Shown here: positions 1-48,551 of the stretch, piece by piece
Layout: every line of letters starts with the position of its first letter
Position numbering within the stretch: position 1 is the stretch's first letter
IMG/VR virus record: IMGVR_UViG_2627853771_000003
DNA from: a virus
Lineage: Duplodnaviria > Heunggongvirae > Uroviricota > Caudoviricetes
Strand: one strand, 5' to 3'
Length of the DNA stretch: 48,551 nt
Position numbers and translations under genes: made by a program
Notes under the pieces: model-generated
Database searches by the model: none
What the model was told of the DNA's origin: nothing
Seen by the model: only the letters and a program-made list of their open reading frames with translations

Positions 1-500
1 GTAATTATTTACAGTTACAGCCGATCTCCCTGGTTGTGTAACAATATAGTTACTTTTGGGGATCTGGTATCCAGTCAGTAGCTCTTTACGAACCTCCAGT
101 AATTTTTCTTTATTAATCGATGAGGCAAGATTTTTTTCACCGATTATGCTCAGGATATTTTTGATGACGGCACGGTATGTGTTGAGTGATGTTTTTGCGA
201 CTTCAGTTTCTTTCAGTGCCAGAAATTTTTCAGCCAGTTCTTTTATGGTTAAATCTTGTCGGGCCTCACCAAATTTTTCCAGATTGCGTGAGGAGGGAAA
301 CTGTTTTGCATAGTCGAAAACACCAGTTTTTATTGCGTAACAAACAGAGGCGCGTAGCTCACCTGCAACGGCCTGTTTTTTGCTGTGTCAGGAACCCCCA
401 GGTTTTCCCTGACTCTTACGCCTTTATAAACAAACCAGATACGTAATTTCCCTCCATGGTTTTCCACGCCTGTCGGATATTTCATTTCAACTTCTCTCAT
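1..500 (-). pseudogene. phage integrase, N-terminal part (runs off left edge), apparently frameshifted
   Basis: Minus-strand ATG at 500 or 485 gives MREVEMKYPTGVENHGGKLRIWFVYKGVRVRENLGVPDTAKNR then a stop. A second frame is open from about 380 to position 1 (AGELRASVCYAIKTGVFDYAKQF...VTQPGRSAVTVNNY) and has no Met. The frame switch maps to an A6 run (T6 on + strand, 376-381). Lies downstream of xis on the same strand. Confidence 0.5.
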
Positions 501-519
501 TAGTTAGTGTGGCTTTTAG

Positions 520-771
520 TCAAGTAAGATGACGTCTTGGTCTTGCTGATGCCTGGCGCTCAATCCAGCGATCAATTTCTTCCAGGTTGTAAAAGCATGG
601 ACTGTTATCCCATGGCATACCGTCATGAGCGACATGCTTATATTCCCTTCCTTCCATAAACGATTTTTCCCGGGCCTTTTTTAACGTACCTTTTTTTATT
701 CCTTTCAGCGCAATTAACTGCTCTTCGGATACCCATTTGCCGGGAGAGACAATCATGATTACTTCGCTCAT
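520..771 (-). CDS. excisionase-like DNA-binding protein
   Basis: 83-aa ORF between integrase and exonuclease on the same strand; contains a GREY motif as in lambda Xis (KDGREYLF). Confidence 0.55.
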   Translation of the reverse strand: MSEVIMIVSPGKWVSEEQLIALKGIKKGTLKKAREKSFMEGREYKHVAHDGMPWDNSPCFYNLEEIDRWIERQASARPRRHLT

Positions 772-843
772 CGATTTCTTTATCTCTTACATCAGACGAG
801 CGCCGGTTGCAGAATACCAGTCACAACCGGCGACAGTTGAACA

Positions 844-3315
844 TTAAGAATCAGCCTGACTCGGGATCAGTTTTTGCCAGATAGCTGAAACGTATTTTGC
901 CTGGTAACGGGCGTCATCAAGTGCATTATGGCGCTCACCTTCGAATGGAATAGCCGTTCTGGCATCGAAGTCTATGGCTTTCCCCAGCTCAACGATTGTG
1001 CGTACATCGCGATCGTTGTAGTAACGCCACGGGCAGGGGATCCCCTGCCGTTCGTATGAACGGCGCAAAATCGTGTTGTCGAAGTTGGCTCCATTTCCCC
1101 AAACCTGAACAAAAAATTCACCGGAGTTTTCGTCGATAAATTCCCGCAATTGTAACAGTGCATCATCTAACGGGATTTCATCGGTCATAATGGCAGATTG
1201 CGCTTCGCGTGATTGCTTAAGCCACCATTTAATGGTGTCCCGATCAATGACTCCGCCAGCAGTTTCCAGATCGATAGTCTTACTAAATTCCGGTCCCATA
1301 TCTCCGGTTTGCGGATCGAAAAATATTGCACCTATTGAGATGATCGGGGCATCAGGATTTTTTCCCATGGTTTCAAGGTCGATCATTAGATGGTCACACG
1401 TCCTGCTGGTGGATGTGATTTCGTGATGACCGTTCACCTTAATTGGGTGATCTGCCGTCTCGCCAGTTTCATTATCGCTATTGTGATGCTGATTGCCGCC
1501 AGTGTTCTCCTTGTGTGGATGTTCAGCGCCTTCCATTTCCTCCGGATCATCTTCCTGAACTTCAACCTGATACTCTTCATCGAATGTTTCTTGGTATGTT
1601 GCGTCGCCCATCACCGCGCCACAATCAGGGCAGTTGCCGCCGCCGGTCTGACCGCAGGCGGTGCAGACTTTTTCCACTTCCTGTTGCGCCACTGGTTCAG
1701 GCTGTTTCGTTTCTGGCTCGTTTTGTAACGCATTTGGACTGTTTTGTTCCGCTTTTTGGTAGTTCCGTTCCGATTCATGCTGGTTCTGGTTCACAGAATC
1801 GCGGGTCTGGATCCCCTTAACCCATTTCGGATCATTCGGGTCACTAATCCCTTCAACAAATTCACCACGTGATGCAGCAAGCAACTTATCGGCGTCAGGC
1901 TGGCTGATATTGGCTGCCTGCATAATTTTGTTTACTTCGTCAGCGGTAACTTTTATCGGCTCTGGTTGTTCTGAATCTTCAGCGGTATCTACATTTTGCG
2001 GTAAGCCCGTGTATGTGCCATTTTTTCGGGCAAAATATTCTTCTTTTGTGATTTCAGTGGCGCCAGCAGCCAGTGCCTTATCCAGACCAGAAAGTTTGTT
2101 TGCGCGACCGTATTTTTCTCCGTCCTTATCTGCGAAGAGGAAATAGAACGGCCCCTCACGCTCTACAGATGGTTCAGCTTCCGGCGCGGTTTCATTTTTT
2201 GGGATATCAGATACCTCAGTTTCCACTGCATCAGTTTGTGTTTCTGATGACTGGAGAACATCAACAGTGCTCAGGTCTGTTTCTTCATTCTCAAACACGC
2301 CCTTTGTCGTCAGGTATTCGCAGATATATTTGTTCAGTGCTACGGGATCTTTGTGAATGTCGATCGGACGCTCACGGACAAGGCCAAAAATAGTCTGGCG
2401 GTCGTAGCGAAGGGCATCAGGCTGTTTGCGCATTGATGCCGAGATACGCTTCCAGTCTTCGCGGTCGTTGTCGATAACTTCTTTTTTTGCCCAGCGATGG
2501 ATGCTGCCGTCAATGTTTCCGGCATCCACATCACCAGGCCAGAGAGCGTAGGCCAGTTCGTCATCCAGTGTTTTCCATGTCTGCTTGTATTCGCGATGAA
2601 TGGCAGCAATGACCGGGCTGATTTTTCCTGTTGAATTTTCAGTGTACTGTTGATTGGCTCTGGCGCGGGCGAGATCAACAACAGACGTGTATTTTCCGGT
2701 TTCCTTGCGTTCACCTTCGCGACGTTTTTTCCAGATGCGCATCTCTGCCTGAATTTCGGGCCATTTAGCACCAGGAATACATTTATGCTTAACCCACCCA
2801 ATGGCGTGCAACTTAAGCTCCGGATACATGGCGTTAACTTCTGGCATTTTCATCAACGCTTCAACGATATGTCCGTCGAATGTTGCCATGTCTTCCTGCA
2901 ACAATTCCTGTGCGCTAATAACCATATCAACGGTGATGTTTTCACATGTGTCGAACTTAACCATGACAGCGTTCTGTACTTCAGGGGCCAGCTTGTCAAA
3001 AGTGACGTTCATCGGATCGGATTCAGTCTCAACCGGGCCAAAAGAAGCAGACTCCTCATCCCAGCGGTTTTCCTGCATATATTCAGCATCCCATGAATCG
3101 AGGGCAGGGCGGGGTATGCCAGGTTTATCCTCGCAGACAATAAATTTATAAGCGCAGTCCTGAGCAGCCGGATAATGTTCCAGGAACTGCCAGTGAAATT
3201 TTGCTCGAGCACGGCGTTCGTCGCCAGCTTCAATGGCTGTGGCTACAGCCACAGCGCCTTCTTCCCTTGTTGCCAGTTCGTCAGGAATAGCGGCGCAAAT
3301 AAAGACTTTACTCAT
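844..3315 (-). CDS. RecE-like exodeoxyribonuclease with C-terminal DnaQ/DEDDh-type 3'-5' exonuclease motifs
   Basis: 823-aa ORF with an SD (GAGG) before the ATG. The middle region (KLLAASRGEFVEGISDPNDPKWVKGIQTRD; CTACGQTGGGNCPDCGAVMGDATYQETFDEE) matches what I recall of RecE. The C-terminus carries DLETMG, WGNGANFDNTIL and HNALDDA, the three DEDDh exonuclease motifs. Confidence 0.8.
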   Translation of the reverse strand: MSKVFICAAIPDELATREEGAVAVATAIEAGDERRARAKFHWQFLEHYPAAQDCAYKFIVCEDKPGIPRPALDSWDAEYMQENRWDEESASFGPVETESDPMNVTFDKLAPEVQNAVMVKFDTCENITVDMVISAQELLQEDMATFDGHIVEALMKMPEVNAMYPELKLHAIGWVKHKCIPGAKWPEIQAEMRIWKKRREGERKETGKYTSVVDLARARANQQYTENSTGKISPVIAAIHREYKQTWKTLDDELAYALWPGDVDAGNIDGSIHRWAKKEVIDNDREDWKRISASMRKQPDALRYDRQTIFGLVRERPIDIHKDPVALNKYICEYLTTKGVFENEETDLSTVDVLQSSETQTDAVETEVSDIPKNETAPEAEPSVEREGPFYFLFADKDGEKYGRANKLSGLDKALAAGATEITKEEYFARKNGTYTGLPQNVDTAEDSEQPEPIKVTADEVNKIMQAANISQPDADKLLAASRGEFVEGISDPNDPKWVKGIQTRDSVNQNQHESERNYQKAEQNSPNALQNEPETKQPEPVAQQEVEKVCTACGQTGGGNCPDCGAVMGDATYQETFDEEYQVEVQEDDPEEMEGAEHPHKENTGGNQHHNSDNETGETADHPIKVNGHHEITSTSRTCDHLMIDLETMGKNPDAPIISIGAIFFDPQTGDMGPEFSKTIDLETAGGVIDRDTIKWWLKQSREAQSAIMTDEIPLDDALLQLREFIDENSGEFFVQVWGNGANFDNTILRRSYERQGIPCPWRYYNDRDVRTIVELGKAIDFDARTAIPFEGERHNALDDARYQAKYVSAIWQKLIPSQADS

Positions 3316-3408
3316 TTTGTTTTAACCTCATGACAGATTTAAGGATGAACAAATCCCTGCCATTGCTGGCATATAAGAATGAAACCGGATATTTATTACG
3401 GAACTGTT

Positions 3409-3475
3409 TTAAAGACCTGCCGGGATTTCGATATTATCCTGGTGAATAACTTTATCGACCGGGTAACAGTTACCG
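3409..3475 (-). pseudogene. ydfD: ydfD 3' fragment (last 20 codons plus stop), separated from its 5' part by IS2
   Basis: Removing IS2 and one copy of the TSD joins 4936..4807 to 3475..3409 in frame, giving a 63-aa protein MNSAFVLVLTVFLVSGEPVDIAVSAHRTMQECMTAATEQKIPG|NCYPVDKVIHQDNIEIPAGL. Confidence 0.6.
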
Positions 3476-3486
3476 TGGATTTGCCC

Positions 3487-4392
3487 CTATATTTCCAGAC
3501 ACCTGTTATCACTTAACCCATTACTGGCCTGCTGCCGCAGATATTCCCGTGGCGAGCGATAACCCAGTGCACTATGCGGGTGCCATTCGTTATAATGCTC
3601 GAACGCCTCTGCAAGGTTCTTTGCTGCCGTTAACCCGTCTGGTTTAGGCATGATACTGATGTAGTCACGCTTTATCGTTTTCACGAAGCTCTCTGCTATG
3701 CCGTTACTCTCCGGACTCCGCACCGCCGTGTTCTTCGGTTCAAGCCCTAATATCCGGGCAAACTGCCGTGTTTCATTAGCCCGGTAGCATGAACCATTAT
3801 CCGTCAGCCACTCTACTGGAGACGCCGGAAGCTCGTTGCCGAAGCGGCGTTCCACCGCTCCCAGCATGACGTCCTGTACTGTTTCACTGTCGAAGCCGCC
3901 CGTAGTGACTGCCCAGTGCAGTGCCTCACGGTCACAGCAGTCCAGCGCGAACGTGACTCGCAGTTTTTCTCCGTTATCACAGCGGAACTCGAACCCGTCA
4001 GAGCACCATCGTTGATTGCTTTCTTTCACGGCCACTTTGCCAGTATGTGCCCGTTTCGATGGCGGTACAGCGGTTTTTCGCTCAAGCAACAGCGCATTCT
4101 GGCGCATGATCCGGTAAACACGTTTGGCATTGATCGCAGGCATACCATCAAGTTCGGCCTGTCTGCGAAGCAGCGCCCATACCCGACGATAACCATACGT
4201 GGGCAGCTCTCCGATAACATGGTGTATACGGAGAAGCACATCCGTATCATCTGAGTGACGGCTGCGGCGACCATCTTTCCAGTCATCGGTTCGTCTGAGA
4301 ATTACGTGCAACTGCGCACGCGACACCCGGAGACAACGGCTGACTAAGCTTACTCCCCATCCCCGGGCAATAAGGGCGCGTGCGCTATCCAC
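3487..4392 (-). CDS. insD: IS2 transposase OrfB (InsD)
   Basis: 301-aa ORF with a DDE-type integrase core, recognised as IS2 InsD. Confidence 0.9.
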
Positions 4393-4715
4393 TTTTTTGC
4401 ACGCCCGTATTCAACGGCTTCTTTAAGGAGTTCATTTTCCATCGTTTTTTTGCCGAGCAGGCGCTGGAGTTCTTTAATCTGCTTCATGGCAGCAGCAAGT
4501 TCAGAGGCAGGAACGACCTGCTCTCCTGCGGCCACAGCAGTAAGACTTCCCTCCTGGTATTGCTTGCGCCAGAGAAATAACTGGCTGGCTGCCACACCGT
4601 GTTGCCGGGCAACAAGGGAGACCGTCATTCCCGGTTCAAAACTCTGCTGAACAATAGCGATCTTTTCCTGTGTAGTACGCCGTCTGCGTTTCTCCGGTCC
4701 TAAGACATCAATCAT
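4350..4715 (-). CDS. insC: IS2 OrfA (InsC), HTH protein
   Basis: [26 protein letters not shown]...; overlaps insD in the -1 frame as expected for programmed frameshifting. Confidence 0.85.
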
Positions 4716-4806
4716 CTGCTCTCCAATGACTAGTCTAAAAACTAGTATTAAGACTATCACTTATTTAAGTGATATTGGTTGTCTGGAGATTCATGGGGCC
4801 AGTCTA

Positions 4807-4936
4807 TACCGGGAATTTTCTGTTCGGTTGCTGCAGTCATACACTCCTGCATTGTCCTGTGCGCACTGACTGCAATATCAACTGGCTCTCCGGAAACAAG
4901 AAAAACTGTCAGAACAAGCACAAATGCTGAATTCAT
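4807..4936 (-). pseudogene. ydfD: ydfD 5' fragment (first 43 codons), interrupted by IS2
   Basis: Its ATG overlaps the dicB stop (ATGA). The reading frame runs into the IS2 end, where it picks up 16 foreign codons ([16 protein letters not shown]) and a stop. Confidence 0.6.
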
Positions 4937-5121
4937 TGTGCACATCCTTTTGGCATCAGACGTAAACGAGCCAGCATTGAAACAATGCATATTTTATTTA
5001 ATAGCTCCCGTTCTTGTTTTCTCTTGTTAATGGCATCTTCAGTAAATACTGGGTTACTGATAGTGACACCAATTTCAAAACAACCTTCAGACGTATTAAC
5101 GTTTGGTAATAACGTTTTCAT
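4933..5121 (-). CDS. dicB: cell-division inhibitor DicB
   Basis: 62-aa product MKTLLPNVNTSEGCFEIGVTISNPVFTEDAINKRKQERELLNKICIVSMLARLRLMPKGCAQ; SD GAGGA 7 nt upstream; lies just downstream of the dicF-like sequence. Confidence 0.75.
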   Translation of the reverse strand: MKTLLPNVNTSEGCFEIGVTISNPVFTEDAINKRKQERELLNKICIVSMLARLRLMPKGCAQ

Positions 5122-5290
5122 TATCGCGTCCTCAACAATGAATTTTGTGATGCAGTGCCTGGTGCCTCCAGGTGACGTTAACCAGTTAACAATTAACGCC
5201 GGATACAGAGAATCCACCCATAACACTGTTTTTGGTTTTAACTGTTCCGCGTGCGCTCAGCCGCATTCACCACATCACAAAATTCACTTT

Positions 5291-5348
5291 AAAAAGGGCG
5301 GCAGAGCAGTCACGGAGTAAAACTGATACCGCCAAACGTCACCAGAAA
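5291..5348 (-). ncRNA. dicF: DicF-like small RNA (ftsZ-targeting sRNA of the dicB operon)
   Basis: Minus-strand sequence TTTCTGGTGACGTTTGGCGGTATCAGTTTTACTCCGTGACTGCTCTGCCGCCCTTTTT, with a GGCGG...CCGCC stem followed by a U-run; sits between the ydfC-like and dicB genes with no protein-coding capacity. Confidence 0.6.
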
Positions 5349-5688
5349 ATTGATAACAGAGGGCGTTGCAGCGGGGTTGTCACTTAAGCGTATGGTCAAC
5401 CTGACAACCCGGTGTCCTCAACGGGGAAGGAATAACCCCGCCATACTTACCGCCGCGCCATTTCGCGGGTTGCCACAACCGGAAGCGCACGGTCGACGAA
5501 AATTTAACGACAGGCTATCTATGAACCAGCTACCTCGCCGTGCGCTTTCGCGTTATGGTCTGACTTTTCAGGGAAATATCCTTTCAGTAAACTGTCAGTG
5601 CCGGATGCTCACCCGTGTCCGGCGCACGCACTCCACCTCACCCGTGGAGAATTCCTTAATTACTAACCTTAGCTTTGTTGATTAGCTA

Positions 5689-5907
5689 CTAACGCGGGTA
5701 TGTAATCATTCTGGCAATGCTTAATGCCGCTGCTTTTTCCAGATTGGTGATATCCTGCTCCAGAGCGGACAGATTTTCAGCCTGCTTAGCCCTGGCTTCA
5801 TTAGCCCATTTCAGATCCTGCGCTGCATTAATTTTCTGGCGCATCCACTCATAAAGTTCATCATCGGTATAGTCTGGCGCGATGATGACGGGTTCTCGTT
5901 TCTGCAC
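5689..5907 (-). CDS. ydfC: small dicB-operon protein (YdfC-like by size and position)
   Basis: 72-aa ORF with GTG start preceded by GAGGA; position in the operon matches ydfC. Confidence 0.5.
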   Translation of the reverse strand: MQKREPVIIAPDYTDDELYEWMRQKINAAQDLKWANEARAKQAENLSALEQDITNLEKAAALSIARMITYPR

Positions 5908-5936
5908 GCTGATTCCTCGCGGTGCTGTTTCGCTTA

Positions 5937-6065
5937 TCAGCCGTTAGATTTTGCCGAACTGGAAAGCGCCTGTTTAAATTCGCTGAAGCTGAGAGCTTCT
6001 TCGCCTTCGGCAAGGCCTTCGAAGTATTCTTCGTAAGCCTTTTCCATGATTGTGTCGAAATCCAT
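5937..6065 (-). CDS. ydfB: small acidic dicB-operon protein (YdfB-like by size and position)
   Basis: 42 codons, MDFDTIMEKAYEEYFEGLAEGEEALSFSEFKQALSSSAKSNG; SD GGTGGG; start lies 1 nt after the upstream gene's stop. Below the 60-aa track cut-off. Confidence 0.45.
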   Translation of the reverse strand: MDFDTIMEKAYEEYFEGLAEGEEALSFSEFKQALSSSAKSNG

Positions 6066-6066
6066 A

Positions 6067-6222
6067 TCACCCACCTGAATTTCTTTCCAGCCAGCGACGC
6101 GCTCCAGATTCGGTTTTAAACGTTTTGCTTTTGGTATACGTCATTGCGGTGAAGGTGCCGTCCTGGTTGGGAAACACGCCGTACACCAGAGATTCGTTGT
6201 TGCCAAGATCGATAGTATCCAT
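6067..6222 (-). CDS. ydfA: small dicB-operon protein (YdfA-like by size and position)
   Basis: 51 codons from the internal ATG (MDTIDLGNNESLVYGVFPNQDGTF...), with SD AAGGGGA/GAGGT upstream; first gene downstream of the repressor on the same strand. Confidence 0.5.
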   Translation of the reverse strand: MDTIDLGNNESLVYGVFPNQDGTFTAMTYTKSKTFKTESGARRWLERNSGG

Positions 6223-6519
6223 GCTGACCTCATTTCCCCTTAACGCCGGGGTAGCGGAACAAAAACCTGCTGCATAGTTATTAAAGTTGAACCCTGCCGT
6301 CATGTTCTTACGCCTCGGGCTGGCTACTTAACCCCTGACCACTGCCTGGTAACTCGAAGTATTGCCCTGCATTCTGTGGGGCGGGGTGGGTGGCAGGTAT
6401 ATAATGTACTTTGCGTTCATTGTTGTAAAGTACTTTTAGTACATTTTGTGTGTAAAAAAATGAGATGGGATAAAGTGAAGCACAAACCCGGAGGAAGGCG
6501 CTACCGGATTTATGCTGGT

Positions 6520-6939
6520 TTAAGAGGCTTTTTGTTTTTTCTTTCGTGCTAACTCTTCGTAAATTGCATTGTACTTCTGTTTTTTCTCTTCAAGAGTTTT
6601 TAAAAGTTCATCTGTCTCACTGTCAGGGAGCTCGTCCAGAAGGTCAATGATGATTTTTTGTCTTGGATTTAACTCCTGATAGAAACGTACCTGTCCACTT
6701 TCTTCTGTATCCTCTCCCAAAAGATAGGTTGGTGTTGTTCCTATTAGTGTTGCTAATTCCCTTAATTTCTCCCGGCGAGGAATTGTTTCGCCATTAAACC
6801 ATTTGCTAACCGCTTTTGGTGTTAATTTCATTCGACGGGCAATTTCTGCCTGCCTTCCATGTTGTTCATAACCAGCGTTTTCACAGGCTAGCGCAAGCCT
6901 ACTGGCGAACTCTTTACGCGCTTTATCTTCATGAACCAT
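6520..6939 (-). CDS. DicA/RacR-like HTH (XRE-family) prophage repressor, no peptidase S24 domain
   Basis: 139 aa with an N-terminal HTH (GRQAEIARRMKLTPKAVSKWFNG) and an acidic C-terminal tail; divergent from the cro-like gene. Confidence 0.75.
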   Translation of the reverse strand: MVHEDKARKEFASRLALACENAGYEQHGRQAEIARRMKLTPKAVSKWFNGETIPRREKLRELATLIGTTPTYLLGEDTEESGQVRFYQELNPRQKIIIDLLDELPDSETDELLKTLEEKKQKYNAIYEELARKKKQKAS

Positions 6940-7018
6940 AAGTTCAATGATATTCGCTCTTGAATGTACTGTCAGTTCTGTTATAGCATGTACTCAAAGT
7001 TCACACTGTGAGGGTGAT
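6940..7018. promoter_or_regulatory. divergent repressor/cro control region with candidate operator repeats
   Basis: 79-bp intergenic region between divergent HTH genes; two 16-bp direct repeats ATGTACTnnnAGTTC-like (about 6963-6978 and 6987-7002). Confidence 0.4.
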
Positions 7019-7273
7019 ATGAACCAGAAAACACTTGAAGATGTAATCAAAACTGTTCGCGTTGCTGTTGTGGCCGACGTTTGTGGTGTCAGCCAAAGAG
7101 CAATCTATAAATGGATGGATAACGGAAAATTGCCTCGCACAGAATATACCGGCGAAACAAATTACGCTGAAAAAATCGCTCTTGCATCAAACGGATTATT
7201 TTCTGCCGATGCAATTTTAACTATTGGCAGGAATAAAACTACTACGAAAAAGCTGATGGGAGTTGATTCATGA
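7019..7273 (+). CDS. Cro/DicC/YdaS-like HTH regulator
   Basis: ATG at 7019 preceded by GAGGG; product MNQKTLEDVIKTVRVAVVADVCGVSQRAIYKWMDNGKLPR... Confidence 0.7.
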   Translation: MNQKTLEDVIKTVRVAVVADVCGVSQRAIYKWMDNGKLPRTEYTGETNYAEKIALASNGLFSADAILTIGRNKTTTKKLMGVDS

Positions 7274-7695
7274 AAATCAAGCATGAACACATCCGCATGG
7301 CGATGAATGCCTGGGCGCATCCGGACGGCGAAAAAGTACCGGCTGCGAAAATTACCAAAGCGTATTTCGAGCTGGGAATGACGTTCCCGGAACTGTATGA
7401 CGACAACCATCCGGAAGCCCTGGCTCGCAATACTCAGAAAATTTTCCGCTGGGTGGAGAAAGACACCCCTGATGCGGTTAAAAAAATTCAGGCGTTGTTA
7501 CCAGCTATCGAAAAAGCAATGCCACCTCTGCTGGTGGCCCGAATGCGCAGTCATAGCTCAGCATATTTTCGGGAACTAGTGGAGACGCGGGAACGACTGG
7601 TGAGAGACGCTGATGATTTTGTCGCAGTGGCGATCGCTGGTTTCAACCAGATGAATCGTGGTGGCCCTGCAGGAAATATTGTGGCTGTGCATTGA
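7270..7695 (+). CDS. YdaT/CII-like early regulatory protein
   Basis: 141 aa starting MKIKHEHI, overlapping the cro-like stop; position equivalent to cII/ydaT. Confidence 0.6.
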   Translation: MKIKHEHIRMAMNAWAHPDGEKVPAAKITKAYFELGMTFPELYDDNHPEALARNTQKIFRWVEKDTPDAVKKIQALLPAIEKAMPPLLVARMRSHSSAYFRELVETRERLVRDADDFVAVAIAGFNQMNRGGPAGNIVAVH

Positions 7696-7766
7696 CTCGC
7701 AATATTCATACCGGATCACTTCCGGCAATTTGTGAGTAAAAAGATTCGGTATCAAAAGAGGTGAGT

Positions 7767-8837
7767 ATGGCTAACGCCTGGCTCAGATTATGGCATGACA
7801 TGCCAAATGACCCTAAGTGGCGAACAATTGCCAGGGTGTCAGGGCAGCCAATTGCAACAGTGATGGCAGTGTATATCCACCTCCTGGTGAGCGCGTCACG
7901 AAATGTCACGCGAGGTCACATTGATGTCACGACAGAAGATTTGGCAAGTGCGCTCGACGTGACAGAAGAGGTAATTGATTCAATTTTGCAGACGATGCAG
8001 GGGCGGGTACTTGATGGTGATTTAATCACTGGATGGGAAAAACGCCAGGTGCTTAAAGAGGACAACGGCAATATTTCGCAAACCGCAAAATCTCCGGCAG
8101 AGCGCAAGAGGGCGCAGCGAGAGAGGGAAAGAAAGCGGGAACAAAATGGCGATTGTCACGGCGCGTCACGAAATGTCACGCACATGTCACGACGAGTCAC
8201 GACAGATAAAGATACAGATAAAGATACAGATCAAGAAGATCAAAACACTATGGTCCATGGCGTAAAAAACGCCACGAACCAGGCAGGGGATGTTCAGACC
8301 GTCAATCCTGGTCAGCCAGCAGGCACGACACCGGAAGCCGATTCAGCGTATGCGCTGAAAGCCGATTCGGGCGCTGTGCAGCAGGTGATGACCCCAAGGC
8401 CGGAGCAATCACACCAACTGCAGCAGCCTGAAGCCGATTCCGCCATTCAGCGGGAAGCCGATCGGGTAGTCCCGGAAAACACCGGGCTGTCTGTGGGACG
8501 AGTGGATTATCCGGATGTGTTCGAACAGGTCTGGCGGGAGTACCCGTTGCGTGCCGGAGCAAACCCGAAGAAATCCGCTTTCAGTGCCTGGAAGGCCAGA
8601 TTACGCGAGGGGGTGCCACCAGAGGACATGCTGGATGGCGTGAGGCGTTACGCAAGATACTTGGCGGCTACCGGGAAAACGGGAACGGAATTTGTTCAGC
8701 GAGCGACGACGTTTTTTGGACCGGACCGGAATTTTGAGAACCCCTGGTTGCTCCCGGTAAGCGGCACGAACAACCAGCGTTGTGTGAATCATATTTCTGA
8801 ACCGGATAACGAAATTCCGCCGGGCTTCAGGGGGTAA
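7767..8837 (+). CDS. replication initiation protein (lambda O-like / YdaU-type), iterons inside the gene
   Basis: ATG at 7767 with SD AAGAGG; N-terminus MANAWLRLWHDMPNDPKWR; internal DKDTDKDTD linker; two GTCACG iteron arrays lie in the coding sequence. Confidence 0.65.
   Translation: MANAWLRLWHDMPNDPKWRTIARVSGQPIATVMAVYIHLLVSASRNVTRGHIDVTTEDLASALDVTEEVIDSILQTMQGRVLDGDLITGWEKRQVLKEDNGNISQTAKSPAERKRAQRERERKREQNGDCHGASRNVTHMSRRVTTDKDTDKDTDQEDQNTMVHGVKNATNQAGDVQTVNPGQPAGTTPEADSAYALKADSGAVQQVMTPRPEQSHQLQQPEADSAIQREADRVVPENTGLSVGRVDYPDVFEQVWREYPLRAGANPKKSAFSAWKARLREGVPPEDMLDGVRRYARYLAATGKTGTEFVQRATTFFGPDRNFENPWLLPVSGTNNQRCVNHISEPDNEIPPGFRG
7891..7931 (+). repeat. iteron array A: four GTCAC(G/A) repeats at about 10-bp spacing
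   Basis: GTCACG at 7895 and 7905, GTCACA at 7915, GTCACG at 7926; the 20-mer GCGCGTCACGAAATGTCACG is repeated exactly at 8161. Confidence 0.55.
8151..8246 (+). promoter_or_regulatory. candidate replication origin: five GTCACG iterons followed by an A-rich tandem repeat
   Basis: GTCACG at 8155, 8165, 8175, 8186 and 8196 (one helical turn apart), then GATAAAGATACAGATAAAGATACAGATCAAGAAGATCAAAAC. Confidence 0.5.
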
Positions 8838-8877
8838 GTGTTAATTTCTGGTCATGAGGTAATTTTCAGGAGGACTT

Positions 8878-9303
8878 GTGGCAAAAGTTTTTACACAAGA
8901 AGAGCGGGAAAAAATTAAAGGGCAGGTTGTTGAACTCGTACGCCAGAGTGGGCGCGAGACGTTACGACAACTGGAAACTAAAACTGGGGCAACAAGATAT
9001 CTGATGAGTGTTCTGGCCAGAGAGCTGGTTGCCAGTGGCGATGTATACAACTCTGGTTACGGGTTATTCCCGTCTGAACAGGCGCGTAAGGACTGGCAAA
9101 ATGCCCGTAAAAAGCTCTCAAGGGCAAAGCTGAAGAAACCATCTGCGGTTGATCCGGACCTTATCTGGTCATTACCTGACGGAGAAATACGTCGCTACGA
9201 TAGTTGTCTAAACATAATCTGTCGCGAGTGCCGGAAGAGCGAAGTTATGCAGCGCATTCTGGCATTTTATCAGGGAAATGTTAGGTATTTTAGACGTTAC
9301 TAG
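8878..9303 (+). CDS. hypothetical protein, probable winged-helix DNA-binding domain
   Basis: 141 aa, GTG start with SD AGGAGGA; follows the O-like gene where a helicase loader would be expected but is too small and unlike DnaC/P. Confidence 0.5.
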   Translation: MAKVFTQEEREKIKGQVVELVRQSGRETLRQLETKTGATRYLMSVLARELVASGDVYNSGYGLFPSEQARKDWQNARKKLSRAKLKKPSAVDPDLIWSLPDGEIRRYDSCLNIICRECRKSEVMQRILAFYQGNVRYFRRY

Positions 9304-9530
9304 ATTAAAGGGCATTAGTTCAGATATGCATTGACATTTTCATGGCACAAGGTAGAGCTAGCGTGGTTGTTCGCTTTGTGCCAAGAGTGGTCATTGATAA
9401 TATTTTGGTGGGTTACATCTGTCAATGTTTCAGGTGATATGATATACAAATAGCCAGACTTAGACTGGCATGCTGTTTATTTTTATATTATGGGTGTGCC
9501 ACATGGATTTAAAACTTATTGAGATATGAC

Positions 9531-10556
9531 ATGGATACTTTTCATAATATTTTGCTTGAGCACATAGACAGCCTTTTAAAAGAGAGACTTGATTTATCTG
9601 GTGACGCTGATATCGAAAAAGAAATTAATAACCTAATTCCCAAAATAGCCATTGTCGTTAAAAAATCTCTTATTGGCTCGGCCAATGCAATGCTTAGAGA
9701 ACATCGTTCTCTTTGTGATGAATTTGTTGAGAGAAATATTTCAAGATGGGCAGAGGCTTTTGATTTGCTCGAAACACTTATAGTGATATGCACGGAGTCC
9801 GGTGAAGAGTTCAATCGTTCTTATAGACCACAAGCTGCCTCTGAAGAGGATGTGGTTTTTGATTTAGTCGTTCGGCATCACGCAAGAGCTTGCCACATCG
9901 CCAACGAAATTTTGTGTCTCTTAAAGAATGGATTTGCAGATGCTGCCCAAGCGAGATGGCGAGCACTTCATGAGGTAGCGGCCACAGCTATGTTTATAGC
10001 AAAGCATGGAAAAGAGTGTGCTGAGCGCTTTTACTACCATGAAGTGGTTGATTCATATACTGGAATGTTGGAACACAAAAAGTACGAGCACCGGTTAGAA
10101 GCAAAAGGTCCAACTATTGAAGAAATAGCTGAGTGTAAAGTTCAATTTGATCTATTAATAAAAAAATATGGCAAAAAATATGCAGATAATTATGGCTGGG
10201 CATCTTATATTTTCCCTAACCATAATAAAGTGGGGTTTGGAGCTATTGAGAAAGATGTTCAGTTAGAACACATGCGCCCTTATTATAAGTGGGCGAGTCA
10301 GAATGTACACACCGGTTCCAAGGCAATGAGAAATAGGCTTGGTCTCTGTGAAACTGGTGATGATATATTATTGGTCGGGCAAAGTGATTCAGGAATGGCT
10401 GAACCAGCCCATGCTACTGCTATTAGTTTGATGCAGATTACTGTGACACTTTTATTTTTAAAACCAACCATTGATCATGCCGTCATTTCAAAAATAATAC
10501 AGGATTATTCTGATGAGATTGGAAATGTATTTCTTAAAATTGATAAGGGTAATTAA
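9531..10556 (+). CDS. orphan protein of unknown function in an AT-rich island (candidate accessory/defence gene)
   Basis: 341 aa from the first ATG (the track ORF begins at a TTG at 9519). AT-rich coding sequence flanked by AT-rich non-coding DNA; no family recognised; contains RHHARACH (R-x6-H). Confidence 0.6.
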   Translation: MDTFHNILLEHIDSLLKERLDLSGDADIEKEINNLIPKIAIVVKKSLIGSANAMLREHRSLCDEFVERNISRWAEAFDLLETLIVICTESGEEFNRSYRPQAASEEDVVFDLVVRHHARACHIANEILCLLKNGFADAAQARWRALHEVAATAMFIAKHGKECAERFYYHEVVDSYTGMLEHKKYEHRLEAKGPTIEEIAECKVQFDLLIKKYGKKYADNYGWASYIFPNHNKVGFGAIEKDVQLEHMRPYYKWASQNVHTGSKAMRNRLGLCETGDDILLVGQSDSGMAEPAHATAISLMQITVTLLFLKPTIDHAVISKIIQDYSDEIGNVFLKIDKGN

Positions 10557-10842
10557 AAATTGGAAAAGTGATAGTATATTCTTGTTTTTTTTACTGGTAA
10601 TTAAATGTTTTTAAAGTTACTAGTTCACACCTATCGAACGTCCGGTCTTCGCCCAAAGCGGACTAGAAGGTTAGCTTGCGTCGGACTTGGCGTATTTAAA
10701 GAAGTGCTGGTGGTGACTGGTTGTTGTGTTCCATTTCTACAGAACAAAATCACAGAAACTATACCCAATAGTTATATTGAATCAATGATGAGACAGCCTC
10801 ATATTTATCAGGACTGGTGTACGTCCAATACAGGAGGTTGTC

Positions 10843-10932
10843 GTGCTGGTTCTCAAATGTGCGCTAGCTATTGCGGCTGTAATGGCAATTTATTGTCTTG
10901 CTGTTGTTCTTACGGATCGCCTTTCTGATTGA
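10843..10932 (+). CDS. candidate small hydrophobic peptide (29 aa), type I toxin-like
   Basis: GTG start 5 nt after AGGAGG; product MLVLKCALAIAAVMAIYCLAVVLTDRLSD (single TM helix plus charged tail). Not in the track (under 60 aa); overlaps the implausible 107-aa track ORF in another frame. Confidence 0.35.
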   Translation: MLVLKCALAIAAVMAIYCLAVVLTDRLSD

Positions 10933-11143
10933 TTTTATATTGGCGAGGTGACGGGAGTTAAGTAGAATTGCTGCGGGTGCTTGAGGCTATCTGCCTCAGG
11001 CATGAACACCAAAGGCAGATAGAGAAAAGCCCCAGTTAACATTACGCGTCCTGCAAGACGTTTAACATTAATCTGAGGCTCAATCTATGAACGGCAAATC
11101 TAGGTTAGCCTCTTGCGTGCCGAAAGGCAAGGAGAAGCAGGCT

Positions 11144-11299
11144 ATGAAGCAGCAAAAGGCGATGTTAATCGCCCTGATCGTCATCTGTTTAACCGTCATA
11201 GTGACGGCACTGGTAACGAGGAAAGACCTCTGCGAGGTACGAATCCGAACCGGCCAGACGGAGGTCGCTGTCTTCACAGCTTACGAACCTGAGGAGTAA
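11144..11299 (+). CDS. hokD: Hok/Gef-family type I toxin (HokD/RelF-like)
   Basis: 51-aa product MKQQKAMLIALIVICLTVIVTALVTRKDLCEVRIRTGQTEVAVFTAYEPEE; an in-frame upstream ATG at 11087 gives a mok-like extension; terminator follows. Confidence 0.85.
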   Translation: MKQQKAMLIALIVICLTVIVTALVTRKDLCEVRIRTGQTEVAVFTAYEPEE

Positions 11300-11366
11300 G
11301 AGACCAGGCGGGGGAGAATCCCTCGCCACCTCTGATGTGTCAGGCATCCTCAACGCACCCGCACTT

Positions 11367-11393
11367 AACCCGCTTCGGCGGGTTTTGTTTTTT
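11367..11393 (+). terminator. rho-independent terminator after hok
   Basis: CCCGC-TTCG-GCGGG hairpin followed by TTTTGTTTTTT. Confidence 0.6.
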
Positions 11394-11465
11394 CCTGACA
11401 TTCTGGTTTACAATTCGCACGCCAGCCTGAACAACTGGCACCTGCTGCGCCAGCAGAGACAACCG

Positions 11466-11744
11466 ATGGCGCACGATACCAAATTACACAATTCTGATGA
11501 TTCTGCCGTCTTTGCCAGCAGGCACGGGCGGCGTTCCCGCACTTTCAAATCTGACTGGTTCCAGCATCCCCCATGCACTGAAGAACAGGCCGAGTGGCTA
11601 ATTCAGTGCTACCGCAGACACGGATACGAGATTAAGAAAGCCCTCAGCCTCGATTATCGTCACTGGATAATCTCCGTCAGGCTTCCTTACTCCGAACGCC
11701 CACCGCGTCCGTCCCGCACATTCCAGCAACGCATCTGGAGGTAA
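11466..11744 (+). CDS. hypothetical nin-region protein (92 aa)
   Basis: Only Met in the frame downstream of the hok terminator; its stop overlaps the start of the DUF968 gene. Confidence 0.45.
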   Translation: MAHDTKLHNSDDSAVFASRHGRRSRTFKSDWFQHPPCTEEQAEWLIQCYRRHGYEIKKALSLDYRHWIISVRLPYSERPPRPSRTFQQRIWR

Positions 11745-11745
11745 C

Positions 11746-12795
11746 GTGCGGATATTACTTCGACCTGTTCTGGTACCGGAACTCGGGCTGGTGATCGTTA
11801 AGCCGGGCCGTGAATCCATGCCGGTATTCCACAATACCCGGGTACTGGTGGAGCCGGAACCGAAAAGCATGCGTAATCTGCCGTCCGGGGTCGTTCCTGC
11901 CGTTCGCCAGCCGCTGGTGGAAGACAAAACATTGCTGCCGTTTTTCAGTAACGCACGGGTAATTCGTGCTGCTGGTGGTGCTGGTGCATTGTCTGACTGG
12001 CTGTTGCGCCATATTAAATCCTGCCAGTGGCCACACGGCGATTATCATCACAGCGAAACCGTTATTCACCGATATGGTACCGGCGCAATGGTGTTGTGCT
12101 GGCACTGCGACAACCAGCTGCGTGACCAGACATCCGAATCACTCGAGCAACTTGCTCATCAAAACCTGTCAGCATGGATGATTGACGTCATCGGTCACGC
12201 AATAAGCGGTACGCAGGAGCGTGAATTATCTCTGGCTGAATTATCCTGGTGGGCGGTCCGCAATCAGCTGGCGGACGCGCTACCGGAAGCGGTATTACGT
12301 CGCTCGCTGGGATTACCAGCGGAAAAAATCTGCTCGGTGTACCGCGAAAGCGACATCGTACCGGGAGAGCAGACCGCCACCAGCATATTGAAACAGCGCA
12401 CAAAAAATCTTGCACCGTTGCCTCACGCCCACCAGCAACAAAACCCATCACAGGAAAAGACGGTGGTAAGCATCACCGTTGATCCAGAGTCTCCGGAATC
12501 TTTCATGAAGCTGCCTAAACGTCACCGGTGGGTTAAGGAGAAATACACACGCTGGGTTAAGACACAGCCGTGTGCTTGCTGCGGTATGCCAGCCGACGAT
12601 CCGCATCATCTGATTGGTCACGGGCAGGGCGGAATGGGAACCAAAGCACATGATCTCTTTGTTTTGCCTTTGTGCAGAAAGCATCACGACGAGTTGCATA
12701 CGGATACCGTGGCATTTGAAGAGAAGTATGGCTCCCAACTGGAGCTGATTTTTCGATTTATCGATCGCGCGCTGGCAATTGGTGTGCTGGCCTAA
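11746..12795 (+). CDS. ydfU: YdfU-like DUF968 protein with C-terminal Cys/His (HNH-like) cluster
   Basis: 349 aa, GTG start after GGAGG; C-terminus [43 protein letters not shown]. Confidence 0.7.
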
Positions 12796-12812
12796 TTTTG
12801 TGGAGTAAGTTG

Positions 12813-13190
12813 ATGCGTGATATTCAGATGGTTCTTGAGCGTTGGGGGGCATGGGCGGCTAATAATCATGAAGATGTGACCTGGTCGTCCATTGCCGCCG
12901 GTTTTAAGGGATTAATTCCTTCAAAAGTAAGATCTCGTCCGCAATGCTGTGACGATGACGCGATGATCATTTGTGAATGTATGGCTCGCCTGAAAAAAAA
13001 CAACAGCGATTTACATGATTTATTGGTGGACTATTATGTCGGCGGCATGACTTTTATGGCGCTTGCACGTAAGCATGGGCGATCTGATTGTTGGGTTGGC
13101 AGGATGCTCCAGAAAGCTGAGGGCGTAGTGGAGGGCATGCTGATGGTGTTGGATCTCCGATTGGAGATGGATGCTGATTGTTCGAAATAA
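12813..13190 (+). CDS. late-gene antiterminator, Q-like (Phage_antitermQ type)
   Basis: [26 protein letters not shown]...; SD GGAGTAAG; position upstream of the late terminator and lysis genes. Confidence 0.65.
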
Positions 13191-13290
13191 TTAAAGGAAA
13201 AGTTGCTGTCTGATTTTCATTAGTCTAACATTTTAAATGTTGGAATCGCAACGTAGTTATTATCATATAACAGCTTGTTTCCTGATTTAG

Positions 13291-13317
13291 CCAGCCTCCC
13301 CAAAGGCTGGTTTTTTT
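13291..13317 (+). terminator. rho-independent terminator downstream of Q (tR'-like)
   Basis: CCAGCC-TCCCCAAA-GGCTGG hairpin followed by TTTTTTT. Confidence 0.6.
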
Positions 13318-13345
13318 CTAATAAGTATCATTTCGGGTGGGGATT

Positions 13346-13870
13346 TTATTGTTTAACCCATAATAGTTCATTGACATTGAATCCCAACTTTTGAGCGGTA
13401 CGCACATAGTCTGCTTTTACATTATCTGGAATAGTTTGGGTCCTTGCCAGAATCCATAGGTATTCTCTGTTCGGACCACTGACAAGAGCATACTTATACT
13501 CATCATCCAGTTTGATTACATTATAGCCACCATAGAAGGGGCCAAAAAACGAAACTTTCAACGCTGCAGTTTTAGTATCTCCAGTAAAGTATGCTTTACC
13601 TTCGCTCTCGCTCCATTTGTTTTTCGTTGGATCGTATCCACGGTTAAGTACGCGAATCCCTCCGTCGTTCCGTTTTTCATAAGTAGCGCTGACCTGTTCC
13701 AGACCACGTTCGAACCAGTTCTCGAGGCGAGCTATTTCATACCATTTTCCGAGGTAGCGGTTGGCGTCAAAATTTGTAATCGGCTGCACACCTTTAGGTG
13801 GTGTCGGGGCCTTACATGCTATAAGAGTGAAAGAGAGTGCAATGCCAGTCAACACAGGCCATAACTTCAT
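13346..13870 (-). CDS. Blc-like bacterial lipocalin, outer-membrane lipoprotein (moron)
   Basis: Signal peptide with lipobox LIAC; lipocalin motifs YLGKWYEIARLENWFERG and SFFGPFYGGYNVI; opposite strand to the phage late genes. Confidence 0.85.
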   Translation of the reverse strand: MKLWPVLTGIALSFTLIACKAPTPPKGVQPITNFDANRYLGKWYEIARLENWFERGLEQVSATYEKRNDGGIRVLNRGYDPTKNKWSESEGKAYFTGDTKTAALKVSFFGPFYGGYNVIKLDDEYKYALVSGPNREYLWILARTQTIPDNVKADYVRTAQKLGFNVNELLWVKQ

Positions 13871-14062
13871 AATAAATCCTGTACTTTTGATAGTTGAGAG
13901 TAAGTATGAAAGATAGATGAGTACGACCGATCACTTAAAGAACTTTCCTACTATATTAGGAATAGTCAATAACAGAAAAATTGTCAGTGATGAAGCCAGA
14001 AAGGCAATTTAGTCCGTGCACTACAAAGTTTATGTGTTAATGAATTAGTCAAGGGGGAGGAA

Positions 14063-14896
14063 ATGATAAAAAAACCTGTGATTGGGATCAGCGGTTGTTT
14101 GGGCGGTTCTGCTGTTCGTTTTGATGGTGGTCACAAAAGAGATGACTTTTTAATGGACAAATTAGTGGAATGGGTAACATTCAGACCAGTATGTCCGGAA
14201 ATGGCTATAGGGCTGCCAGTTCCGCGTCCTGCTCTACGACTTGTGCGCTCGAAGCAAGGAAATATACGGATGTGTTTCAGCCACGACCAGAATGAGGATG
14301 TGACAGAGAGAATGACAGAGTTTAGTCGTTCTTATATGGACAAATTAAAGGATGTATCGGGGTTTGTGGTTTGTGCTAAATCTCCCAGCTGTGGCATGGA
14401 GCGCGTGCGTGTCTATGATGAAAATGGTAATCGAGGTCGTAAAGATGGAGTGGGACTATTTACGAGCACTTTGATGGAAAAGTTTTCCTGGCTACCGGTT
14501 GAAGAGGATGGGCGATTACATGATCCAGTGCTTCGTGAGAATTTTATTGAAAGAGTTTTTGCTTTGCATGAGCTCAATCACCTTTACAAGGAGAAATTAT
14601 CAAGAAGAGAGTTATTAGCTTTTCATAGTCGTTATAAGCTTCAGTTGTTGGCGCATAGCCAGGCAGGCTATAAAGATATGGGACCATTTGTGGCTGCAAT
14701 ACACGAGTGGGCGGACCTTGAATCATACTTTGAGGTGTATCGTGATAATCTGATGGCGATTCTCAGAAAACCAGCATCACGTAAAAATCACACGAATGTG
14801 CTGATGCATATACAGGGGTATTTTAGTAATTACTTAAGTACACGCCAGCGTAAAGAGTTGAGCGAGGTTATACTTAACTTGATCCTACCCACGTAA
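14063..14896 (+). pseudogene. DUF523 (TudS-like, three-Cys cluster) + DUF1722 fusion protein gene, 3' end interrupted by IS3
   Basis: N-terminus MIKKPVIGISGCLGG with Cys12/Cys44/Cys105. The frame enters IS3 at 14880 and stops after 5 foreign codons. Removing IS3 and one TSD copy restores a 47-codon continuation ending at 16283. Confidence 0.7.
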
Positions 14897-14909
14897 TATG
14901 GACACAGGC

Positions 14910-15776
14910 CTAAGCGAGGTTCTTGTTTTCAAATTGTTCCGGACTGAGGCCGCCACACCAACTGTGCCGCCGCCACCGATTGTAATCACATTCGATATAA
15001 TTAAACACCGTTGCCCGCATTATTTCCCGGCTGATAAAGTGTTCTCCATGGATACATTCCACTTTCAGCGAATGAAAGAAGCTTTCCACGCAGGCATTAT
15101 CGTAGCAGCAACCTTTTGCGCTCATACTTCCACGCAGATTATGCCGCTTCAGTTGCGCCTGATAATCTGCTGAACAGTACTGGCCTCCACGGTCCGTGTG
15201 AACGATAACGTTCCGGGGCCTCTTACGCCGCCACAGCGCCATCTGCAGGGCATCGCAGGCCAGTTGCGCCGTCATGCGTGGCGACATTGACCAGCCAATA
15301 ACGGCACGTGACCACAGGTCAATGACCACTGCCAGATACAGCCAGCCTTCATCTGTACGTAAGTACGTGATGTCTCCTGCCCACTTCTGGTTCGGGCCAC
15401 TGGCGTAAAAATCCTGCTCCAACAGATTTTCTGACACAGGCAGGCCGTGTGCGCGGTAGCTGACCGGGCTGAACTTCCGGGAGGCCTTTGCCCTCAGCCC
15501 CTGACGGCGCAGGCTTGCCGCCACGGTTTTTACGTTAAAGGGGTAACCCTGAGCACGCAGTTCATCCGTCAGGCGTGGGGCACCGTAACGCTGTTTTGAC
15601 CGGGTAAAAGCCGCGAGGACAACGCTGTCGCAGTGTTGGCGGAACTGCTGACGCGTGCTTATCCTTGTCCGCCGCTGACACCACGTATACCAGCCGCTGC
15701 GGGCCACCCGGAGCACGCGGCACATTGCTTTGATGCTGAACTCAGCCTGATGTTTTTCAATAAAGACATACTTCAT
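14910..15776 (-). CDS. insF: IS3 transposase OrfB (InsF)
   Basis: 288-aa DDE integrase-core ORF inside IS3. Confidence 0.9.
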
Positions 15777-16081
15777 TTCAGGCGCTTCGCGAAGTATGTC
15801 GCGGCCTTTTGGAGGATAGCCAGCTCTTCATCCCGTTCTGCCAGCTGGCGTTTGAGACGTGCAATCTCGGTAGACATCTCCAGTTCACGTTCAGAAGACG
15901 TCTGCTGATTTTGCTGTTTACTGCGCCAGTTGTAGAGTTGTGATTCATACAGGCTGAGTTCACGGGCTGCGGCAGTAACACCGATGCGTTCAGCAAGCTT
16001 CAGGGCTTCACTGCGAAATTCAGGCGAATGCTGTTTACGGGGTTTTTTACTGGTTGATACTGTTTTTGTCATGTGAGTCAC
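15773..16081 (-). CDS. insE: IS3 OrfA (InsE), HTH/leucine-zipper protein
   Basis: 102-aa ORF overlapping orfB by 4 nt. Confidence 0.85.
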
Positions 16082-16137
16082 CTCTGACTGAGAGTTTACT
16101 CACTTAGCCGCGTGTCCACTATTGCTGGGTAAGATCA

Positions 16138-16283
16138 ACTATCGCTTTGGCACATTGCCTCTTCTTGCGCCGTTGACTCTGCTGAAGCATTATCTGGGTG
16201 AGTATCCTAATGATTACTTGCTTACACAGAATTACTTCGATCCCTATCCGGAAGAACTGGCTCTAAGACTGATGGTGAATTAA
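16138..16283 (+). pseudogene. 3' fragment of the DUF523/DUF1722 gene displaced by IS3
   Basis: In-frame continuation ...YRFGTLPLLAPLTLLKHYLGEYPNDYLLTQNYFDPYPEELALRLMVN* once IS3 is removed. Confidence 0.6.
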
Positions 16284-16689
16284 CTGTATGCGATATCATC
16301 TGAAAGTGATGAGTTCCTGTATGCAGGATATTTACAATCGTAAAAACTACGCTATGATGCTCATAGTGTCAGTTTTTATAAAAATCCTGTTCACGCTAAA
16401 GAAAACATTGAGATGCAATTTAATGTTGGTAAACATACCAGCCCCAAAAGATTTTATTCAATCTGTTTTTATATGAAGATATTTCAAGTGAATATAAAGA
16501 GCATATAATATTATTATTGCACGCAGCTATTATAATATAACAGATTAGTTTAATGATTTGTTTTTTGTGAGTTAAACACATGGTTTTATAGTTGTGATGC
16601 AATGAGATTTTCCTTATTGTTGAACTGGCGAATATTGATTTTCCACCTATACTTACCTGGTGTAACCCCAATGATATCAGGTGGATAAT

Positions 16690-27584: not shown

Positions 27585-29059
27585 TGGCAATTCTTGATGA
27601 TGTGATTGGCGTTTTTTCACCAGGATGGAAAGCGGCAAGGCTGCGTTCCCGTGCGGTGATCCAGGCTTATGAGGCCGTAAAAACGACGCGGACACACAAA
27701 GCCCGACGGGAGAACCGAACTGCCGACCAGTTAAGCCAGTACGGGGCCGTGTCGTTACGTGAGCAGGCCCGTTACCTTGATAACAACCACGATCTGGTTA
27801 TTGGTGTATTTGACAAGCTGGAAGAACGGGTGGTGGGGAAAAACGGGATTATTGTCGAGCCACATCCGGTATTACGCAATGGGGCCATTGCCCGTGATCT
27901 GGCAGCGGAGATTCGCACCCGATGGAGTGAATGGTCTGTCAGCCCGGAAGTCACCGGGCAGTTTACCCGTCCGATGCTGGAACGTCTGATGCTTCGTACC
28001 TGGCTGCGCGATGGTGAGGTGTTTGCCCAGATGGTTTCCGGGCGCATAAACAGCCTGACGCCTTCTGCCGGTGTTCATTTCTGGCTGGAGGCACTCGAGC
28101 CGGACTTTATTCCCATGACCAGTGATGAGAGCAACAGGCTGAATCAGGGCGTGTTTGTTGATGGCTGGGGGCGTCCCGAAAAATATCTGGTGTATAAAAG
28201 TCGTCCCGTATCCGGACGGCAGATGGAAACCAAAGAAGTGGATGCAGAGCGAATGCTGCATCTTAAATTTGTTCGCCGTCTGCACCAGATGCGCGGGACG
28301 TCTTTGTTGTCCGGTGTGCTGATCCGCCTCAGTGCCCTGAAAGAGTATGAAGATTCTGAGCTGACTGCAGCAAGGATCGCCGCTGCTCTGGGGATGTACA
28401 TCCGGAAAGGCGACGGGCAGAGCTATGAACCGGATGGTAATGGCAGCAAGGATAAGGAACGCGAGCTTACCATTCAGCCAGGCATTATTTACGACGATCT
28501 GAAACCCGGCGAAGAAATCGGAATGGTGAAGTCGGATCGTCCCAATCCTAACCTTGAAACTTTTCGTAATGGTCAGTTGCGTGCCGTGGCGGCGGGCAGT
28601 CGTCTGAGTTTTTCCAGTACGGCACGCAACTATAACGGCACTTACAGCGCCCAGCGTCAGGAGCTGGTTGAATCCACTGATGGCTACCTGATCCTGCAGG
28701 ACTGGTTTATTGGTGCCGTCACCCGCCCGATGTATCGTGCCTGGCTGAAACAGGCTGTGGCATCCGGTGTTATCAGGCTACCCCGCGATCTTGACCGTTC
28801 TTCACTGTATACCGCGGTGTATTCCGGACCGGTGATGCCGTGGATTGACCCTGTTAAGGAGGCTGAGGCCTGGAAAATTCAGATTCGTGGTGGAGCGGCG
28901 ACAGAATCAGACTGGGTACGTGCAGGTGGTCGTAATCCGGATGATGTCAAACGTCGGCGCAAGGCCGAAATTGATGAAAACCGCAAGCTGGATCTGGTAT
29001 TTGATACCGATCCGGCCAGTGATAAAGGAGGCAGCAGTGCCGCAACGAAACGACAGTAG
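27584..29059 (+). CDS. B: portal protein (lambda B-like)
   Basis: 491 aa; ATG overlaps the W stop (TGATGG). Confidence 0.85.
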   Translation: MAILDDVIGVFSPGWKAARLRSRAVIQAYEAVKTTRTHKARRENRTADQLSQYGAVSLREQARYLDNNHDLVIGVFDKLEERVVGKNGIIVEPHPVLRNGAIARDLAAEIRTRWSEWSVSPEVTGQFTRPMLERLMLRTWLRDGEVFAQMVSGRINSLTPSAGVHFWLEALEPDFIPMTSDESNRLNQGVFVDGWGRPEKYLVYKSRPVSGRQMETKEVDAERMLHLKFVRRLHQMRGTSLLSGVLIRLSALKEYEDSELTAARIAAALGMYIRKGDGQSYEPDGNGSKDKERELTIQPGIIYDDLKPGEEIGMVKSDRPNPNLETFRNGQLRAVAAGSRLSFSSTARNYNGTYSAQRQELVESTDGYLILQDWFIGAVTRPMYRAWLKQAVASGVIRLPRDLDRSSLYTAVYSGPVMPWIDPVKEAEAWKIQIRGGAATESDWVRAGGRNPDDVKRRRKAEIDENRKLDLVFDTDPASDKGGSSAATKRQ

Positions 29060-31064
29060 CCGCAGCACACCGACGACCAGTCCGAAGAATAATTCCTGGT
29101 TCAGGATGCAGGCTGGTCACCAGAGTGACGCGGATATTTATATTTATGACGAGATTGGTTTCTGGGGTGTTACAGCGAAGCAGTTTATCAGTGATCTGAA
29201 TGCACTGGGCGATATCACCCACATTAATCTCCATATCAATTCACCGGGTGGCGATGTCTTTGAAGGCATCGCCATTTTTAATGCACTGAAAACACATGGT
29301 GCGTCCATTACCGTTTATGTCGACGGTGTGGCGGCGTCAATGGCGTCGGTCATTGCGATGGTGGGAAACCCGGTCATTATGCCGGAAAACACCTTCATGA
29401 TGATTCATAAACCATTTGGCTTTACGGGCGGTGATGCGGAGGACATGCGCACCTATGCCGACCTGCTCGATAAGGTTGAGGCGGTTCTGTTACCCGCTTA
29501 TGCACAGAAAACCGGGAAAACCACCGATGAAATTGCTGCCATGCTGGCGGATGAGACCTGGATGTCCGGTGCCGAATGTCTGGCACATGGATTTGCTGAT
29601 CAGGTGACGCCAGCCGTTAAGGCAATGGCATGTATTCAGTCAAAACGTACAGAGGAATTTAAAAAGATGCCGGAATCCATTCGAAACATGATTACTCCGC
29701 CACGCAACAGTGCTCCACGCGTACAGGATGATGAACCTGCAGCCTCCCGGACGCCAGTGCAGGCAGCAGCACCCGTGGTGGATGAAAACAGTATCCGTGC
29801 GCAGGTACTGGCAGAGCAAAAAGCGCGTGTAAACGGTATTAATGATCTGTTTGCCATGTTTGGCGGGCGTTATCAGACGCTGCAGGCTCAGTGTCTTGCC
29901 GATCCTGAATGTTCGCTGGAGCAGGCCCGCGAAAAGCTGTTGAACGAGATGGGGCGCGAGTCCACGCCATCCAATAAAAATACACCGGCTCATATTTATG
30001 CCGGTAACGGTAATTTTGTGGGGGACGGGATCCGCCAGGCGCTGATGGCGCGTGCCGGATTTGAAAAAACCGAACGTGATAATGTCTACAACGGGATGAC
30101 CCTGCGTGAATATGCCCGTATGTCACTGACTGAACGGGGTATTGGGGTTTCCAGTTATAACCCGATGCAGATGGTCGGTGCGGCGTTCACACACAGTACG
30201 TCTGACTTCGGTAATATTCTGCTGGATGTTGCGAACAAAGCCATTCTGCAGGGCTGGGAAGATGCCCCTGAAACCTATGAACAGTGGACGCGGAAAGGTC
30301 AGTTGTCTGATTTTAAAATTGCCCATCGTGTGGGTATGGGGGGCTTCAGTGCTCTGCGTCAGGTGCGTGAAGGGGCGGAATATAAATACGTCACCACCGG
30401 AGATAAACAGGCCACTATTGCACTGGCGACCTATGGCGAGCTGTTCAGTATCACCCGTCAGGCCATTATCAATGATGATCTGAATATGCTGACCGATGTC
30501 CCGATGAAGCTGGGCCGTGCGGCGAAATCCACTATTGCCGATCTGGTTTATGCCATTCTGACGTCTAACCCGAAAATCTCCACAGATAATGTAAGTCTGT
30601 TCGATAAAGCGAAACATGCAAACGTACTGGAGAGCGCTGCAATGGACGTGGCATCGCTGGATAAAGCCCGCCAGTTGATGCGCGTTCAGAAAGAGGGGGA
30701 GCGTCATCTGAATATTCGTCCTGCGTTCGTACTGGTACCGACGGCGATGGAGTCTGTTGCTAACCAGGTCATTCGCTCCTCAAGTGTCAAGGGGGCTGAC
30801 ATTAACGCCGGTATTATTAACCCGGTGAAAGATTTTGCGACCGTTATTGCAGAGCCTCGTCTTGATGATAACAGCCAGACCACCTTCTACCTGGCTGCGT
30901 CAAAAGGCTCCGATACGATTGAAGTGGCTTATCTCAACGGTGTGGATACGCCATATATTGATCAGATGGAGGGCTTCAGTGTGGATGGCGTGACAACGAA
31001 AGTGCGTATTGACGCCGGTGTCGCGCCAGTTGATCACCGCGGTCTGGTGAAATGTACGGCGTAA
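29037..31064 (+). CDS. ClpP-family prohead protease fused to HK97-fold major capsid protein
   Basis: GTG at 29037 after AAAGGAGG; N-terminal ClpP-like region (INSPGGDVFEGIAIFNALK...VDGVAASMASVIAMVG), then a long capsid-type C-terminal domain. Confidence 0.8.
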   Translation: MPQRNDSSRSTPTTSPKNNSWFRMQAGHQSDADIYIYDEIGFWGVTAKQFISDLNALGDITHINLHINSPGGDVFEGIAIFNALKTHGASITVYVDGVAASMASVIAMVGNPVIMPENTFMMIHKPFGFTGGDAEDMRTYADLLDKVEAVLLPAYAQKTGKTTDEIAAMLADETWMSGAECLAHGFADQVTPAVKAMACIQSKRTEEFKKMPESIRNMITPPRNSAPRVQDDEPAASRTPVQAAAPVVDENSIRAQVLAEQKARVNGINDLFAMFGGRYQTLQAQCLADPECSLEQAREKLLNEMGRESTPSNKNTPAHIYAGNGNFVGDGIRQALMARAGFEKTERDNVYNGMTLREYARMSLTERGIGVSSYNPMQMVGAAFTHSTSDFGNILLDVANKAILQGWEDAPETYEQWTRKGQLSDFKIAHRVGMGGFSALRQVREGAEYKYVTTGDKQATIALATYGELFSITRQAIINDDLNMLTDVPMKLGRAAKSTIADLVYAILTSNPKISTDNVSLFDKAKHANVLESAAMDVASLDKARQLMRVQKEGERHLNIRPAFVLVPTAMESVANQVIRSSSVKGADINAGIINPVKDFATVIAEPRLDDNSQTTFYLAASKGSDTIEVAYLNGVDTPYIDQMEGFSVDGVTTKVRIDAGVAPVDHRGLVKCTA

Positions 31065-31087
31065 ACGTCGCAGACAACAACTCTGAT

Positions 31088-31107
31088 GGCCCGTAAGGGC
31101 TTTTTTT
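31088..31107 (+). terminator. short rho-independent terminator after the capsid gene
   Basis: GCCC-GTAA-GGGC hairpin followed by TTTTTTT. Confidence 0.4.
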
Positions 31108-31150
31108 GTACCTGAAATCAGCCCCTGAACGGGGCTGTGCGGAGACAGTT

Positions 31151-31474
31151 ATGGCAAAGAATTTTGTAGAAGAAGGAAAAACGGTGGCGATTGTTGCCAG
31201 TGCAGCCATCAGCAGCGGAGATCTGGTGCAGGTGGGTGATGTTTTTGCGGTGGCGCTGACCGATATTCCACAGGGTGAAACAGGCGACGGCATGACCGAA
31301 GGTGTGTTTATGCTGCCTAAGCTGAAAACGGATGACATGAAAACGGGTAAGAAGGTTTATCTGAAGTCCGGAAAAGTTCAGCTGACTAACAGCGGCTCTG
31401 ATCCGCTGGTCGGGGTTGTCTGGGTAGATGCCGGAACCAGTGCAGAAGAAGTGCCGGTAAAACTCAATGTCTGA
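31151..31474 (+). CDS. small head-associated protein (DUF2190-like, possible decoration/connector protein)
   Basis: 108 aa, SD GGAG, immediately after the capsid gene. Confidence 0.55.
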   Translation: MAKNFVEEGKTVAIVASAAISSGDLVQVGDVFAVALTDIPQGETGDGMTEGVFMLPKLKTDDMKTGKKVYLKSGKVQLTNSGSDPLVGVVWVDAGTSAEEVPVKLNV

Positions 31475-31742
31475 TCCCTTTTCCCGGCTGGCAGCGCGTA
31501 TGGATGCGATCACGGTCAGAAAGATGGGAAAGACAGCCTCGATTAATGATGCCGATATGACTGTGATCCCGGGAGAAACACTGGCAGAGCTGAATGCTCT
31601 GTCCGGACCTGCGGTATCTCTGGTGGTGTTTTCTTCGGGATACCGCCCACGGCGCGGGGATCGCGTTGTTTATGACGGACAACAATGGACGGTCACACGG
31701 CATGAACGTTTTAACGGTAAGCCAATGATCTTTATTGAGTAA
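31467..31742 (+). CDS. head-tail attachment protein (FII-like)
   Basis: 91 aa, position between head and tail genes. Confidence 0.6.
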   Translation: MSDPFSRLAARMDAITVRKMGKTASINDADMTVIPGETLAELNALSGPAVSLVVFSSGYRPRRGDRVVYDGQQWTVTRHERFNGKPMIFIE

Positions 31743-31753
31743 AGAGGTGTGGG

Positions 31754-32332
31754 ATGAAGGGGCTTGAGAATGCCATCCGTAATCTGAACAGCCTTGATAC
31801 CCGTATGGTGCCACAGGCCAGCGCATGGGCGATAAACCGTGTGGCACAGAAAGCGGTCTCGGTCGCCACCCGGCAGGTTGCCGGGAATACCGTTGCGGGA
31901 GATAACCAGGTGAAAGGGATCCCCCTGAAACTGGTACGTCAGCGTGTCCGGGTGTTTAAAGCCAGTCCGTCAGGAAAAATGACGGCCAGGATCCGCGTTA
32001 ACCGGGGCAATCTGCCCGCTATTAAGCTGGGGACAGCCCGGGTCAGACTGGCCCGGCGTGGTGGAAAACTGCAGTACCGTGGCAGTGTGCTGAAGGTGGG
32101 TAAATATCTTTTCCGGGATGCGTTTATTCAGCAACTGGCGAATGGTCGCTGGCATGTGATGCGGCGTATTGATGGCAAAAATCGTTACCCCATTGATGTG
32201 GTGAAAATCCCTCTGTCCGGACCGCTGACGCAGGCATTTGAAGATGCCCGCGACCGCATCATTGCTGCGGAAATGCCGAAACAGCTGGGGTATGCACTGA
32301 AACAACAACTGAGGTTATGGCTGACCCGATGA
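31754..32332 (+). CDS. Z: minor tail protein Z
   Basis: 192 aa, lambda gene order. Confidence 0.8.
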   Translation: MKGLENAIRNLNSLDTRMVPQASAWAINRVAQKAVSVATRQVAGNTVAGDNQVKGIPLKLVRQRVRVFKASPSGKMTARIRVNRGNLPAIKLGTARVRLARRGGKLQYRGSVLKVGKYLFRDAFIQQLANGRWHVMRRIDGKNRYPIDVVKIPLSGPLTQAFEDARDRIIAAEMPKQLGYALKQQLRLWLTR

Positions 32333-32730
32333 ACCGACATACACAAATCCGCCAGGCCGTACTGGCACGCCTTCGGGAACAGTGTGGAGACAGCGCCACG
32401 TTTTTTGACGGGCTTCCGGCATTTGTTGATGCGCAGGAACTGCCTGCCGTGGCGGTGTGGCTGAGTGATGCTCTGTACACCGGAAAAATGACGGATGAAG
32501 ATGACTGGCAGGCTGTTCTGCATATTGCTGTCTTCATCCGGGCACAGGCACCGGATTCAGAGCTGGATATGTGGATGGAGAGCACCATTTTCCCGGCCCT
32601 GAATGATGTACCGGCACTTTCCGGACTCATCGACACCCTGATCCCACTCGGTTTTAACTATCAACGTGATAATGAGATGGCCACCTGGGCGATGGCGGAA
32701 ATCACGTACCAGATCACGTACACGAATTAA
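32329..32730 (+). CDS. U: minor tail protein U (tail terminator)
   Basis: ATGA overlap with Z stop. Confidence 0.8.
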   Translation: MNRHTQIRQAVLARLREQCGDSATFFDGLPAFVDAQELPAVAVWLSDALYTGKMTDEDDWQAVLHIAVFIRAQAPDSELDMWMESTIFPALNDVPALSGLIDTLIPLGFNYQRDNEMATWAMAEITYQITYTN

Positions 32731-32740
32731 GGAGGTGGCA

Positions 32741-33484
32741 ATGACCACACCAAATCCACTGGCAAAAACGAAAGGTGCGGGAACGACGTTCTGGATGTAC
32801 ACCGGCAAGGGCGATGCGTTTGCGAACCCTTTATCGGACACTGACTGGCTGCGTCTTGCGATGGTGAAGGATCTGCAGCCTGGCGAAATGACCGCTGATG
32901 CAGAAGATGACACTTATCTCGATGATGAAGATGCAGACTGGAAAACGACAACCCAGGGGCAGAAATCCGTCGGTGATACTTCGGCGACGCTGGCCTGGCG
33001 TCCGGGTGACAGCGGGCAGAAAAAACTGGTTCAGTTGTTCGACTCCGGTGAAGTCTGCGCGTTTCGTATCAAATATCCCAACGGTACTGTTGATGTTTTC
33101 CGTGGCTGGCTGAGTTCACTGGGTAAAACCATTGCCTCAAAAGACGTGATGACCCGCACAGTGAAAATCAGCGGTGTGGGGCGTCCGTATCTGGCAGAAG
33201 AAGGCACTGAAACCGTGAGCGTTACCGGGCTGACGGTGGCACCGGCATCTGCCAGTGTAAAAGTGGGAGCAACCACCACGCTGACCTTTACAGTAAAACC
33301 TGACGGAGCCAGTGACAAAGCGATCAGTGTGCATTCGACAGATCCACAGACTGCCACGGTGACCCTGAACGGGCTTGTGGCCACGGTGAAAGGCGTGAAG
33401 CAGGGCAGTGTCAGCATTGTGGGCATGACCGCTGACGGGAATTTTGTGGCTGTGGCTGCGGTGACTGTCAGCGCAGCAGGTTAA
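32741..33484 (+). CDS. V: major tail protein V with C-terminal Ig-like domain
   Basis: SD AAGGAGG; Ig-like C-terminal segment (VSVTGLTVAPASASVKVGATTTLTFTVKPDGASD). Confidence 0.85.
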   Translation: MTTPNPLAKTKGAGTTFWMYTGKGDAFANPLSDTDWLRLAMVKDLQPGEMTADAEDDTYLDDEDADWKTTTQGQKSVGDTSATLAWRPGDSGQKKLVQLFDSGEVCAFRIKYPNGTVDVFRGWLSSLGKTIASKDVMTRTVKISGVGRPYLAEEGTETVSVTGLTVAPASASVKVGATTTLTFTVKPDGASDKAISVHSTDPQTATVTLNGLVATVKGVKQGSVSIVGMTADGNFVAVAAVTVSAAG

Positions 33485-33504
33485 CAGGACGATACTCATC
33501 ATTT

Positions 33505-33528
33505 GCCCCGGTTATTCGGGGCTTTTTT
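33505..33528 (+). terminator. rho-independent terminator after V
   Basis: GCCCCG-GTTATT-CGGGGC hairpin followed by TTTTTT. Confidence 0.6.
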
Positions 33529-33541
33529 ACAGGTGGAGAAC

Positions 33542-33931
33542 ATGATGTTTCTGAAACAGGACACGTTTAATTATGAAAAACAGTCCGTGGTGCTCAGTGA
33601 GCTGTCCGGGCTGCAGAGAATTGAATATCTGGCGTTTGTTCAGCAGCGAACGGCAAAGTTTGATGCCGAAGAGGGAGAACTGCCGGAGGCTGAACGACAG
33701 ATTGCTTTTCTGCGGATGGGGATGGATATCAATGCCTGGCTGGTTTCCCGCTCACTGTGGAATGCGGAACAGTCTCAGGATGTTGAGACGCTTTGCGCAT
33801 CCGTTATTACAACATGGTCGTATGATGCCCTGGGAGCGGGGGCGGAGATGGTTCTGTCGCTGAGCGGTATGGGAGCCATTGAGAATGCCGGGGATTTGGA
33901 GCATGAGGTGCTGACGCCGGAAAAGTCCTGA
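33542..33931 (+). CDS. G: tail assembly chaperone G
   Basis: MMFLKQDTFNYEKQSVVLSELSGLQRIEYLAF...; SD GGTGGAG. Confidence 0.8.
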   Translation: MMFLKQDTFNYEKQSVVLSELSGLQRIEYLAFVQQRTAKFDAEEGELPEAERQIAFLRMGMDINAWLVSRSLWNAEQSQDVETLCASVITTWSYDALGAGAEMVLSLSGMGAIENAGDLEHEVLTPEKS

Positions 33932-33939
33932 CGCGGGAA

Positions 33940-34269
33940 ATGCAGTTTGTCATGCGGCTTGCCCGGGAGTTCCGGCGGGCAGACTGGCGGCGGATGCTGT
34001 CGGAAATGTCGGCCACTGAGCTTGGTGAATGGGGCGATTATTTCCGGATGCAGAGCTTCAGTGATGTGTGGATGGATGCGCAGTTTGCCTCGCTGAAGGC
34101 ATTGATCGTGAGAATGGTGTCCGGTAGCAGTGATGCTGCGGTGGCTGATTTCAGCCTTTTACCGGAAGAGAACGGGATACCGGAGCGAACGGACGAAGAA
34201 CTGATGCATCTTGGGGAAGGTATTTCCGGAGGTGTGCGTTATGGACCAGATAGCCAACCTGGTCATTGA
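33940..34269 (+). CDS. T: tail assembly protein T segment, expressed as a G-T fusion by -1 frameshift
   Basis: ORF in the -1 frame relative to G, open from the slippery region GGAAAAG (33919-33925) just before the G stop. Confidence 0.7.
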   Translation: MQFVMRLAREFRRADWRRMLSEMSATELGEWGDYFRMQSFSDVWMDAQFASLKALIVRMVSGSSDAAVADFSLLPEENGIPERTDEELMHLGEGISGGVRYGPDSQPGH

Positions 34270-37200
34270 TTTGGGGATTGATGCGGCAGAGTTTAAAAAT
34301 GAAATTCCCCGTATCAAAAACCTTCTGAATGGTGCAGCCAGCGATGCAGAACGGTCTTCTGCCCGTATGCAGCGTTTTATGGAGCGTCAGACTCAGGCCG
34401 CCCGGCAGACAACGCAGGCGGCTTCTTCGGCTGCAACAGCCGCATCCGTCCATGCGCAGACGGTGGAGAAGAACGCACAGGCTCATGAACGCATGGCCCG
34501 CGAGGTGGAGAAAACCCGCCAGCGCATGGAGGCACTGAGCCAGAAAATGCGCGAGGAACAGGCGCAGGCCATGGCTCTGGCGGAGGCTCAGGATAAAGCG
34601 GCTGCCGCGTTTTATCGTCAGATTGACAGTGTAAAACAGGCCAGTGCGGGGCTGCAGGAATTACAGCGTATTCAGCAGCAGATCCGACAGGCCAGAAACA
34701 GTGGCGGGATTGGTCAGCAGGATTATCTGGCGCTGATTTCTGAGGTTACGGCGAAAACCCGTGTTCTTACACAGGCTGAGGAAGAGGCTACCCGACAGAA
34801 AGTGGCGTTTATCCGTCAGCTTAAAGAGCAGGCAACCCGCCAGAATCTTTCTTCTTCTGAGTTGCTTCGTGCTAAGGCTGCCCAGCTGGGGGTAAGCAGT
34901 GCTGCAGAAGTGTATATCCGCAAAATGGAGCAGGCAGGAAAAGCAACGCATTCGCTGGGTCTGAAAAGTGCAGCGGCCCGTCAGGAGATAGGCGTTCTGA
35001 TAGGTGAACTGGCCCGCGGCAATTTAGGTGCGCTGAGGGGATCCGGAATAACGCTGGCTAACCGTGCCGGATGGATAGACACATTGATGTCACCGAAAGG
35101 CATGATGCTTGGCGGGGTTATTGGCGGTATTGCCGCGGCTGTCTATGGTCTGGGTAAAGCCTGGTATGACGGTCAGAAGGAGGGGGAAGAATTTAACCGC
35201 CAGCTGTCGCTGACGGGGCATTATGCCGGAGTCACTGCCGGGCAGCTGTGGACGCTCAGTCGTGCTATTTCCGGGAATGGTATCACGCAACATGCTGCAG
35301 CCGGTGCGCTGGCTCAGGTGGTGGGGAGTGGTGCATTTCGTGGAAACGATATCGGTATGGTGGCGAGAGCTGCCGCACAGATGGAGCGATCGGTTGGCCA
35401 GTCGGTCAGCGATACCATAAATCAGTTTAAGCGGCTGAAGGATGATCCTGTAAATGCCGCGAAGGCTCTGGACAATGAGCTGCATTTTCTTACTGCCACT
35501 CAGCTTGAGCAGATACGCGTCCTTGGGGAACAGGGGCGGTCCAGTGATGCGGCACGGATAGCCATGTCTGCACTGGCAGAGGAAACCGGTCGGCGTACTG
35601 CGGATATTGATAATAACCTCAATGCGCTGGGCAGTACGCTGAAGTATCTGTCTGATTTATGGAGTCGTTTCTGGGATGCGGCCATGAATATTGGTCGTGA
35701 AGACTCGCTGGATGAACAGATTTCCGCTTTACAGGAGAAAGTGTCGCGGGCGAAAAGACTCCCCTGGACGGCATCATCTTCTCAGGTTGAGTACGATCAG
35801 CAGCGTCTTAACGAGCTTCAGGAGAAAAAACGCCAGAAGGATTTGCAGGATGCAAAAGAGCAGGCAGAGCGGAATTATCAGGAGCAACAGAAACGCCGTA
35901 ATGCTGAAAATGCTGCACTGAACCGGATGAATGAAACGGAAGCAGCACGACATCAGCGTGAAATTGCGCGTATTAATGCCATGCAGTACGCCGATCAGGC
36001 TGTCAGGGATGCGGCGATACAACGTGAAAATGAACGTTACGAGAAAGCCCTGGCATCCGGTAAGAAAAAAACACGCGAACCCCGTAATGATGAGGCCACC
36101 CGGTTATTGCTGCAGTACAGTCAGCAACAGGCACAGGTGGAAGGACAGATTGCTGCTGCCAGACAGTCAGCAGGCATTGCCACGGAAAGGATGACAGAAG
36201 CGCATAAACAGCTTCTGGCTCTGCAGCAGCGCATCAGCGACCTGGACGGGAAAAAACTGACGGCAGATGAAAAGAGTGTGCTGGCCCGTAAAGATGAACT
36301 GATTCAGGCACTGACGCTGCTGGATGTAAAACAGCAGGAGCTTCAGAAACAGACGGCACTCAACGAGCTGAAGAAAAAAACAATTCAGCTGACCAGTCAA
36401 CTGGCTGAAGAAGAGCGCGCTCAGCGTCAGCAACATGACCTGGATATCGCCACGGTGGGTATGGGTGATCAGCAGCGGCAGCGATATCAGGTACAACTGA
36501 GTCTTCGCCAGAAATACCAGCAACAGCTGGAGCAGTTGAGGCGGGATAGTGAGCAGAAAGGAACATATAACACGGATGACTACAGAAAGGCCGAGCAGGC
36601 GCTGACGGAGAGCCTGAACCGACAACTGAATGAGAATCGCCGTTACTGGCAACAGCTTGAAGTTGTGCAGGGTAACTGGAAAAACGGAGTCCTGCGTGCA
36701 TTTCAGGATTTTACCGTGGATGCAGATAATACGGCAGGAACAGCAGAACAGGTGTTCTCGTCAGCCTTCAGCAACATGGGAAATGGCCTGGCAACTTTTG
36801 TCACTACCGGCAAACTCAATTTCAAATCCTTCACCTCTTCTGTGCTGTCAGATATGGCGAAAATCCTGGCGCAGGCAACCATGATGAAATCGATAAAAGG
36901 GATTGGCAGTGTACTGGGATTTGATCTCAGCAGCCTTTCCCTGAATGCCAATGGGGGGATTTATCAGTCTGCTGATTTGAGCCGTTACAGTGGCACGGTG
37001 GTTAACCGTCCGACGTTTTTTGCTTTTGCAAAAGGCGCGGGTGTGATGGGGGAAGCGGGACCTGAAGCCATTCTGCCACTGCGTCGTGGTGCTGACGGTA
37101 AGCTGGGGGTTGTGGCGGATATTGGTGGTTCAGGTATGGCGATGTTTGCCCCGCAGTACAACATCGAGATCAATAACGATGGCACGAACGGGCAGATAGG

Positions 37201-37306
37201 TCCGGCTGCCCTGAAGGTGGTTTATGACCTTGGGAAAAAAGCGGCAGCGGACTTTATGCAACAGCAGGCCCGTGATGGTGGTCGGTTAAGTGGAGCATAT
37301 CGGTAA
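34241..37306 (+). CDS. H: tail tape measure protein H
   Basis: 1021 aa, coiled-coil rich; SD GGAGG. Confidence 0.9.
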   Translation: MDQIANLVIDLGIDAAEFKNEIPRIKNLLNGAASDAERSSARMQRFMERQTQAARQTTQAASSAATAASVHAQTVEKNAQAHERMAREVEKTRQRMEALSQKMREEQAQAMALAEAQDKAAAAFYRQIDSVKQASAGLQELQRIQQQIRQARNSGGIGQQDYLALISEVTAKTRVLTQAEEEATRQKVAFIRQLKEQATRQNLSSSELLRAKAAQLGVSSAAEVYIRKMEQAGKATHSLGLKSAAARQEIGVLIGELARGNLGALRGSGITLANRAGWIDTLMSPKGMMLGGVIGGIAAAVYGLGKAWYDGQKEGEEFNRQLSLTGHYAGVTAGQLWTLSRAISGNGITQHAAAGALAQVVGSGAFRGNDIGMVARAAAQMERSVGQSVSDTINQFKRLKDDPVNAAKALDNELHFLTATQLEQIRVLGEQGRSSDAARIAMSALAEETGRRTADIDNNLNALGSTLKYLSDLWSRFWDAAMNIGREDSLDEQISALQEKVSRAKRLPWTASSSQVEYDQQRLNELQEKKRQKDLQDAKEQAERNYQEQQKRRNAENAALNRMNETEAARHQREIARINAMQYADQAVRDAAIQRENERYEKALASGKKKTREPRNDEATRLLLQYSQQQAQVEGQIAAARQSAGIATERMTEAHKQLLALQQRISDLDGKKLTADEKSVLARKDELIQALTLLDVKQQELQKQTALNELKKKTIQLTSQLAEEERAQRQQHDLDIATVGMGDQQRQRYQVQLSLRQKYQQQLEQLRRDSEQKGTYNTDDYRKAEQALTESLNRQLNENRRYWQQLEVVQGNWKNGVLRAFQDFTVDADNTAGTAEQVFSSAFSNMGNGLATFVTTGKLNFKSFTSSVLSDMAKILAQATMMKSIKGIGSVLGFDLSSLSLNANGGIYQSADLSRYSGTVVNRPTFFAFAKGAGVMGEAGPEAILPLRRGADGKLGVVADIGGSGMAMFAPQYNIEINNDGTNGQIGPAALKVVYDLGKKAAADFMQQQARDGGRLSGAYR

Positions 37307-37635
37307 TGGAGACGTTTCACTGGAAAGTGCGCCCGGATATGAATGTGGTATCAGAGCCGAAAGTGGTGACAGTGAAGCTGGGCGATGGTTATGAACAGCG
37401 TCGTGCGGCGGGACTGAATAACCAGTTGTCGATTTACAGCGTGACGATACGTGTTCGTAAATGTGAACACCCATCTTTAAAAGCCTTTCTGGAACGGCAC
37501 GGTGGCGTCCGCGCATTTCAGTGGACGCCACCTTATGACTGGAAGCCGATCAGGGTGGTTTGTCGTAAATGGTCGGCAAGCGTGGGGGCGCTGTGGGTAA
37601 CCATAACGGCAGATTTTGAACAGGTCGTGGCATAG
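37306..37635 (+). CDS. M: minor tail protein M
   Basis: 109 aa; ATG overlaps the H stop (TAATG). Confidence 0.85.
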   Translation: METFHWKVRPDMNVVSEPKVVTVKLGDGYEQRRAAGLNNQLSIYSVTIRVRKCEHPSLKAFLERHGGVRAFQWTPPYDWKPIRVVCRKWSASVGALWVTITADFEQVVA

Positions 37636-37644
37636 GAGGCTCTG

Positions 37645-38343
37645 ATGCAGGATATTCCACAGGAAACACATCATGAGACGACACGCCTCACTCAGTCAGC
37701 CCAGGTGGTGCTCTGGGAAATCGATCTGACAGAGGTCGGTGGTGAACGTTATTTTTTCGGTAATGAGCAGAACGAAAAAGGTGAACCAGTCACCTGGCAG
37801 GGGCGGCAGTATCAGGCTTATCCCATTCAGGGAAGCGGATTTGAGATGAACGGCAAAGGAGCCAGTGCAAGGCCAACGCTTAAAGTCTCTAATCTGTACG
37901 GCATGGTCACCGGGATGGCGGAAGACCTGCAGAGTCTGGTCGGCGGAACGGTGGTCCGGCGTAAGGTTTACGCCCGTTTTCTGGATGCGGTGAACTTCGT
38001 CAACGGAAACAGTGACGCCGATCCGGAGCAGGAGGTGATCAGCCGCTGGCGCATCGAGCAGTGCAGCGAACTGAGCGCGGTGAGTGCCTCTTTTGTACTG
38101 TCCACGCCGACGGAAACGGACGGTGCCGTTTTTCCGGGACGTATCATGCTGGCCAACACCTGCACCTGGACCTATCGCGGTGATGAGTGCGGTTATCACG
38201 GTCCGGCGGTAGCGGATGAATATGATCAGCCGACGTCCGATATCACGAAGGATAAATGCAGCAAGTGCCTGAGCGGCTGTAAGTTTCGCAATAACGTCGG
38301 CAACTTTGGCGGCTTCCTTTCCATTAACAAACTTTCGCAGTGA
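37645..38343 (+). CDS. L: minor tail protein L
   Basis: 232 aa; SD AGGAGG; C-terminal Cys cluster. Confidence 0.85.
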   Translation: MQDIPQETHHETTRLTQSAQVVLWEIDLTEVGGERYFFGNEQNEKGEPVTWQGRQYQAYPIQGSGFEMNGKGASARPTLKVSNLYGMVTGMAEDLQSLVGGTVVRRKVYARFLDAVNFVNGNSDADPEQEVISRWRIEQCSELSAVSASFVLSTPTETDGAVFPGRIMLANTCTWTYRGDECGYHGPAVADEYDQPTSDITKDKCSKCLSGCKFRNNVGNFGGFLSINKLSQ

Positions 38344-38348
38344 ATCCC

Positions 38349-39092
38349 ATGACAGAGACAGAATCAGCGATTCTGGCGCACGCCCGGCGATGTGCGCCAG
38401 CAGAGTCGTGCGGCTTCGTGGTGAGAACACCGGAGGGGGAAAGATATTTTCCCTGCGTGAATATCTCCGGTGAGCCGGAGGCGTATTTCCGGATGTCGCC
38501 GGAGGACTGGCTGCGGGCAGAGATGCAGGGTGAGATTGTGGCGCTGGTCCACAGCCACCCCGGTGGTCTGCCCTGGCTGAGTGAGGCCGACCGGCGGCTG
38601 CAGGTGCAGAGTGATTTGCCGTGGTGGCTGGTCTGCCGGGGGGCGATTCATAAGTTCCGCTGTGTGCCGCATCTCACCGGGCGGCGCTTTGAGCACGGGG
38701 TGACGGACTGTTACACGCTGTTCCGGGATGCTTATCATCTGGCGGGGATTGAGATGCCGGATTTTCATCGCGGGGATGACTGGTGGCGTCACGGTCAGAA
38801 TCTCTATCTGGATAATCTGGAGGCCACAGGGCTGTATCAGGTGCCGTTGTCATCAGCACAACCGGGCGATGTGCTGCTGTGCTGCTTTGGTTCATCGGTG
38901 CCGAATCATGCCGCCATTTACTGTGGTGACGGCGAGCTGCTGCACCATATTCCTGAACAACTGAGCAAACGAGAGAGGTACACCGACAAATGGCAGCGAC
39001 GCACACACTCCCTCTGGCGTCACCGGGAATGGCACGCATCTGCCTTTACGGGGATTTACAACGATTTGGCCGCCGCATCGACCTTCGTGTGA
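38349..39092 (+). CDS. K: tail assembly protein K (JAB/MPN + NlpC/P60 domains)
   Basis: HSHPGG (JAB) motif and a Cys/His peptidase-like region; track start is a GTG at 38340. Confidence 0.8.
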   Translation: MTETESAILAHARRCAPAESCGFVVRTPEGERYFPCVNISGEPEAYFRMSPEDWLRAEMQGEIVALVHSHPGGLPWLSEADRRLQVQSDLPWWLVCRGAIHKFRCVPHLTGRRFEHGVTDCYTLFRDAYHLAGIEMPDFHRGDDWWRHGQNLYLDNLEATGLYQVPLSSAQPGDVLLCCFGSSVPNHAAIYCGDGELLHHIPEQLSKRERYTDKWQRRTHSLWRHREWHASAFTGIYNDLAAASTFV

Positions 39093-39637
39093 AAACGGGG
39101 GCTGAAGCCATCCGCGCACTGGCCACACAGCTCCCGGTGTTTCGTCAGAAACTGAATGAGGGCTGGTATCAGATACGGATTGCCGGGCGTGATGCAGGTG
39201 AAACCGAATTGTCTGCCCGTCTTAATGAGCCGCTGGCAAATGGTGCCGTGATCCACATCGTGCCGCGTCTGGCGGGAGCTAAAAGTGGCGGTGTGTTTCA
39301 GGTGGTGCTGGGGGCGGCGCTGATTGCGGTGGCATGGTGGAACCCTGTGGGCTGGCTGGGTGTCGCGGCTGTATCGGGCATGTATGCGGCAGGGGCCAGT
39401 ATGATCCTGGGCGGAGTGGCGCAGATGCTGGCACCGAAAGCCAGGACGCCCACGGCAGCAAGTACAGATAACGGCAAACAGAACACCTATTTTTCTTCAC
39501 TGGATAATATGGTTGCCCAGGGCAATGTTCTGCCCGTTCTGTACGGGGAAATGCGCGTGGGGTCACGTGTGGTTTCTCAGGAGATCAGCACGGCAGACGA
39601 AGGGGATGGTGGCCAGGTTGTAGTGATTGGTCGCTGA
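39029..39637 (+). CDS. I: tail assembly protein I
   Basis: MARICLYGDLQRFGRRIDL... with a hydrophobic C-terminal half; start choice (39029 vs 38990) uncertain. Confidence 0.7.
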   Translation: MARICLYGDLQRFGRRIDLRVKTGAEAIRALATQLPVFRQKLNEGWYQIRIAGRDAGETELSARLNEPLANGAVIHIVPRLAGAKSGGVFQVVLGAALIAVAWWNPVGWLGVAAVSGMYAAGASMILGGVAQMLAPKARTPTAASTDNGKQNTYFSSLDNMVAQGNVLPVLYGEMRVGSRVVSQEISTADEGDGGQVVVIGR

Positions 39638-39655
39638 TGCAAAATGTTTTATGTG

Positions 39656-39679
39656 AAACCGCCTCCGGGCGGTTTTGTC
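39656..39679 (+). terminator. possible attenuator hairpin before J
   Basis: ACCGCC-TCCG-GGCGGT hairpin followed by TTTTGTCGTTT. Confidence 0.3.
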
Positions 39680-39697
39680 GTTTATGGAGTGTGAGGA

Positions 39698-42600
39698 ATG
39701 GGTAAAGGCAGCAGTAAGGGGCATACCCCGCGCGAAGCAAAGGACAACCTGAAGTCCACGCAGTTGCTGAGTGTGATCGATGCCATCAGCGAAGGGCCGG
39801 TTGAAGGTCAGGTGGATGGATTAAAAAGCGTGCTGCTGAACAGTACACCGGTGCTGGACAGTGAGGGGAATACCAACATCTCCGGTGTCACGGTGGTGTT
39901 CCGTGCCGGTGAGCAGGAGCAGACACCGCCGGAGGGGTTTGAATCCTCCGGCTCCGAGACGGTGCTGGGTACGGAAGTGAAATATGACACGCCGATCACC
40001 CGCACCATTACGTCTGCAAACATCGACCGTCTGCGCTTTACCTTCGGTGTGCAGGCACTGGTGGAAACCACCTCAAAGGGGGACCGGAATCCGTCGGAAG
40101 TTCGCCTGCTGGTTCAGATACAGCGTAATGGTGGCTGGGTGACGGAAAAAGACATCACCATTAAGGGCAAAACCACCTCGCAGTATCTGGCCTCGGTGGT
40201 GGTGGATAACCTGCCGCCGCGCCCGTTTAATATCCGGATGCGCAGGATGACGCCGGACAGCACCACAGACCAGCTGCAGAACAAAACGCTCTGGTCGTCA
40301 TACACCGAAATCATCGATGTGAAACAGTGCTACCCGAACACGGCACTGGTCGGCGTGCAGGTGGATTCGGAGCAGTTCGGCAGCCAGCAGGTGAGCCGTA
40401 ATTATCATCTTCGCGGGCGTATTCTGCAGGTGCCGTCGAATTATAACCCGCAGACGCGGCAATACAGCGGTATCTGGGACGGGACGTTTAAACCGGCATA
40501 CAGCAACAACATGGCCTGGTGTCTGTGGGATATGCTGACCCACCCGCGCTACGGCATGGGGAAACGTCTCGGTGCGGCGGATGTGGACAAATGGGCGCTG
40601 TATGTCATCGGCCAGAATTGTGACCAGTCGGTGCCGGACGGCTTTGGCGGTACGGAGCCGCGCATCACCTGTAACGCTTACCTGACCACACAACGTAAGG
40701 CGTGGGATGTGCTCAGTGATTTCTGCTCGGCGATGCGCTGTATGCCGGTATGGAACGGGCAGACGCTGACGTTCGTGCAGGACCGACCATCGGATAAGGT
40801 GTGGACCTATAACCGCAGTAATGTGGTGATGCCGGATGATGGCGCGCCGTTCCGCTACAGCTTCAGCGCCCTGAAGGACCGCCATAATGCCGTTGAGGTG
40901 AACTGGATTGACCCGGATAACGGCTGGGAGACGGCAACAGAGCTTGTGGAGGACTCGCAGGCCATTGCCCGTTACGGTCGTAACGTCACGAAGATGGATG
41001 CGTTTGGCTGTACCAGTCGGGGGCAGGCGCACCGCGCCGGGCTGTGGCTGATTAAAACAGAACTGCTGGAAACGCAGACCGTGGACTTCAGCGTGGGTGC
41101 CGAAGGGCTTCGCCATGTACCGGGCGATGTCATTGAAATCTGCGATGATGACTATGCCGGTATCAGCACCGGCGGGCGCGTGCTGGCGGTGAACAGCCAG
41201 ACCCGGACGCTGACGCTCGACCGTGAAATCACGCAGCCATCCTCCGGCACCACGCTGATAAGCCTGGTTGACGGAAGTGGCAATCCGGTCAGCGTGGAGG
41301 TCCAGTCCGTCACCGACGGCGTGAAGGTGAAAGTGAGCCGGGTTCCTGACGGCGTTGCCGAGTACAGCGTGTGGGGGCTGAAGCTGCCGACGCTGCGCCA
41401 GCGCCTGTTCCGCTGTGTGAGTATCCGTGAGAACGACGACGGTACGTATGCCATCACTGCAGTGCAGCATGTACCGGAGAAAGAAGCCATCGTGGATAAC
41501 GGGGCGCACTTTGACGGTAACCAGAGCGGCACGGTGAATGGTGTCACGCCGCCAGCAGTGCAGCATCTGACCGCCGAAGTCACCGCAGACAGCGGGGAAT
41601 ACCAGGTGCTGGCCCGCTGGGACACGCCGAAGGTGGTGAAGGGCGTGAGCTTCCTGCTTCGCCTGACCGTGGCAGCGGATGACGGCAGTGAGCGGCTGGT
41701 CAGCACGGCCCGGACGACGGAAACCACTTACCGCTTCACACAACTGGCTCTGGGGAACTACAGGCTGACAGTCCGGGCAGTAAATGCGTGGGGGCAGCAG
41801 GGCGATCCGGCGTCGGTATCGTTCCGGATTGCCGCACCGGCAGCGCCGTCGCGGATTGAGCTGACGCCGGGCTATTTTCAGATAACCGCCACGCCGCATC
41901 TTGCGGTTTATGATCCGACGGTACAGTTTGAGTTCTGGTTCTCGGAAAAGCGGATTGCGGATATCAGGCAGGTTGAAACCACAGCACGCTATCTTGGCAC
42001 GGCGCTGTACTGGATAGCCGCCAGTATCAATATCAGGCCGGGCCATAATTATTATTTTTACGTTCGCAGTGTGAACACCGTTGGCAAATCGGCATTCGTG
42101 GAGGCTGTTGGTCAGCCGAGTGATGACGCATCCGGCTATCTGGATTTTTTCAAAGGCGAGATAGGGAAAACCCATCTGGCTCAGGAGCTGTGGACGCAGA
42201 TTGATAACGGTCAGCTTGCGCCTGACCTGGCTGAAATCAGGACATCCATTACGGATGTCAGCAATGAAATCACACAGACCGTCAATAAGAAACTGGAAGA
42301 CCAGAGTGCAGCGATCCAGCAGATACAGAAGGTTCAGGTTGATACAAATAATAACCTGAACAGCATGTGGGCCGTGAAACTGCAGCAGATGCAGGACGGA
42401 CGCCTTTATATTGCGGGTATCGGTGCCGGTATTGAGAATACGTCAGCAGGAATGCAGAGTCAGGTGCTGCTGGCGGCAGACAGGATTGCGATGATTAATC
42501 CTGCGAATGGCAACACAAAGCCGATGTTTGTTGGTCAGGGTGATCAGATATTCATGAACGACGTGTTCCTGAAACGCCTGACGGCTCCCACCATTACCAG

Positions 42601-43177
42601 CGGCGGTAATCCTCCTGCATTTTCCCTTACACCGGACGGGCGACTGACGGCGAAAAATGCGGATATCAGTGGCAGTGTGAATGCGAACGCCGGGACGCTC
42701 AACAATGTCACGATAAATGAAAACTGTCGGGTTCTGGGAAAACTGTCTGCGAACCAGATTGAAGGCGATCTCGTTAAAACAGTGGGCAAAGCTTTCCCCC
42801 GGGACTCCCGTGCACCGGAGCGGTGGCCATCAGGGACCATTACCGTCAGGGTTTATGACGATCAGCCGTTTGACCGGCAGATTGTTATTCCCACGGTGGC
42901 GTTTCGTGGCGCTAAACATGAGCGGGAGAATAACGATATTTATTCGTCATGCCGCCTGATAGTGAAGAAAAACGGTGCTGAAATTTATAACCGTACCGCG
43001 CTGGATAATACGCTGGTTTATACAGGTGTTATTGATATGCCTGCTGGTCGCGGTCACATGACGCTGGAGTTTTCGGTATCAGCGTGGCTGGTAAATGACT
43101 GGTATCCCACAGCCAGTATCAGTGATTTGCTGGTTGTGGTGATGAAGAAATCCACAGCAGGTATCACGATTAGCTGA
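39698..43177 (+). CDS. J: tail tip / host-specificity protein J
   Basis: 1159 aa; SD GAGGAA; lambda gene order. Confidence 0.9.
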
Positions 43178-43196
43178 ATTTTCATAACCCATATGC

Positions 43197-43224
43197 GGGC
43201 GCCATTTCTGGCGCCTTTTTTATT
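43197..43224 (+). terminator. rho-independent terminator after J
   Basis: GGCGCC-ATTTCT-GGCGCC hairpin followed by TTTTTTATT. Confidence 0.6.
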
Positions 43225-43245
43225 GCAGAAAAGCGAGAGGTAATT

Positions 43246-43845
43246 ATGCGTAAAGTTTGTGCAGCCATTTTGTCCGCAGCCATCTGTCTGGCCGTATCCG
43301 GTGCGCCTGCATGGGCGTCTGAGCAGCAGGCCACACTGAGCGCAGGGTATCTTCATGCCCGTACGAACGCTCCCGGCAGCGATAATCTGAACGGGATTAA
43401 CGTGAAATACCGTTATGAGTTTACGGACACGCTGGGGCTGATTACGTCATTCAGTTATGCCAACGCTGAAGATGAGCAAAAAACGCATTACAGCGATACC
43501 CGCTGGCATGAGGATTCCGTGCGTAACCGCTGGTTCAGCGTGATGGCGGGGCCGTCTGTGCGCGTGAATGAATGGTTCAGCGCGTATGCGATGGCGGGTG
43601 TGGCTTACAGCCGTGTGTCGACTTTCTCCGGGGATTATCTCCGCGTAACTGACAACAAGGGGAAAACGCACGATGTGCTGACCGGAAGTGATGACGGTCG
43701 CCACAGCAACACGTCTCTGGCGTGGGGGGCTGGCGTGCAGTTTAACCCGACCGAATCCGTGGCCATTGATGTCGCTTATGAAGGCTCCGGCAGTGGCGAC
43801 TGGCGCACTGACGGTTTCATCGTGGGTGTCGGTTATAAGTTCTGA
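43246..43845 (+). CDS. lom: Lom-like outer-membrane protein (Ail/PagC family)
   Basis: Signal peptide, C-terminal ...VGVGYKF beta-barrel terminus; SD GAGAGG; the position lom occupies in lambda. Confidence 0.85.
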   Translation: MRKVCAAILSAAICLAVSGAPAWASEQQATLSAGYLHARTNAPGSDNLNGINVKYRYEFTDTLGLITSFSYANAEDEQKTHYSDTRWHEDSVRNRWFSVMAGPSVRVNEWFSAYAMAGVAYSRVSTFSGDYLRVTDNKGKTHDVLTGSDDGRHSNTSLAWGAGVQFNPTESVAIDVAYEGSGSGDWRTDGFIVGVGYKF

Positions 43846-43871
43846 TTAGCCAGGTAACACAGTGTTATGAC

Positions 43872-43899
43872 AGCCCGCCGGTTCAGGCGGGCTTTTTTG
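43872..43899 (+). terminator. rho-independent terminator after lom
   Basis: AGCCCGCC-GGTTCA-GGCGGGCT hairpin followed by TTTTTT. Confidence 0.65.
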
Positions 43900-43909
43900 T
43901 GGGGTGAAT

Positions 43910-46900
43910 ATGGCAGTAAAGATTTCAGGTGTACTGAAAGACGGTGCAGGTAAACCGGTACAGAACTGCACAATCCAGCTGAAAGCAAAACGTAACAGCA
44001 CCACGGTGGTGGCGAACACGGTGGCCTCAGAAAATCCGGATGAAGCCGGGCGTTACAGCATGGACGTTGAGTACGGTCAGTACAGCGTTATTCTGTTGGT
44101 GGAAGGCTTCCCGCCATCGCATGCCGGGACCATCACCGTGTATGAAGACTCACAACCGGGTACGCTGAATGATTTTCTCGGTGCCATGACGGAGGATGAT
44201 GTCCGTCCGGAGGCACTGCGCCGCTTTGAACTGATGGTGGAAGAGGTGGCGCGTAACGCGTCCGCAGTGGCGCAGAACACAGCAGCCGCGAAGAAGTCAG
44301 CCAGCGATGCCAGCACATCAGCCCGTGAGGCGGCAACCCATGCGACTGATGCTGCAGGCTCAGCACGTGCAGCCAGCACGTCAGCCGGACAGGCCGCTTC
44401 GTCGGCTCAGTCAGCGTCTTCCAGCGCAGGAACGGCATCAACAAAGGCTACTGAAGCATCAAAAAGTGCTGCCGCTGCAGAGTCTTCAAAAAGCGCGGCA
44501 GCCACCAGTGCCGGTGCAGCGAAAACGTCAGAAACGAATGCCGCAGCATCACAAAAATCTGCGGCCACTTCTGCATCCACCGCGACCACGAAAGCGTCAG
44601 AAGCTGCCACCTCAGCCCGGGATGCGTCGGCTTCAAAAGTGGCGGCAAAATCATCAGAAACGAGCGCAGCCTCGAGCGCCGGCAGTGCAGCTTCCTCGGC
44701 AACGGCGGCAGGAAATTCCGCGAAGGCCGCAAAAACGTCTGAGACGAATGCGGATAACAGCGCACAGGCGGCAGCAGACTCACAAACTGCATCGGCAAAT
44801 TCCGCGACAGCAGCCAAAAAATCAGAAACCAACGCGAAAAATAGTGAGTCAGCAGCAAAGGTCAGCGAAACCAACGCTAAAGCGTCAGAGAACAAGGCGA
44901 AAGAATATCTCGACAAGGTCGGGGGACTCGTCAGCCCGATGACGCAATACGATTGGCCTGTTGTTACTGCTAGTGAGTCTCTTTACATCAAGATCGCGAA
45001 ACTTTCCGATCCTGGAACCAGCAGAAGTCATGTAACGCTAATGGTTACTAACGCTGGTAACTACGGCTCCCCTTACGGAAACATTGACTTTATCGAGATC
45101 TCGGCGCGCGGTCTGCCTTCTTTGCTTAGTGCGGATAATGTTTCTCGTCATCTGAGTATACGCCGCTTAGGGTCAACCGGGCTGACCGATAACAACCAGA
45201 TGCGTTACGGCCTGGTTAAAGGTGACGGCTTTATTGAGGTTTGGGCATTCCAGGGTGCGTTTATTAACGACGCAAAGGTTGCGGTGCTGGCGCAGACAAC
45301 ACTAAACACAGAATTATACATTCCAGACGGATTTGTTAAGCAAACCCCCGCGCCTTCTGGATATATTGAAGGCAACGTTGTAAGGATTTACGACCAGTTA
45401 AACAAGCCGACTAAAGCAGATTTGGGTCTTTCTAATGCTATGCTTACAGGCGCTTTCGGTCTTGGCGGTAGCGGGATATCAACAAACGGCAAGATGAGCG
45501 ATGTAGAGATCTTAAAAGCTCTGCGTGACAAAGGTGGTCATTTCTGGCGCGGTGATAAGCCGACCGGAAGCACGGCGACCATTTATAGCCACGGTTCTGG
45601 TATATTCTCGCGGTGCGGCGATACGTGGTCAGCGATCAATATCGACTACTCAACCGCGAAGATTAAGATCTATGCCGGCAACGATGCCCGGCTTAACAAC
45701 GGGACTTTTAGCGTCAATGAGCTATACGGCTCGGCAAACAAGCCGTCGAAATCGGATGTTGGACTTGGCAACGTAACGAACGATGCGCAGGTAAAAAAAA
45801 CCGGCGATACAATGACCGGTGACTTGACAATCAAAAAAGGTACACCGTCAGTCTTCCTGCGGGCAGACAGTGGAGTCACCGCTTTGCGGTTTTATACTGG
45901 CGATAACACAGAGCGCGGCATAATCTATGCTGGTCCTAACACTGATTCGCTTGGCGAAGTTCGCATCAGGGCAAAGACAGCAGGGGGGACATCAGGAGGG
46001 GATCTTGTTGTTCGTCACGACGGGAGGGTTGAAGTCCGTGATCTCACAGTAGCGTATAAAATTAAAAGCAGAACGATTGAGATTGCAAATACCGACACTG
46101 ACTCATCGGCAACTACGCTAAGCATCTATGGAGTACAGCACACGCCGTTGGTTTTAACGCGTTCTGGTTCTTCTGAAAATGTGTCCATTGGGTTTAAGTT
46201 AGACAACATGAACCCAAAGTATCTTGGAATTGATACTAATGGGGATCTGGCTTTTGGTGAGAGTCCTGATCAGAAACAAAACAGCAAATTGATCACGCAA
46301 GCGAAACTCGACAAGGGATTAACGATTGGTGGTCAACTGGCTTTCAAAGGTACGACAGCGTTTTCAGCCGTTGCTACGTTCAGTGCCGGGATAGCAGGAG
46401 CCATCGAGCCGGAAAACATTGACGGCCAGACGGTTAATCTTAACAACCTGACCATCATCAAGTCAGATGCCGGGGCAGTTAAATACTATATTTGTCCATC
46501 CTCTGCAGGTGGTGCAAATATCACCAACAAGCCTGACGGCGTAACAGGTAACTTTTTGCTCCGTGTTGAATCGACTCGTAAGGTTAGGGATTCAGATTAT
46601 GCGAACATGCAAACGCTGATTAACAGCGACACAAAACGTATATACGTTCGCTTTGTTGTTAATGGAAACTGGACAGCGTGGAGTCAGGTTGTTGTTTCCG
46701 GATGGAATCAGGATGTAACCGTAAGGTCGTTAACCTCGACGACTCCATCAAAATTAGGTGGCGGGCGGATTGATGTGCTTGGAAGTACGTCAGATTATGG
46801 CAGCATGAATTGTACCGTTCGTGGTGTTGATAGCACTGGAACCAATTCGGCGTGGTCGGTAGGCACATCAGAAAGCACAGGCAAAATGTTGTTCCTGAAA

Positions 46901-47689
46901 AACCACAGAAGCAGCGCTCAAGTGCTGTTAAATGGCGATGATGGAGCGGTTCAACTACTAAGTGGCACTGTTAACGGTGCTACAGCGCAGGCGCTAACCA
47001 TCAACAAAGATGAGGTTAACTCAACTGCCGATTTAGTAATTAGAAAACAAACAGGGACTGGCAATCGTTTTGCTTTACTTAATTCAGGTAATTCAGAACT
47101 ACCAGTTAGTATCAGGGTGTGGGGTTCCAGTACTCGACAAAACGTTTTTGAGGTTGGCACGTCTGCTGCGTATCTGTTTTATGCGCAAAAAACAACAGAC
47201 GGGCAAAACCTTACTGTAAACGGAAGTGTTAACTGCACCACACTGAATCAGTCATCAGACCGCAGACTGAAAGAAAATATCGAGATTATCGATAACGCGA
47301 CTGACGCAATCCGCAAAATTAATGGATACACGTACACGCTCAAGGAGAATGGGGCACATTGCGCCGGGGTTATAGCACAGGAAGTTGAAGAGGCCATCCC
47401 GGAGGCCGTTGGTTCATTCATCCATTACGGTGAAGAGTTGCAAGGCCCGACCGTTGACGGCAACGAGCTACGCGAAGAAACGCGCTATCTTAATGTTGAC
47501 TACGCCGCCGTGACGGGTTTACTTGTTCAGGTCGCCCGTGAAACAGATGATCGCGTTACCGCGCTGGAAGAGGAAAACACAACGTTACGTCAAAATCTGG
47601 CAACAGCAGGCACCCGGATCAGCACTCTGGAAAATCAGGTAAGCGAACTGGTTGCACTTGTCCGGCAGTTAACAGGAAGCGAACATTGA
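43910..47689 (+). CDS. stf: side tail fibre protein with Ala/Ser/Thr-rich repeat region and C-terminal intramolecular chaperone (peptidase S74-like) domain
   Basis: N-terminus MAVKISGVLKDGAGKPVQNCTIQLKAKRN (lambda Stf-like). Low-complexity A/S/T repeats at about 44250-44900. C-terminal 144 aa (47255-47686) begin SDRRLKENIEII, the conserved autoproteolytic motif. Confidence 0.85.
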   Translation: MAVKISGVLKDGAGKPVQNCTIQLKAKRNSTTVVANTVASENPDEAGRYSMDVEYGQYSVILLVEGFPPSHAGTITVYEDSQPGTLNDFLGAMTEDDVRPEALRRFELMVEEVARNASAVAQNTAAAKKSASDASTSAREAATHATDAAGSARAASTSAGQAASSAQSASSSAGTASTKATEASKSAAAAESSKSAAATSAGAAKTSETNAAASQKSAATSASTATTKASEAATSARDASASKVAAKSSETSAASSAGSAASSATAAGNSAKAAKTSETNADNSAQAAADSQTASANSATAAKKSETNAKNSESAAKVSETNAKASENKAKEYLDKVGGLVSPMTQYDWPVVTASESLYIKIAKLSDPGTSRSHVTLMVTNAGNYGSPYGNIDFIEISARGLPSLLSADNVSRHLSIRRLGSTGLTDNNQMRYGLVKGDGFIEVWAFQGAFINDAKVAVLAQTTLNTELYIPDGFVKQTPAPSGYIEGNVVRIYDQLNKPTKADLGLSNAMLTGAFGLGGSGISTNGKMSDVEILKALRDKGGHFWRGDKPTGSTATIYSHGSGIFSRCGDTWSAINIDYSTAKIKIYAGNDARLNNGTFSVNELYGSANKPSKSDVGLGNVTNDAQVKKTGDTMTGDLTIKKGTPSVFLRADSGVTALRFYTGDNTERGIIYAGPNTDSLGEVRIRAKTAGGTSGGDLVVRHDGRVEVRDLTVAYKIKSRTIEIANTDTDSSATTLSIYGVQHTPLVLTRSGSSENVSIGFKLDNMNPKYLGIDTNGDLAFGESPDQKQNSKLITQAKLDKGLTIGGQLAFKGTTAFSAVATFSAGIAGAIEPENIDGQTVNLNNLTIIKSDAGAVKYYICPSSAGGANITNKPDGVTGNFLLRVESTRKVRDSDYANMQTLINSDTKRIYVRFVVNGNWTAWSQVVVSGWNQDVTVRSLTSTTPSKLGGGRIDVLGSTSDYGSMNCTVRGVDSTGTNSAWSVGTSESTGKMLFLKNHRSSAQVLLNGDDGAVQLLSGTVNGATAQALTINKDEVNSTADLVIRKQTGTGNRFALLNSGNSELPVSIRVWGSSTRQNVFEVGTSAAYLFYAQKTTDGQNLTVNGSVNCTTLNQSSDRRLKENIEIIDNATDAIRKINGYTYTLKENGAHCAGVIAQEVEEAIPEAVGSFIHYGEELQGPTVDGNELREETRYLNVDYAAVTGLLVQVARETDDRVTALEEENTTLRQNLATAGTRISTLENQVSELVALVRQLTGSEH

Positions 47690-47863
47690 TATCCTTCAAG
47701 CTCTGAAGGAGGCTGTTCCCGGTACGTTCAGACTGTTGTTGAGCTGGAGATCGCAACGGAGGAAGAAAACTCGTTGTTGGAAGCCTGGAAGAAGTATCGG
47801 GTGTTGCTGAACCGTGTTGATACGTCAACTGCACAGGATATTGAATGGCCAGCACTGCCGTAG
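47690..47863 (+). pseudogene. tail fibre assembly protein (Tfa) 3' remnant, in frame directly after the stf stop
   Basis: No start codon; translation ...[41 protein letters not shown] matches the conserved C-terminus of Tfa chaperones. Confidence 0.5.
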
Positions 47864-47960
47864 GGTAAAACATATAAATTCTATAATTAGATGTATCTTT
47901 CCATTTACGGCAAGGAAGGGGGCTTGGAAGACGTAAAGCATCTCACACCGAGATTATTTT

Positions 47961-48551
47961 TTATATGTCAGGTGTCTGAAGTTTTGCTTTGGCTCTTAAA
48001 ATGGTTTGCCGCGAGGTTTTGAATTCCCGGGCAATGGCACTTATACTTACACCTGACTTAATTCGTTCGAATACCACCTGTTTCTGTTCTTCATTTAACA
48101 CAGGTGGTCGACCAAAACGTTTCCCTGCGCCGCGGGCTCTTACTATCCCGGAATGAGTGCGTTCAAGTAAAAGGTCTCGTTCAAATTCAGCGACTGCTGA
48201 AATTACGTGCATCATCATTTTTCCTGTTGGACTGGTCAGGTCAATGCCCCCCAATGCTAAGCAATGCACTCTGATACCTGTTTCGGTCAGTTGTTCCACT
48301 GTTTTCCTGATATCCATTGCATTACAACCAAGGCGATCCAGTTTTGTCACAATCAATTGATCACCACATTTCAGGCGAGCAAGCAACCGGTTAAAACCAG
48401 GACGCTCACTGGTTGCTGCTGAGCCGCTAATGTGTTCTTCGATTATTTGCTGAGGTTTGATTTTAAAACCTGCACTTTCGATTTCCCGGCGTTGATTTTC
48501 GGTGGTCTGATCCAGCGTTGATATCCGACAGTAAGCAAAAATTCGAGACAT
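47961..48551 (-). CDS. pin: serine-recombinase DNA invertase (Pin/Hin/Gin family)
   Basis: Complete 196-aa ORF (ATG is the last 3 nt of the window); N-terminal [15 protein letters not shown] with catalytic Ser, C-terminal HTH. Confidence 0.85.

Follow-up and report, generated by a model that had tools for sequence, protein, structure and literature searches.

A probable alanine/serine coiled-coil rod in a lambda-type side tail fibre and the spurious reading frames that overlap it

The closest described system is the side tail fibre protein of phage Ur-lambda, gpStf. Its collar (residues 1-91), whose role is to dock the fibre on the tail tube/tip junction, is followed by a flexible linker (residues 92-101) and a proximal coiled coil (residues 102-393) (Yu et al., Sci Adv 2025, PMC12617516). 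Based on cryo-EM and cryo-ET, it has been shown that the proximal coiled coil is a trimeric bundle which rotates as a rigid body, the flexible element being the 10-residue linker located upstream (PMC12617516). The rod itself is an AlphaFold3 model fitted into cryo-ET density, without an atomic-resolution structure (PMC12617516).

The window analyzed here is a stretch of 48,551 nucleotides from a tailed-phage genome (IMG/VR record IMGVR_UViG_2627853771_000003), and it encodes a direct homologue of gpStf sharing its collar (92.6% identity) and linker. The gene is preceded by a J-like ORF (39698-43177) and a lom-like ORF (43246-43845), in the order known from lambda (NC_001416), and 80 IMG/VR lambdoid loci match the DNA from lom to stf at 92-99% identity. 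The Pfam family phage_tail_N (PF08400) matches residues 1-134 (E=1.1e-71), Peptidase_S74 matches residues 1116-1167 (E=3e-16), and the collar matches the "Tail fiber protein" of PDB entries 9e7m/9mgh over residues 1-94 (E=4e-52; 9e7m E=3.9e-52). Together, the collar match and the J-lom-stf position indicate that the gene is a lambda-type side tail fibre gene, whose product would be arranged, from N to C terminus, as collar domain, linker, coiled-coil rod, distal receptor-binding part and Peptidase_S74 intramolecular chaperone (Table 1).

The likeness to lambda Stf extends to the same Ala/Ser heptad pattern and to the first 24 heptads, which are common to both proteins (aa 100-281; 83% protein and 86% DNA identity). 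In contrast, the last 7 heptads are unrelated to lambda Stf (33% identity), and there are 31 heptads here versus 33 in lambda. The distal parts also differ, with a Peptidase_S74 self-cleaving chaperone in this protein and a gp37-like tip in lambda, which needs Tfa; a mere remnant of tfa is left here. In E. coli 2 HS-C, PGAP labels this remnant "tail fiber assembly protein, incomplete, missing N-terminus". The segment is shared at 74-94% identity by loci carrying other tips and forms the conserved right-hand flank of an exchangeable fibre-tip cassette.

Table 1. Position of the features discussed in the text, numbered from the first nucleotide of the window
Feature	Position	Strand	Basis or remark
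stf, side tail fibre gene, 1259 aa	43910-47689	+	ATG at 43910; ORF list and Pfam
Collar domain, aa 1-91	43910-44182	+	92.6% identity to lambda Stf residues 1-94
Linker between collar and rod, aa 92-101	44183-44212	+	boundaries transferred from Ur-lambda gpStf (PMC12617516); AF2 helix from about aa 98
Two N-terminal cap heptads, PEALRRF ELMVEEV	44207-44248	+	heptad layout
Rod body, 31 Ala/Ser-core heptads, 217 aa, about 32 nm	44249-44899	+	periodicity, heptad layout, AF2, conservation
C-terminal cap heptad KEYLDKV, then Gly-Gly where the helix ends	44900-44920	+	heptad layout; AF2 helix end at about aa 341
Heptad 24, KTSETNA, main mosaic junction	44732-44752	+	blastn alignment ends; base-level view
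Heptad 30 (KVSETNA) and 5 nt, second junction	44858-44883	+	eight loci; base-level view
Frame +1 ORF, 211 aa, Arg/Gln/Pro-rich, not a gene	44307-44942	+	shuffle p=0.82
Wobble-aligned antisense ORF, 169 aa, judged a by-product	44407-44916	-	shuffle p=0.69
Second antisense ORF, 136 aa, not a gene	44448-44858	-	shuffle p about 0.06-0.07
Further antisense ORF, 103 aa	44133-44444	-	ORF list
Further antisense ORF, 100 aa	44077-44379	-	ORF list
tfa 3'-end remnant (tail fibre assembly gene)	47727-47863	+	translation matches lambda Tfa C-terminus

A preliminary description of this DNA had located an Ala/Ser/Thr-rich repeat of some 650 bp inside stf, at 44250-44900, and both its place and its composition hold: the segment corresponds to stf codons 114-330, and Ala, Ser and Thr make up 70% of its 217 residues (79, 49 and 24, respectively). 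Because Tandem Repeats Finder reported no array at the DNA level, the periodicity had to be shown on the protein. Autocorrelation of the translated segment gave a residue identity of 0.44 at lag 7, versus 0.20 in shuffles (z = 10), and the signal recurs at each multiple of 7 up to 56. Thirty-one heptads with the consensus (A/K)(T/S)-S-(A/E)-x-x-A can be laid out over the segment with zero insertions or deletions, Ala occupying 29 of the 31 "a" positions (position 7 of the unit) and Ser 26 of the 31 "d" positions (position 3). The two N-terminal cap heptads, (nearly) identical in all relatives aligned, are in the same register with ordinary hydrophobic core residues, and the C-terminal cap places Tyr, Leu and Val at the d, e and a positions.

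Conservation follows the same pattern. For heptads 1-24, compared in 57 protein versions, entropy is 0.02-0.05 at d, e and a versus 0.25-0.28 at b and f, and across 175 distinct heptads Ala takes position a in 93% and Ser takes position d in 73%. Heptads in the relatives were counted by phase tracking, using IMG/VR loci and 50%-cluster representatives. Protein homologues of the N-terminal 120 aa were mostly "partial" fragments of 110-210 aa ending within the heptads, useless for repeat counts.

The preliminary description regarded the segment as a low-complexity, flexible shaft. An intrinsically disordered Ala/Ser/Thr linker would agree with the biased composition and with the lack, inside the 31 heptads, of the hydrophobic residues that usually fill a coiled-coil core. 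However, such a linker would accept indels of any length, yet a strict 7-residue phase runs through all 217 residues and is intact in 76 of 78 related proteins, the two register breaks (L036, +9 aa; L066, +4 aa) being either tolerated breaks or wrong assemblies. Neither does disorder account for conservation that tracks the a/d/e pattern, for the helix predicted throughout, or for the homologous lambda segment having been seen as a rigid trimeric bundle (PMC12617516). We consider disorder very unlikely, and the terms "flexible" and "low-complexity" are better abandoned for this segment. As for the helix, an AF2 monomer model, a single-sequence prediction to which moderate weight is given, shows it over aa 98-341 (mean pLDDT 80.7), as two helices (model residues 7-128 and 132-250, i.e. 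protein aa 98-219 and 223-341) between which the chain doubles back at aa 220-222. We read this fold-back as a probable artefact of modeling a monomer.

Continuous heptads with conserved a and d positions and a predicted alpha-helix throughout thus characterize 44249-44899, which is very probably the proximal rod of a lambda-type side tail fibre, a coiled coil rather than a flexible low-complexity linker. What this analysis shows directly is the heptad period and its conservation, the predicted helix, the kinship with lambda Stf, the positions of the junctions and the statistics on the ORFs; the trimeric state, the rigidity and the mechanism of recombination would follow from the lambda structure paper or from these patterns. 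By analogy with the lambda structure, three Stf chains would wind into a parallel alpha-helical coiled coil with a slim core, built from Ala in the "a" and Ser in the "d" positions and bordered by Ala/Glu in "e", which would continue for 31 heptads without a register break. Ordinary hydrophobic heptads would cap this core at both ends, giving a whole helix from aa 100 to 337, approximately 35 nm long. Such a rod would act as a stiff spacer keeping the distal receptor-binding part away from the tail, with flexibility likely provided by the 10 linker residues between it and the collar domain. Since an Ala/Ser core is weakly stabilizing, stiffness over 35 nm is a property that we infer.

Other proteins offer points of comparison. 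The E. coli Braun lipoprotein Lpp-56 forms an alanine-zipper trimer, in which three parallel strands coil around a core made up in part of small Ala residues; it is 56 residues long and its layers are mixed hydrophobic and Ala. In the present protein the core is made of Ala and Ser for 31 consecutive heptads, and there is no sequence relationship between the two. The tail fibre gp17 of phage T7 contains a segment (residues 172-269) which we take to be a trimeric coiled coil. Weak sequence similarity to this segment was found (PDB 7boz, 7ey7; E=0.007), as well as to the N-terminal regions of Klebsiella phage depolymerases (7vz3, 7vyv and 7lzj; E=0.0085, 0.015 and 0.12, respectively). These proteins also link a tail-attachment domain to a distal receptor-binding part through Ala/Ser/Asn-rich segments, but their rods are far shorter, their attachment domains are different and no homology extends beyond the heptads; the similarity may therefore reflect composition and periodicity rather than common descent.

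At the DNA level, the picture of a repetitive and GC-rich sequence is only partly accurate. With a minimum score of 30, Tandem Repeats Finder returned nothing over the region except a 26-nt trifle, and a DNA repeat search found only copies of 15-38 nt with 63-93% identity, spaced mostly by multiples of 21. There is thus a degenerate 21-nt periodicity, the units having a mean pairwise identity of 43% versus 36.5% out of register, so that "repetitive" overstates it. Likewise, the region is moderately GC-rich (58.5% versus 49.9% for the window), while T falls to 1% at codon position 2 of the coding strand and to 11.7% overall.

Repeat number had been expected to vary between strains, and heptad counts do differ, being 31, 32, 33 or 48 in close relatives and ranging from about 4 to 48 family-wide. 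This variation could be taken as the sign of a contingency locus, that is, a slippage-prone tandem DNA repeat whose copy number changes fast between strains. However, no array was detected and the units are too divergent in DNA, merely 43% identical. Furthermore, all nine other loci measured that carry the same tip (including L001-L005, L008, L045 and L065) have 31 heptads, at 87-99% DNA identity to the window, and changes in length coincide with an abrupt loss of homology or represent single events between SETNA heptads (L011, L021), as in L011, in which one large in-frame deletion fuses two such heptads. Neither slippage-grade head-to-tail copies nor a number varying among otherwise identical alleles was found, and slippage is accordingly a most improbable explanation. 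What varies among homologous fibres is a set of discrete, in-register classes tied to the fibre tip.

The position at which relatives diverge is precise. Most of them are 92-97% identical to the window up to 44751 and unrelated directly after, and blastn alignments stop exactly at this nucleotide in about 60 of the 80 IMG/VR loci and in lambda. Most E. coli genome matches end at about query 497-503, corresponding to window 44745-44751, and phage records match query 1-839/842, with the same junction. At the second junction, eight loci of the "LNYRNQA" tip class match up to 44883 and then again from 46721. Each of the three independent homology breaks (44667, 44751 and 44883) ends at or just past a K-x-SETNA heptad. 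These heptads, roughly 6 of the 31 in the rod, are alone in retaining 77-85% mutual DNA identity, and they correspond to a family of 26-nt repeats at 44516, 44642, 44726 and 44810.

From these three junction positions only, we infer that the in-register changes of heptad number, which accompany changes of the fibre tip, arise by recombination at K-x-SETNA heptads and not by slippage. As only the a/d/e pattern would need to be kept, the rod could lose, gain or re-join whole heptads. Distal cassettes would be swapped by recombination at these recurring units, with the conserved tfa 3' end as right boundary, and fibres of 31, 32, 33 or 48 heptads would result. The rod region is found in 85% of complete E. 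coli genomes, with 8,642 matches in 4,604 E. coli genomes; 606 E. coli genomes carry the class described here, and one complete genome already contains an annotated, 99.9% identical copy of 44249-44941. Heptads 1-24 are common to 2-7 prophage copies per genome, so that assemblies from short reads often break within them, which may explain the many "partial" Stf proteins found in databases.

Long ORFs in other frames and on the opposite strand do overlap the rod, as the preliminary description had pointed out, and its judgment that they are almost certainly not genes stands. The 100-aa and 103-aa antisense ORFs are upstream continuations of the two frames used by the 169-aa and 136-aa ORFs, and the longest runs free of stops are 235 codons (frame +1) and 191 codons (wobble-aligned antisense frame). 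Using synonymous-codon shuffles that preserve the Stf protein as a null model, these runs proved no longer than the protein predicts: 235 codons versus 239±11 in frame +1 (p=0.82), 95 versus 64±22 in frame +2 (p=0.10), 184 versus 199±51 in antisense frame -1 (p=0.69) and 137 versus 91±29 in antisense frame -2 (p=0.07). Stops in frames +1 and -2 are gained and lost among relatives 95-99% identical, the frame +1 ORF is interrupted in L001, L008 and L065, and the open run in the frame of the 136-aa ORF ranges from 103 to 366 codons. Variable sites follow the codon positions of stf, with 116 at position 3 but 48 at position 1 and 52 at position 2. None of these ORFs is called by PGAP, Pfam gave no match for any of the five, and a PHROG scan of three of them returned nothing except phrog_560 for the 169-aa antisense ORF. 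The overlapping ORFs are by-products of the composition of Stf, not genes.

The cause that the preliminary description gave for these ORFs is slightly off: the driver is T-poverty rather than repetitiveness or GC-richness as such; mononucleotide shuffles alone already reach open runs of 131±32 codons. As a result of the Ala (GCN), Ser (TCN/AGY) and Thr (ACN) codons, T is nearly absent from codon position 2 and scarce overall. On such a T-poor coding strand, stops seldom occur either in frame +1 or in two of the antisense frames, and long meaningless ORFs result.

The wobble-aligned antisense ORF deserves separate consideration, since an ORF at the same position and strand within lambda orf-401 is annotated in the lambda reference record as orf206b (NP_040603.1). 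Here, a stop at 44407-44409 (sense GCT/CAG) shortens the ORF to 169 aa. In addition to this annotation, a genuine overlapping gene could be argued for from the match to a PHROG family, phrog_560 ("unknown function", E=3e-55), and from the frame being open for long runs in all relatives examined. However, this openness is predicted from the Stf protein alone, stops being possible only at Gln, His or Tyr codons, of which there are 7 in the region. Selection on the antisense frame was assessed through transversions at sense four-fold sites facing a two-fold antisense codon, and antisense-changing transversions were found to be depleted (3/22 versus 17/37, p=0.012). This was rejected as evidence of antisense selection because depletion of equal or greater strength occurs in the L-like gene and in the control gene J (odds ratio 0.27-0.31, p=0.003 to 6e-5), where it extends to the parts of J that lie beyond the antisense ORF of that gene; it is therefore a sequence-context effect. 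No Pfam family, PGAP call or promoter-like minus-strand site within or just downstream of the ORF was found, and CRISPRi knock-down of orf206b left lambda plaque formation unaffected (PMC10695390). A literature search on orf206b translation and lambda ribosome profiling returned only a genotype mention and this CRISPRi non-essentiality entry. The probability of a genuine gene at this position is thus minimal, and the ORF is best treated as spurious, a composition artefact that has entered both the reference annotation (orf206b) and phrog_560.

The coiled-coil rod described here is a real but ordinary finding, as the domain corresponds to the well-studied lambda Stf rod and brings little new biology. 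The exact, register-preserving junctions (44751/2 and 44883) and, on the right arm, the 3' end of tfa are landmarks useful for engineering chimeric lambda side fibres and for parsing prophage tail-fibre mosaics; the main text of a Nature 2024 paper on chimeric lambda STFs gives no fusion points in the rod. A tentative and rather doubtful extension is that the K-x-S-E-T-N-A heptads are built-in, register-preserving recombination linkers. If this were true, the rod would be, beyond a spacer, an evolved "splice rail" on which any distal cassette could be joined to the tail-attachment module with the coiled-coil register undisturbed, the conserved tfa 3' end serving as the other homology arm.

The preliminary description had assumed that the repeats lie inside a side tail fibre gene, stf, an assignment which was borne out. 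In the predicted product, Pfam identifies 'prophage tail fibre N-terminal' at residues 1-134 (E=1e-71) and, at residues 1116-1167, the intramolecular chaperone Peptidase_S74; residues 1-94 align with the solved structure of the lambda Stf collar (PDB 9e7m, E=4e-52), and the gene order J-lom-stf is identical to that of lambda. Because of these features, the 1259-aa ORF is assigned as a side tail fibre gene. A strong terminator-like hairpin precedes it, implying that stf expression would need late-operon read-through or antitermination.

Coordinates of the fibre gene, its heptad rod and neighbouring features in the window
Feature	Coordinates	Details
J-like ORF	39698-43177	lambdoid tail gene block
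Antisense ORF over J	40298-42175 (-)	625 aa; codon-aligned antisense frame
lom-like ORF	43246-43845	lambdoid tail gene block
Terminator-like hairpin	43872-43893	between lom and stf; 8-bp stem, 7 G-C pairs, then T run; 17 nt 5' of stf start codon
stf	43910-47689 (+)	1259-aa ORF; ATG at 43910; stop TGA at 47687-47689
Heptads PEALRRF, ELMVEEV	directly before the 31 heptads	register shared with rod; ordinary hydrophobic residues at same positions
Rod, 31 heptads	44249-44899	stf codons 114-330
Heptad KEYLDKV	directly after the 31 heptads	register shared with rod; ordinary hydrophobic residues at same positions; then Gly-Gly
tfa remnant	47690-47863	57 codons to a stop, directly after stf and in frame with it
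Conserved right flank	47727-47850	125-nt segment, 3' of stf stop
ORF at window end	47961-48551 (-)	196 aa; reaches window end

Ala, Ser and Thr account for 70% of stf codons 114-330. In this region, residue identity reaches 0.44 at lag 7, versus 0.20 in shuffles (z=10), and the signal recurs at all multiples of 7 up to 56, with no identity signal at other lags. Read in sevens, the region forms 31 consecutive units of the pattern (A/K)(T/S)-S-(A/E)-x-x-A, with zero insertions or deletions, the third position being Ser in 26 and the seventh Ala in 29. The underlying DNA shows far less repetition than the protein does: Tandem Repeats Finder found no array over it, 21-nt units share a mean identity of 43% in register versus 36.5% out of register, and DNA copies are short (63-93% identity), with spacings that are mostly multiples of 21.

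With spacings of 3 and 4, the Ala (position 7) and Ser (position 3) residues occupy coiled-coil positions a and d. Related loci supplied 57 distinct protein versions of heptads 1-24, in which d, e and a hardly vary (mean entropy 0.05, 0.02 and 0.04) and the most variable positions are b (0.28) and f (0.25), a pattern diagnostic of a helical bundle core. AlphaFold2 modelling of a single chain (residues 92-351) predicted a helix spanning residues 98-341 (mean pLDDT 80.7), with one fold-back near residues 220-222 that is taken to be the usual monomer artefact. Residues 100-281 are 83% identical to lambda Stf. In Ur-lambda gpStf, the collar (1-91) is followed by a flexible linker (92-101), a proximal coiled coil (102-393) and then a hinge; cryo-EM, cryo-ET and AlphaFold3 modelling describe the coiled coil as a trimeric bundle which rotates 'as a rigid body' (PMC12617516). 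Collectively, the heptad pattern, the d/e/a conservation, the AlphaFold2 helix, the lambda Stf identity and the Ur-lambda description support that 44249-44899 is the proximal rod of the fibre, which by analogy with lambda would be trimeric and stiff, with a length of ~35 nm for residues 100-337 (0.148 nm per residue). The region had been described as a flexible, low-complexity shaft; this is wrong, given the unbroken a/d heptads, the AlphaFold2 helix and the homology to the rigid Ur-lambda coiled coil. The rod has only a weak resemblance to the fibre shaft of T7 gp17 and to phage depolymerase N-terminal regions (E about 0.01-0.1).

Several ORFs overlap the heptads, one of 211 aa in frame +1 and others of 169, 136, 103 and 100 aa on the minus strand, and they are caused by composition. 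The coding strand contains 11.7% T, and codon position 2 of stf is 64% C and 1% T, the latter in three Val codons only; since a frame +1 stop requires T at this position, such stops are rare. In the wobble-aligned antisense frame (-1), a stop is possible only at Gln, His or Tyr codons with a preceding T or C, of which there are seven, with one actual stop (44407-44409). In mononucleotide shuffles of the region, the longest stop-free stretch already spanned 131+-32 codons. In synonymous-codon shuffles, which hold the Stf protein fixed, open runs were 239+-11 in frame +1 (observed 235), 199+-51 in -1 (observed 184), 91+-29 in -2 (observed 137, p=0.07) and 64+-22 in +2 (observed 95, p=0.10). In a set of 73 distinct DNA sequences, near-identical relatives differ widely in their +1 and -2 runs (130-231, and 137 or 225, respectively, in the 31-heptad class), and variable sites on stf codon positions 1/2/3 number 48/52/116. 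With run lengths matched by the synonymous-codon shuffles and, in +1 and -2, unstable among relatives, the earlier reading of these ORFs as spurious is correct.

The wobble-aligned antisense ORF (169 aa) is annotated as orf206b in the lambda reference record and matches PHROG phrog_560 ('unknown function', E=3e-55). The sole datum found in the literature on its function is a knock-down of orf206b which left lambda plaque formation unaffected (PMC10695390). Pfam returned zero family matches for the alternative-frame ORFs, and PGAP called only the fibre gene over the heptads in the E. coli records listed, including a 99.9% identical copy. At sense four-fold sites of the heptads, transversions occur at 3/22 sites where the antisense residue would change versus 17/37 elsewhere (p=0.012), which at first sight favours the antisense frame. 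Antisense selection was rejected as the cause because control genes show the same depletion, namely J (18/147 versus 56/181, p=6e-5; 9/68 versus 25/70, p=0.003, in the parts not covered by its antisense ORF, whose phase differs) and the L-like gene; the depletion is a neighbouring-base effect. The antisense ORF of J, far longer than any over stf, lies in a 714-codon open run (404+-111 codons in synonymous-codon shuffles, p=0.016; 352 to >600 codons among 47 related loci) and looks like a consequence of TTA/CTA/TCA avoidance rather than a gene.

On every feature that could be tested, the stretch belongs with the lambda Stf rods, an already known family, and nothing in it is new in kind. An annotated, 99.9% identical copy of 44249-44941 occurs in E. 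coli strain 2 HS-C, within the locus NZ_CP038180.1 2277936-2281715. There, PGAP labels stf a pseudogene (incomplete) and annotates a separate 'tail fiber domain-containing protein' after it; in contrast, the window holds one intact 1259-aa frame. In that strain, the place of the ORF at the window end is occupied by pinQ (recombinase-family, DNA invertase), then ydfK and ynfT, an order which is a Qin-type prophage neighbourhood. When 43910-44269 was used as query, nearly all of the best 120 database proteins matching the collar domain were 'partial' (110-210 aa), ending inside the heptads. These fragments likely reflect short-read assembly breaks, because the 2-7 prophage copies of a genome have heptads 1-24 in common.

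Heptad register is unbroken in 76 of 78 related IMG/VR proteins. A 9-aa duplication (AAESSKSAA) breaks it in L036 (about residues 189-203), and a 4-aa insertion, the size of a coiled-coil stutter, in L066 (about residues 219-227). All measured loci with the window's distal tip have 31 heptads, versus 32 or 33 in other tip classes, 48 in the commonest class and 33 in lambda Stf, from which the window's last seven heptads differ. Among 80 wider-family representatives (N-domain 50-98% identical), the run comprises about 4 to 48 heptads where present and is missing in nine, some of which, including P0180, carry Ala/Gln/Glu/Arg-rich sequence at that place. The expected variability in repeat number thus holds as an outcome but not in its mechanism, as heptad number varies in whole heptads, jointly with the distal module.

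In ~60 of 80 loci and in lambda, 86-97% identity to the window ends exactly at 44751, the end of heptad 24 (KTSETNA), with unrelated sequence directly after. Homology extends to 44883, just past heptad 30 (KVSETNA), in eight loci, returning from 46721, and ends at 44667, the end of KSSETSA, in one. The 44751 break also predominates in phage records and in E. coli, where 4,604 of the 5,426 complete genomes carry the region (median 2 copies, maximum 7). K-x-SETNA heptads are the best-conserved DNA repeat family here (26 nt, 77-85%); in L011 a deletion appears to join two of them, and L021 lost exactly seven residues. Beyond stf, the right flank is conserved for every tip and codes for the last ~40 residues of Tfa. 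The frame following the stf stop ends in the lambda Tfa C-terminus and is what remains of tfa since a Tfa-independent tip with the self-chaperoning S74 domain, a difference from lambda, took the place of the original cassette; that it shares the stf frame is probably a coincidence. Tip cassettes would be exchanged through recombination, with the conserved rod on one side and the 3' end of tfa on the other, and the three break positions hint that SETNA heptads may be the preferred joints.
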